From the IMG/VR virus record IMGVR_UViG_3300038315_001378, positions 1 through 43,110 of that record: 43,110 bases of DNA. One strand, 5' to 3'. Shown piece after piece: positions 1 through 43,110 of this stretch (its first letter is position 1; the number at the start of each line of letters is the position of its first letter). The notes below the pieces were generated by a model that was not told the origin of the DNA, did no database searches, and saw nothing but the letters and a program-made list of their open reading frames with translations. The stretch comes from a virus (Duplodnaviria > Caudoviricetes). The translations under genes were made by a program, and so were the position numbers.

Positions 1-345
1 GCCAAGCATTATGGCCAGAAAAGTATGACTTAAAAGAGCTAGAAGCAAAAAAAAGAGTATCAGGGCCATATTATTGGTCATCACTATATCAGCAAGAGCC
101 TATTTTAAGCGAAAATCAAGAGTTTTTAAAAAGCTGGTTTCAAAAAACTGCTTGGGAAGATGTAAAAAAACTTAAGACATATAATTATTTAACGATAGAT
201 ACGGCAATAAGTGAAAAGGCAAGTGCTGACTATACTGGCATATGCCGTAACTTTATTCACGTAACAGAGGATAACCAGATATTCTGGCATTTGTCGGCCT
301 ACAGGATACGGATCAATCCTAAGGAATTAATAGAGTTGATTTTTA
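1..345. repeat. Terminal direct repeat / assembly overlap, left copy
   Basis: 1-345 matches 42766-43110 with mismatches only near the two ends (positions 5 and 344); implies a circular unit of ~42,765 bp. Confidence 0.95.
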
Positions 346-803
346 AGCTAGACATAGAGGACAATTATTTTAAGATAGGAATTGAAAAGACTATCTATCT
401 GCAAGCAATAGAGGGTTTTATACAAGACGAGATGAGGAGGCGCAAGCACTTTATATCTATTACAGAGCTACAGCACCAGCAGACAGCTAAAGAGATTAGA
501 ATAAGAGGCTTAATCCCAGTGTACGCCAGCAATTCTATATATCATATTGAGGGTGAATGCACAGACCTAGAAGAAGAACTTTTAACCTTTCCCAAAGGCT
601 TGAGTGATGATGTAGCAGACGCTACAGCCTATCAGCTACAGCTTGCAGGCTGGGCGCAAGGGGGGATTTTAGAAGGAGAAGAAAAAAGAAGAGAAATTGC
701 GCCAGCACCACACATAGACCAATACGGCGTAATGCACGAAAAGCCAGACACTAAAAAAGTATTTGATTATCCACAAAACAAAACAGAAGATTGGAGAACA
801 TAA
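1..803 (+). CDS. terL: Terminase large subunit, C-terminal nuclease part (continues from 42048 across the junction; ~506 aa in total)
   Basis: In frame with the ORF starting at 42048 via the overlap; motifs SLYQQEP, TIDTA..ADYT, IGIE, LEEELLTFPKGLSDDVADA of the RNase H-like TerL nuclease domain. The 291 start in the ORF track is internal. Confidence 0.93.
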   Translation, partial: QALWPEKYDLKELEAKKRVSGPYYWSSLYQQEPILSENQEFLKSWFQKTAWEDVKKLKTYNYLTIDTAISEKASADYTGICRNFIHVTEDNQIFWHLSAYRIRINPKELIELIFKLDIEDNYFKIGIEKTIYLQAIEGFIQDEMRRRKHFISITELQHQQTAKEIRIRGLIPVYASNSIYHIEGECTDLEEELLTFPKGLSDDVADATAYQLQLAGWAQGGILEGEEKRREIAPAPHIDQYGVMHEKPDTKKVFDYPQNKTEDWRT

Positions 804-806
804 TTT

Positions 807-1052
807 ATGACATTTAGCTTAGGCATAATTACAGGAATTTTATTGATGATAGCGATTTTTTTAATCATTTTATATTTTAAATCAGATTTTAAACCAGAGG
901 AAAAGAAAATAAAAACAATTAATAATAAGCCTAAAAAAAAGTTAAAAGGCGGTATAATACCACCACCAGATGAATTAAGAGAGGCACAAAAAAGAATAAT
1001 TAACGAAAATAAAAAATACGGTCGTGCTACACGGCTGGAGGAATTAAGCTAA
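807..1052 (+). CDS. Small protein with N-terminal transmembrane helix
   Basis: Hydrophobic first ~24 aa followed by a Lys-rich tail. Confidence 0.7.
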   Translation: MTFSLGIITGILLMIAIFLIILYFKSDFKPEEKKIKTINNKPKKKLKGGIIPPPDELREAQKRIINENKKYGRATRLEELS

Positions 1053-1056
1053 AATT

Positions 1057-1511
1057 ATGATTAAATATTTTTGCGATAAATGCGATAAAGAAACTAAAGA
1101 ATACGAAATGGACGGCGATAATGTTAGTAATATTATTTGCCGTGCTTGCTTGCCAAGCTCAAAAAAAAAAGTAAAAAACAACAAGACTTAACAATAAAGC
1201 CAGTTGCAGGCAGTTGGTCAAGGCGCGCTAATGTAGAGCGGAAGCATTATCACGGAGATATTTTACAGCCGTTTACTGGCAAGGGGCATGTCAATCCTCT
1301 TTTTGTGCAAGTATATGGAGCAGGGCTTTATGGCAAAGAGTTTGGCAGGAAAGATATTACAGAGCATTATATTAAAAGAGGAACAACAAGAGAGAGAAAG
1401 GCTACAATAGCCTCTATGCGAACTGGAAAAATGAAGCCATCACAGCATTTAGGCTATGATGTGCCATACAAAAAAGGGGATAGACCACAAACGCATAATA
1501 TTAAAAAATGA
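1057..1511 (+). CDS. Zn-finger hypothetical protein split by a frameshift at an A10 tract (1057-1191 plus frame of 1137-1511)
   Basis: ATG 1057 gives MIKYFCDKCDK...ICRAC and stops at 1191; the downstream frame has only a TTG start and joins if one A is added at 1161-1170. Confidence 0.55.
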
Positions 1512-1717
1512 TTAAAATAATCAAATACACATTAAGTCAAACAGAAAGGAGTTTATCCTTACAGCCAGAGAACTTGCGCTGTAATGGTTGCGGAAAATTG
1601 CTTTTTAGATACAGTGGCTTGACAGGTGGCGAAATAGTGATAAAATGTAATGGATGGAATAAGAATTTAAAAATCAAATGCGGAAGATTAAATAGGATTA
1701 AATTTACAAATCAATAA
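1508..1717 (+). CDS. Mu Com-like zinc-ribbon regulatory protein
   Basis: LRCNGCGKLLF...IVIKC...KCGRLN matches the Com-family pattern RCxxCxKLL...IKC..C. Confidence 0.7.
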   Translation: MIKIIKYTLSQTERSLSLQPENLRCNGCGKLLFRYSGLTGGEIVIKCNGWNKNLKIKCGRLNRIKFTNQ

Positions 1718-1724
1718 AATTAAA

Positions 1725-1770
1725 ATGCCTTAGAGCATAAAAAAGAGGGTTTTTAAACGCCTTAGAGCGT
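1725..1770 (+). promoter_or_regulatory. Tandem hexaloop hairpins (loop CTTAGA), putative Com-like protein binding sites
   Basis: ATGC-CTTAGA-GCAT (1725-1738) and ACGC-CTTAGA-GCGT (1757-1770): same loop, compensatory stem change. Confidence 0.55.
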
Positions 1771-1777
1771 ACCAACC

Positions 1778-1820
1778 AACCCCAAGTAGCTATTATTAGC
1801 ACTTGGGGTTTTTATTTTAT
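1778..1820 (+). terminator. Intrinsic terminator/attenuator directly upstream of portal
   Basis: AACCCCAAGT...ACTTGGGGTT stem followed by a T-rich run; 7 nt before the portal ATG. Confidence 0.7.
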
Positions 1821-1827
1821 AAAAAAT

Positions 1828-3684
1828 ATGTCTTTAGCAAGCGGGTTTAGAACACTTGGGAAAAAGATCAATAAAAGTTTTGGACGAAACAGAAAAGAAA
1901 CCCAAGAGGGGGTTATTTCCGATTTACAAGAAAAAATCACTATTGATACAGAACATGAGAAGCTTTTAGAAATTACTCAAAAATGGGAGCAGAACTGGAT
2001 CGCCGAGGCTGGAGAGATGATCAAAAGACAAAAAGAGAATGAGGACTACTGGCGAGGCAAACAGTTCCATCCAAGCTTAAACTTAAATGAAGATAGGCCG
2101 TTAATGGATAATCTGTTATTTGAAGCCTTAGAGACTTTTTTGCCTATCGCGACAGCGCAGAACCCAGAGCCAGTTGTTCAATCTGATGAGACCACAGACG
2201 GTGAGATGATAAAAGATATTTTTAAAGATTTATTAGTATTTCACGCGGATAGATTAAGAATAAGATTAAGATTAAAAAAAGTAGCAAGATTTTGGGCGTT
2301 ATATTTATTAGGAGTGGTTAAGGTTGGATGGAGTGCTCAACAGAATGATTTAGCAGTTGTTCCTTTGCGTCCGCAAAAGCTTATATTAGAACCAGACGCG
2401 ATAATTAATGATGATATGGAATACACAGGCACGTATATTGGCGAATATAGAGAAGATAGCGCGGGAGATTTAATGAAGAAATTTAAAAAGAAAAAATCTT
2501 TTATAAGCCAATTAGTAGAAAAACAAAAAGGTACAATGACGCGCTATGTAGAGTGGTGGACTGATGAGGTGGTGTTCTGGACTATGGGAGACGAGGTTTT
2601 AGACATTAAAGATAATCCATATTTTGCTACAGAAGAAACAGAACAGACCAGAACAGATAATCAAGGGCAGGAAGCAACGCTTAAAATACCTCCTCTTAAT
2701 CATTTCGCGACCCCTAAAAAACCATATGTTTTTTTATCAATTTATGGATTAAATAAGCGTCCATATGATGAAACAAGTTTATTTGAGCAAAATCTTGCCT
2801 TGCAGGACATGGCAAATAAGAGGTTAAGGCAGATTGATAAAAATGTTGATTATATGAATGGAGGGTGGGGAGTATCAGGCGAATTATCAGGATTGACCAA
2901 ACAGGAAGCAGCGCAAGCTATAGATGCAACACGCAAAGGAGGCGGTATTTATGTGCCTAAAGGCAATATTAACGAGGCAGTAACCAAGTTTTCAGGCAAC
3001 CCATTGCCCGGTGATGTGTACCAGTCTTTATTGGATTATAGAAATGAAATTAGAAACATCTTTGGTATTAGAGGATCAACCCCAGAGGGTATTGCGGGGG
3101 AGAAAACAGTACGAGGAAAAATAATTACTAAAGGACAAGACCAAGGAAGAATAGGGGGGGGGATTAGTGAATATTTAGAGCAGTTTGCTGATAATGTCTA
3201 TAACTGGTTTGTGCAGATAATGTATGTCTATTACACGCGGAAAGATGTATCAAGGATTTTAGGCAGAGACAAAGCTAAACTATATGACCAATTATTAATA
3301 TTAAGCCATAACAGAACATTAACTGTTAGCGTAAAAGAGGGTTCGCTTATACCAAAAGACGATTTGACAAAAAGAAATGAAGCCATAGACCTATGGGGAG
3401 CAGGCGCGCTTGATCCAATTACTTTATTTAAAAGATTAGATTTCGCAGACCCAGAAGAAGCTGCTAAAAAATTATTTATTTGGCAAAACGCGCCGCAAAT
3501 GCTGTTTCAAGGAGATCAGGAAGTTGAACAGATTATGCAGGCAGCGGCACAGCAACAGCAAGAAGCTCAAGCCCAAGAAGCACCAGCCCAAAACACAGGT
3601 AAAAAGCAGGTGGGTAAAGCAATAGCAGAAGCACCAAAAGCAGGTACTCCGCCAAGCGCGAGTTTATCCCAAGTACCTTTATAA
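1828..3684 (+). CDS. Portal protein
   Basis: 618 aa, between terminase and scaffold/capsid; YWRGKQ, DNLLFEALET, GVVKVGW motifs and Q-rich C-terminal tail as in P22-like portals. Confidence 0.85.
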   Translation: MSLASGFRTLGKKINKSFGRNRKETQEGVISDLQEKITIDTEHEKLLEITQKWEQNWIAEAGEMIKRQKENEDYWRGKQFHPSLNLNEDRPLMDNLLFEALETFLPIATAQNPEPVVQSDETTDGEMIKDIFKDLLVFHADRLRIRLRLKKVARFWALYLLGVVKVGWSAQQNDLAVVPLRPQKLILEPDAIINDDMEYTGTYIGEYREDSAGDLMKKFKKKKSFISQLVEKQKGTMTRYVEWWTDEVVFWTMGDEVLDIKDNPYFATEETEQTRTDNQGQEATLKIPPLNHFATPKKPYVFLSIYGLNKRPYDETSLFEQNLALQDMANKRLRQIDKNVDYMNGGWGVSGELSGLTKQEAAQAIDATRKGGGIYVPKGNINEAVTKFSGNPLPGDVYQSLLDYRNEIRNIFGIRGSTPEGIAGEKTVRGKIITKGQDQGRIGGGISEYLEQFADNVYNWFVQIMYVYYTRKDVSRILGRDKAKLYDQLLILSHNRTLTVSVKEGSLIPKDDLTKRNEAIDLWGAGALDPITLFKRLDFADPEEAAKKLFIWQNAPQMLFQGDQEVEQIMQAAAQQQQEAQAQEAPAQNTGKKQVGKAIAEAPKAGTPPSASLSQVPL

Positions 3685-3733
3685 AATAATATAAGTCGTT
3701 CGTAACCCGACATAAAATAAAGTTTCGCAATTT

Positions 3734-4540
3734 ATGAAAAATGATATTTTCGCGGATATACCAGAAGAGGGAAAGACTGATTTAGATAATGTCTTTTCTT
3801 CTCTGGACAAGGAGAAAGAAACTTCTACTCCTTCGCGAGGAGGAAAAAAACAAAAAGAAACAGAGAAAAAGCCCTCGCGGGCTGATAGTAAAAAAACAGC
3901 GAAAAAAAAATTAGCTCCGTTTCATCAACATCCCCGCTGGATAGAAATGCAGTCAAAGCTCAAAAACAAGGATAGCAGCATAGATAACCTTACTACCCAG
4001 CTAAAGGATTTAAAGTCTCAATTTAGTAAAATTGAGCAGGGTTCCCAGCCAACCTCAATACCTCAATGGTTTAGCGACAGATTTGGTGAAGATGAGTCGG
4101 CTTGGCGTGAATTTAGTTCTTATCGAAACAAGCAAAAACAAGAGATTAAACAAGAAATTTTAAAAGATCAACAGGACAAAAACAAAGAAAACGAAAAAGA
4201 AATTAGTAAGAATGAAGAATTTGTTAATGAACAAATAAGTTTATTAGCAGATCAAGGACACGAATTTTTACTAACTAAAAATGGACGAAATGAATTTCTA
4301 AAATTTGCTACAAAATTTCCAGTAACTAATGCTGATCTAAAATTAGACTTTCCTAAGATTGCCAAGCTTTATCAATCGCAAAAGCAATTAAAGGACAGCA
4401 AGAGCAACAAGGAAAAAGATAAGAAAAAGAAAATTGCCGCCAAAGCTGGTTCTAGCCAAAAAGCTGAATCTAACAAGCCAAAGTCTTTAACTTCGGCTAA
4501 ATTAAGAGGGAAAAGCTGGAGGGATTTTGTTAAAAACTAA
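3734..4540 (+). CDS. Capsid scaffolding protein (putative)
   Basis: Charged coiled-coil protein with PFHQHPRW motif, located between portal and capsid. Confidence 0.7.
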   Translation: MKNDIFADIPEEGKTDLDNVFSSLDKEKETSTPSRGGKKQKETEKKPSRADSKKTAKKKLAPFHQHPRWIEMQSKLKNKDSSIDNLTTQLKDLKSQFSKIEQGSQPTSIPQWFSDRFGEDESAWREFSSYRNKQKQEIKQEILKDQQDKNKENEKEISKNEEFVNEQISLLADQGHEFLLTKNGRNEFLKFATKFPVTNADLKLDFPKIAKLYQSQKQLKDSKSNKEKDKKKKIAAKAGSSQKAESNKPKSLTSAKLRGKSWRDFVKN

Positions 4541-4576
4541 GTCGTAAAATCTCTTTTTAATTAATATACTTATTAT

Positions 4577-5608
4577 ATGGCAATTACTTTAGGAGCTCGT
4601 ATAACAACTACTACGCAGGATTTTTTCTTGCCAAAAGTGGTAGATACTATTTTAAACGGAAATGTATTTTTGACCAGAATGCTTAGAGCGGCGAAAGAAT
4701 GGCGCGGCAATCAGATTAAGAAACCTGTTAAATATCAAAAAGGTGTAGCAGGCGGTTCTTTTTCAGGGCTTGATACCTTTTCTACAGAAGTCTCTAACAC
4801 TCGCGTTAATTTGGTTTATGATCCAGCTTTCTACGAAATCGGTGTTAATATTCCTTTGACAGAAATTTGGACAAATAGTGCTAACTCACAAGAACAAGTG
4901 CTTGATTTAATTGATCTGGAAATAGAGTCTCGCGCTCAAGACGGAGCAGATGAGCTTGGCACTATGGCTTATGGTGATGGTACTGGCAACTCGTCTAAAG
5001 ACCTTTTAGGATTAGAAGCAATTGTTGATGACTCAACAAATGTAACTACTATTGGCGGACTTTCCCGATCAACTTATACCACTTTACAGTCAACAGTTAC
5101 AGCATCAGGCGGAACTTTGACTTTAGCTAAAATGGATACTTTATTTAGCGCGATTACATCAGGTTCACAAAAGCCGTCTATAGGCTATACAACTGAAACT
5201 GTATGGGATTTAGTAGGACAATTATTTACTTCGCAGGAGAGAATTAATAAAGATGTGCAAATGATTAAAGGCGGAATCACTGTAGGCGGAGGAGCAGTCG
5301 CGGTTGTTTATAAAGGCGTGCCGATTTTATCAGACGAGAAAGCAACCTCTGGAGTCTTGTATCTTCTTAATGAAGATTATATGGACTTTTTCGCAATGAG
5401 TACGAAAGAAGGAACAGAGCCAGTGAATTTCAGCTCGCAGATTGAAGGAAATGATTATAAAGCTCCAATGGGATTAGGGTTTAGCTGGAGTGGTTGGATC
5501 AAACCAAGCAATGCGGCAGCTTTAATCGGACACTTGTATCTAGGCGGTGAACTTATCTCTTGGAACTTTAAACGACACGGTAAACTAACAGGAGTAACAG
5601 GAATTTAA
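4577..5608 (+). CDS. Major capsid protein
   Basis: 343 aa after scaffold; YGDGTGN..KDLLGLEAIVD, TIGGLSRS, YKGVPILSDE and C-terminal RHGKLTGV pattern; followed by a hairpin. Confidence 0.85.
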   Translation: MAITLGARITTTTQDFFLPKVVDTILNGNVFLTRMLRAAKEWRGNQIKKPVKYQKGVAGGSFSGLDTFSTEVSNTRVNLVYDPAFYEIGVNIPLTEIWTNSANSQEQVLDLIDLEIESRAQDGADELGTMAYGDGTGNSSKDLLGLEAIVDDSTNVTTIGGLSRSTYTTLQSTVTASGGTLTLAKMDTLFSAITSGSQKPSIGYTTETVWDLVGQLFTSQERINKDVQMIKGGITVGGGAVAVVYKGVPILSDEKATSGVLYLLNEDYMDFFAMSTKEGTEPVNFSSQIEGNDYKAPMGLGFSWSGWIKPSNAAALIGHLYLGGELISWNFKRHGKLTGVTGI

Positions 5609-5621
5609 TTTTAGCAGTTTT

Positions 5622-5649
5622 GGCGGTTTCTGATTTGTAAAAAACCGCC
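5622..5649 (+). terminator. Stem-loop after capsid gene
   Basis: GGCGGTTT...AAACCGCC inverted repeat. Confidence 0.55.
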
Positions 5650-5730
5650 TTAAAATTAACTACATTGCTTCGCCTTTTACCTTGCTTTTAGACAGGAGAG
5701 GGAAAAATACAATGGAAGCAATATAAATTT

Positions 5731-6708
5731 ATGGCAGGAAAAGCTAGTGATTTTATACCAGCTTTAAAATATGGAAATAAGATACATCCAGAAGATTTAG
5801 CAGGAATGGTCGGGCTGCCTCATGTTGGCAATGTTTATTATGTTGATCCAACTAATGGTTCTGACACTGCTAACGCGGGAAAGCAATGGAATGATGCTTT
5901 TGCAAGCGTTGGACAATTTGAGTCAACCGCGACTGACAATAATTATGATGTTTGTATTTTGGCTCCCGGACTACACGCCGCGTCTGATGAAACATCAGCA
6001 ATTACTTGGGAAAAAGATCATCTAAGTTTAGTTGGCAATGTTGCTCCAGTTGGAATATCCCAAAGAGCAAGAGTATTGGCCAATACTTCTGTATCTCCAA
6101 TGATTACTGTATCAGGATATGGAAATAACTTTAAGAATGTGCAGTTGGCTAGTTGGAATGATAATAATATCTTAATGACTGTAACAGGTTCTCGTAATTA
6201 TTTTAGCAATGTGCATTTTGCTGGAATTGGAAACGCGACTACAGGAGATGACACAGCAGCTCGTGTTCTATATATGAATGGAGCGCAAGAGTGCAGGTTT
6301 GATGATTGTGTATTTGGGGTTGATACTGTAATGCGTTCAACAACAAACGCCACAGTTGAGTTTGCGTCTTCTGCTTCAAGAAATAGATTTTTTGAATGTG
6401 AGTTTATTATGGCAGCTGATAATGTTGGGCCAAACCATATTCTTCTAACTGGATCATCAGCCATTGATAGATGGTTAAGATTCCATAACTGTTCTTGGTA
6501 TTCTTTCTGGACTAATGATTCGGATAAAGTAACTCATGTGATTGACGCGGCAGCGCAAACTGCTACAGGACATATTAGAATGACAGGCTCAAATGATATG
6601 GTTGGATTTGATGATTGGGAGGCAGCTAATTCAAGCAAAGTATGGTTTCAAGGTTATACTAATACTTCTAATGTAGTTGGAATAGCTATTAACCCATCTG
6701 TGAGCTAA
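5731..6708 (+). CDS. Virion protein with predicted pectin-lyase-like beta-helix
   Basis: VYYVDPTNGSD..AGKQWNDAFASV start and periodic N/F/C beta-helix-like repeats. Confidence 0.65.
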   Translation: MAGKASDFIPALKYGNKIHPEDLAGMVGLPHVGNVYYVDPTNGSDTANAGKQWNDAFASVGQFESTATDNNYDVCILAPGLHAASDETSAITWEKDHLSLVGNVAPVGISQRARVLANTSVSPMITVSGYGNNFKNVQLASWNDNNILMTVTGSRNYFSNVHFAGIGNATTGDDTAARVLYMNGAQECRFDDCVFGVDTVMRSTTNATVEFASSASRNRFFECEFIMAADNVGPNHILLTGSSAIDRWLRFHNCSWYSFWTNDSDKVTHVIDAAAQTATGHIRMTGSNDMVGFDDWEAANSSKVWFQGYTNTSNVVGIAINPSVS

Positions 6709-6791
6709 TAAAAGGTCGTTATAATAATTTAATTTTAATCATTTTGTTTTTAACGATTTGTAAAAATTGTTAAAAACAAATACTTATCTAT

Positions 6792-7514
6792 ATGGCAACT
6801 CGTTTAACAGGCCCAGTTCTCGTTTCTGCTGCTGAAATTTTTTCTTCTTCTTCTAACCAAGAGCATGATTTAGGCGCGCTGGCAATTTCTGCTGATGGAA
6901 GAAAATATCGCTATCAGCTAGCAGGAGGCACTGCTTTGGTGCCGGGCAAGCTTCAGCAAGCTCCAGCAGAGATAACTAATCACCAAGACTTAACCGCGAC
7001 AGCGGCTTCCGCGATTGGGGACACTACAATCAATGTAACTTTAGGCGCGACAGAAGCAACAGCTAATCAGTACGCGGGAGGATATTTAATGGTTACTACT
7101 ACTCCGGGACAAGGCTATCAGTACAAGATTAAGAGCAATCCAGCAGCAGATGCTTCCGCCGCGATAGTGATTACTCTTGCTGATCCAATTAAAGTAGCTT
7201 TAACCACTTCTTCAGTTGTTGATTTGGTTTTAAGTCCTTATTCTGGAACACTTGTACTGCCAACAACTGCCAGTTCTGCTCCCACAGGGGTTGCTGTTCA
7301 TCCGACAGTAGCTTCTGAATATGGATGGATACAAACAGGCGGGCCAGCTTGTATTCTCGCGAATAACGCGATTACAGTTGGCGTTAATGTTTCAGCTTCC
7401 AATGGAGTAGCAGGATCAGTTGAGGCAGCAGTAACAGCTCAAGCAGCTATTGGTTATGCTATTACAGGAATCGCGGACGCGGAGTATGGCGCGATTTACT
7501 TGACAATAGATTAA
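6792..7514 (+). CDS. Capsid decoration/cement-like structural protein
   Basis: Ala/Thr/Gly-rich; DGRKYRY and YGWIQTGG motifs; near capsid gene. Confidence 0.6.
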   Translation: MATRLTGPVLVSAAEIFSSSSNQEHDLGALAISADGRKYRYQLAGGTALVPGKLQQAPAEITNHQDLTATAASAIGDTTINVTLGATEATANQYAGGYLMVTTTPGQGYQYKIKSNPAADASAAIVITLADPIKVALTTSSVVDLVLSPYSGTLVLPTTASSAPTGVAVHPTVASEYGWIQTGGPACILANNAITVGVNVSASNGVAGSVEAAVTAQAAIGYAITGIADAEYGAIYLTID

Positions 7515-7526
7515 ATCTTTCAAGGC

Positions 7527-7555
7527 TTAGGGGCTGTGCCTTAAACAGCCCCTAA
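7527..7555 (+). terminator. Stem-loop terminator
   Basis: TTAGGGGCTGT-GCCTTAA-ACAGCCCCTAA perfect 11-bp stem. Confidence 0.6.
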
Positions 7556-7610
7556 ACTAAAAAATATGTGTTCTAAAGCGATAATTAGTTTTAGAGACAT
7601 GTAATCTACT

Positions 7611-7802
7611 ATGGACAACAAAAAAGAAAAAAAGGTTTTAGTTCAAAATCTAACAGGCGGTGAGATTGAAGATGTAGATGGAAATGTAGTTTTGGAGGCG
7701 GGAGAGATAAAAAAAGTATCTAAAAACGAAGCTAAAGAACTAAAAGCTCAATATCCCAATTTTATTGGAGACGCGGAAGAAGTAAAAGTTAAAAAAAAGT
7801 AA
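7611..7802 (+). CDS. Small hypothetical protein
   Basis: ATG-started 63-aa ORF in the structural operon. Confidence 0.65.
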   Translation: MDNKKEKKVLVQNLTGGEIEDVDGNVVLEAGEIKKVSKNEAKELKAQYPNFIGDAEEVKVKKK

Positions 7803-7868
7803 ATAAAAACAAAGAAAAAGAAATGGGTGCTAATTTTGCTGGCTTCACCCACAGCAAAAAATACAATT

Positions 7869-8378
7869 ATGAGAAGATCAGAACAAAACAAAGCGCTTGA
7901 ATTGGAACGGGCGCGACCTGTAAAATTTACCAATTTTTCCAATGAAAAATTTTCACATTCTTTTGGCAGCGTAATTTATACCTTTAATCCGCAAGAAACA
8001 ATAATGCTTGAGTTCTATAAGGCTGAATTGTTTAGTAAGCATTTAATAGACAGAGAAATAATCAAATTAGAGAAAGACGAAAAAGGCAATGATTTGAAAG
8101 TAAGCAATCATGAAATCAGAACAAAATTAATGGCAAAATGCTTAGAAGACTCTCAAACCAAAGCTCAAAGCGTTGAGGAAATTAAAAGCGAATTGATGAA
8201 TAAAAATACTACAGTTAATTCAGAAGTTCAGCCGCAAATAACAGAGCGGGAAATTTTAGAGCAAAAAGCATTGCAGATGAGACAAGAGGGAACGCATTGG
8301 AAGATCGTGGAGACCACAACAGGTGTAACAGCTAGTCGCCAAAAAGAATTAATACAAAGTAAGTCTTTAGATGAATGA
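7869..8378 (+). CDS. Hypothetical protein
   Basis: ORF 7827-8378; ATG at 7869 after an AT-rich leader is the more likely start. Confidence 0.65.
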   Translation: MRRSEQNKALELERARPVKFTNFSNEKFSHSFGSVIYTFNPQETIMLEFYKAELFSKHLIDREIIKLEKDEKGNDLKVSNHEIRTKLMAKCLEDSQTKAQSVEEIKSELMNKNTTVNSEVQPQITEREILEQKALQMRQEGTHWKIVETTTGVTASRQKELIQSKSLDE

Positions 8379-8412
8379 CAAGCGACCATTTGAGGGTTTG
8401 CGATAAAAAATT

Positions 8413-9588
8413 ATGGCAGATCAAATAGCTTTAAGAGATGCTAATAGAATTACTACTCTTTTAGCTGAAGCAAAAGATTTTGACGGATCAGCCTTGCCAA
8501 ACACAGTATCAGAAGGAGAAATAGTAAGAGTTGCCGCAACCATGTCTGGGATAGTTTTTACTATGCCTGTTAATGAAGATGGCAGCAAGACTTTAGTTTT
8601 GACTGAAGATGCTCAACACGCAAGCGGTGATCCGGGTGTGCAACTACTAGCAGTGCGTAATGATACACTTGCAGCTTTAGCTGGTACTGATGGTGATTAT
8701 GCGCCACTACAAGTTGACGCAAGCGGCGCGCTTTATGTTTCTATTTCAGGAGAAACGATTGATTTAGATGTAGAAGGCGCGGCAGCGCATGACGCGGCTG
8801 TAACAGGCAATCCTTTACAGATAGCTTTTGAAAGCGCGCAAATTGACGGGAGTGCCTTGTCCAACGCGGTAAACGCGGAAGGTGATGTAACACGCCCTAA
8901 AGTTTCACAAGAAGGTGTAGTAATTGTAACTCTAGCCCAAGAAGACGGCTCAAACTCTCCTATAATAGCACACGACACAGCAATAGCATCAGGGTTTGGC
9001 GGTTCGGTTTTAATTCAAGGAATGGAAGCAAGAGACTTTGACGGAGCAGCTATTTCTACTGCTGTAGCAGAGGGCGACGCGGTAAGACCAATAGCTTCTT
9101 TAAATGGAGTGCAGTATATGAAGCTAATATCAGAAGACGGCTCGCAATCAGTTGAAGATGAAGTTAATAATGCTATAAATGTTCAGGAAATTGCAAATAC
9201 TAGAGATAATACAAACGGCGGAGTAGTTGTGCAGGCCGCGACAGCTCCAGCAGATAACAACGAAAATCAAATAGGCGGCAATATAGATGTAAGCAATGTT
9301 AAAGGCATTGGTGTCTCTTCTGTTTATGTAAAGGGTGATGAGACTAAAGTAACTTATACTTTTTATGGGCTGCTTCGGGCAGGCGGTGCTGCAATACCAA
9401 TTCCAAAACCTTGGGCAACAGGAGCAAACGCCACATCAACACTTAACACTTTTGACCAGACAGCTAGTGCTACAGACTCTTGGGATTTAGATGTCGCGCG
9501 GTTTAAAGAGTTTCAGATAAAAGCAATTATGAGCGACGGAACTCCTACGGGCACAATTGCTGTTGAAATCCGCACCTATAACAACTAA
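8413..9588 (+). CDS. Acidic fibre/spike-like structural protein with three internal repeats
   Basis: Three copies of E..D(F/I)DG.A....V.EG...R......G........EDGS. Confidence 0.6.
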   Translation: MADQIALRDANRITTLLAEAKDFDGSALPNTVSEGEIVRVAATMSGIVFTMPVNEDGSKTLVLTEDAQHASGDPGVQLLAVRNDTLAALAGTDGDYAPLQVDASGALYVSISGETIDLDVEGAAAHDAAVTGNPLQIAFESAQIDGSALSNAVNAEGDVTRPKVSQEGVVIVTLAQEDGSNSPIIAHDTAIASGFGGSVLIQGMEARDFDGAAISTAVAEGDAVRPIASLNGVQYMKLISEDGSQSVEDEVNNAINVQEIANTRDNTNGGVVVQAATAPADNNENQIGGNIDVSNVKGIGVSSVYVKGDETKVTYTFYGLLRAGGAAIPIPKPWATGANATSTLNTFDQTASATDSWDLDVARFKEFQIKAIMSDGTPTGTIAVEIRTYNN

Positions 9589-9691
9589 TTTTACAATAGA
9601 GAATTGCCAATTTTCTATTCAAAGAATAGCTTAATTAGACATAACCCAGCAGGCTTATTCGAGGGACTAAGCCTGCTGGACTCTCGAGCTT

Positions 9692-9985
9692 ATGAAATAT
9701 TATCGCAAAACCTCACTGATTTTTGACTCCGCGCCGAAAGTTAAAACACCATCCGCGCAAGATTTAACTGATTTAGAAAAGGCTATTTTAGATTTTATTG
9801 ATACTGGAGTTAAAACTGATGATGAGATTATGAAAGAAATATTAGTAAATCAAACATACGCCTCTGGAAAAGGCGCGACTGGCAATGATGTTATTGCTGC
9901 TTTAAAAAGCTTAGAAAGTGATGCCGCGCTTGAAACTTCTGTAAGAAGTGATGGCAAGTTTTTAGAGCCTGTTGAGGAGGAATAA
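9692..9985 (+). CDS. Hypothetical protein
   Basis: 97-aa ORF in operon. Confidence 0.65.
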   Translation: MKYYRKTSLIFDSAPKVKTPSAQDLTDLEKAILDFIDTGVKTDDEIMKEILVNQTYASGKGATGNDVIAALKSLESDAALETSVRSDGKFLEPVEEE

Positions 9986-9997
9986 TTAACTTTAATT

Positions 9998-11380
9998 ATG
10001 ATACCAAATTCTAAAATCAATACTTTTGAAAGGCTGTTTTCCAGTTGTGTTTTTGAACACAGATATTTAGACCAAGCGTCGGACGAGGCTTTTGGCGGTA
10101 CTTGGAATGGAGACGCGGCCATAACAACTGTAACAGGCCAGAGGTTTAATCGTGCTTTAACTTTAGACGGAACAGGGGATTATATTGATTATGGGAATAA
10201 TCAGGTTGCTAATTTTGGAACTGGGGATTTTAGTGTTGAAATGGTAATAAAATCATCTAGTACCAGTGAACAAATAATAGCTTATAAAAGAACAACAGGT
10301 GCAGGAGGTTTAGGCTTTTCAATTCGTTTAACTGCAACAAATGGGTTTATTAGCTCTGAAATAGATGACGATACAGGTGGCACTGGGTGGAATGGAACTA
10401 CTAATATGAATGATGGTGTTTGGAGACACGTTATTGTTACAGTAGATCGTGATGGGAATGGTGTTAATTATGTTAATGGAAGTGCAGAAGGCAATACAGA
10501 TGTATCTGGCGCAGCTAATACAATAAGCAATACTGCTATTTTGGCAGTAGGTTCAACATCAGCAGGCGGGGCATATTTTAACGGCCAGATAGCTCTTGTC
10601 CGTATTTGGAATAAATCCCTAACAGCAAGCGAGGTAGCACAGCTTGCTGGTGGCGAAGGATTTGGGTCGGGAACTCCGATTTTTGGCTATGAGAAAAGAG
10701 GGTTGGTAAGTTATTGGCCGCTAGGGAATATTCAAAATACCACAGTAAATGACATAATTGGAACAAATCACGGAAGTGCCACATCAATGGATGAAAGTAA
10801 TTTAGCTGATGGATATAATCAGTATAGGTCATCTCTGGATTTTGACGGGAGTGCTGATATTATTAAAGTTTCCAGTCCATCTTTTATAGATGATACACAA
10901 GGGACTGTTTCAGCTTGGATAAGATCAGATCAAGCAGGCACAGAAAATCAGGTTTGGGGTGTAAATGTTGATGGTGCAACAGATGATGAATTTTTTATTA
11001 CTTTTAGGCCTGACAGCAGCGATGAGATTCAAATTAACCTTTTAGTTAATGGCGGAACTTCTATGGCTTTGGATACAGATAATAATATTCTTACTGATAA
11101 ACTATGGCATCATTGTGTAGTTCTTTCAGATGGCTCTGCGATTAAAATGTATCTTGATGGCGTTGAAGTGAATTTAAATGTTTTACAAGGTGCAAATTCT
11201 GGCCAATGGCTTGGCAGTGCTACGCAAGCGGATGTATTTACAATAGGAGCAATATCAAGAGCTGCTATTTCTAAGCAATGGAATGGGGGTATCCAAGATG
11301 TAATGGTTTATGACAGGGCATTAACAGTCTTAGAAATTGATTTATTATATAACCGCCAACGTCGCGGACTTAAAATATGA
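9998..11380 (+). CDS. Tandem LamG/concanavalin A-like domain protein
   Basis: Two ALxLDG..DYI / WxHV / FNGQI..VRIWN..LT repeats. Confidence 0.85.
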   Translation: MIPNSKINTFERLFSSCVFEHRYLDQASDEAFGGTWNGDAAITTVTGQRFNRALTLDGTGDYIDYGNNQVANFGTGDFSVEMVIKSSSTSEQIIAYKRTTGAGGLGFSIRLTATNGFISSEIDDDTGGTGWNGTTNMNDGVWRHVIVTVDRDGNGVNYVNGSAEGNTDVSGAANTISNTAILAVGSTSAGGAYFNGQIALVRIWNKSLTASEVAQLAGGEGFGSGTPIFGYEKRGLVSYWPLGNIQNTTVNDIIGTNHGSATSMDESNLADGYNQYRSSLDFDGSADIIKVSSPSFIDDTQGTVSAWIRSDQAGTENQVWGVNVDGATDDEFFITFRPDSSDEIQINLLVNGGTSMALDTDNNILTDKLWHHCVVLSDGSAIKMYLDGVEVNLNVLQGANSGQWLGSATQADVFTIGAISRAAISKQWNGGIQDVMVYDRALTVLEIDLLYNRQRRGLKI

Positions 11381-12066
11381 GTACAATCCCAAAACAACAA
11401 AATATAGCTGGCTACTGGAAAGGAAACCTTAATCAATCAGGTACTTTGCAGGATTTTTCTGGTAATGCAAATCATATGACCTTGGTATCAGCACCGCCAC
11501 AAGTAGAGACACCATACGGATCAGCTCTTGACTATGATGGAACAAATGATTATTGCAAAGTTGCTGACAATACTTCTTTATCTATTACAGGTGATTTAAC
11601 AATATCTACTTGGCTAAATACCGATAATCGCGCTGGAGACGAAAAGATATTAACAAAATGGATATCTGGGAATACCCAAAATAGCTATTTGTTTAAATTT
11701 GATGCAGGAAAAGTATTGTTTTTTACTCCAGATAGCCTTACGGATGGAGGTAATAATTTTGAAAGGACTGACTCGGCAATTCTTTTTGACGGCATTTGGC
11801 ATCACATTACTGTTGTATATGATGCATCTGTTCCAAAAGTAATTTTTTATCTTGATGGCAGAATACAGACATCAACAACTACAGGAACTATACAAGGTAG
11901 CCTACCAAACGGAACTGCTGAAACTAGAATTGGTTCTATAGATGGTTCTGGTGGAGATTATGAAGGCAGATATACCCAAACAATCCTTTGGAATACAGCT
12001 TTAAACCCTAACGACGCAAGACAATTATATTTAGCAATGCAACGCCTTACAGCAAAAAGATTATAA
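11377..12066 (+). CDS. LamG/concanavalin A-like domain protein
   Basis: DFSGNANH, ALDYDGTNDY, WHHITVVYD, FYLDG motifs. Confidence 0.85.
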   Translation: MSTIPKQQNIAGYWKGNLNQSGTLQDFSGNANHMTLVSAPPQVETPYGSALDYDGTNDYCKVADNTSLSITGDLTISTWLNTDNRAGDEKILTKWISGNTQNSYLFKFDAGKVLFFTPDSLTDGGNNFERTDSAILFDGIWHHITVVYDASVPKVIFYLDGRIQTSTTTGTIQGSLPNGTAETRIGSIDGSGGDYEGRYTQTILWNTALNPNDARQLYLAMQRLTAKRL

Positions 12067-12069
12067 AAT

Positions 12070-13041
12070 ATGGCAATAATAAACCCAAAACAACTTGACC
12101 TCCGAGTGTATATGAACCCGAATGATGATAATAGCGGAAACGATAAATCACCATATGCACAATCAGCGACTCTCGCAGGAACAGCCAGCGTAGCCTCTGG
12201 AGCTTTAGTATTGGACGGAAACAGCGATTACCTTACTTTCCCTGACACCGCTTCCAACTCCTTATTTTCCCGTAATGAATTGACTTTGTTTGCTTGGTTT
12301 AATGTGGATACTTTGGATACGACTGCACAGACAATAATAGCTAAGTATGATGATGGTAATAATAATAGAGCATATATGTTAAGAATTGAAGCGACATCAG
12401 ATACAATTCGTTCTTTTTTGTCTTTTGGCGGGACAGCTAATAATTCAGACATTGAAACTAGCGAAACAATAACACCTGGAACAGATTATTTTGTTGTAAC
12501 CACTTGGGACGGAGCACACCACAAAGCTTTTATAAATGGAGTAGAAAAAACATCAGAGTTTTATAGTGGTGGGATTTTTGACGGCAATGAATTGGTGAGC
12601 ATAGGAGCATCATTTAACACAACTGCTGAAGAATTTTTTGACGGCACAATCTACCAAGCAGGCGTATCAGGGCGCGCTTGGTCTCCGCAACAAATAGCTA
12701 ACCTTTTTCATTTAGGAAAAACATATCGCGTAATTGAGCCTAAAAAAGAATTGCTTTTTAGTGAAAATTTTGGGGGAAGCAATGTTTTGAGCCAATATAT
12801 TAAATCAGGCGGAACATTTGCAATAGAATACCAAAATACGACTGGAAAAAATTACTTAAAATGTTTAACAGGCACATCAGTAACATTAAAAACCCTAACA
12901 AATGATTGGAATGGCGCGAATTTTACAGACAGCCAAACAACAATAGCAGGCAGTCCAACTGTAACTCGCAATACTTCTGATGTAACAATAACAATGTCAG
13001 CCAATGATGCTATTACTGATATTGTTGTGAGAAGAAATTAA
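12070..13041 (+). CDS. LamG/concanavalin A-like domain protein
   Basis: LDGNSDYL, VVTTWDG, FINGVE, FFDGTI motifs. Confidence 0.82.
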   Translation: MAIINPKQLDLRVYMNPNDDNSGNDKSPYAQSATLAGTASVASGALVLDGNSDYLTFPDTASNSLFSRNELTLFAWFNVDTLDTTAQTIIAKYDDGNNNRAYMLRIEATSDTIRSFLSFGGTANNSDIETSETITPGTDYFVVTTWDGAHHKAFINGVEKTSEFYSGGIFDGNELVSIGASFNTTAEEFFDGTIYQAGVSGRAWSPQQIANLFHLGKTYRVIEPKKELLFSENFGGSNVLSQYIKSGGTFAIEYQNTTGKNYLKCLTGTSVTLKTLTNDWNGANFTDSQTTIAGSPTVTRNTSDVTITMSANDAITDIVVRRN

Positions 13042-13230
13042 AAATATAAAAATTAGAAGATTCTAATGCCAACAAACAAGCACAAAAAATCAGCAAGTAA
13101 ACAACGCCGCGGACAAGACAATGTTGATATTATAAACGAAATAAATCTAAATTAAATTAATTTAATTAGCAGCGGGCAGGTATGAGTGCTAGTCGCTTGG
13201 CTTCTTGTACTTTGCCCGCAAGTCAAGCAT

Positions 13231-13467
13231 ATGTATAACGAGAAATATTATCAAGATAAAAAAATAAAGCTCCGCCAAAAGCTAACAAGCAAGCAAAATG
13301 AATTTATTAATGATGTTTTGGTTTTAGCGCAAAGGTTTAGTAATGACAGGCAGGATTTATCTCAATCTTTTACAGAAATCACAAAACAAGAAGAAGAAAG
13401 CAAAAAACCTAAAAAAGAAGTTAAAAAACCTAAAACAAAAACCAAAGCTCGAGCAAAGAAAAAATAA
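13231..13467 (+). CDS. Small coiled-coil protein with basic tail
   Basis: ORF 13186-13467; ATG at 13231 is the likely start. Confidence 0.6.
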   Translation: MYNEKYYQDKKIKLRQKLTSKQNEFINDVLVLAQRFSNDRQDLSQSFTEITKQEEESKKPKKEVKKPKTKTKARAKKK

Positions 13468-13470
13468 TTT

Positions 13471-14379
13471 ATGCTATCTTATACTGGGTTGAGAAATTTA
13501 TTTGGGGATTTAACAAACGACGCGAGTTCGGCCAATTTAACTTTGGCAGATACTTTAATAAATAATGTTATACGCAAAATATTAAGAAAAGTTAATTGGC
13601 CGTTCCTAGAGCGTACCGCGTCAATCACAACAGTCGCGAGCCAGCAGGATTATGACCTTCCATACAATTTCCGCAAAATATTAGCAACTCCATATTTAAC
13701 AGTTTCCTCAACCCAGTATCCCATGAAAGAGTCGCCAACCAGAGAGCATTGGAACTGGCTAAACCAGACAACTACAACTACATCAGACATACCAGAATAT
13801 TTTTATATTTTCAACAAGCAAATTAGCATATATCCAACTTTGTCCAGCGCGAGCAATACAATAACAGTGCCTTATCTTATAAGGGTTAAAGATTTAAGTG
13901 TGGCTGATTATACCACAGGCACCATAACAACCACAGCGGCGTCAGATGAAACAGTAGTAGGCTCTGGCACAAGCTGGACAGCGCAAATGGCTAATAGGTA
14001 TTTGCGAATTACAGACGGAGACGCCGCTGGTAGCGGAGACGGAGAGTGGTATGAGATAGCCTCTGTAACAGACGGCACTAACCTAGAGCTACAAGAAGCA
14101 TATGCAGGCACGGCAATTACAGCAGGCAGCGCGGCTTACGCTATGGGCCAAATGCCAGAGTTGCCAGAGGAGTTTCATATATTACCAGTTAATGGCGCGC
14201 TGCAAACTTACTTTACTTCTATAAAACCAGAAAGAGCAAGGGCGCAAGATTATGGGGCATTGTTTCAGGAAGGAATGAGAGATTTATTAAAAGATCACGG
14301 CGGCAAATCAACCAGCCCAGCAATAATAGATTCTTTGGTTCAAGAAGTTAGAAATCCTAATTTATTTGTAGAATTATAA
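13471..14379 (+). CDS. Head-tail adaptor / tail tubular protein A-like
   Basis: WPFLE, QQDYDLP, PEYFYIF..QISIYP, LPEEFH motifs typical of podovirus adaptors. Confidence 0.65.
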   Translation: MLSYTGLRNLFGDLTNDASSANLTLADTLINNVIRKILRKVNWPFLERTASITTVASQQDYDLPYNFRKILATPYLTVSSTQYPMKESPTREHWNWLNQTTTTTSDIPEYFYIFNKQISIYPTLSSASNTITVPYLIRVKDLSVADYTTGTITTTAASDETVVGSGTSWTAQMANRYLRITDGDAAGSGDGEWYEIASVTDGTNLELQEAYAGTAITAGSAAYAMGQMPELPEEFHILPVNGALQTYFTSIKPERARAQDYGALFQEGMRDLLKDHGGKSTSPAIIDSLVQEVRNPNLFVEL

Positions 14380-14384
14380 TATGT

Positions 14385-14725
14385 ATGGCATTAAAAACAA
14401 TAACAATCAATTCTATTTGGGGCGGACAGCAACAGACGTATTATGTTTGAGAGCCTATTATTTTAGCGCTTTCAAGATTAGCTTTCAAAACAGCGTCAAT
14501 TATTTTTGGTCCATAAGGATGGAATTTTGAATATGTTTTATAACTTTTTTCTTTATATAAAGAACTTTCTTTATATAAATCGAAAAGCAGCCAAAGAATT
14601 AAAAGTAAAAAAATAAAATTCATAATTATATATTAACATAGAATTTAAAATAATAACAGAAATGAATGGCATTAAAAACAATAACAATCAATTCGATCTG
14701 GGGCGGACAGCAACAGACATATTAT
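14385..14725 (+). repeat. 60-bp direct repeat of a gene 5' end (14385-14444 and 14666-14725) flanking an insert
   Basis: Both copies encode MALKTITINSIWGGQQQTYY; three differences, all synonymous. Confidence 0.92.
14441..14623 (-). CDS. Small membrane protein (moron-like insert)
   Basis: 60 aa, N-terminal hydrophobic helix, very AT-rich, antisense within the tail operon. Confidence 0.55.
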   Translation of the reverse strand: MNFIFLLLILWLLFDLYKESSLYKEKSYKTYSKFHPYGPKIIDAVLKANLESAKIIGSQT

Positions 14726-16240
14726 TCAGGCGGAGCAGACACATATCTGGCAAGTTTGGGAATTGACCCAGATTTACCTGTAAACACAGCGGGGCTAGAC
14801 GAGAGAACCAGCGGAGCGATTGTGCCTGTGGCATATACTAAATTTAGTAGTACAAATATTTCTGGCTATCCTAAATGGATTGTTACTAATATTAAAGACA
14901 CAAAAATATATGTTTACGCTTCTGATGGCAAGTTTGTTAGTTATACTTCTGCTTTGGGCAGTGAAACGCTGGTTGGAACGCCAACCTCGGGTGCTGGCAA
15001 TGGAGCAGCTTATTATAATAACTATATTTATCTTGCTACTCCTACTGACATATCCCGTTACGGCCCGCTAGACGGAACACCGAGTTTAGCTAATACAGTT
15101 TGGACTTCTACTTGGTCTTTGACAGCTTTAACAAATACCACATACCCTAGTTTGCGAGGAACGCCAATGCCAAATCATCCAATGCACGTTCACGGAGACA
15201 ATGCTTTATATCTTGGTGATGTATCAGCAGGGCAGGGGATTATAAACAAAATTATTACTAGCAAAACTACTAATGAGGGTGATACTGATAATGGTTCAGC
15301 GTATAATTCTCTTGATTTGCCGTTTGGATTTATACCAACTGATATTGAGTCTTGGGGTACTGATTTGGTAATAGCCGCGACGCAAACAACTGACACCACA
15401 GTCAATCAAGGAAAAGCTGCTTTGTTCTTTTGGGATCCAACCGATACTGATACTTTCTATCGCGGCCCTATGTTTTTACCTGATCCGATAGTATCGGCTC
15501 TAATCAATATCAATGGAGTTCTATGGATTTTTACAGGCAACGCGAGCAATGGGGTAAGAGTATCCCGATATATTGGCGGAAATAGCATATCGAAAACTGG
15601 CAATGTATATTTAGAAGAAGGACAGCCGCCTTTAGCTGGCGCGGTGGACGCTTTAGGCAATAGAGTTGTCTGGGGAGGTTATAGTACCTATCCAGAAAGC
15701 TCTGCTTGCGTATGGGCGTTAGGCAGTAAAAGACCAGATGTTCCAGCAGGCTTGCATAATGTTGTTAAAACAACATCAACAGGAGCAACGCAGAGTGTTA
15801 CAGCTTTAAAATATGCTTTGCAAAGCTCAAATATTAGTCCGCGGGTAATAGCAGGCTGGGGAGATGATAGTGCCAAAGGAATTGATAAATATTCTGCTGC
15901 GGCAACCCAAACAAGCGTCTGGAGAAGTAAAGTAATTAATATAGGGCAGGCATTTCAATTAAAGCGAATACGCGTACCTTTAAGCAAGGCAGTGGCCGCT
16001 AATATGACATTTACGCCTAAAGTATATATAGACGAGGAGAGCACCACAGTAACTTTGACAACAGTAAATAATACAAATTACGCCAGCAGTGAAAGAAAGA
16101 TTGATATTAAAGCGCGGGAATTAAAATCAGCGCAAGGCAAGAACAATTTTTTTATAGAATTTAATTTTGACGGCACTGTTCAGCTTCCTATAACTTTTCC
16201 GATAATTATAGATGTTGACGTGTTTGAGGACGAACCATAA
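14666..16240 (+). CDS. Tail nozzle / tubular protein B-like (beta-propeller)
   Basis: 524-aa beta-rich protein directly after the adaptor; LFFWD, VLWIF, VWALG blade-like motifs. Confidence 0.6.
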   Translation: MALKTITINSIWGGQQQTYYSGGADTYLASLGIDPDLPVNTAGLDERTSGAIVPVAYTKFSSTNISGYPKWIVTNIKDTKIYVYASDGKFVSYTSALGSETLVGTPTSGAGNGAAYYNNYIYLATPTDISRYGPLDGTPSLANTVWTSTWSLTALTNTTYPSLRGTPMPNHPMHVHGDNALYLGDVSAGQGIINKIITSKTTNEGDTDNGSAYNSLDLPFGFIPTDIESWGTDLVIAATQTTDTTVNQGKAALFFWDPTDTDTFYRGPMFLPDPIVSALININGVLWIFTGNASNGVRVSRYIGGNSISKTGNVYLEEGQPPLAGAVDALGNRVVWGGYSTYPESSACVWALGSKRPDVPAGLHNVVKTTSTGATQSVTALKYALQSSNISPRVIAGWGDDSAKGIDKYSAAATQTSVWRSKVINIGQAFQLKRIRVPLSKAVAANMTFTPKVYIDEESTTVTLTTVNNTNYASSERKIDIKARELKSAQGKNNFFIEFNFDGTVQLPITFPIIIDVDVFEDEP

Positions 16241-18099
16241 TGCCAAAAGAATTAGAACAATACGAACTGCCAGAGCTAGAACCGAATTTTGTAACAGAAG
16301 AAGAAGTGCGGGCCATGATTTCTGGCGAATTAACTAATTTTACAGAAGTATCAAGAGTGCAGGCTGGCGAGATGAGAAGCAGAAATTTTGTATCTGGTAT
16401 ATCAGGCTGGCAACTAACGCCAACAAGCGCGCAATTAAATGTATCAACAGCAATTTTAGCTTTAGATATTCCAGACACAACTACAGCAAATTCTTTTCAT
16501 GTTGAATCAGATGGTGATACTTTTTGGGGAGCAAACAATGCTGATTTTACTTCTAACAATGACAATGCTAATGCTTATGTTCTCAAAACAGGAGTTGCTA
16601 AGTTTCAGACAGTTACTATCACAGGCGCGTCAAGCACTATAGAGACATCAGCAATATTAGGATCAACTACAGTAGAAGAAGCGGAAAGAGGCGCGACAGC
16701 AAATTTGCCAGATGATACTAATTTATCGCTTTACTGGTCTTTGGATGAGGGCGCGGCTCTTGTGGCTGTTGATACTTCTGGCAATAGCAATGACGGCACG
16801 CTAAATGGCACAATGACAGACGCGGACTGGGTAACAGGAGTATCAGGCACAGCACTAGATTTAGAAGGTACTGATGATTTTATTGATATAGCGTCCCCAA
16901 GTTTTATTGATGATACGCAAGGGGCAGTATCTTTATGGGTTAAAATGGATGGTTTAGCTGCGGCTGATACTATCTGGTCAGTAACAGTTGACGGCAGTAA
17001 TGATGATGACTACAGATTAGATTTTAGAGGAGATGTTGATAATAAATTAGAAATTGCTTATTTTTTAAACGGCGCGACCACAATGCAGTTGAGATCAGCT
17101 GATAATGCTATCAATGATACTAACTGGCATCATGTTGTTCTAACTTCTGATGGTTCGACAGTTAGACTTTATGTGGATAGCGTTGAGCAGACATTGTCAG
17201 TAGTGGTGGGCAGTAATAACGGTTCGTGGATAGGGGACGCTACCCAAGCTGATGTTTTTGCAGTAGGAGTTTTAAAAAGAACGAGTGATGTTCAATTTTT
17301 AGATGGTCAAGTAGATGAGATACGGGTTTATTCAGCTAATTTAACAGCTGCAGAAGTTTATGCTCTTTATAAAAATCCAAGTGCTATAAAATCAGCAAAA
17401 GCAGTTGATACACAAAATGTTAATACAGTAGCTGCAACCCGTGTACAGCCAAGAGCAGAAACCTTTTATGAAAAGTTTGTGTCTGTAGGCAGTGCCGCAG
17501 ACGGACTGGTTGAAACAACAGGAGGTGGAAGTGCGCTTACTAGACTTAATTTGATAACAGAAATTAACTCTGTGTCTAATGGTGTAAATGAAACTTGTAA
17601 ATTATCTACTACTACCAGCCCCCTAACAAATACTGATATTGGCTGGGATGAAGCAAGCGCGATTGAGTTTTTTATTCCAATTAGGTTATCTCATACAGCA
17701 AATCAAGATGTATTATGGGGTTTGGTTGATGACGATGCGGCAATGATGCAAGCAGCAGGAGATGTGCCAGCAGACGGAGCTTTAACAGACAGGCATATAG
17801 CATTTATAGTTGTTGACGGTACTCTTAAAGCGTCTAGCGCGGATGGTACGACACAAGAGACTACTACAGTAACAGGATATACTCTAACTAACTGGAACAA
17901 ATATTTAATTGTTTTTGACAGCGGCACTGATGTTAAGTTCTATGTTAATGATACTCTGGAAGCAACGCATACTACTAATATTCCTGCTGGCGCGGGTTCA
18001 GCGCAAAGATTTGGCTTGCACATGGGCATACAGAAGATTGGCACAGGTCAGGCCACGTTAAATATTTCAAATAATTATAGTGTCTTTTTAGACGCTTAA
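16240..18099 (+). CDS. Tail fibre with LamG domain
   Basis: SRNFVSGISGWQL fibre motif, central LamG domain (YWSLDEG...DTSGNSNDG...WHHVV...DEIRVYS). Confidence 0.78.
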   Translation: MPKELEQYELPELEPNFVTEEEVRAMISGELTNFTEVSRVQAGEMRSRNFVSGISGWQLTPTSAQLNVSTAILALDIPDTTTANSFHVESDGDTFWGANNADFTSNNDNANAYVLKTGVAKFQTVTITGASSTIETSAILGSTTVEEAERGATANLPDDTNLSLYWSLDEGAALVAVDTSGNSNDGTLNGTMTDADWVTGVSGTALDLEGTDDFIDIASPSFIDDTQGAVSLWVKMDGLAAADTIWSVTVDGSNDDDYRLDFRGDVDNKLEIAYFLNGATTMQLRSADNAINDTNWHHVVLTSDGSTVRLYVDSVEQTLSVVVGSNNGSWIGDATQADVFAVGVLKRTSDVQFLDGQVDEIRVYSANLTAAEVYALYKNPSAIKSAKAVDTQNVNTVAATRVQPRAETFYEKFVSVGSAADGLVETTGGGSALTRLNLITEINSVSNGVNETCKLSTTTSPLTNTDIGWDEASAIEFFIPIRLSHTANQDVLWGLVDDDAAMMQAAGDVPADGALTDRHIAFIVVDGTLKASSADGTTQETTTVTGYTLTNWNKYLIVFDSGTDVKFYVNDTLEATHTTNIPAGAGSAQRFGLHMGIQKIGTGQATLNISNNYSVFLDA

Positions 18100-18103
18100 A
18101 GAT

Positions 18104-18352
18104 ATGCAAATAAATTTAGAAACAAAAAAAATACATTTAAAACATGATTGTAAAGAACCGCATAGAACTATAGGTGAAGATCATCCAGACTATGATAAAT
18201 TATTACAAGGACATGATTTTGATATTACTGATGACGGGTTTAAAATTAAAGAAACACAGCATGGGGTTAATTATAAAGATTTAAAAAATAAACTAAAACA
18301 AGGAACAGCTACATCTGCTGAAGTACAAAAGATGTTAGTTGAATTACTTTAA
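18104..18352 (+). CDS. Small protein, possible fibre chaperone
   Basis: 82 aa immediately after the fibre gene. Confidence 0.55.
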   Translation: MQINLETKKIHLKHDCKEPHRTIGEDHPDYDKLLQGHDFDITDDGFKIKETQHGVNYKDLKNKLKQGTATSAEVQKMLVELL

Positions 18353-18353
18353 T

Positions 18354-20204
18354 ATGGCTAATCAATTTTCACCACAATTTAAAAGAGGACAAGAGAGATT
18401 AATAAAAATTCTCTCTCCTCAACAAAGATTAAAATTCCAGCAAGCTGGTATTATTAAAGGCACGCAAGGCATAGAAAAGATAGGGGGCAGCGAGTTTTTT
18501 AAAGTGCCTTCTCCGGATGTTTTACAGCAAATATCTAAAGGTGGATTTATTGATCCAAGAGCCGCTTTACAAGAATTTCCCAAAGTTGACAAAGAGACTG
18601 TATCGACAGTGCCGCCAGCAGTTGGAAGAACGCAGCAACCTGTTGTCAAGCCGCCATCTTCAACAAGAAGTAAAGCACCTGTATCGACAGTGCCGCCAGC
18701 AGTTGGTGGGTTGCAACAGCCCGCACATGTAAAACCACCCAAAGCTGACAAAGCACCTGTATCGACAGTGCCGCCAGCAGTTGGTGGGTTGCAACAACCT
18801 TCTCCAACTCCCAAAGCACAAGCAGAATTTAAGCAGTTTTTAGAAAAAGGACGTGGTGAGATTAAAACAGAAGTTAAAAATGAAATGGAAAACAAAGCCT
18901 TAAAAGACGAACTTAAAATAACAAAGGATCAATTAAAACAGGTTGGACAAGAAAAAGACGAGCAAGCTGCTCAAGCCTCACAAGCCGCGAGCGAACAAAG
19001 AAGGGTTGCTTTTGAAAATCAAATTATTTCTTTGGAAAATCAAATTACATCTATGCGAGAGGACGCGAGAGTTGCTTTGCAAGAACAGCTATCTGCTATT
19101 TCAGGCGAATTGCAAACACAAGAAGCTGAAACACAAGAAGCAAGACAGGTTTTAACATCTACTTTAGCAATCACGCCCCAAGAGCAAGAAATCCAACAAA
19201 AATTTGATAATCTTATATCTTCTGGAGCTTTAGGTATATCAGAGGTGAGCGATCAGCCTATAGCCCGTAAGTTTATAACAGGCCAAGCTCAAGCAATACA
19301 GCGGCAAACCTTAGCAGAGGCAGAGCCTTTAGAGCGGCAACTGGCGCGATTGCAAACACAAAGACAGGCAGCTTTGGATGTTGCAAAGCTCGAGCTTGAG
19401 TTTGAAGAAGCTGATGAGGCGCAATTAAGAGGAGAGCAAAAAAGGCTAAAACAAACACAAGAAAAACAAAAAGATGAAGCAATCGAGTCAGCAGAAAAAC
19501 AATTATCTCAAATTACTAAGCTGCAAGCTGAAAAAGAAATAGCTGCCGCTAAAATGGAATTAGATTTATTGCAGTTTGCGACAGAAGAAGAAAGAAAACA
19601 GAGACAGCAAGAAATTGATTTAGTCAAGGCTTTGGTTAATGTGCCAGAAGGCGCGGTTGTTTCCGTAGGCGGACAGGAGTTTATAGGGTTAAAGCCAGAG
19701 GAAATTGATCCATTTTTTACTGGAGCAAACATAATTAGTTTTATGAAGTCAATCCCAGAGGGCGAGACCAGCTCGATCACTGATCCAAACACAGGAGAGA
19801 CTTTTGAACTGCAAGGCTTAAAAGATGTTACGCCTAATTTAAAAACTATACAGAGCACTGATGACGCTGGCAGGGTTACATTAACGACTTACGCGACTGA
19901 TCCGCAGACAGGGGAAACTAAAACTGTAAGTCAGGTGAGTGCGGGGAGTGTTGGAAAAAGCAAAACACAGCCATCAAATCTATCGGTTAATTTCCCGCGT
20001 CAAACCCAAAATGCTTTATTTGATGCCAATGGTCAACAAATAGGATTTGCCATTTTTAATCCTATTACAGCACAAACACAGTTTACAGATTTTAACGGCA
20101 ACCCAATAGAATTTCCAACAGGAGGAAGAATTGGATCAGTATCCTCTAAATTTAGTGAAAGTGAAGACGAGGGTTCTTTGTCAAGCGATAGTTTAGCTGA
20201 CTAA
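18354..20204 (+). CDS. Putative ejection/internal virion protein, Q/E-rich coiled coil
   Basis: ATG 18354 likely start; long coiled coil; position after tail genes as for podoviral DNA-transfer proteins. Confidence 0.6.
   Translation: MANQFSPQFKRGQERLIKILSPQQRLKFQQAGIIKGTQGIEKIGGSEFFKVPSPDVLQQISKGGFIDPRAALQEFPKVDKETVSTVPPAVGRTQQPVVKPPSSTRSKAPVSTVPPAVGGLQQPAHVKPPKADKAPVSTVPPAVGGLQQPSPTPKAQAEFKQFLEKGRGEIKTEVKNEMENKALKDELKITKDQLKQVGQEKDEQAAQASQAASEQRRVAFENQIISLENQITSMREDARVALQEQLSAISGELQTQEAETQEARQVLTSTLAITPQEQEIQQKFDNLISSGALGISEVSDQPIARKFITGQAQAIQRQTLAEAEPLERQLARLQTQRQAALDVAKLELEFEEADEAQLRGEQKRLKQTQEKQKDEAIESAEKQLSQITKLQAEKEIAAAKMELDLLQFATEEERKQRQQEIDLVKALVNVPEGAVVSVGGQEFIGLKPEEIDPFFTGANIISFMKSIPEGETSSITDPNTGETFELQGLKDVTPNLKTIQSTDDAGRVTLTTYATDPQTGETKTVSQVSAGSVGKSKTQPSNLSVNFPRQTQNALFDANGQQIGFAIFNPITAQTQFTDFNGNPIEFPTGGRIGSVSSKFSESEDEGSLSSDSLAD
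18598..18796 (+). repeat. Intragenic repeat encoding VSTVPPAVG, three copies
   Basis: 47-bp identical copies at 18672-18718 and 18750-18796; 28-bp core also at 18598-18625. Confidence 0.9.
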
Positions 20205-20205
20205 T

Positions 20206-23200
20206 ATGGCAAATATTTTTTCAAGAATTGGTAGCAGAATTAAACAAGAGGCTAAATTACTGCCATCTACTTTAAAATTTCTACCCGGAGAAATTAAAAA
20301 AACAATTAGCAAAGCTAGCCCTTTTGTGCCAGGCGGACAACTTGCCAAAGGTATAGGTGAAACAATAGCGCGTCCGCAAATTCAAAGATTACAACAGCAA
20401 GTAGAAGAAAATGAACGACAATTGCACACCTTGCTTATTCAAGAAATACAAGGAGCAAAGGGAGACCAAGAAAAAATAGACAGACTAGCACAGATTGCAA
20501 ACCAGACACGGGTTAAGGGTCCGCTAGAGTCTCATATAGAAGAAGCGACTACTCCAAGGCAAATAATTGCTAGTGCAGGGGAATTGGCTTTAATAGCCGC
20601 AACTGGTTTAAAAACAAAATTACCAGTAAGCGCAACTGGTAAATTAATCCCGCAAGCAACCATTAAATCATTGCAAGCGGCAAAAGTTGCTAAAACAGCG
20701 CAAGCATTAAAGGGTGCTGGTAAGCTTAAAAAATTAGCTGTTAAAGTTGGTAAGCCCGCACTAAAAGAAGCAGGTATAGGCGGGCTTTTTTTTGGTACTG
20801 CCAAAGCCACAGAAAAAGATGCTTCAATTAAAGATATTATTAGAGCGGCAGAGCTTGGTGTGATTATAGGCGGAGGGGCGATTTTGGCTACAACAGGGAT
20901 AGCTACTGGCGCAGGAAAAGTTGCAAAAGTTTTAAAACCTAAAATTACAAGAGGATTGCAAAGAGCAGGGATTGGTTTGGAGAAAATCGCGGCAGGAAAG
21001 CCTGCTACAAAATCAACAACTCAATTACAGAAAACTTTATCTTTTATCGGCGAGAAAAAAACAATTCAACAAAAAACAGCGCAAGTCGCATTGGCGGCTG
21101 TTAAAAAAACAAAAAAATTAAAAACAAGATTGATTGATAGGTTTTCTCCTTTACAGAGAGTTGAAAGTAGAATATCTACGGCAATTGGCAGGCCATTAAA
21201 AGAATCAGAAAAAGTCTATCGCAATGCGCGGCTTACTCAATCTGTGGCTGACGCAAAAGCAGAGCAATTAGTAATTAGATATAACCCTAAAATTAATCAA
21301 TTTGGCGACGACATAACTAAAAAATCAAAAGCATATTTAACCCAACTGGATTTGATAGACCGCGCGAGACTTGGCCAGAAAGTGGCTGGAGATCAAACAT
21401 TGGATGAACTAATAACAGGGCTTAAAACATTAACGCAAGAAATTGGCGCAGATGATATGCAGAAAGTGGGGCAAATAAGACAAACAACAAGATTATTTCA
21501 TAAAAATTTATTACAGCAGAGAGTTGACGCCGGGTTGCTTAACAAAACCCAAATGGACAGGCTACTTGCCACTCACCCTAATTATATCCCTCATAATGTA
21601 ATGATGGATATAGATGAGCAGGCAGTTCGCTGGGTTGGCAATTCTTTGAATGTTCCTAAAACCGACATAATGAAAGCAGTTGGTTCAACGCGCAATATTG
21701 ATGACCCTTTTGTCGCGACAATTCAAAGAACGCCAATTGCAACCAGAACAATCGAGAAAAATAAAGTGTTAAAAGGGCTGGTTGAAGCGCAAGAAGAATT
21801 GAGTTTATTTGAAGGAATGGGAAAAATAACAGGCGAAGTAAAGCCGGGGAAGGTTGTTGAGACTGGTGCGATAACAAAACCTGTTTTCCCCCCTGCTAAA
21901 CCCAAACCTGCTTTGGCTGAAAAAGTTAAACCAGCTCCATTGGCAAGAGTAACGGCAAAAAAAGGGACTGATGGTAAATTTCAATTGTTTTGGATAGGAA
22001 CGAAAAATTTTGCGGAAGTTGGGGGCAAGCTGATTGATGATAAGTTTGTGTCGGCCAAAGAAGCCAGAAACACATTTGAAGCTTTGTGGATTAAAGATCA
22101 GCAACAAACCATACAGCTAGCCCTCAAACCCAAAATCAAACTTAGGCAAGCTGTCCCTCCTGCTTTAGTTAAAAAAGTTGCGCCAATCCCAAAAACACTA
22201 GAACCCCTAGCCAAAGAAGCAAGGAAGTTTAAGACTGCGGAGGAGTTTGTGGAGGCACAACCAAAACTATTTCACGGAACAACCAAACAATCAGCTTCAT
22301 CAATAGAAAAAAGTGGTTTTGAAGTTGGTGGAAAAACTAATATAAACAAAGATTTTATTGGAATAGATAAAGAATTACTTGGAGATGTGATTTGGTTTAC
22401 AGACACACCCCAAAGAGCGAATGTGTTTGCTGGACAAAGTGGAAGATTGAAATTTGGGGAAGATGCGGGAATTGTTCAAATAACAGAGAGTAACCTTAAA
22501 TTAGCAAAACCAAGCGATAGTATTGGAGGCACATTACAAGCAGAAAACGCAAAAGCATTTAGGGTAAAAATTGAAGATTTGAAATCAAAAGGATTTGATG
22601 GATTACAAAGAAGTAGGGCAGAAACTATCGTATGGAATACAGATAAAATTAAAACCAAATCCCAACTAACCGACTTCTTTAATCAAGCAACTAAAGCAGA
22701 ACCAACCCCAACCCCCTCAATTATAGAGCCATTAGCAAAGCCAATCCCAAAAACACTAGAACCCCTAGCCAAAGAAGCTGGCGAAGTAAAGCCAAAGGAG
22801 GGTTTTGGTACAATAAATTTATTTAGAGATGGCGTAAAAGAAACTTGGGTAGTACCAGAAGATATTGCAATCGCTATTAAAAATCTTGATACGCCAGTTA
22901 CGCCAAACTGGTGGAAATTATTAACCACACCACAAAGACTGCTTAAAAAAGGTGCGACTCAATTTAATTTATCTTTTGCTTTGCCAAACAAATTTAGAGA
23001 CAAGCAAACTGCGGCTTTAACTGCTGAATCCTTTATAACAGAACTGGCCAAAAAGACAGGTGTTAGTCCTAAATCAGTTAATCTAACGAAAAAAGAAATC
23101 GAGAAATTGTATAAAGTTAGTGGTGGATTTGGTGGATCTATTTTCCGAGAAGGTGAGAGTAAAATTTTTGATCAATTAACAAAAATCGGAATTAAAAGTA

Positions 23201-24600
23201 AAGTGCAATCCACCAATCCTGCTAAATTAGTTACATCAACAAATGAATCATTGGAGCAATCAACTCGTATGCAGACATTTAAACGCGGACTTGAAGCTGG
23301 GCTATCGCCAAAAGACGCAGCACTGGCTTCCAGAGACGTTACAATAGATTTTGCTAAAATGGGGACTTGGATGAGGCCGTTAAATCAGGCTATACCTTTT
23401 TTAAACGCTCGTATTCAAGGTTTTGTAAATTTACCAAAAGCCATTGCAAAAAATCCAGAAGCTTTTGCGAGAATGCAGATGTACACAGCTACATATCCTA
23501 CCATTGCCCTGCATGCTCACAACAGAAGATTTGAAAGTTATAAGGATATTTCTCAATATTATAAAGATAAATACTGGGTGATAATGACTGGTGAAACTGA
23601 CGCGATTGATGATTTTTCTGGCCAGCCAATAAAAGTACCGCAATTTATTACCATACCAAAAGGAGAGGGGCAAGCACTTGTATCTGGCCCAATCCAGCAT
23701 TACCTAGACAAGTCTGACGGTGCTGATTTTAGAAAAACATCCGAGATGATAGCAGATGTTTTAGGATCAGCTTCGCCTTTAGAGTTTCAAGCTTGGGGAG
23801 ACGGCAATATTTGGACAACTGGCATATCAATGCTTGGTCCAGGTGCTAGTATTCCTGTTGGGCTTGGCACTAATATTGAACCATACTCTGGACGCAAGAT
23901 TATACCGGAGAGCAGAAAGCAAGCACCAAAAGAATTGCAGTTTAGAAAAACTACTCCAGAGACAACAAAAAAACTAGCAAAAATTTTAGATCTGGCACCT
24001 GCCAAGGTTGCTTTTGTGTTAAATAGTTTTGGCGGGTTGCCACAGGATATGCAAAGAGCCGCTGACATTGTTTACGGGGTAGTGAGAGAAGGTAAGCTTG
24101 GAGGGAACAGTATATCTGACACTCCTTTTGGAGCAGTTACGCAGGTACCTATTAGCAGAAGATTTTTAAGAGAGGCACAGCCTTCTTTTGGGCCAGAGAT
24201 GGAATTTAGAAAAGAGCAAAAAGAAGAATTAAAAACAGGGATTGTTGGAGAAAAATTAAAAATAAAAGACAGAGCAGAGCAAATATTTATTGAAATGAAT
24301 AAACGAGAAACTAAAGATGAGCGAGTACAGTATCTTAATAGTTTGGGTGATGAATTGACGTTGGATATAAAGAAAAAAATTAAAAGTTTTAAAGATTTTA
24401 GGAAATCAGTTGAGGTGTTAAAAAAAACTGATTCAGTTGAATTAAGGGCTAGATATATTTTACAGAGATTAGACGAACAGAAAGAGCAAGAGATTGCTAA
24501 AGAAGATAGAGTCAAATTTCTTGATGAATTAGACAAAGCAAAAATATTGACCAAAGCAGTCCGCAAAAGAATTGCTGAATTGAAAGCTAGTACTGACTAG
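20206..24600 (+). CDS. Large polyvalent / ejected protein with ADP-ribosyltransferase-like insert and LPD38-like C-terminal region
   Basis: 1464 aa; LFHGT...IWFTD...FA...GFDG...ETIVWN ART-like motifs; RDVTIDF..G...LNQAIPFLNARIQG...YWVI...TIPKG as in LPD38-type domains. Confidence 0.7.
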   Translation: MANIFSRIGSRIKQEAKLLPSTLKFLPGEIKKTISKASPFVPGGQLAKGIGETIARPQIQRLQQQVEENERQLHTLLIQEIQGAKGDQEKIDRLAQIANQTRVKGPLESHIEEATTPRQIIASAGELALIAATGLKTKLPVSATGKLIPQATIKSLQAAKVAKTAQALKGAGKLKKLAVKVGKPALKEAGIGGLFFGTAKATEKDASIKDIIRAAELGVIIGGGAILATTGIATGAGKVAKVLKPKITRGLQRAGIGLEKIAAGKPATKSTTQLQKTLSFIGEKKTIQQKTAQVALAAVKKTKKLKTRLIDRFSPLQRVESRISTAIGRPLKESEKVYRNARLTQSVADAKAEQLVIRYNPKINQFGDDITKKSKAYLTQLDLIDRARLGQKVAGDQTLDELITGLKTLTQEIGADDMQKVGQIRQTTRLFHKNLLQQRVDAGLLNKTQMDRLLATHPNYIPHNVMMDIDEQAVRWVGNSLNVPKTDIMKAVGSTRNIDDPFVATIQRTPIATRTIEKNKVLKGLVEAQEELSLFEGMGKITGEVKPGKVVETGAITKPVFPPAKPKPALAEKVKPAPLARVTAKKGTDGKFQLFWIGTKNFAEVGGKLIDDKFVSAKEARNTFEALWIKDQQQTIQLALKPKIKLRQAVPPALVKKVAPIPKTLEPLAKEARKFKTAEEFVEAQPKLFHGTTKQSASSIEKSGFEVGGKTNINKDFIGIDKELLGDVIWFTDTPQRANVFAGQSGRLKFGEDAGIVQITESNLKLAKPSDSIGGTLQAENAKAFRVKIEDLKSKGFDGLQRSRAETIVWNTDKIKTKSQLTDFFNQATKAEPTPTPSIIEPLAKPIPKTLEPLAKEAGEVKPKEGFGTINLFRDGVKETWVVPEDIAIAIKNLDTPVTPNWWKLLTTPQRLLKKGATQFNLSFALPNKFRDKQTAALTAESFITELAKKTGVSPKSVNLTKKEIEKLYKVSGGFGGSIFREGESKIFDQLTKIGIKSKVQSTNPAKLVTSTNESLEQSTRMQTFKRGLEAGLSPKDAALASRDVTIDFAKMGTWMRPLNQAIPFLNARIQGFVNLPKAIAKNPEAFARMQMYTATYPTIALHAHNRRFESYKDISQYYKDKYWVIMTGETDAIDDFSGQPIKVPQFITIPKGEGQALVSGPIQHYLDKSDGADFRKTSEMIADVLGSASPLEFQAWGDGNIWTTGISMLGPGASIPVGLGTNIEPYSGRKIIPESRKQAPKELQFRKTTPETTKKLAKILDLAPAKVAFVLNSFGGLPQDMQRAADIVYGVVREGKLGGNSISDTPFGAVTQVPISRRFLREAQPSFGPEMEFRKEQKEELKTGIVGEKLKIKDRAEQIFIEMNKRETKDERVQYLNSLGDELTLDIKKKIKSFKDFRKSVEVLKKTDSVELRARYILQRLDEQKEQEIAKEDRVKFLDELDKAKILTKAVRKRIAELKASTD
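22182..22778 (+). repeat. 39-bp perfect direct repeats (22182-22220, 22740-22778) flanking the ART-like domain
   Basis: GCCAATCCCAAAAACACTAGAACCCCTAGCCAAAGAAGC twice, encoding PIPKTLEPLAKEA. Confidence 0.92.
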
Positions 24601-24790
24601 GGGTTTGATAATATTCACTTGCTTCAGGATATACGGCGTTGCGGTTCTCGGCATTGCGAAAAGCTTGGCTGATTTGCAATATTATAACCAAAACTATTAT
24701 CCAGATAAAAACATAAATATACCACCTGTCCCACCAGTCGCGGTTAGTGCGATTTATCCTTTTAAGTTCTTGTTGGATTGAGTAAGTCAT
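24587..24790 (-). CDS. Small membrane protein
   Basis: Likely ATG at 24790 (MTYSIQ); WYIYVFIWIIVLVIILQI transmembrane stretch. Confidence 0.6.
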   Translation of the reverse strand: MTYSIQQELKRINRTNRDWWDRWYIYVFIWIIVLVIILQISQAFRNAENRNAVYPEASEYYQTPSQY

Positions 24791-24803
24791 AATAAGTTTG
24801 TTG

Positions 24804-24890
24804 TCAATCAAATATCCCCTCAACTATAGCTACGAGAACAATTAAGGAGATGCCGATTATAATTATATTTGTGAGGATGAGGCTGATCAT
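24804..24890 (-). CDS. 28-aa hydrophobic peptide
   Basis: MISLILTNIIIIGISLIVLVAIVEGIFD*, read by hand; below the ORF-track cutoff. Confidence 0.4.
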   Translation of the reverse strand: MISLILTNIIIIGISLIVLVAIVEGIFD

Positions 24891-24904
24891 AATTTATTCT
24901 TTGT

Positions 24905-25030
24905 TTACTCAATCAAAGTATAATATTCCATCAAAGGTGTTAATGCCGCAAACTGTTTGTCTGTGTAATAGTCAAAAGTATTAAATCCTTGTTTCCAGAA
25001 TATTTGATAATAATGAAGTTTTTTAGACAT
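24905..25030 (-). CDS. Small hypothetical protein
   Basis: MSKKLHYYQIFW... 3' part of track ORF 24905-25171, not overlapping neighbours. Confidence 0.45.
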   Translation of the reverse strand: MSKKLHYYQIFWKQGFNTFDYYTDKQFAALTPLMEYYTLIE

Positions 25031-25073
25031 AATTTGTTCCTTATTATTTGTTCTTTGAAAATTTTCTAATTTG

Positions 25074-25352
25074 TCAATCAAATATCCCCTCAACCTCCTC
25101 CATTTCCAATTCATACCATTTGTCTTTGCCAAAACAAACATCTTCTGCAGCACAGTCTCGCATACGGACATTATAGATTTTAGGCTCTGGTTTTTCTACA
25201 TCTTCTACTTCTTCAACAGCTTTAACGCGAGGCACACGAGGCGCATGAGGTTGAGAAGTCAATAATCCTCCCAGCCATATAGACAGCCACACAACAGTTA
25301 AGCAAATTAAAAATATAAAAATTAGAAGACAGTTTTTGAGTATTTTATTCAT
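25074..25352 (-). CDS. Membrane-anchored small protein
   Basis: N-terminal hydrophobic helix; ATGA overlap with the upstream gene. Confidence 0.65.
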   Translation of the reverse strand: MNKILKNCLLIFIFLICLTVVWLSIWLGGLLTSQPHAPRVPRVKAVEEVEDVEKPEPKIYNVRMRDCAAEDVCFGKDKWYELEMEEVEGIFD

Positions 25353-25948
25353 ATAAGCACAATATCAGACACCTTACCAGCAAAATCGCGCCAAACGCCA
25401 TCAACGCCTTGGACGCGTTTAAGATCGTAAGTCATCTGACTACCGTTAAAATAAGGTTTTAGTTTATTCGTACGTATAGTTTTTTTCACGTCGTTAAAAG
25501 TTTTAAAACCCTCCCTCTGGTCGCTCTTATCACTCTTACCACTCTCTATATAGTAAGGTTTCCGCTTGGTTTCCGCACCGTTTCCGCACCGTTTCCGTAT
25601 TTGTTTCCGCATTTTAACTCTTTTATCATAATCTATTATGGTTATAATAAGGCCATCTCGGGTTTTTTGTTTCCGTATTAGTTTCCACTCTTTTGTAAGG
25701 AAATTGAGTATTCTTAGCACTTTGTCCTCCGCACCTTTTTTGGGCAATCCAAACCATTCAGCAAATTTTTTACATTTAAGGAAAACTTGACCGCGTTTAA
25801 GAAAAACTGAATTCTCATTGTCGTAATCATCTTCAGTTCTTGCTAATATTATCAATTTTTCTAAAATCGTTGTAGCAAATTTATGACCACCGCAGTGATC
25901 TTTGATCTTAACAGGTATTGGCTGTCTCCAGCCCCATTGATCCCCCAT
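25349..25948 (-). CDS. Replication initiator-like (replisome organizer) protein
   Basis: LIILA...LKRGQ...LIITIIDYD pattern plus internal iteron-like repeats. Confidence 0.6.
   Translation of the reverse strand: MGDQWGWRQPIPVKIKDHCGGHKFATTILEKLIILARTEDDYDNENSVFLKRGQVFLKCKKFAEWFGLPKKGAEDKVLRILNFLTKEWKLIRKQKTRDGLIITIIDYDKRVKMRKQIRKRCGNGAETKRKPYYIESGKSDKSDQREGFKTFNDVKKTIRTNKLKPYFNGSQMTYDLKRVQGVDGVWRDFAGKVSDIVLI
25558..25610. repeat. Iteron-like repeats GTTTCCG(C/T) x5, 11-12 bp period
   Basis: Starts at 25558, 25569, 25580, 25591, 25603; further partial copies near 25669 and 25681. Confidence 0.75.
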
Positions 25949-26098
25949 AGAGATGTGAATGTATCACCAGACAATAAAAAAATCAGCTAAAGTACGAGCA
26001 GACTTAAATGTATTTAAAATTTAGTCTTTTTACAGACTGATTGAGCAGTCTGCCCGAACTTTAACTGATTAGATTACATACTCTAAATACATTTATTT

Positions 26099-26145
26099 AA
26101 GCTCACCCCCATTATACATCACCCCCAAAAAAAGTCAAGCTCACC
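26099..26145 (-). promoter_or_regulatory. Sigma70-like promoter for the leftward cassette, overlapped by TCACC repeats
   Basis: TTGACT (26138-26133) - 16 bp - TATAAT (26116-26111); three TCACC(CCC) copies. Confidence 0.6.
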
Positions 26146-26147
26146 AA

Positions 26148-27389
26148 ATGCAAAAATTTTACGATATAAATAAAATTAAAAACAGTATTCTATTAGGCGA
26201 TACATTAACAGAATTAAAAAAGCTCCCTAATGACACTATAGATACAGTTTGCACCTCTCCGCCTTATTGGGGCTTGCGTTCGTATTTAGATGATGACCAC
26301 CCAGACAAGCCTAAAGAAATTGGACTAGAACCAACGATTGATGAGTTTTTAGTCAAGATGTCCGCTATTACAGGACAACTGAAACGAGTTTTAAAGCCAA
26401 CAGGAGTGATGTTTTTCAATCATGGAGATTGTTATGGAGGTCAAAGATGGTCAAATAGTCCAGGAACAGGAATCTATGGAAATAAAAGATTTGTTGATGG
26501 AAATACAATCGCACCTAAAGGAAATGTACCAGCAAAATGTTTAGCATTACAAAACTACCGCTTAATAATTAAAATGATAGACGAGCAAGGATGGATTTTG
26601 AGAAATACTATAATTTGGAACAAACCAAACGGAATGCCATCATCAGTTAAAGATCGTTTCGCAAATAAATATGAACCAGTATTTATGTTGGTTAAAAATA
26701 AGAAGTATTGGTTTGATTTAGATGCTGTGAGAGTGCCGCATAAAACTAATGAACCAGTTAATTATACCCGACCATTAAAAAGCAAAAGTCGTTCTGCTAC
26801 TATACAGCCAAGAAGCAAAACATCTTTAGTTAGTTATGGAATAGGCGGAAAAAACCCGGGCGACGTATGGAGAATACCAACCTACCCATTTTCAGACGCA
26901 CATTTCGCAACATTTCCTCCTAAACTAATTGAACCGATGATAAAGGCAGGATGTCCAAAAGAAATATGTCAAAAATGCGGAGAGGCGAGGGTGAGGGTAA
27001 CGGAAACGAATTATGAGCAAGCGGGGGGTAAAGGACGAGAAAAATATGATACTAAAAATCAAAGTGGTGGAATGGAGACTGGAAGTTGCAAACCTCAATC
27101 AATGAAACACGGCCGAGCAATGGAAGAACGAAAAAAGAAAAATCCTCAAAGAGATTTTTGCTGGAGATGGTCTAAAAAATTAAATGCAATTAGAAAAACA
27201 ATCGGCTGGACTAAATGCCAATGCAAAAATCCAAAGTACGAAGCTGGAATTTGCCTTGATCCATTTATGGGTTCAGGCACAACAGCCCTAGTAGCTCGCA
27301 AGCTGGGCCGCCAATATCTTGGCATAGAACTTTCAGCCGAATATTTAAAAATAATCAAAAAACGCCTAGCCCAACAAACTCTATTCTAA
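26148..27389 (+). CDS. DNA methyltransferase, N4-C/N6-A beta class
   Basis: TSPPYW catalytic motif before DPFMGSGTT SAM-binding motif; IIWNKPN, HFATFP; Cys-rich insertion. Confidence 0.93.
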   Translation: MQKFYDINKIKNSILLGDTLTELKKLPNDTIDTVCTSPPYWGLRSYLDDDHPDKPKEIGLEPTIDEFLVKMSAITGQLKRVLKPTGVMFFNHGDCYGGQRWSNSPGTGIYGNKRFVDGNTIAPKGNVPAKCLALQNYRLIIKMIDEQGWILRNTIIWNKPNGMPSSVKDRFANKYEPVFMLVKNKKYWFDLDAVRVPHKTNEPVNYTRPLKSKSRSATIQPRSKTSLVSYGIGGKNPGDVWRIPTYPFSDAHFATFPPKLIEPMIKAGCPKEICQKCGEARVRVTETNYEQAGGKGREKYDTKNQSGGMETGSCKPQSMKHGRAMEERKKKNPQRDFCWRWSKKLNAIRKTIGWTKCQCKNPKYEAGICLDPFMGSGTTALVARKLGRQYLGIELSAEYLKIIKKRLAQQTLF

Positions 27390-27491
27390 CCCGTCGAGGA
27401 AAGCTCCCTTACGAGCTTTTACAGACTTATGAGGGTGTCTCAACCCCGACATAGAAGACTAGTACGGGGAGGATAATTAGTCAATCTTATT

Positions 27492-27830
27492 ATGAAAAAT
27501 CTAAAAATAACCATACCAATAACTCCAATATCAATAAATAAATGCTGGCAAGGCAAGAGATACAAAACAGGGGATTATAAACAATGGAGAATAGACTTTA
27601 GTAGGTGCTGTAAGGCTATCAGAACAAACCTCGAGGACGAAATAGAGGTTGCGCTGTCTTTCTACCTCAAGCATTATAAAACTACTGATATAGACAATTT
27701 AATTAAACCAACGCTAGACGCTCTGCAAGATAAAGAAATAATCAAAGATGATAGATTTATAAAAAAAATAATAGCGGAAAAATTTAAAGTTAAAAATAAA
27801 AGAGATGAAAAAATAATAATAGAAATATAA
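27492..27830 (+). CDS. rusA: RusA-family Holliday junction resolvase
   Basis: PISIN, DIDNLIKPTLDAL, IIKDDRFI motifs. Confidence 0.88.
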   Translation: MKNLKITIPITPISINKCWQGKRYKTGDYKQWRIDFSRCCKAIRTNLEDEIEVALSFYLKHYKTTDIDNLIKPTLDALQDKEIIKDDRFIKKIIAEKFKVKNKRDEKIIIEI

Positions 27831-27894
27831 AAAAATAACACACAAGGTCAATAGGGGGTATCCCCATGAGGGTATTGGCTTCTATCAGACTTAA

Positions 27895-28251
27895 ATGAAA
27901 TTAATGAACGCAGAAGAGAAATTATTAAAGTTCATGATCAAAACTGCAAATTGGCAAGGCAAGGCTGATCAGTATTTTGAACACTTAAAAACCTGTAATC
28001 AAGACATCATCAAGCGTCTGGATAAAATCAACGGCACTAATGAATCGCAGGAAAAAAAAATCGCAAAAAACAAAGCTAAGGTTGATTTTACAGTAAACAA
28101 AATAAAGGATTATAAAAACTTCGCGACAAAAGATGAAGTTTTACCGCTTAAAAGAATAATCTATGGCGTTATAACGCTAATTCTTTTAGGTTTTTTTGGT
28201 ACTCTTTTGGCTTTTGTTTTCAAGCAAGCGAATTTTGAACTCGGCTTATGA
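27895..28251 (+). CDS. Coiled-coil protein with C-terminal transmembrane helix (lysis region)
   Basis: IIYGVITLILLGFFGTLLAFVF helix; overlaps the peptidase start. Confidence 0.6.
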   Translation: MKLMNAEEKLLKFMIKTANWQGKADQYFEHLKTCNQDIIKRLDKINGTNESQEKKIAKNKAKVDFTVNKIKDYKNFATKDEVLPLKRIIYGVITLILLGFFGTLLAFVFKQANFELGL

Positions 28252-29171
28252 AAAATTATGGTTTAAGGGTTCAATACCCACAACCACAAGACTATATTTT
28301 AGGCGGGGAATCTAAAGTAGAAAATAAGGTTTTGCAAGACAGTGGACAGTGGGACAAATATTTACCAACAGCCGAGTTCCAGAGCGGAGTATATTTTGAC
28401 TCTATGGCATGTGTTACTTACTCTGCCTTAAATTGCTTAGAAATTCTACAGCATAGAATTTTAGGCTTTGAAAGTAATTGGTCTGATAGATACACGGCTA
28501 AAATGTCTGGCACAACCAAAAAAGGAAACTACTTAATTAAGGTAGGGGAGTCTATACGGAAAGACGGAATAGTAGAAGAAAAGCTGTATCCATATCCACG
28601 CTTGCAACGCAATCCAGTATTTGATTGGGAAGATTATTATAAAGAAATACCTAAAAAAATTATTGATAAAGGACATGAGTTTATTGAAGAAAATCTAGTG
28701 CAGCATGAATGGGTAGAGACTACAATGGGTGGCTTAATCGAGGGGCTAAAATACGCTCCTTTGCAAGTAACGGTTCACGCTTGGCAAAAACCAGTAAACG
28801 GCATTTATCAGAAAACTACTAAAGGATTAAATCACGCTGTAACGCTCTATGGTTATGAGCTTGGCAGAATGTGGAAGATATATGACCATTACGCACAGAC
28901 TAATAAATTTCTAGCATGGGATTTTAATTTTGGCTTATGGGCTTTTAAATATTCTTTTGCTAGAAAAGAAAATATGTTTAAACAAGAGTTCAAAAAAAAG
29001 CATGATGCTAAATTAGTTTTCAATAATGAAACAGGGGAATGGGGTTATTTTTATGACAATAGCCTTATTGTACCGCAAACCAATAAAGAAAAAGCTAACA
29101 TCTTGGCTCAATATTTAATACGCCGTGAAGGCGTTAATGTTGACCAAGACGCATGGCTTAAGTTATTATGA
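28248..29171 (+). CDS. Papain-like cysteine peptidase, candidate endolysin
   Basis: Q...DSMACVTYS (Cys), NHAV (His), IYDHY (Asp); flanked by membrane proteins. Confidence 0.7.
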   Translation: MKNYGLRVQYPQPQDYILGGESKVENKVLQDSGQWDKYLPTAEFQSGVYFDSMACVTYSALNCLEILQHRILGFESNWSDRYTAKMSGTTKKGNYLIKVGESIRKDGIVEEKLYPYPRLQRNPVFDWEDYYKEIPKKIIDKGHEFIEENLVQHEWVETTMGGLIEGLKYAPLQVTVHAWQKPVNGIYQKTTKGLNHAVTLYGYELGRMWKIYDHYAQTNKFLAWDFNFGLWAFKYSFARKENMFKQEFKKKHDAKLVFNNETGEWGYFYDNSLIVPQTNKEKANILAQYLIRREGVNVDQDAWLKLL

Positions 29172-29323
29172 TTAAAGGAATGCTAGAGTTTTTAAATGGG
29201 AAAAAAACAATAATTACAGGTTTGGTAATGGTTGCTTTGGGCTTGCTCCAAACAGACCAGACATTAATATTAGAAGGATTAGGTTTAATCTTTCTGCGTT
29301 TAGGTGTTAAAAATATTAAGTAA
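29168..29323 (+). CDS. Holin-like small membrane protein
   Basis: MIKGMLEFLNGKKTIITGLVMVALGLL...ILEGLGLIFLRLGVKNIK*, two hydrophobic segments; read by hand. Confidence 0.6.
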   Translation: MIKGMLEFLNGKKTIITGLVMVALGLLQTDQTLILEGLGLIFLRLGVKNIK

Positions 29324-29452
29324 CTGGCCTATGATATTAATTTTAGTTCTTTCAGTAATTTCGATTATATTAAGGATTAAATGGGCGATATATAATGGTT
29401 AGGCAAAAGTTAGGCAATATAATGAATTGTTAAGTTTTTTGGTTTTATTGGC

Positions 29453-29481
29453 TTGACAAAAAAATTAAACTGTGCTAGCCT
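29453..29481 (+). promoter_or_regulatory. Sigma70-like promoter of the tracrRNA-like RNA
   Basis: TTGACA - 17 bp - TAGCCT with extended TG. Confidence 0.65.
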
Positions 29482-29487
29482 AATAAT

Positions 29488-29662
29488 ATTCACCATTGCT
29501 AAAATGGGGTGGGCTTACCGAGCTGCCTTGCTCTTTCGAGAGCAAATTCCGATCCGTCGGAACTTGTCGTAGAAGTACGCGAGGAGCGTTGAAGTAAGAA
29601 AATTCTCTAACTAATAACATTGTAGATAGCCCCCTAATAGTAATATTAGGGGGTATTATTTT
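29488..29662 (+). ncRNA. Putative tracrRNA / scaffold RNA
   Basis: Several short hairpins, then 29601-29627 complementary to the CRISPR repeat, then a 10-bp GTAA-loop hairpin with T-rich tail. Confidence 0.8.
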
Positions 29663-29663
29663 C

Positions 29664-30791
29664 ATGGCAAAAAAACCAAAAACTGCTTTTATCAGAAAAG
29701 TCTATAAATACCGAATATATCCAAACAGTACTCAAAAAAAGATGATGGCACAGCATTTTGGCTGTGTTCGCTGGGTTTACAACTGGGCTAGGAAAAATAA
29801 AATAAGAGCTTATAAAGCACAAAATAAAGACCCTATAATGCTTAGAGCTAATCCAGAATTAGATCAAAAAGGCAGGGCGCATAAATACGAATTATCACGA
29901 CAACTCACGCAGTTAAAAAAAAGACATGCCTTACAGTGGCTTAACGAAATTAATTCTCAATCACTTGTGGCGGCTATACATCATTTAGACTCTGGAATGC
30001 AACATTTTTTTAGGAGAGTGAAACAAGGCGGTGTCCCGGGCTTTCCAAGAAAGAAATATAAAGATGATAATAAATCAAGTTTTGAGTGTCCCCAACATAC
30101 GACAGTTAATCAAAAAAAAGGTTTTATCAGCATACCAAAAATACCTTTTATTAAAACTAAAATTCATAGAAATTTTGAAGGCAAGACTAAAATGATAACA
30201 ATTAGTAAGACAGCAAGCGGTAAATATTACGCCAGCGTGCTAGTAGAAGAAAAGGGGAGCTTGCCTAAAAAACCTAAACTTGATAAAAAGAAATTAAAAT
30301 TAGTAAAAGTAAATCAAATGTTAAAACAACAATTCTTAGAAAATAAATTAAAGCGTTTAAAAGTTTTGCAAAGAAGATTAAGCCGCAAACAACACGGCGG
30401 GAAAAATTACGAAAAGGCAAGAATTAAATTAGCTAAACTGCATGAGCTAATTTCAAACCAGCGCGGTGATTTTCTGCATAATCAATCTAAAACCTTGATT
30501 AAAAAACACAAACATATTAAGATTAAAGAAGAAAAAATAGCGGAAAAAATTAAAAAAGAAAAACATAAGCAAAACAAAAGAAGGATATTAGACAGAGGAG
30601 CAGGGGAGTTTAAAAGGCAGTTGCAATATAAAGGTGAATGGTACGGGGCTAATGTTATTGTAGAGAAAAAGAAAAAACCAGACTGTCGTTGTGGTGGCTG
30701 TATTGATAACGCTCTTTTAGCGGCGGAAAGATGTATAATAGCAAAATCCGATCAAGGTGTTTTGGATAAAAAACCAAAACCTAAGTCTTAA
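29664..30791 (+). CDS. tnpB: CRISPR-associated TnpB homolog (IS200/IS605 OrfB family), predicted nuclease-dead
   Basis: YKYRIYP, FGCVRWVYN, WLNEINSQSL, GFPR, SGKYYAS, LQRRLSRK, NQRGDFLH, EFKRQLQYKGEWYG present; RuvC motifs GIDLG, IEDL and DRDxNAA absent or degenerate. Confidence 0.88.
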   Translation: MAKKPKTAFIRKVYKYRIYPNSTQKKMMAQHFGCVRWVYNWARKNKIRAYKAQNKDPIMLRANPELDQKGRAHKYELSRQLTQLKKRHALQWLNEINSQSLVAAIHHLDSGMQHFFRRVKQGGVPGFPRKKYKDDNKSSFECPQHTTVNQKKGFISIPKIPFIKTKIHRNFEGKTKMITISKTASGKYYASVLVEEKGSLPKKPKLDKKKLKLVKVNQMLKQQFLENKLKRLKVLQRRLSRKQHGGKNYEKARIKLAKLHELISNQRGDFLHNQSKTLIKKHKHIKIKEEKIAEKIKKEKHKQNKRRILDRGAGEFKRQLQYKGEWYGANVIVEKKKKPDCRCGGCIDNALLAAERCIIAKSDQGVLDKKPKPKS

Positions 30792-30861
30792 TATTTATGA
30801 TTTGGCTTAAACAAGCGGAAAAGGACAATAAACCACTGCGACATGATGTTGTTTTCTGCGC

Positions 30862-30890
30862 TTGCTTTAGCTAAATTAGCTATCTACAAT
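30862..30890 (+). promoter_or_regulatory. Putative array promoter 1
   Basis: TTGCTT - 17 bp - TACAAT, the -10 lying inside repeat 1. Confidence 0.5.
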
Positions 30891-31323
30891 GTTATTGGTT
30901 AAGGGGATTATTAGACGCAGAAGAAACAGGAGATACCTTTAGAAGATCTACAATGTTATTGGTTAAGGGGATTATTAGACCTTTGTATTCTTTTTGATAG
31001 TATTGTTGATCTACAATGTTATTGGTTAAGAGAGTTGTTAGACAGAATTATCAGTAGTGCATTTTAAAACATCTACAATGCCATTGGTTAAGGGAATTGT
31101 TAGACTTCGCCTATCATTGTATCCCAGTAATGATCTACAATGTTATTGGTTGAGGGAGTTGTTAGACAGGGATAGGCTTATTTAAGCCAAAAAACTAACT
31201 TTGCTTAAAATAAGGCAATCGATACTTTTTCTATATTATTGGTTAGGAGGGTTGTTAGACAAAAAAGAAATGGCAAAAATTTATTAAGATCTACAATGTT
31301 ATTGGTTGAGGGAGTTGTTAGAC
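30882..31323 (+). CRISPR. CRISPR array, 7 repeats of 35 bp (consensus ATCTACAATGTTATTGGTTRAGGGRRTTRTTAGAC)
   Basis: Repeats start at 30882, 30946, 31009, 31071, 31133, 31226 (5'-degenerate), 31289; spacers 29, 28, 27, 27, 58, 28 nt, all unique. Confidence 0.95.
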
Positions 31324-31471
31324 TTACGCATATTAATGACGGGGTAATATCATGACATAATATGTATGCTGTCATGACATGCATGTCATGTATATTCTTT
31401 CAACTTCTTTTTAGTGGTCTAATGCGAAGTTGAGTATTTGGCTTAAATTAAACAAATAATGCTCCCCTATT

Positions 31472-31651
31472 ATGTCTTCTTACTTTTGCTTAAAATGCGG
31501 CACAGAAAATATCGATACGCCATATGGCGTGCCGCAAGGTTGTAATTGTCGTGAGTCTGCGATAAGAAAAAATCCAAAACCAGAAGATAAAACAAAAAAA
31601 ACTCAAGACATAAAAAATTTATTTGATTTTTTAAATCTAAATAACAAATAA
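31472..31651 (+). CDS. Small Zn-finger-like protein (59 aa)
   Basis: MSSYFCLKCGTENIDTPYGVPQGCNCRES..., read by hand. Confidence 0.5.
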   Translation: MSSYFCLKCGTENIDTPYGVPQGCNCRESAIRKNPKPEDKTKKTQDIKNLFDFLNLNNK

Positions 31652-31655
31652 TTTC

Positions 31656-31684
31656 TTGCGTTCTTCTTTTTTTTGTGCTATACT
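31656..31684 (+). promoter_or_regulatory. Sigma70-like promoter
   Basis: TTGCGT - 17 bp - TATACT with extended TG. Confidence 0.6.
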
Positions 31685-31707
31685 AAAATAATAATTAAAA
31701 ATTAATA

Positions 31708-31850
31708 AAAAGGTGTGGTAACCTCTTTAAGAAGAAAAGTCTAAATCCTAATTGTAATTTGGGCAAAGAGGTAAATTACCACTATGCCCACTTAGGGCGA
31801 ATAGCTTTCTCGCCTTTTTTGCCCAAATTACAGTTTAGGATTTTTTTGTT
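31708..31850 (+). ncRNA. Structured leader or small RNA
   Basis: ~30-bp arms (31743-31771 / 31813-31843) enclosing an inner hairpin, followed by a T run. Confidence 0.5.
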
Positions 31851-31906
31851 TAATTTTTATGACCGAACAAATAATTTGAACAAAAGAAATAATTAAAAAA
31901 AGGATA

Positions 31907-32137
31907 GTGAGCAAAAACATTGTTCACTCCCCTTTTATCCAAAACATGAACACTAAAAATAGAATTGATAATAGAAAAATGTTTAATGCTTCTTCAGCAA
32001 AAGGAAAAACTGAACAAATGGAAGACATTACATCATTTCTTAAAGGAATGGGTTTTAGAATAGACGAAAACGAAAAAACAAAACCTGCTGTTAAATTTTT
32101 AAACTTCTTAAAAAAAGAAAAGTTATCCACAGACTAA
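31907..32137 (+). CDS. Hypothetical protein
   Basis: ORF downstream of the structured leader; start uncertain. Confidence 0.5.
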   Translation: MSKNIVHSPFIQNMNTKNRIDNRKMFNASSAKGKTEQMEDITSFLKGMGFRIDENEKTKPAVKFLNFLKKEKLSTD

Positions 32138-32212
32138 TCCCCTGTTCTGGTTTTTTGACTTAAATGCTGGGGGTTGACAAGATTATATATATACTATATA
32201 ATAGTATATATA
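32123..32212 (+). promoter_or_regulatory. DnaA box plus consensus sigma70 promoter with palindromic operator
   Basis: TTATCCACA 32123-32131; TTGACA 32174-32179 - 17 bp - TATAAT 32197-32202; inverted repeat TATATATACTA...TAGTATATATA over the -10. Confidence 0.75.
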
Positions 32213-32238
32213 ACATAATATCAATTAACTATAAATAT

Positions 32239-32388
32239 ATGCTTTTCAAAGGTTCACCCGCAAAGGAGTTAAAAAAACGAAATAAGCTAATTATTAAGCT
32301 AATTAAAAAAGGTGTGCGAAAAGAGCAGATCGCTGTTAGGTTTGACATAGGCATTTCAAGAGTTTATCAAATTTGGAATAAGCGTTAA
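32239..32388 (+). CDS. Small helix-turn-helix regulator
   Basis: RNKLII...GVRKEQIAVRFDIGISRVYQI HTH pattern; ATG 32239 lies downstream of the promoter. Confidence 0.75.
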   Translation: MLFKGSPAKELKKRNKLIIKLIKKGVRKEQIAVRFDIGISRVYQIWNKR

Positions 32389-32400
32389 AAAAACATCAAA

Positions 32401-32545
32401 CTCCCCCACCCCGAGAAAATCCCTTTTGCTGATACTATAAAAAAAAGAGTATAACGCATGTAACTAGGATGGGATTCGTGCTTAATGGATCGTTTTGCTG
32501 GTACCGGCAAAACGATCCGCCCTAGTTCCTTGGGGTGAAAGGGAG
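32401..32545. ncRNA. GC-rich multibranched structure upstream of the helicase gene
   Basis: Nested pairings CTCCC/GGGAG, CACCCCGAG/CTTGGGGTG, AACTAGG/CCTAGTT, GGATCGTTTTGC/GCAAAACGATCC. Confidence 0.5.
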
Positions 32546-32633
32546 ATTAGTAATATGAGATACAATAATACAAACAATGGCATTAGAGATAACCTTAAAC
32601 AATAAACCATTAAAAAATAATTATAATAATTTT

Positions 32634-33641
32634 ATGAGCAATAAAGATTTTGACAATTTACCAGAGCAACCCGTAGCAGTTAAGGGCGTGGAAAAACCAA
32701 AGCCAGCCAGAGAGTTTTTAGAGCCGTATTATAAAACATTAGGCGACGGGACTTTAGAATTGTTAGGCATTAAAACGGGCATTGCCGAGCTGGACAAAAA
32801 GACTTTAGGATTAGACGGGCTTATTGTGTTAGGCGGGATAGCGGGACAAGGCAAAACGAGTTTAGCTTTACAGCTTGCTTTTGACGCTTGCGAATTAGGC
32901 ACGCCGACGATATTTTACAGCCTTGAAATGCCGAGACGGGCTATTTTTACCAAGATATTAAACCGATTAGCACAAGTGAAATACAGCGACATTTTGCTTA
33001 AAGGCAGACAGTATTTAGATGAGACAAGACAGGACAAAAACCCTTTAGGCGAGGCTACAGACTTTTACAAGTTGTTAAGCAAAGACCAAGCGAGCCAATT
33101 AAAACAAGCCAAAGAAAAGCTAACCAAAACAAGTGATAAGTTTTATTTGAGGACGAGAGAGAGCAAAGAGGCGGACATTAGTTTTGAGAGCGTAGAACGA
33201 GAAATAAACCTTATAAAAGCCGAGCATAAAGCTAATAAGGTTTTAGTAGTTATAGACCATTTACAAGTTTTTAACGCAGGTGACTACAAAGACCAAATAG
33301 ATAAAGAGGGCAGGCTTATAACAGGCTTTAGGGGCATTAGCGAGCGGACAGGGGCGACCATAGTGTTAGTAAGCCAAAAGAACAAAGCGGGCTTTACCAG
33401 TAGGGGATTACAGACCATTAAGGGGAGCGCTGATGTAGTTATGTTTTTAGAGAGCGACGAGGAAAAGAAAAAAGACAACGGGGATTTAGAAGACAATATC
33501 ATAGCAACAATCATAGCAACATTTGGCGAGCAGGTATTAAAAAAGATTGATTTAGTGATAGATAAAAACCGCTATAACGCACCCTGTAAAATAGAGCTGG
33601 ACTTTAACGGCGAGTATAGCAGTTTTACCACGAGGCAATAA
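32634..33641 (+). CDS. DnaB-like (SF4) helicase C-terminal ATPase domain protein
   Basis: TGIAELD, GGIAGQGKTS Walker A, FYSLEM, VVIDHLQ Walker B, LVSQ, ADVVMFL, KNRY; ATG 32634 likely start (track start 32577). Confidence 0.85.
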   Translation: MSNKDFDNLPEQPVAVKGVEKPKPAREFLEPYYKTLGDGTLELLGIKTGIAELDKKTLGLDGLIVLGGIAGQGKTSLALQLAFDACELGTPTIFYSLEMPRRAIFTKILNRLAQVKYSDILLKGRQYLDETRQDKNPLGEATDFYKLLSKDQASQLKQAKEKLTKTSDKFYLRTRESKEADISFESVEREINLIKAEHKANKVLVVIDHLQVFNAGDYKDQIDKEGRLITGFRGISERTGATIVLVSQKNKAGFTSRGLQTIKGSADVVMFLESDEEKKKDNGDLEDNIIATIIATFGEQVLKKIDLVIDKNRYNAPCKIELDFNGEYSSFTTRQ

Positions 33642-33951
33642 ATAAAAAGGGCTGTTAGTTTAAGATTGATATATGTCAAAAGAAGATTAGTAAGTTAGTA
33701 AAAAAAATAAATCCGCCTTGCTATCAACAAGACGGAATAATACACCAGCGATTTGTGGTGCAATAAAAATAATAGATATTATTATTATATCACACTCACG
33801 CTGGACTGTCAATCTATGTACAAATTCGCGATTTCTTGGCGCAATGCCACAACTCCTCGATTAGTCGAAAAAGAGGACTCACCAGCCATAGTTCTAGGGC
33901 TGCTTGTAAGCATGTTAAGCTTAATGTGGCTCTTGAACGCGGCTTTCTAAT

Positions 33952-34107
33952 ATGTTCATCTACACAAAAAAAATAACGGAAGATGAGCTAAATTATTTTC
34001 TCGGCCAAATGCCAGAAAAACCTAAAACAGCTATTAAAGAAATGCGGAACGGCAATATAATAAGAACTGATTTTGCAAGCTTTAGGGCTAAAAAAATAAA
34101 TCTATGA
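33952..34107 (+). CDS. Small hypothetical protein
   Basis: MFIYTKKITEDELNYF... 51 aa, ATGA-coupled to the next ORF. Confidence 0.45.
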   Translation: MFIYTKKITEDELNYFLGQMPEKPKTAIKEMRNGNIIRTDFASFRAKKINL

Positions 34108-34382
34108 CTTTTCAACTTAAAAATGTTTTTAGAACAACAACAGAAAAACAGCGTTATTGCCTGTATAAAATTATGCGTTCTCTAATTTTTGAATTTCCGG
34201 AACAAGAAAATAAAATTATTAAAGCGGCAAATAATATAGGCATACAGAATGGTTTTAAAACCGCCTATCATCTAATAAGAAAATGGAACAGTATAGTAAC
34301 AGACGGACTCGCTGGGTATCTGCCTATTTGGCTGAAGTATGGAAAATTGGCAGGGGAGGAATTAAAAACACAAAAAAAATAA
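34104..34382 (+). CDS. Hypothetical protein
   Basis: 92-aa ATG ORF. Confidence 0.6.
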   Translation: MTFQLKNVFRTTTEKQRYCLYKIMRSLIFEFPEQENKIIKAANNIGIQNGFKTAYHLIRKWNSIVTDGLAGYLPIWLKYGKLAGEELKTQKK

Positions 34383-34594
34383 CACCACTTCTGCCGAAGT
34401 GATGCTATCAAAGATGTTTCCATGGAGTGGGAAAATCAATAATTATTTTTATAGCACATTTTGGCATTAAGTGTCAAGTATAATGATTTTTTCATTAAAT
34501 CAATTAGTGTCTGAAATGGAGTTTATCGATTTGCTAGACAGTCATGACTGCCATATTAGTCCAGAAGACAGTTGCGACTGCCAAACAGAAATAA

Positions 34595-34858
34595 ATGAAC
34601 GGGATTTTGACTGGCCGACTCCTTGCGACGGAGAAGATGCCAAGAAAAATTACAGTTCAGGATCAAAAACTTATGGCAAAGAACAAAAAAAGTGTTCAGA
34701 AATATTATAGGGACTTAAAAAAGGTAGTTCGTTTTTGGAAAAAAAGCGGACTAGAAATATTAGACGACTCCGAAGTTACACAGCTTGATGTGGAGGAAGG
34801 CATGCGTGGCATTCGAGAGTTAGAAAAACATAAATATGGCAAAAAAAAATACAAGTAA
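34595..34858 (+). CDS. Hypothetical protein
   Basis: ORF overlapping the next gene start; exact start uncertain. Confidence 0.45.
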   Translation: MNGILTGRLLATEKMPRKITVQDQKLMAKNKKSVQKYYRDLKKVVRFWKKSGLEILDDSEVTQLDVEEGMRGIRELEKHKYGKKKYK

Positions 34859-36026
34859 AAAAACTAAAAAAGAGCTTTCAACAAATGTAATTCCGCAAGA
34901 GTTCATCAAGCAGGCTATGATGATCTCGGATCAAACCAATCAACAAGCTAGACTGCCGCTTATTCGTTGCGATCATACGGGACAGTGGGGGGACGCTGGT
35001 AATTTCGTTATCTCGGATCCAGAAAAAAGAACAGAAAAAAACAGGCCAGTATATAATCCGCTAGGAGCTAATTTTAACGGACTGATTCTAAAAATCCGAT
35101 CTTTGGTAACTTCCAAAGGCATAAAAGACGAGCCTGCTTATTACAGTTACGAACAACCCCGCAACCAGTCATTATTCGATTTATATCTAAACAATGACTT
35201 GATTGAAGAAAAACAAGACTATAAAGCCCTTAAAAGCAAATATCCTAATTTAATCTATAATGTTGTTCTTTATCTCTATCTAGCCGACAAGAGGCTGGCA
35301 AGACTGAAAATCAAATATCCATCAACCCAACAATTCTGGAAATATGAGCGAGAATTTACAGAAAACAAACAGCCTTTAATGTTCTTCTGGACAAAATTCT
35401 CTTCTGTAAAAGCCCCAGACGCGAGCCAGCAAATTCAATATTTTTTATTAATTTTTAAGAAATTGCAGATGGCAAAAGATTATAAAAAAGTTTTAGATCT
35501 AGCTATGGAAGTAGATAAAGAGCTTAAAGAATTGGCAGAAAGCAGAAAAATCCAAGCAACTCAATCTTCTGTGGAAGTATTGCCAAACGCGCCAGCCCTA
35601 GCAATACCACGAGTTGTTGATCCCGCGCCAGAAGTATATGTACCAGAATACAGTGAAGAAGATGCTATGGTCGAGGATACTGAACAGATGATTGATGATA
35701 TATTTCCACCAGAAGAACCTAAAAAAAAGAAATCAGAAACAGCAAGACTTAAAGCAATGCGTACAGCTAAAGAAGAAGTAGAAAATAAAATTGCTAAATT
35801 AAAAAAACGCAAAGGTAAGAAATTAAAAGAATTGATAAAAAAGGATTTTGATAAAGTTAGTGAGGTCTATATGAATATTCTTAATCTGCCAGAGGACAGG
35901 CGAACAGATGAGGATCGACAATATATCGCGGATATAGACTCCGCGACTTTTTACGGATGGAAGGAATATCCTGTTATTTACAAGGATTATGTAAATAATC
36001 CGAGCCGTATATCTCTTTTAAAATAA
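34836..36026 (+). CDS. Hypothetical protein in replication region (possible ssDNA-binding/recombination function)
   Basis: 396 aa; beta-rich N-terminal half, acidic linker; function inferred from position only. Confidence 0.55.
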   Translation: MAKKNTSKKTKKELSTNVIPQEFIKQAMMISDQTNQQARLPLIRCDHTGQWGDAGNFVISDPEKRTEKNRPVYNPLGANFNGLILKIRSLVTSKGIKDEPAYYSYEQPRNQSLFDLYLNNDLIEEKQDYKALKSKYPNLIYNVVLYLYLADKRLARLKIKYPSTQQFWKYEREFTENKQPLMFFWTKFSSVKAPDASQQIQYFLLIFKKLQMAKDYKKVLDLAMEVDKELKELAESRKIQATQSSVEVLPNAPALAIPRVVDPAPEVYVPEYSEEDAMVEDTEQMIDDIFPPEEPKKKKSETARLKAMRTAKEEVENKIAKLKKRKGKKLKELIKKDFDKVSEVYMNILNLPEDRRTDEDRQYIADIDSATFYGWKEYPVIYKDYVNNPSRISLLK

Positions 36027-36116
36027 TGCCTTGTTACTGCTCTCCCATACAGGAGGGCAGAAAAGAAGGTGTTAAAAAAAACCCACAAGGACTAATTGAG
36101 GGTTGAAAAAGTCCAG

Positions 36117-36656
36117 ATGTTACAAAATAATGGATATGTAAAATTATGGCGTAAAATCTTAAAAAGCGATATGTATCTTAGCTTAAATAGCAAACAGAGA
36201 GATGTTATGATACAGTGCCTACTTTTAGCAAATTACAAAAAAAAAGATTGGGAGTGGAAGGGTAAGATTTTTCGAGCAAAAAGAGGACAATTTATTACCT
36301 CTTTGGCCTCTTTGAAGAAGAATTGCGCTAGAGACGTTTCTACAAAAAATATCCGCACTGGACTCGAAAAATTAAAAAAGTGGCAATTTCTGGCAAGCAA
36401 ATCGACAAAGACAGGAAGGCTAATAACCGTGTTAAAATGGGCAAAATATCAACGCAAGCCAAGAAAAGCGGCAAAGCAATCGGCAAACAGGCGGCAAACA
36501 GGCGGCAAACAGGCGGCAACTAACAAGAAGTATAAAGAATATAAAGAAGAGTACGGATTTTTTTTAAAAAAAAATAAAAACGACGACGACTACGACGAAA
36601 AACGGAAAGCTATCGACAAAGTTCACGAACAAATAAAGAAGAACAAAAAACTATGA
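36117..36656 (+). CDS. Phage replisome organizer / replication initiator
   Basis: NNGYVKLWRKI, CLLLAN, KRGQFITSLASL, IRTGLEKL, LITVLKWAKYQ motifs. Confidence 0.8.
   Translation: MLQNNGYVKLWRKILKSDMYLSLNSKQRDVMIQCLLLANYKKKDWEWKGKIFRAKRGQFITSLASLKKNCARDVSTKNIRTGLEKLKKWQFLASKSTKTGRLITVLKWAKYQRKPRKAAKQSANRRQTGGKQAATNKKYKEYKEEYGFFLKKNKNDDDYDEKRKAIDKVHEQIKKNKKL
36468..36519. repeat. Iteron-like 11-bp tandem repeats CGGCAAACAGG, probable origin
   Basis: Copies at 36481, 36492, 36503, partial at 36514 and 36469; followed by an A-rich region. Confidence 0.75.
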
Positions 36657-36878
36657 AAAGCCAAAAATTAAAAACTAAATATTCCAAAACTCCGCGATCC
36701 GACAAAGAGAGAAAAGAGAGAGAAGAATTTTTTATGCGGAAGGTTGAAAAATTTAGAATAGGTAATTTAAAAAAATAAACTCTCTCTTGTTCGCTGTGAG
36801 CATGCGCAAGCTAGATGCCAACGGCTCTAGTGTAATATATTGGAGGGGCGCGCAGGTGAATGGCGACAAGAGGGATTT

Positions 36879-38069
36879 ATGAGATATATGTTTATTTATA
36901 AAAAAGAAAACCAATTACCAATTAAAAGCTGGATATTAGAGGAAGATTATAATGCTGATGAGAAAATGGTTGAACAAGTAGAGAATTTAGCTAAATTACC
37001 ATTTGCTTTTCAGCACGTTGCTTTACTTCCAGATGGACACGTCGGCTACGGCATGCCTATTGGCGGAATTATGGCAACTAAAAATGTAATTGTTCCGAAT
37101 GCGGTTGGTGTAGATATTGGATGTGGAGTTTGTGCTGTCAAAACTTCTTTAACAGAAATTGATACAGAAATACTTAAAAAAATAATGGGAGAGATTAGGA
37201 AATTGATACCGCTTGGGTTTAAGAGGCATAAAGAAGGACAGGACATGGACTGGGAATTTGCAGGAGAGGGTGAAATACCTAAAATCTGCTTGCAAGAGTG
37301 GAGTAATGCAAGCAAATCTTTAGGCACTCTCGGCGGAGGCAATCATTTTATAGAAATTCAAAAAGGCGACGACGGACATATTTGGATTATGCTACATAGC
37401 GGAAGCAGGAATTTAGGATTTACTGTTGCCAATTTCTATAACAGATTAGCGGTAAAATTAAACCAAAAATGGCATAGTCAAGTGCCTAAAGAATGGGAAT
37501 TAGCCTTTTTGCTAGTTGATAGTGAAGAAGGACAAAAATATATCGAAGAAATGCGATATTGTGTTGAATATGCTTTGGCTAATAGGGAGTTAATGATGGA
37601 TAGAATTTTAGATATAATACGGGAAAAGATAGGTGGATTTGGTTATACTTGGGACAACATGATAAATATAGCCCATAACTACGCGGCTTTAGAAAACCAT
37701 TTTGGTCAAAATGTCTGGGTGCATAGAAAAGGAGCAACACGAGCCAGAGAAGGGCAGTTGGGAATAATCCCAGGAAGTCAAGGAACAAATAGCTACATTG
37801 TAAGAGGCAAGGGCAACCCAGATAGTTTTGAGTCTTGCTCACATGGAGCAGGCAGAAAAATGGGACGAAAAGAAGCAAAATGTAATTTGAATTTAGAAGA
37901 AGAAATTAAAAAGTTAAAGGATAAAAATGTGATACACGGAATTAGAGGAATTAGAGACTTAGACGAGGCCCCTGGAGCGTATAAGGATATTAACACTGTA
38001 ATCCAAAACCAAAAAGATTTAATTGATGTAGCGGTTATATTATATCCTTTAGCGGTAATTAAAGGATAA
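36879..38069 (+). CDS. rtcB: RtcB-family RNA ligase
   Basis: PDGHVGYG, AVGVDIGCG, GTLGGGNHF, HSGSR, HN, HRKGAT, SCSHGAGR, DEAPGAYK motifs intact. Confidence 0.96.
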   Translation: MRYMFIYKKENQLPIKSWILEEDYNADEKMVEQVENLAKLPFAFQHVALLPDGHVGYGMPIGGIMATKNVIVPNAVGVDIGCGVCAVKTSLTEIDTEILKKIMGEIRKLIPLGFKRHKEGQDMDWEFAGEGEIPKICLQEWSNASKSLGTLGGGNHFIEIQKGDDGHIWIMLHSGSRNLGFTVANFYNRLAVKLNQKWHSQVPKEWELAFLLVDSEEGQKYIEEMRYCVEYALANRELMMDRILDIIREKIGGFGYTWDNMINIAHNYAALENHFGQNVWVHRKGATRAREGQLGIIPGSQGTNSYIVRGKGNPDSFESCSHGAGRKMGRKEAKCNLNLEEEIKKLKDKNVIHGIRGIRDLDEAPGAYKDINTVIQNQKDLIDVAVILYPLAVIKG

Positions 38070-38094
38070 AATAAGATTTTTTTTGCTAAAAATA

Positions 38095-38122
38095 AAAAAA
38101 CAGATGCTAGATCTGTTTTTTT
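38095..38122. terminator. Bidirectional intrinsic terminator
   Basis: AAAAAACAGAT-GCTAG-ATCTGTTTTTTT between convergent genes. Confidence 0.7.
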
Positions 38123-38151
38123 ATGTGATATATGTTAAAAGGACGATATTA

Positions 38152-38295
38152 TTATTTGCCAGATTTAAAGAATTTCTCTAAAGCTCGTCGCGTGGTTTCA
38201 GGTATAGATATTCTTTGTTTGAAACTGTAAATTCGTAACTGTTCATAGACCTGTTTAGGAATGTTGACCGCTAAGCGGTATATGTCTTTTTTCAT
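38152..38295 (-). CDS. Ribbon-helix-helix (CopG/Arc-like) protein
   Basis: MKKDIYRLAVNIPKQVYEQLRIYSFKQRISIPETTRRALEKFF, read by hand. Confidence 0.65.
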   Translation of the reverse strand: MKKDIYRLAVNIPKQVYEQLRIYSFKQRISIPETTRRALEKFFKSGK

Positions 38296-38341
38296 AGTTT
38301 TTGCCTTGACACTTAGCCCAGAATGCGCTAAGATACAAGTG

Positions 38342-38662
38342 TTAATTAGGTATTGTATCGATAATTATTTTGTTTTGATTGTGGGTGTCAATAATTAAGT
38401 ATTCTTTAATATCGCTAAAAGTTTTTTTCATTTCTTCTTTTATTTTTTTAAGCGTGTTTTTGCTGTAAACACATATACCAGAAGAGGGAAAGATTGATTT
38501 AGATAATGTCTTTTCTTCGGAAGCAAAAATACTGTACTCCAGGTAGCCGACCATGCCGAAACAATTTTCAAATTCAAGCATTAGGACAAATCGTTTATAT
38601 TTATAATGTTCTTTTTTTGCTCTTTCTATTTCGCTGTTTATTAGTTTTTGTTTTTTTGTCAT
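38342..38662 (-). CDS. Hypothetical protein
   Basis: 106-aa ORF in the leftward operon. Confidence 0.6.
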   Translation of the reverse strand: MTKKQKLINSEIERAKKEHYKYKRFVLMLEFENCFGMVGYLEYSIFASEEKTLSKSIFPSSGICVYSKNTLKKIKEEMKKTFSDIKEYLIIDTHNQNKIIIDTIPN

Positions 38663-38747
38663 TGTTTTTTAAGGTAGAAGTTGAGACGGGGTATTCGCCC
38701 CGCCCCAATTTCTACTTTTGTAGATAAAAAAATTCAGTGCTTTACAT

Positions 38748-39533
38748 TTAAAAGCCTATTCTTCTAATCGATCCCATGCGGTCATAATGTGTATCATTTC
38801 GTAGCTGGCTGCGATCATCAAAACCATAATACTGATCATAATACCGATAACCGTAATAAGGATTGGCAGTAAAGCTTTTTTTGAGTTGCTTAATTGTCTG
38901 TGTTGGGCTCATAAGTAAATTAACGCCGTTAATATCATAATCGATTGATCCATAGTCGTCATCAAGGCTATGGGAAGACGCGATTAACGCGTTGTTCATT
39001 GCGTACATTTCAAAATCGCCCATTAAGTATATTTGTTTTTTGTCTGGATTGACATGTAGAGTTTTGCCGATCAGGTTATAGTTTTTAGCTTTTTGAACAA
39101 TTTTAAGGTGGTTGAGTTTATTAGGAAACAGATATTTTTTATGATTATTGAAAAAGTCTAAACTATCACTCTCGGAAAGGTCATTGCTTTTTTTGGCGCA
39201 AAAGCCATTGTGTCCAAAAAACCAGCCATTATGTTGCCAGAGATGAATATTTTTAGCGGTTGTTGCGCCAGCAGTATTAGCTCGTAAATGAATAATTATA
39301 TTATCTTTAGTTTTGATTATTTTATCTAATTTTTTTCTAATTTTTTTGTTCTTGATTTTTAGGAATTTCAACAAAACGCGGTCTTGGTCTTTGCTGTCAT
39401 TGTTGTAGGCTAGTAACGCCAAGCCGTCATTGTTGTAATGTTTCCAGTGAATAATTTGGTTGATTATTTTATTTCTTGGTTTTTGTTTTAATTTTTGATT
39501 TGTTTTTTGGTTGATTGATATTATTCTACACAT
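38748..39533 (-). CDS. Class II (Ntn) glutamine amidotransferase-like protein
   Basis: N-terminal Met-Cys, NNDG, IHLRANT.G, NIH, GHNG, SDS motifs. Confidence 0.82.
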   Translation of the reverse strand: MCRIISINQKTNQKLKQKPRNKIINQIIHWKHYNNDGLALLAYNNDSKDQDRVLLKFLKIKNKKIRKKLDKIIKTKDNIIIHLRANTAGATTAKNIHLWQHNGWFFGHNGFCAKKSNDLSESDSLDFFNNHKKYLFPNKLNHLKIVQKAKNYNLIGKTLHVNPDKKQIYLMGDFEMYAMNNALIASSHSLDDDYGSIDYDINGVNLLMSPTQTIKQLKKSFTANPYYGYRYYDQYYGFDDRSQLRNDTHYDRMGSIRRIGF

Positions 39534-39559
39534 AGTTGTAATATTAATTAAAGGGTTTA

Positions 39560-40273
39560 TTAATTTAAGTTTTGTCCTAATTCTTGTGCGATTGGTTCAA
39601 CAGTTAGTTCATAATCGTATGTATTATCTGCATAAAAATATGGCTCGGATATATAGTCATAATGATCAGCGTTATTTAATGTAGTTGTTTTCTTCTTACA
39701 GAACATCTGCTTGGCATTATCGTTGTATGCTTTGACTAAGAACCCCAGAAACTTATTGACATTATCGATTTTATGCGAACAAGCAGAAAAAAACCTAAAC
39801 TCTAGTGTTTCTATGGGATGATTGCGGAAAAACCTGTACTTTTCATATCTTTTAATTTCTTTGTGGGTGTTAATAATGTCTTGATATTTTCTGCAATAGG
39901 TGTTGTTTTGCAGTCTGTCTTGGACGCATAGACACAATTCACTTTCAGCATATTTTTGTAATTTCTGGATCAGCGTAAAATCAAGAATAAAGTTAGTGAG
40001 TTTATGTTTTTTTGGCTTGATGTGTACATGTAAGCCGCAAGTCTGATTAGACCGATAGACGTCTGAAGTGAACATTTTAAGTTTTTCCATCATGGCATTG
40101 AAAGTTTGAAAAATACCAAGATCGATTTCTTCGCCTCGCCAGTCATAGTTATGATCGATATTAACGCTACCATCCTCTTTTGGGTTTTCAATCCCTAGAC
40201 GATCTAGGATGTTTTCATGAAACGAGCCCTCTAGCTCGAAGCCATAAGTGAATGAATTTTTGTTAATTAGCAT
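39560..40273 (-). CDS. Putative amidoligase (COOH-NH2 ligase family)
   Basis: YGFELEG, EDGSV, NQTCGLHVHI, TLEFRFF motifs. Confidence 0.82.
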   Translation of the reverse strand: MLINKNSFTYGFELEGSFHENILDRLGIENPKEDGSVNIDHNYDWRGEEIDLGIFQTFNAMMEKLKMFTSDVYRSNQTCGLHVHIKPKKHKLTNFILDFTLIQKLQKYAESELCLCVQDRLQNNTYCRKYQDIINTHKEIKRYEKYRFFRNHPIETLEFRFFSACSHKIDNVNKFLGFLVKAYNDNAKQMFCKKKTTTLNNADHYDYISEPYFYADNTYDYELTVEPIAQELGQNLN

Positions 40274-40302
40274 AAGAATAAATGTAACTTACTATAATCA
40301 TC

Positions 40303-40776
40303 TTAAATTTGGAAAGTGATTTTAGCAGTTACTTTTTTTTCACTGATTAGATTTGTCCATAAGTTTTTTGCAAAGTCGGCTAATGTTCGCACATATTTTT
40401 CAAAATCTATGTTATCCGCGTTACTCCACTCTTTAGCTGTAACATAAATTCCTTTGCTCGCGCCGACTGTCCGTAATATCGCAATATTATTTTCATTATT
40501 TTGGATTAAGCTTTTGCCGTAATCATCAAAGAGACTTAGGCACATAGAGTTAATTCTTGGTGTTATTACTTTTTTATAGTTTTCAGTTTCTTTGTAAAAT
40601 TTAGCCGATTTCTGTGTGCCGTTGGTGGTGTGCCACATGGTTGATGTTTGTTTTTGATTTTTGCACAGTTTTTTGAAAAAACTTTCAAATTTAGGAGGAA
40701 TTTTGATGTAAATATCTGTCTGCTCAAGGTTGCGTCTTATTTCTAATTCGATTTGACATTTTTTATTGTTTGGCAT
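40303..40776 (-). CDS. Hypothetical protein
   Basis: Track ORF 40303-40803; MPNNKK start more likely. Confidence 0.6.
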   Translation of the reverse strand: MPNNKKCQIELEIRRNLEQTDIYIKIPPKFESFFKKLCKNQKQTSTMWHTTNGTQKSAKFYKETENYKKVITPRINSMCLSLFDDYGKSLIQNNENNIAILRTVGASKGIYVTAKEWSNADNIDFEKYVRTLADFAKNLWTNLISEKKVTAKITFQI

Positions 40777-40845
40777 ATTTTTTAGCCCTTGACTAAACCG
40801 CATAATTAGCGGTATAATCTAAGGGGCGGTTAGCATAGTTTTTGA

Positions 40846-41241
40846 TTAGATAAAATATAATTTATTATTATATTCTAGGCTGATTGCCTCTTGTTTTAAT
40901 TCCTTTTTAAGCTCGATTGCGTATTGAAGTATGGTTTGCATTGATCGTTTTACTTGTTTGGTGGTCGCAAATGACTCAACGATAGTGATATTTTCTACTA
41001 TCAATCCCTTGTTAGCAGAAGTCCACGCGCCTTTGGCTTGGTAGCTGGTCGCGCCGCCAAATTGCTTGGAGAAAACAGATAATGTTTTTTTGACATATTT
41101 TTTAGTGCTGATTTTCTGGTTGATATCAAAGGTGCTAGGAATATATATCTTGATGTTGTGGCTAAGAGGAAACAGACCCTTTAGCTCTTTGATTTGTTTT
41201 TCTTGTTTCATGTTTTTTGTATCATCTATCACAGCCCGCAA
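40846..41241 (-). CDS. Hypothetical protein
   Basis: IKIYIPST...FGGATS...GAW...LKQEAISLE; start uncertain. Confidence 0.65.
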   Translation of the reverse strand: MRAVIDDTKNMKQEKQIKELKGLFPLSHNIKIYIPSTFDINQKISTKKYVKKTLSVFSKQFGGATSYQAKGAWTSANKGLIVENITIVESFATTKQVKRSMQTILQYAIELKKELKQEAISLEYNNKLYFI

Positions 41242-41353
41242 GCCGTGATGATGATATATTAATTAGTGTGTGGGAACTGCTAAGCAGTGATAATCTCTAG
41301 TTAATAACTTATAGATTGATTTGCCAGCAGTTCCCTTGTCTTAATCTACTATT

Positions 41354-41496
41354 ATAATAGCGCAATACAGCAATGTTGTCAAGTGTTAATGCAACAGCTC
41401 AATTAAGGCATATTCTAGCCTGTGGATAACTCCTTATTTTTTTTTGATAAAATAAAAATTAAAAAAGCTTGACAAGAAAAACAGGTGTGTTATAGT
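41354..41496. promoter_or_regulatory. Divergent promoter pair with central DnaA box
   Basis: Leftward TTGACA (41382-41377) - 17 - TATTAT; TGTGGATAA 41421-41429; rightward TTGACA (41469-41474) - 16 - TATAGT with TG. Confidence 0.65.
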
Positions 41497-41689
41497 GCAA
41501 TCAATGGACTAAGGAGGCATTTAAGACTTTTTTTTGCGACGCAGAAAATTGCTAAAAATGTCTCCTTTTATTTTTACAATTTGTAGGCGATCTGAAAATC
41601 CCTAAGCTTAGGTAATAAGTTTAGGGATTTTATTTTTGGAAAATGATTAAAAAAAAAAGACAAAACCAAGAAAAAAACTTAAAAAAATC

Positions 41690-42100
41690 TTGACTGAAAA
41701 ACAAAAAAAGCTTTTAATTGAGATTAAAAAAAATCTCGGCAATGATAAAATTCAAACAAAAAAAACCGTTAAGCAAATGCTAAAAAACGCAGGATATAGC
41801 GAAAGTTCAGCAGCCCAACAGAGCACTATTTTTGCGCCGCTTTATGAAAAACCAGAAACAAGAGACATTGTCAAGCAGTTGGAAGAAAAAAGACAAATCG
41901 CGATAGACTGCCTATCGGAAATCAAGATCGCTGAAGAAGAAGGCAAGGACATTACAGCGATAATTGATAATCTGACTAAGAATATAGAGTTATTGAGCGG
42001 CAGAGCCACAACCCGAGAAGAGGGAAAACTAACAAAAGAGCAAATTGATGAAATTATCGAACGCCGAGCAAAATCAAATAATACAAGCAGGAAGGTATAG
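41690..42100 (+). CDS. terS: Terminase small subunit (putative)
   Basis: TEKQKK, NAGYSESSA motifs and IELLSGRAT tail; directly upstream of and overlapping TerL. Confidence 0.72.
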   Translation: MTEKQKKLLIEIKKNLGNDKIQTKKTVKQMLKNAGYSESSAAQQSTIFAPLYEKPETRDIVKQLEEKRQIAIDCLSEIKIAEEEGKDITAIIDNLTKNIELLSGRATTREEGKLTKEQIDEIIERRAKSNNTSRKV

Positions 42101-43110
42101 CTTAATAGATTTTTCTATAATAATGCAGAGAGAATACAAACCTAGCTGGCTACATGAGGAGATAGCAGACAAGCTCGAGGCAGTAGAGCAAGGAAAAATA
42201 AAGAGATTGATGTTGTTTGTGCCTCCTAGACACGGAAAAAGCCAACTAGCGAGCATTAATTTCCCAGCTTGGTATTTAGGAAGAAACCCAAGAAGAGAGA
42301 TAATAATAGCAAGCTACAGCGGAGAATTGGCCACAGATTTTGGCGGGAAAACTAGGGAGCTGATAGCAGATCCTATCTATAGAGATATTTTTAGCAGAGT
42401 TGCCTTAAAAAAAGATGAGAAAGCAAAAGCAAAATGGCTTACAACGCAGAAAGGAAGCTATACAGCGGTAGGAGTAGGCGGAGCTATTACAGGCAGAGGA
42501 GCGGACATATTTTTGATTGATGATCCTCTTAAGAATGAAGAAGAAGCAGAGAGCGAGCTTATAAGAGCTAAAAGCTGGAATTGGTACAGATCTACAGCCT
42601 ATACTCGACTTGAAAAAGACGCGGCTGTAATACTGATTATGACAAGATGGCATTTAGACGATTTAGCGGGCAGATTATTAGAGGAAGCTCGAGCAGGCGG
42701 TGACGAGTGGACTATTGTTAAATTCCCGGCCATAGCCTTAAGAGATGAGCAACATAGGCTCAAGGGCCAGGCATTATGGCCAGAAAAGTATGACTTAAAA
42801 GAGCTAGAAGCAAAAAAAAGAGTATCAGGGCCATATTATTGGTCATCACTATATCAGCAAGAGCCTATTTTAAGCGAAAATCAAGAGTTTTTAAAAAGCT
42901 GGTTTCAAAAAACTGCTTGGGAAGATGTAAAAAAACTTAAGACATATAATTATTTAACGATAGATACGGCAATAAGTGAAAAGGCAAGTGCTGACTATAC
43001 TGGCATATGCCGTAACTTTATTCACGTAACAGAGGATAACCAGATATTCTGGCATTTGTCGGCCTACAGGATACGGATCAATCCTAAGGAATTAATAGAG
43101 TTGATTTTCA
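42048..43110 (+). CDS. terL: Terminase large subunit, N-terminal ATPase part (absent from ORF track because it runs off the end)
   Basis: MKLSNAEQ...RLMLFVPPRHGKSQLAS (Walker A), GVGGAITGRGADIFLIDDP (Walker B), IMTRWHLDDLAG. Confidence 0.95.
   Translation, partial: MKLSNAEQNQIIQAGRYSLIDFSIIMQREYKPSWLHEEIADKLEAVEQGKIKRLMLFVPPRHGKSQLASINFPAWYLGRNPRREIIIASYSGELATDFGGKTRELIADPIYRDIFSRVALKKDEKAKAKWLTTQKGSYTAVGVGGAITGRGADIFLIDDPLKNEEEAESELIRAKSWNWYRSTAYTRLEKDAAVILIMTRWHLDDLAGRLLEEARAGGDEWTIVKFPAIALRDEQHRLKGQALWPEKYDLKELEAKKRVSGPYYWSSLYQQEPILSENQEFLKSWFQKTAWEDVKKLKTYNYLTIDTAISEKASADYTGICRNFIHVTEDNQIFWHLSAYRIRINPKELIELIF
42766..43110. repeat. Terminal direct repeat / assembly overlap, right copy
   Basis: Matches 1-345. 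Confidence 0.95.

Follow-up and report, generated by a model that had tools for sequence, protein, structure and literature searches.

A phage-encoded TnpB derivative predicted to be nuclease-dead, with a tracrRNA-like RNA and a CRISPR array whose repeat resembles an inverted type V-A repeat

Dead TnpBs, TnpB-sized effectors that use a tracrRNA and the repeated inactivation of Cas12 proteins are already described, and the phage locus reported here resembles several of these systems in part. With TldR proteins, as portrayed in the available portions of two reports (bioRxiv 2023.11.30.569447; PMC13622181), it shares an IS605-type TnpB scaffold, RuvC decay, the loss of the zinc finger and of RuvC-III, a non-mobile state and possible carriage by phages; the loss of at least two RuvC acids with retention of the binding lobes likewise applies to both. 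TranC systems, especially the phage-borne CauTranC9, have in common with it a TnpB-sized effector, a split omega-RNA, a short array and no adaptation genes, according to the accessible text of the preprint (bioRxiv 2026.03.27.714800). Cas12m (type V-M) is similar in that CRISPR-guided binding without cleavage is encoded on mobile elements without cas1 or cas2 (available excerpts of PMC11013384 and PMC11656645), and Cas12r of Thermus phage Lalka in being a phage TnpB-like effector with host-like degenerate repeats and new spacers by the gene, for which the excerpted preprint proposes adaptation in trans (bioRxiv 2026.04.20.719267). Finally, type V-A arrays of Patescibacteria (L300, L296 and L358-L369) match the phage array in repeat ends, a repeat length of 35-36 nt, a period of 61-67 nt and the leader pattern.

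The stretch of DNA that we analysed (hereafter the window; 43,110 nucleotides) is a complete contig with a 343-bp overlap of its ends. It derives from a tailed phage whose genome measures about 42.8 kb, has an estimated completeness of 100 and carries genes for terminase, major capsid, tail and DnaB. The phage sequence occurs in marine metagenome runs, and the locus is flanked by a predicted peptidase gene and by replication genes. The lack of tnpA, cas1, cas2 and cas4 reported in the initial annotation was borne out, as searches of all six frames of the phage genome found no Y1 TnpA, Cas1, Cas4 or Cas2, while the same searches were positive in 6-8 of 14 control genomes. A Pfam scan of 42 ORFs likewise gave no Tn7-like transposase, no other transposase family and no sigma factor. 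Elsewhere in the genome, long near-exact repeats connect distant parts (3756-3801 with 38473-38518, 13035-13060 with 25304-25329, 24801-24824 with 25071-25094 and 14381-14444 with 14662-14725), and some of these long repeats match a gene to non-coding or opposite-strand regions. An RtcB RNA ligase and an amidoligase-like/glutamine-amidotransferase-like pair are suggested by weak Pfam hits at 36840-38069 and 38748-40273, and a long intergenic hairpin is found downstream of the locus (31743-31843).

The gene of the locus (29664..30791, plus strand) is an intact reading frame for a 375-aa protein, which Pfam, NCBIfam and Foldseek agree in assigning to IS605-type TnpB. Pfam matched HTH_OrfB_IS605 and OrfB_IS605 and left the zinc-finger family unmatched; the IS200_TnpB model scored 221 bits and the C2c8 model 28.8 bits against a cut-off of 350. 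In a Foldseek comparison, the structure closest to the predicted model (mean pLDDT 79.9) was that of ISDra2 TnpB (TM 0.72). Both the D-E-D triad and the C4 zinc finger of active TnpBs are missing from the phage protein: RuvC-I has lost its GxDxG to a deletion, RuvC-II has no Glu, and the catalytic column of the RuvC-III block, aligned at residues 341-356, is occupied by Ala350. Among columns conserved to at least 80% in 221 homologues with an intact DED, the catalytic side keeps 0/8 (RuvC-I), 0/3 (RuvC-II) and 5/21 (zinc finger plus RuvC-III), and the binding regions keep 34/37 (WED/REC), 12/15 (bridge helix) and 9/11 (residues 301-333). As judged from these columns, the loss is selective, with catalytic and zinc-finger regions gone and RNA- and DNA-binding regions retained. 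Family models and motif alignment hence agree with the earlier description of a very TnpB-like protein, nuclease-dead by sequence, with all three RuvC motifs lost from an intact frame, a degenerate zinc finger and conserved N-terminal and bridge-helix regions. The equivalent of the TAM-reading Gln80 of ISDra2, a Gln in 164 of the 221 active homologues, is Val in the phage protein, and DNA binding could therefore be weakened; Tyr75 is retained. Lys and Arg make up 25.6% of the protein (homologues 19.0, sd 1.8), an excess that AT-rich coding may explain in part, and identity to any relative is at most 48%.

At most one triad residue is kept in 23 of 256 aligned proteins, the query counted. Three dead lineages share derived features with the query (P0392/P0005, P0154/P0393 and the partial P0008), and in a quick tree P0392, P0154, P0008 and the query fall on one side of a branch with an SH-aLRT of 93; the dead-protein clade carries no star in this tree and was not recovered in trees from the N-terminal part alone. 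Other RuvC-degenerate TnpB lineages are also present among the matches (P0017, P0018, P0024, P0028, P0033 and P0080). Could the protein simply be the relic of a decaying TranC-like system, formerly an active nuclease? A disordered C-terminus (pLDDT below 50 at residues 337-375), the degenerate repeat 6 of the array and the small number of members found would suit such a history; however, the frames are intact in four divergent dead proteins, three of which have a C-terminal ending in common, and both the region-specific conservation and the compensatory RNA changes described below speak against decay, so that we regard a relic as very unlikely.

A profile search of metagenome contigs yielded 77 loci. 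One of them (L207) is the same phage in a second assembly, identical (100%) over 5,655 nt and free of array variants relative to the window. Another, L212 on a metagenomic contig, encodes P0392, which is 45% identical to the window protein, and runs from a structured upstream RNA through the dead gene and a conserved leader into an array in which a 26-nt spacer separates a 35-nt repeat from a second one that is broken off at the contig end. An effector of TnpB size thus adjoins a CRISPR array in both the window and L212, which are two loci only, and the linkage of a homologue to such an array, on which the initial annotation had laid weight, is found in L212. The two proteins share the encoded residue at 140 of 316 aligned codons, a divergence too high for dN/dS; retention by selection is supported by the L212 layout, the region-specific conservation, the RNA covariation and the pseudoknot. 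In viral contigs, neither the protein by itself nor the adjacent peptidase, an 18-nt piece of the repeat or patterns of the repeat ends retrieved a close relative, such matches as there were being due to chance. A profile search of 401 Patescibacteria genomes gave four matches in three genomes (open frames of 374-451 aa), in whose loci the tracr model found nothing; an RNA model search of 150 Patescibacteria genomes had 0 matches, and direct pairwise comparison with 65 viral loci produced nothing above shuffles. A crude array scan flagged 2 of 65 distinct viral loci and 1 of 76 metagenome loci, the latter being the phage itself, and missed L212 because its rule demanded three repeat copies.

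Upstream of the gene, and thus unlike the 3'-end omega-RNA of active IS200/IS605 TnpBs, lies a tracrRNA-like RNA (29488..29627, plus strand) with a stem 1 carrying a pseudoknot loop (29498-29502), three internal hairpins, an anti-repeat and a core stem formed by 29514-29518 and 29594-29598. Comparison with the upstream RNA of L212 gave 37 predicted pairs, 11 of them compensatory and 0 broken, in what are two sequences only; Rfam gave no match at family threshold. The L212 homology begins 7 nt downstream of a predicted sigma-70 promoter (29453..29481, plus strand; TTGACA-17 nt-TGc-TAGCCT). Of the promoter claimed earlier, the perfect -35 element stands, but the extended -10 is weak, and since the sequence went unlisted in a consensus scan we count it as a prediction only. 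On the other side, a hairpin with a T-rich tail (29629..29654, plus strand) is the predicted tracrRNA terminator. It resembles the right-end hairpins of the active relatives L276 and L282, and a relic of an IS right end may therefore be present; the claim that recognisable IS ends are lacking is accordingly less secure as regards this hairpin. An apparent relic of an IS right end is also seen behind the anti-repeat in L212 (1046-1083; model match E 1.4), and it suggests that the anti-repeat may have been inserted into an intact omega-RNA.

The anti-repeat (29601..29627, plus strand) forms a duplex with repeat bases 1-28, interrupted by one bulge, in which 27 of these 28 bases are paired. Against the six non-degenerate repeats read on the plus strand it makes 142 Watson-Crick pairs, 18 G-U pairs and 2 mismatches, as opposed to 18 mismatches and 2 G-U pairs on the minus strand, a signal made up of five columns for and two against; repeat 4 has two mismatches to the anti-repeat, and repeat 6 is decayed. 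Each anti-repeat suits its own repeat better than that of the other locus, with cognate duplexes of -33.1 and -23.2 kcal/mol and crossed ones of -12.2 and -16.5 kcal/mol, although in L212 duplex energy by itself does not discriminate the strand. In ISDra2, bases -6 to -2 join a loop about 100 nt upstream to form a pseudoknot, as given in the available part of PMC10097598. The corresponding pattern of four pairs plus an A-G was present in 10 of 13 active relatives, the other three having no detectable pseudoknot loop or tail, and it holds for 7/7 window repeats with loop 29498-29502 as well as for L212. Ancestral loops are unable to pair with the 3' end of the window repeat, from which it follows that the scaffold has adapted to this repeat; the same geometry on the plus-strand repeat points to the spacer 3' of it as the guide. 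Use of the array from the minus strand, that is in the Cas12a sense, was rejected on the G-U and mismatch counts, the pseudoknot and the lost Cas12a stem.

A motif from the upstream RNA occurs at 17 distinct places in related loci, 13 of which are at the 3' end of other tnpB genes. An omega-RNA model built from 12 of these tnpB 3'-end places matched the L212 RNA at E 2.9e-5 and the window RNA at E 1.5 only, and the omega-RNA link therefore relies on L212 and on the reverse search, in which a model of the two tracrRNAs, run over 48 other loci, matched the tnpB 3' end in L271 (E 1.3e-6; outside the first set) and also in L199 and L194. By these matches the tracrRNA-like RNA descends from a TnpB omega-RNA. 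Hence the dual-RNA arrangement suspected in the initial annotation is supported by anti-repeat pairing, covariation and the pseudoknot, and the present analysis adds what had been missed, namely the omega-RNA ancestry and a pseudoknot re-tuned to the repeat.

The array itself comprises seven 35-nt repeats at 30882-31323, spaced by 29, 28, 27, 27, 58 and 28 nt: repeats 1-5 with spacers 1-4 of 29, 28, 27 and 27 nt (30882..31167), a 58-nt unit (31168..31225), and repeat 6, a 28-nt spacer and repeat 7 (31226..31323), all on the plus strand and followed by the predicted terminator of the array transcript (31373..31390, plus strand). The seven repeats claimed earlier are thus present, but because the 5' end of repeat 6 is degenerate and the 58-nt unit is atypical rather than an ordinary spacer, we count five ordinary spacers. 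Repeats 1 and 2 are identical, in agreement with array growth at the left end.

In reverse orientation, the window repeat matches type V-A (Cas12a) repeats; the initial annotation had overlooked this feature and also the leader at the flipped end, which is V-A-like. A scan of 185,579 genomes for the two-repeat end pattern found six loci, four with Cas12a above the curated cut-off, one with diverged V-A-like arrays and one unrelated; identity of the repeat ends arises here by construction, whereas the Cas12a link and the 61-64-nt period of two Patescibacteria arrays do not. The locus with diverged arrays belongs to a Parabacteroides genome (L298, two short arrays at 993-1092 and 7001-7226), and the two ORFs scanned there gave no Cas12a match. 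Over its full length the window repeat is identical to inverted V-A repeats at 19-23 of 35 positions. The Cas12a stem was found in 4/4 V-A repeats and in 0/4 tested repeats of the window's family, and a phage mini-array serving the host Cas12a was rejected on account of this missing stem.

Cas12a was found in 15 of 401 Patescibacteria genomes; 13 such regions were examined and 8 contained arrays, whose leaders, together with that of L300, made up a post hoc leader matrix (n=9, of which 2 are uncertain). On this scale the gene-proximal end of the window array scores 4.7, a value reached by 0.16% of 28,482 background windows, and that of L212 scores 15.1, reached by 0; the right end of the window array scores -10.8, reached by 18%. 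Both gene-proximal leaders thus look like Patescibacteria V-A leaders. The leader of the phage array (30792..30881, plus strand) is conserved in L212 and contains two copies of a Patescibacteria palindrome, the second lying 6 nt before repeat 1. [quoted passage not shown] These substrate features recur in the phage array, whose repeat has TCTA at both ends, also when inverted, whose spacers are 27-29 nt long (26 nt in L212) and whose integration end carries the V-A-like leader. Given the V-A-like inverted repeat and the V-A-like gene-proximal leaders, spacers are probably added in trans, at the flipped end, by the type V-A Cas4-Cas1-Cas2 of the host. Acquisition in trans has, according to the respective excerpts, been proposed for Cas12r (bioRxiv 2026.04.20.719267) and demonstrated for type IV-A (PMC11656645).

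The shared repeat ends would also suit a counter-defence decoy, in which V-A components of the host are titrated away by the array or complex, either as a spacer sink for Cas1-Cas2 or as an antisense or mimic RNA against Cas12a, with guided DNA binding being incidental. The accessible part of PMC11656645 describes repeat mimics in phages as well as a dead Cas9 for which sequestration of crRNA has been proposed. However, the repeats have lost the Cas12a stem, the DNA-binding lobe is conserved, and anti-repeat and pseudoknot co-vary with the plus-strand repeat, a match for which a decoy has no need. We consider a decoy very unlikely.

The 58-nt unit contains at 31176-31191 a palindrome of which exact copies exist at 40 sites in 23 of 151 Patescibacteria genomes, compared with 1 for the reversed control, and in 0/61 and 0/61 genomes of two other phyla. 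The Patescibacteria sites are intergenic, some of them immediately upstream of TTGACA (-35). Besides 31176-31191, sites of the motif are located at 30805-30816, 30860-30875 and 31441-31452 of the window and in L310, L316, L321 and L363; in some V-A leaders the motif lies about 6 nt before the first repeat, and we found no name in the literature for a protein that binds it. A Patescibacteria host is likely for the phage, judging from this enrichment and the V-A-like leader. The earlier guess of a CPR host thus gains indirect support. One named homologue of the capsid protein among the 120 listed is from a Berkelbacteria bin, but a search of 301 Patescibacteria genomes with the capsid protein gave nothing.

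In several Patescibacteria genomes, 20-21 nt of the 58-nt unit match intergenic DNA exactly, which brings up the possibility that the same RNA-guided binder regulates host genes as a TldR does, with a set of guides that is frozen; the unit would then begin with a 28-nt spacer taken from a host promoter region, which it would silence. Indeed, the first 28 nt of the unit have spacer length, drift among the repeats is what an old array would show, and TldRs are reported to repress host promoters (bioRxiv 2023.11.30.569447, available portion). However, the seven seed-side bases of the unit are unmatched in all of these hits, and a V-A-like leader is retained in both loci. Moreover, the palindrome recurs both in the leader and downstream of the array, and inversion of the unit gives a sequence similar to 31424-31448, so that a promoter copy fits it. 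The unit is therefore probably an internal promoter or a leader relic, its leader score being unremarkable, and we infer that the -10 region of this promoter overlaps repeat 6 at its decayed 5' end; a role of the unit as a guide to a host promoter is less likely, and a frozen regulator of host genes seems an unlikely explanation of the locus as a whole.

The spacer search against CPR genomes and viromes that the initial annotation had suggested turned up no protospacer. None that was convincing came from the phage's own genome (longest seed match 11 nt, low-complexity), 50,697 phages, 72,556 plasmids or 401 Patescibacteria genomes; in viral contigs, where two of the five spacers were searched, one search gave 0 hits and the other 4 hits reaching only 20-21/29. 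V-A acquisition prefers mobile DNA, according to the available text of PMC13034035, which makes rival elements the likeliest targets. Rival elements would accordingly be the leading target class, at somewhat short of an even chance, with host genes behind them as a distinctly less probable class and mixed or other targets making up the remainder.

Taken together, the reading that we favour, and hold to be rather probable, is that the dead TnpB with its tracrRNA:crRNA binds matching DNA without cutting it and probably keeps competing phages or mobile elements from being transcribed or replicated, while the host V-A machinery probably supplies the spacers in trans. In this scheme, tracrRNA and array would be transcribed from the plus strand, and host RNases, probably RNase III, would trim the 27-bp tracrRNA:repeat duplex to give mature crRNA. 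The RNP would then read a T-rich 5' motif and form an R-loop on target DNA; with no RuvC to cut this DNA, the RNP would act like TldR and Cas12m and stop RNA polymerase or replication, while host V-A Cas4-Cas1-Cas2 would insert new spacers at the gene-proximal repeat. Small Cys-rich ORFs adjoin both loci (31472-31651 of the window, 59 aa; 722-856 of L212, 44 aa) and could hint that the dead RNP recruits a partner, be it an activator, an integrase or a nuclease, as dCas12f-sigmaE or Cas12k do. Yet the two ORFs have no detectable homology (E 0.38), and the absence of a sigma factor or transposase family among the 42 scanned ORFs likewise tells against recruitment, which is the least probable of the explanations that we considered.

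As to the origin of the favoured arrangement, we tentatively suggest that the phage might have built a programmable CRISPRi by joining a Cas12a repeat of its host, in reversed orientation, to a TnpB omega-RNA. So placed, the array would be hidden from Cas12a, the leader would have moved to the flipped end so that the host integrase writes correctly oriented spacers, and the scaffold pseudoknot would have been re-tuned to the borrowed repeat; we put this forward as a possible scenario, less probable than the binding mechanism itself. If true, few non-cutting effectors programmed by an array would be as small as these proteins of 330-375 aa, and there would be a second route to a tracrRNA, in which a foreign repeat is captured instead of the omega-RNA end being duplicated, the locus illustrating how an omega-RNA can split by adopting such a repeat. 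The scenario predicts that the V-A integrase accepts an inverted repeat once the leader has moved. It also points to RNA-guided conflict among Patescibacteria phages, which are poorly known, and would offer a compact, multiplexable CRISPRi scaffold.

How, then, does the locus differ from the systems that it resembles? In the literature we found no effector of TnpB size that is dead, depends on a tracrRNA and goes with a V-A repeat in inverted orientation, although the TranC literature and the PMC10691335 tables could list one. Cas12k (V-K CAST) is set apart by its Tn7-like transposase genes, absent from the 42 phage ORFs in the Pfam scan. Patescibacteria V-A arrays have the opposite orientation and a Cas12a stem, and the phage encodes no cas12a. 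Cas12r, as far as its preprint's available text goes, is an active nuclease with no tracrRNA and a host type I-E repeat. Cas12m uses a crRNA alone, which it processes itself (excerpts of PMC11013384 and PMC11656645), whereas the phage system would use a tracrRNA; moreover, the solved Cas12m chains are about 520-600 residues long, 8-9% identical and at TM 0.48-0.54 to the 375-aa phage protein. Like TranC and other TnpB-like type V-U systems, the locus has a tracrRNA derived from a right-end RNA that pairs with the repeat, but the TranCs characterized in the available portion of bioRxiv 2026.03.27.714800 are active nucleases, whereas here the RuvC is dead, the tracrRNA is upstream and the repeat looks borrowed from V-A in reverse. 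TldRs, in turn, are described in the accessible text as using a single continuous scaffold-guide RNA, whereas the phage RNA is split and fed by an array; in the available text of the 2026 TldR preprint (PMC13622181), the words 'array' and 'tracr' appear 0 times. In the window and in L212, the only two such loci found, TldR-like inactivation is combined with a TranC-like split RNA, so that a single, very small protein would unite two trajectories of TnpB, one towards a dead repressor and the other towards a CRISPR effector.

Follow-up and report, generated by a model that had tools for sequence, protein, structure and literature searches.

A predicted tracrRNA beside a TnpB-like gene in a phage genome likely derives from a split omega-RNA

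Type V CRISPR effectors have many separate origins from TnpB, and the split of the omega-RNA into a tracrRNA and a crRNA is regarded as the key step on this path. Does a phage locus that combines a TnpB-like gene with a CRISPR array carry an RNA in which this step can still be recognized? The locus stands as an orphan in the complete genome of a marine phage (43,110 nt, the whole stretch analysed here and called "the window"), its neighbours are phage genes, and its main parts are the following:

29488 to 29662, + strand: predicted tracrRNA with an omega-RNA-like core, an anti-repeat and a terminator (from sequence and model; ends predicted)
29601 to 29627, + strand: anti-repeat, complementary to repeat nt 1-28 and counterpart of the 5' arm in omega-RNA stem 4
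29664 to 30791, + strand: effector gene encoding P0001 (375 aa), TnpB-like with a degenerate RuvC domain (homology and structure prediction)
30882 to 31323, + strand: CRISPR array of seven 35-nt repeats, R1 to R7, starting at 30882, 30946, 31009, 31071, 31133, 31226 and 31289 (repeat finding)

Our main reading, to which we assign a probability of about 0.78, is that 29488-29662 (+) is a predicted tracrRNA whose 5' part of about 110 nt is homologous to the omega-RNA cores of related TnpB loci. Since this core is joined to 27 nt that are complementary to the repeats, tracrRNA and repeat together would rebuild the complete omega-RNA scaffold, with the split falling in the last stem's loop. The ends, strand and processing of this RNA are what we infer from its sequence. 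Among the listed sequencing runs that contain the stretch, none is an RNA run.

The homology was detected with covariance model R3, which draws on omega-RNA cores from 26 TnpB loci related to this one (proteins 31-43% identical to P0001) and on no window sequence; the structure behind it is 97.4% paired and shows compensatory changes at 16 of its 18 pairs. When the entire 43-kb window was scanned on both strands with filters off, the top match was 29493-29602 (+), covering the full model (1-65) at 28.7 bits and E 2.6e-5, an E-value that is rough, as the tool itself states. The second-best match in the window reached 14.3 bits, and unrelated contigs totalling 91.7 kb gave no more than 9.8 bits. 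The alignment also shows likeness in sequence (window UGAAGUAAGAA versus model consensus UGAAGCAGGAA). The resemblance to a split omega-RNA that the original prediction had pointed out, for which R3 puts 29493-29602 (+) far ahead of other matches in the window, is more than an analogy, and 29488-29662 is likely a recently split omega-RNA.

This match is limited to the 5' core. Two narrower models, R1 from 12 Moraxella-type omega-RNAs and R2 from 7 sequences (run with default filters), had nothing in the window at E <= 10, while blastn-short of the tracrRNA against 61 omega-RNA regions found only 10-14-nt matches with at most 11 nt exact, and nhmmer against the same regions found none. At gathering thresholds, Rfam had 0 matches in the window; its E-value mode gave only weak ones for 29300-31500 (best ncr952 at E 0.14, its 20 bits far below the gathering score of 100). 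A continuous RNA of scaffold and guide is absent from the locus: Core and anti-repeat lie at 29493-29627, but the 3' arm of stem 4, the pseudoknot strand and the guides are in the repeats, 1.25 kb away. Scanning the window with R3 revealed no omega-RNA core downstream of the effector stop codon either, and the tracrRNA lies upstream of the effector gene instead of overlapping or following its 3' end as an omega-RNA does. Omega-RNAs and most type V tracrRNAs are not located upstream of their gene. A decayed tandem copy would be expected to leave TnpB remnants 5' of the tracrRNA, and tblastn with 6 TnpBs found none there.

The predicted fold of the core comprises the following elements:

29493 to 29507, + strand: hairpin 1, CCAUU-GCUAA-AAUGG, counterpart of the first hairpin in related omega-RNAs (covariance model alignment)
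29499 to 29502, + strand: CUAA within the hairpin 1 loop, predicted to form a pseudoknot with repeat nt 30-33 (UUAG)
29514 to 29598, + strand: stem 2, CUUAC (29514-18) with GUAAG (29594-98) (model alignment; pair probability about 0.85)
29522-30 with 29580-87, + strand: stem 3, GCU.CCUUG with CGAGG.AGC, inside stem 2 (pair probability about 0.95)
29547 to 29562, + strand: UCCG hairpin at the tip of a 49-nt apical extension within stem 2 (hairpin probability 0.78-1.0)

As a + strand RNA, the 175 nt are more stable than shuffled sequences (z = -3.98; 0 of 200 shuffles as good), and the CTTAC/GTAAG closing helix corresponds, in the model alignment, to omega-RNA stem 2. Hairpin 1 in its 5-nt-loop register has a probability of about 0.1 in the free ensemble, where the alternative register CCAUU:GGUGG is energetically preferred. 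All sequence elements named in the original prediction sit where it had placed them, and the complementary segments of its four inner hairpins do exist. As a fold, it survives in part: The CTTAC/GTAAG helix and TTCCGA-TCCG-TCGGAA are recovered at the probabilities listed above, whereas the TTGCTCT hairpin (about 0.05) as well as ACTT-GTCGTAG-AAGT and ACGC-GAGGA-GCGT (both about 0) have next to no share in the ensemble, and the four-hairpin fold as a whole reaches -27.1 kcal/mol against -36.7 for the minimum free energy (MFE) structure.

The anti-repeat pairs with repeat nt 1-20 and 22-28 and leaves A21 bulged. With both RNAs from the + strand, R1, R2, R3, R5 and R7 form 27 of 27 pairs (23-25 Watson-Crick, 2-4 G-U), the CC variant R4 forms 25 and the degenerate R6 forms 23, so that the duplex with one bulge originally proposed is found complete in five of the seven repeats. 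Independent repeat finding recovered 29608-29630 versus 30879-30901 as 23 nt with 96% complementarity. Co-folding of tracrRNA and repeat, suggested earlier as a check, was carried out with repeat 2 plus spacer 2 and gave 27 intermolecular pairs at an energy gain of -21.5 kcal/mol, compared to a mean of -5.2 and a best value of -11.8 for 100 shuffled repeats; stems 2 and 3 were kept, and repeat nt 29-35 stayed unpaired.

How this RNA might be produced depends on three further elements:

29453 to 29481, + strand: possible tracrRNA promoter, TTGACA (29453-58), 17 nt, TGc-TAGCCT (29473-81) (by eye; putative)
29629 to 29662, + strand: terminator-like hairpin (29629-29654) with a U-rich tail (terminator scan)
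31373 to 31390, + strand: terminator-like hairpin after the array (terminator scan)

The candidate promoter would start transcription near 29488. It was not listed by a sigma-70 consensus scan because its second hexamer matches at only 3 of 6 positions, and promoter-like sites are not enriched (10 found, 9.8 expected). The hairpin with a GTAA loop that had been proposed to end the RNA scored as terminator-like on the + strand (CCCCCTAATA-GTAA-TATTAGGGGG with the tail ATTATTTTCA). The predicted tracrRNA ends about 2 nt before the effector start codon. By eye, AGGGGG in the 3' arm of this hairpin is the likely ribosome-binding site of the effector gene. We consider it unlikely, but worth serious attention, that no separate small RNA exists and 29488-29662 is instead the structured 5' leader of the effector mRNA, so that the scaffold acts within a longer transcript or is cut from it, much as TnpB reportedly turns its own mRNA into omega-RNA (PMC10278001). 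Such a leader would fit with the position of the likely ribosome-binding site inside hairpin 29629-29654 and the start codon 10 nt further on, with the listing of no other gene promoter between 29300 and 29664, with neighbour genes that are all on the + strand from 26148 onward and with a 27-nt inverted repeat (29436-62 / 29656-82, 81% complementary) that flanks the unit on both sides and might fold into a stalk for processing. However, a hairpin followed by a U-rich tail fits an intrinsic terminator, and a perfect TTGACA is found just upstream at 17 nt from TGc-TAGCCT. The leader model alters biogenesis alone and leaves the function unchanged.

The effector protein is clearly related to TnpB: P0001 scores 173 bits against NCBIfam guided_TnpB (cut-off 100), is closest to ISDra2 TnpB in sequence (E 7e-39) and structure (Foldseek E 8.6e-21, TM 0.64-0.78), and has a high-confidence predicted fold of its WED, REC and RNA-binding helices. 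By alignment, the protein is without a RuvC-I motif and without the C-terminal zinc-finger/RuvC-III part. In a profile of 115 homologs, the 11 positions holding the RuvC-I Asp are deleted in P0001, the catalytic Glu is aligned to K288, and the alignment ends before the second CxxC and the DRD motif; a MAFFT alignment agrees with this profile. Because both parts are missing, P0001 is probably nuclease-dead. One pairwise alignment sets D207 opposite D191 of ISDra2, so that the RuvC-I loss is not beyond doubt. The same residue is among the reasons to consider an active nuclease with a rearranged catalytic site, making the locus an ultra-compact TranC-like interference system: E289 and E290 follow just after the catalytic Glu position, D348 lies within CGGCIDNALLAAERC, rearranged RuvC sites are known in TnpB and Fanzor (PMC10691335; bioRxiv 10.1101/2023.11.30.569447), and a phage TranC that has no C-terminal domain has been reported as active (bioRxiv 10.64898/2026.03.27.714800). 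We regard this reading as rather unlikely, given that profile and MAFFT alignments both lose the RuvC-I Asp, the second CxxC and DRD and have lysine in place of the Glu, that the predicted structure contains three RuvC strands only with a pLDDT below 50 for residues 337-375, and that Pfam PF07282 stays below its cut-off.

The intervals of the array measure 27-29 nt except for one of 58 nt (31168-31225), every repeat ends in UUAGAC, and the repeats are 74-100% alike, with R6 degenerate. Contigs of runs X1 and X2 carry the same array without any difference, and no variants of the locus occur in contigs of four runs. A protein search found no relatives of P0001 above 41% identity besides the window's own cluster, and a scan with the protein found no further loci in viral contigs. 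The repeat pattern had 3 single chance matches in viral contigs and matched 43 loci in metagenome contigs, among which L027 alone has an array and matches the window at 100% identity. Since all other copies in the searched collections are 100% identical, they offer no covariation within the tracrRNA itself. No cas1- or cas2-like match appeared among 30 ORFs of the 43-kb phage genome scanned against PHROGs. Searches for spacer targets found none inside the phage (best 6 mismatches of 28), nothing convincing in 50,697 phage records, no exact match to 22-mers of spacers 1 and 4 in viral contigs and, in 401 genomes sampled from one phylum, nothing beyond A-rich or motif matches.

One might see a decaying relic in the locus, that is, a broken TnpB gene with fossil pieces of omega-RNA and no present function, considering that the RuvC-I motif and C-terminal domain are gone, that the repeats have diverged up to the degenerate R6, that the ORF scan showed no adaptation genes of the cas1/cas2 kind, that the spacer searches yielded no targets and that the protein is an orphan. 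This seems improbable to us. The frame of 375 codons is intact and identical in contigs of several marine runs, the WED, REC and RNA-binding helices fold with high confidence, repeat variation spares the duplex in five of seven repeats, the terminators are in place, and the two pseudoknot partners described below are unlike those of every relative on both sides yet complementary to each other.

In related omega-RNAs, positions -6 to -3 ahead of the guide (followed by AC or AA) are the pairing partner of nt 2-5 in the hairpin 1 loop. The pairing of 5-nt loop and tail is complete at all four positions in 28 of 37 related loci, a partly circular count because the 3' tails of relatives were chosen from a motif list compiled by eye. 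Loop and tail covary (GGAAC:GUUC, GGAUG:CAUC, GGAAU:AUUC, GCAAC:GUUG, and GGACA with the tail UGUC, where GAC of the loop pairs with GUC at -5 to -3). The solved ISDra2 omega-RNA likewise pairs -5 to -3 with the 5' loop, and its stem 4 has been termed a natural fusion of crRNA-like and tracrRNA-like parts (PMC10097598). In the window, the loop GCUAA (29498-29502) matches UUAG of the repeat with 4 of 4 Watson-Crick pairs in the register of the relatives, and UUAG is invariant among the repeats. Neither the window loop with 10 foreign tails nor the window tail with 13 foreign loops exceeds 2 of 4 pairs. The predicted CUAA:UUAG pseudoknot comprises just 4 bp.

The original prediction had seen a pseudoknot between GUCGUAG and UUAGAC, and this choice of partner is probably wrong: GUCGUAG falls within the stem 3 equivalent, and the predicted ensemble has it base-paired. 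That the same tracrRNA nevertheless uses GUCGUAG (29566-29572) to pair with the repeat end is quite improbable. Six pairs and one bulge can be drawn (GUC:GAC, UAG:UUA), and as raw pairing this is no weaker than the 4-bp alternative, but the segment belongs to the stem 2/stem 3 region that does not provide the pseudoknot strand in ISDra2 or the relatives, the ACUU/AAGU hairpin that would present it has a probability of about 0 while the segment is paired in the MFE rod, and no relative shows such a pairing.

The tracrRNA candidate, which adjoins the effector gene and the array, is assigned to the same strand as the crRNA by G-U bias, model match and terminators. All four purine-variable repeat positions (4/4) face U in the anti-repeat, and in minus-strand RNAs the G-U pairs turn into A.C, which creates 2-4 mismatches in six repeats and 7 in R6. 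As argued originally, these 2-4 G-U pairs per repeat orient the duplex, and repeat 4 with its CC variant is indeed the sole exception with 2 mismatches on either strand. For R1, R2, R3, R5 and R7, the duplex energy is -32.5 to -34.0 kcal/mol on the + strand against -21.6 to -26.2 on the minus strand, a difference of about 8-11 kcal/mol. Transcription of the RNAs from the minus strand is highly improbable: The minus strand of 29488-29662 also outfolds its shuffles (z = -3.33), so that stability alone cannot fix the strand, but its duplex would carry the A.C mismatches and this energy penalty, the covariance model match is exclusively on the + strand, both terminator-like sites are on the + strand, and the guide would come to lie 5' of the repeat handle, unlike in TnpB and Cas12.

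Under our main reading, the tracrRNA would be transcribed from its own promoter near 29453-29481 or excised from a longer + strand transcript and would end at the 29629-29654 hairpin, with read-through giving the effector mRNA. The array may be transcribed on the + strand up to about 31390. Repeat nt 1-28 and the anti-repeat would then form a 27-bp duplex, equivalent to stem 4 and a likely RNase III substrate, and repeat nt 30-33 (UUAG) could join the CUAA loop of hairpin 1 in a guide-adjacent pseudoknot as in TnpB and Cas12 RNAs. Guidance of the protein to DNA would fall to the 27-29-nt spacer, which lies 3' of the repeat. Since the RuvC site looks broken, we propose that the complex most likely binds DNA without cutting, like TldR and dCas12f, which is the least certain step. 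Taken further, the locus may encode a nuclease-dead, 375-aa TnpB derivative just past the omega-RNA split that serves as a programmable multi-target DNA binder via tracrRNA and array. It could then be the smallest CRISPR-associated TnpB derivative so far, a CRISPR-TldR hybrid with which the phage silences genes in rival elements or in its host, likely a member of Patescibacteria; this wider scenario is tentative, and we hold it to be possible rather than probable.

The value of the locus is that the product of the split would still be recognizable by a model of living omega-RNAs from sister transposons, and that pseudoknot partners which changed together on both sides would make it a clean and testable natural example of the split step. 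It also points to a very small RNA-guided DNA binder, with a protein of 375 aa, about 140 nt of scaffold and a multiplex array. If the protein is nuclease-dead, phages would use CRISPR-type multiplex guides to regulate and not to cut. The direct single-guide RNA design suggested earlier appears sound inasmuch as a loop closing the repeat:anti-repeat duplex would recreate the natural stem 4 of the relatives; such a design must retain hairpin 1 and the UUAG tail of the repeat, and its likely trimming site is the apical part of stem 3, including the GUCGUAG segment.

Among known systems, the closest relative by protein is ISDra2, whose TnpB is the best match to P0001 in sequence and structure. 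Its omega-RNA is described with the same order of elements (5' pseudoknot hairpin, stem 2 around stem 3, stem 4 and a 3' strand) and with the 3' strand of the pseudoknot at -6 to -2 next to the guide (PMC10097598). ISDra2 is described as having one continuous RNA that overlaps the 3' end of tnpB and a single guide set by the transposon flank. At our locus, which has seven guide units, stem 4 would be intermolecular and the 5' part precedes the gene.

Cas12f has expanded REC and WED domains and works as a dimer. Cas12f (type V-F) shares with the locus a miniature effector and a dual RNA in which repeat and anti-repeat form a duplex and the repeat 3' end enters a pseudoknot, all predicted in our case, but matches P0001 more weakly (TM about 0.55-0.58, 12-15% identity); neither Rfam nor any other model used here links Cas12f RNAs to those of the locus.

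TldRs resemble P0001 as TnpB homologs whose DED triad has deteriorated and whose zinc-finger/RuvC C-terminus is truncated, and some are phage-borne like our locus, according to two papers (bioRxiv 10.1101/2023.11.30.569447 and 10.64898/2026.09.22.753285). By alignment, P0001 has lost at least two DED residues and has a truncated C-terminus, subject to the D207/D191 pairing. These papers describe TldRs with a single adjacent guide RNA beside fliC, oppF or csrA (same sources), whereas the locus has a tracrRNA candidate, an array of seven repeats and phage genes as neighbours, with no target found in our searches, no single guide matching a promoter and no linkage to fliC, oppF or csrA. By text search, the terms "tracrRNA" and "CRISPR array" are absent from one of the two papers and occur once each in the other, and one of these passages concerns Cas1 and spacer integration, not TldR. 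CRISPR-associated nuclease-dead Cas12f proteins are similarly type V-like with a C-terminal truncation that removes part of RuvC, and some adjoin CRISPR arrays and are proposed transcription regulators; they differ in being Cas12f-derived and not directly derived from IS605-type TnpB, in being bacterial (Bacteroidetes) and in having no tracrRNA-like species found among the systems characterised in that study (PMC13472631).

The nearest overall parallel is offered by TranC systems, which are transposon-CRISPR intermediates (Jin et al., Cell 2025, cited in PMC13565253; bioRxiv 10.64898/2026.03.27.714800). They are described as sharing several features with the locus: The effector is TnpB-like and nearer to TnpB than to classic Cas12, the CRISPR array is short and comes without adaptation genes, and tracrRNA and crRNA stem from a split transposon RNA. 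Phage-borne cases such as CauTranC9 exist. Differences from these descriptions concern effector size (375 aa versus a mean of 414 aa in TranC clade 9), repeats (35 nt in 7 copies versus 38 bp in 5 copies), tracrRNA position (upstream of the gene versus between gene and array) and activity, since CauTranC9 is reported active and P0001 is without recognisable RuvC-I and RuvC-III motifs. The solved structure of LaTranC ranks 26th among the structural matches of P0001. An intact RuvC domain is lacking by alignment, and cleavage itself is predicted to be lost. Compared with TranC by description only, we rate the locus as being of the TranC or type V kind, in that a TnpB-like effector stands beside an array together with a tracrRNA predicted to stem from transposon RNA.

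The 43,110-base virus record has a CheckV completeness of 100%, and its phage genes encode a large terminase, a major head protein, tail proteins and a DNA methyltransferase as well as RusA, DnaB-like and DnaD-like proteins and RtcB. A CRISPR-type locus with all elements on the plus strand is arranged within it as follows:

29450-31400, plus strand: CRISPR-type locus
29488-29662, plus strand: predicted tracrRNA, 175 nt
29664-30791, plus strand: open reading frame of the effector P0001, 375 codons
30882-31323, plus strand: CRISPR array, seven 35-nt repeats
31373-31390, plus strand: second terminator-like hairpin, after the array (terminator scan)

The original prediction had placed an anti-repeat at 29601-29627 that pairs with repeat nt 1-28 with one bulge, and this holds: its 27 nt are complementary to repeat nt 1-20 and 22-28, A21 forming the bulge. 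Read as plus-strand RNAs, 27/27 pairs form with repeats 1, 2, 3, 5 and 7 (2-4 of them G-U in each case), while repeat 4 (the CC variant) forms 25/27 and the degenerate repeat 6 forms 23/27. A U lies opposite every one of the four A/G-variable repeat positions. The G-U wobbles do favour the plus orientation, as had been claimed, since the minus-strand reading turns them into A.C mismatches (2-4 in six repeats, 7 in repeat 6) and the duplex is ~8-11 kcal/mol better on the plus than on the minus strand for five repeats; repeat 4, already singled out as an exception, is neutral between strands. Co-folding of the predicted tracrRNA with repeat 2 and spacer 2, a check proposed at the time, gave exactly the 27 anti-repeat pairs, all intermolecular, with repeat nt 29-35 unpaired and a gain of -21.5 kcal/mol versus a mean of -5.2 for 100 shuffled repeats. 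At the level of sequence, these pairings show that anti-repeat and repeats are complementary and that the predicted locus RNAs have a plus-strand bias.

No diverged copy of the locus was found in the collections searched, where the sole further contig with an array (L027) matches the window at 100% identity, and we therefore used the omega-RNAs of the nearest TnpBs for comparison (80 TnpB loci with 31-43% protein identity to P0001). Contigs of four marine sequencing runs likewise contained no sequence variants of the locus. Plain sequence searches of the tracrRNA against the omega-RNA regions of related TnpB loci returned no match. The omega-RNAs were exposed by grouping the 3' regions of TnpB genes, with their ends set where similarity between copies is lost. 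One group, the Moraxella type, shows compensatory changes in 25 of its 45 predicted pairs, and a covariance model built on it (model R1) had no match in the window. A wider type shares a compact 5' core with a 5-bp hairpin bearing a 5-nt loop and a linker such as AAAGAG, followed by stem 2 (CYYGU / GCRRG) around a variable stem 3 and the motif GAAGCARGAAGC; next come stem 4 and a tail, e.g. GUAGUUCAC, directly before the guide. Model R2, made from seven cores of this type, recovered 26 loci at E <= 0.01, all just 3' of the tnpB stop and on the gene strand, and gave no match in the window under default filters. In the resulting alignment of 26 cores, pairing reaches 97.4% and 16/18 pairs show compensatory changes, such counts being favoured by an alignment that was fitted to the model.

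Model R3, built from 26 omega-RNA cores and run over the whole window on both strands with filters off, had its top match at 29493-29602 on the plus strand (28.7 bits, E 2.6e-5, full model), versus 14.3 bits for the second match and at most 9.8 bits in 91.7 kb of unrelated control contigs. Against this background, the predicted tracrRNA stretch can be recognised as homologous to the 5' two-thirds of these omega-RNAs. This independent test shows, as far as sequence goes, that the predicted tracrRNA scaffold is homologous to the omega-RNA core, and it supports the earlier reading of 29488-29662 as a tracrRNA resembling a split omega-RNA. In the alignment, UGAAGUAAGAA of the window faces UGAAGCAGGAA of the R3 consensus, and three elements can be assigned:

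29493-29507, plus strand: hairpin 1, CCAUU-GCUAA-AAUGG
29514-18 / 29594-98, plus strand: stem 2, CUUAC / GUAAG
29522-30 / 29580-87, plus strand: stem 3, GCU.CCUUG / CGAGG.AGC, with a 49-nt apical insertion

Folding of 29488-29600 alone agrees with the R3-derived stems 2 and 3, the pair probabilities being ~0.85 (stem 2), ~0.95 (stem 3) and 0.78-1.0 (a UCCG-tipped hairpin). The minimum free energy structure is a long rod of stems 2 and 3 (-36.7 kcal/mol), compared with -27.1 for the previously drawn fold of four hairpins. The enclosing helix CTTAC/GTAAG of that fold is retained as stem 2, and its four inner hairpins exist as complementary segments, but only the UCCG-tipped one is well populated; the TTGCTCT hairpin reaches ~0.05, and the GTCGTAG-loop and ACGC hairpins ~0. 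The anti-repeat begins 2-3 nt past stem 2, the point at which the relatives enter the 5' arm of stem 4, and the predicted repeat:anti-repeat duplex would therefore correspond to stem 4 opened at its loop. In the ISDra2 structure, stem 4 is described as crRNA-like and tracrRNA-like parts that are naturally fused (PMC10097598). At the 3' end, the predicted terminal hairpin CCCCCTAATA-GTAA-TATTAGGGGG with its T-rich tail was recovered by the scan as a terminator-like element on the plus strand.

A pseudoknot had been proposed between the GUCGUAG loop and the 3' end of the repeat. In ISDra2, a loop close to the scaffold's 5' end is described as the partner of nt -5 to -3 before the guide (PMC10097598). 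Among the relatives, nt 2-5 of the hairpin 1 loop complement nt -6 to -3, which are followed by AC or AA, and loop and tail covary (GGAAC:GUUC, GGAUG:CAUC, GGAAU:AUUC, GCAAC:GUUG, and GGACA or GGGCA with (U/C)GUC). Full pairing at the four positions is seen in 28/37 loci, with one further locus lacking a recognisable tail, although the count is partly circular in that tails were chosen from an eye-compiled motif list. The covariation supports a predicted pseudoknot across this TnpB subfamily. It is seen among the related TnpB loci L048-L127 (e.g. L051, L081, L101 and L117), with L121, L125 and L109 as exceptions.

The window carries GCUAA as its hairpin 1 loop, and each of the seven repeats has UUAGAC as its 3' end, giving CUAA:UUAG at -6 to -3 (4/4 Watson-Crick pairs) followed by AC; the window loop forms <=2/4 pairs with 10 foreign tails, and the window tail <=2/4 with 13 foreign loops. 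Such a match is the pattern expected if the putative pseudoknot survived the splitting of the omega-RNA. The candidate helix has only 4 bp, and the 5-nt-loop register of hairpin 1 is improbable in the free ensemble, as CCAUU alternatively pairs with GGUGG; CUAA remains in the loop in that register, too. GUCGUAG falls within the stem 3 region, where the predicted fold has it paired; it is an unlikely partner, and the hairpin 1 loop should take its place.

Within the array, repeats 1 and 2 are identical in sequence, as are repeats 5 and 7, and repeat 6 is degenerate (5' half only). The array is the same in contigs from both marine runs that cover it (X1 and X2), and no adaptation genes were found near it among the PHROG-scanned ORFs of the window; the lack of such genes, the identical copies and the repeat pairs together suggest that the array grew by duplication and not through active uptake of spacers. 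Every repeat contains the -10-like hexamer TACAAT, and one such site (31270-31297) appeared in the promoter scan. The interval after repeat 5 (31168-31225) measures 58 nt, versus 27-29 elsewhere, and carries a 19-nt hairpin motif, GGCTTATTTAAGCC, that ends exactly 28 nt past the repeat and is followed by six A. With <=1 mismatch, this motif occurs at 44 places in 33 of 401 sampled Patescibacteria genomes (reversed control, 0), in one of them 3' of an apparent tRNA 3' end, which hints at a host clue or a regulatory site. A further short repeat is found around the array, and at <=1 mismatch it occurs 4 times in the window versus 1.29 expected, a number reached in 5/100 shuffles:

30800-30811 and 31436-31447: ATTTGGCTTAAA, direct repeat flanking the array
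31181-31192, minus strand: inverted copy inside the array

The effector P0001 has the fold of a TnpB and broken RuvC motifs. It matches the TnpB N-terminal domain PF12323 (1.1e-15), PF01385 in part (residues 222-289; positions 43-110 of the 120 in the profile), NCBIfam guided_TnpB (173 bits, cut-off 100) and the ISDra2 TnpB sequence (E 7e-39), with no significant Pfam match to the PF07282 zinc-finger domain. Among 5.8 billion protein clusters, no relative above 41% identity was found outside its own cluster, and nearly all of the 120 relatives listed have the three Pfam domains of an ordinary TnpB (P0006 is an exception). Judged against an alignment of 18 relatives and a profile of 115 sequences, P0001 lacks 11 positions surrounding the RuvC-I aspartate, has K288 aligned to the catalytic glutamate with E289 adjoining, and drops out of the alignment short of the second CxxC and the DRD motif. 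Its AlphaFold model (pLDDT 78.4, pTM 0.71) has confident WED and REC domains, only three RuvC strands, and low confidence at residues 292-310 and 337-375; the top structural matches are ISDra2 TnpB (E 8.6e-21; TM 0.64-0.78) and then ISFba1 TnpB, with dCas12f at rank 6 and LaTranC at rank 26. The effector is thus a TnpB derivative that is probably nuclease-dead, with the caveat that one pairwise alignment sets D207 against D191 of ISDra2 TnpB and that rearranged RuvC sites have been described (PMC10691335; bioRxiv 10.1101/2023.11.30.569447).

We infer that tracrRNA transcription would start near 29488 from TTGACA-17-TGcTAGCCT, a promoter read by eye that is missing from a promoter scan in which promoter-like sites were not enriched. 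The majority of transcripts would stop at 29629-29662, with effector mRNA arising from read-through. Each repeat would pair with the tracrRNA, the 27-bp duplex would probably be cut by host RNase III, and the protein with tracrRNA and crRNA would bind DNA that matches the 27-29-nt spacer beside a TAM, without ensuing cleavage. At 29644-29666, a likely ribosome-binding site, AGGGGG, lies in the 3' arm of the terminator hairpin, 10 nt before the effector ATG, so that tracrRNA termination may be coupled to effector translation. The whole tracrRNA unit is enclosed by the arms of a 27-nt inverted repeat (81% complementary) at 29436-29462 / 29656-29682, the right arm spanning the effector start codon; the inverted repeat could serve as a processing stalk or start-codon mask in longer transcripts, or may be due to chance because both arms are A/T runs.

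The spacers had no match within the phage's own genome and no convincing one in 50,697 phage records, and 22-mers of spacers 1 and 4 had no exact match in a viral contig collection. The major head protein (4577-5608) is nearest to those of an uncultured Caudoviricetes (34%) and a TM7 (Saccharibacteria) phage (31%), and the top TnpB locus by E-value (2e-68) comes from a Patescibacteria genome; together with the recurrence of the 19-nt motif, the head protein and the TnpB relatives hint at a host among the Patescibacteria (candidate-phyla-radiation). An RtcB-type RNA ligase gene at 36840-38069 (PHROG 1075, E 7.7e-119) possibly serves tRNA repair after cleavage by host defences. Two sets of 11-bp tandem repeats with similar units, at 25558-25614 and 36468-36519, resemble the iterons of two replication modules; the sets fall within separate DnaD-like ORFs (25349-25948, minus strand; 36096-36656, plus strand), and both are oriented alike relative to their ORF:

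25558-25614, plus strand: GTTTCCGC, 5 copies
36468-36519, minus strand: GTTTGCCGC, 4-5 copies

Type V effectors are reported to have arisen from TnpB some 50 times, with many V-U groups having arrays without adaptation genes and inactivated derivatives being common (PMC10691335). TldR proteins are described as nuclease-dead TnpBs with single guides (bioRxiv 10.1101/2023.11.30.569447; 10.64898/2026.09.22.753285), and some nuclease-dead Cas12f adjoin arrays (PMC13472631). In the literature searched, we found no description of a phage-borne effector that is TnpB-proximal and RuvC-degenerate and comes with a tracrRNA as well as an array. TranC systems are reported to combine TnpB-like effectors and CRISPR arrays with tracrRNA and crRNA from a split transposon RNA (PMC13565253; bioRxiv 10.64898/2026.03.27.714800), the phage-encoded TranC9 being presented as active and ultra-compact (bioRxiv 10.64898/2026.03.27.714800). 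Judged by the published descriptions of TranC, the locus is an orphan, very small TranC-like system that is probably nuclease-dead and has its predicted tracrRNA upstream.
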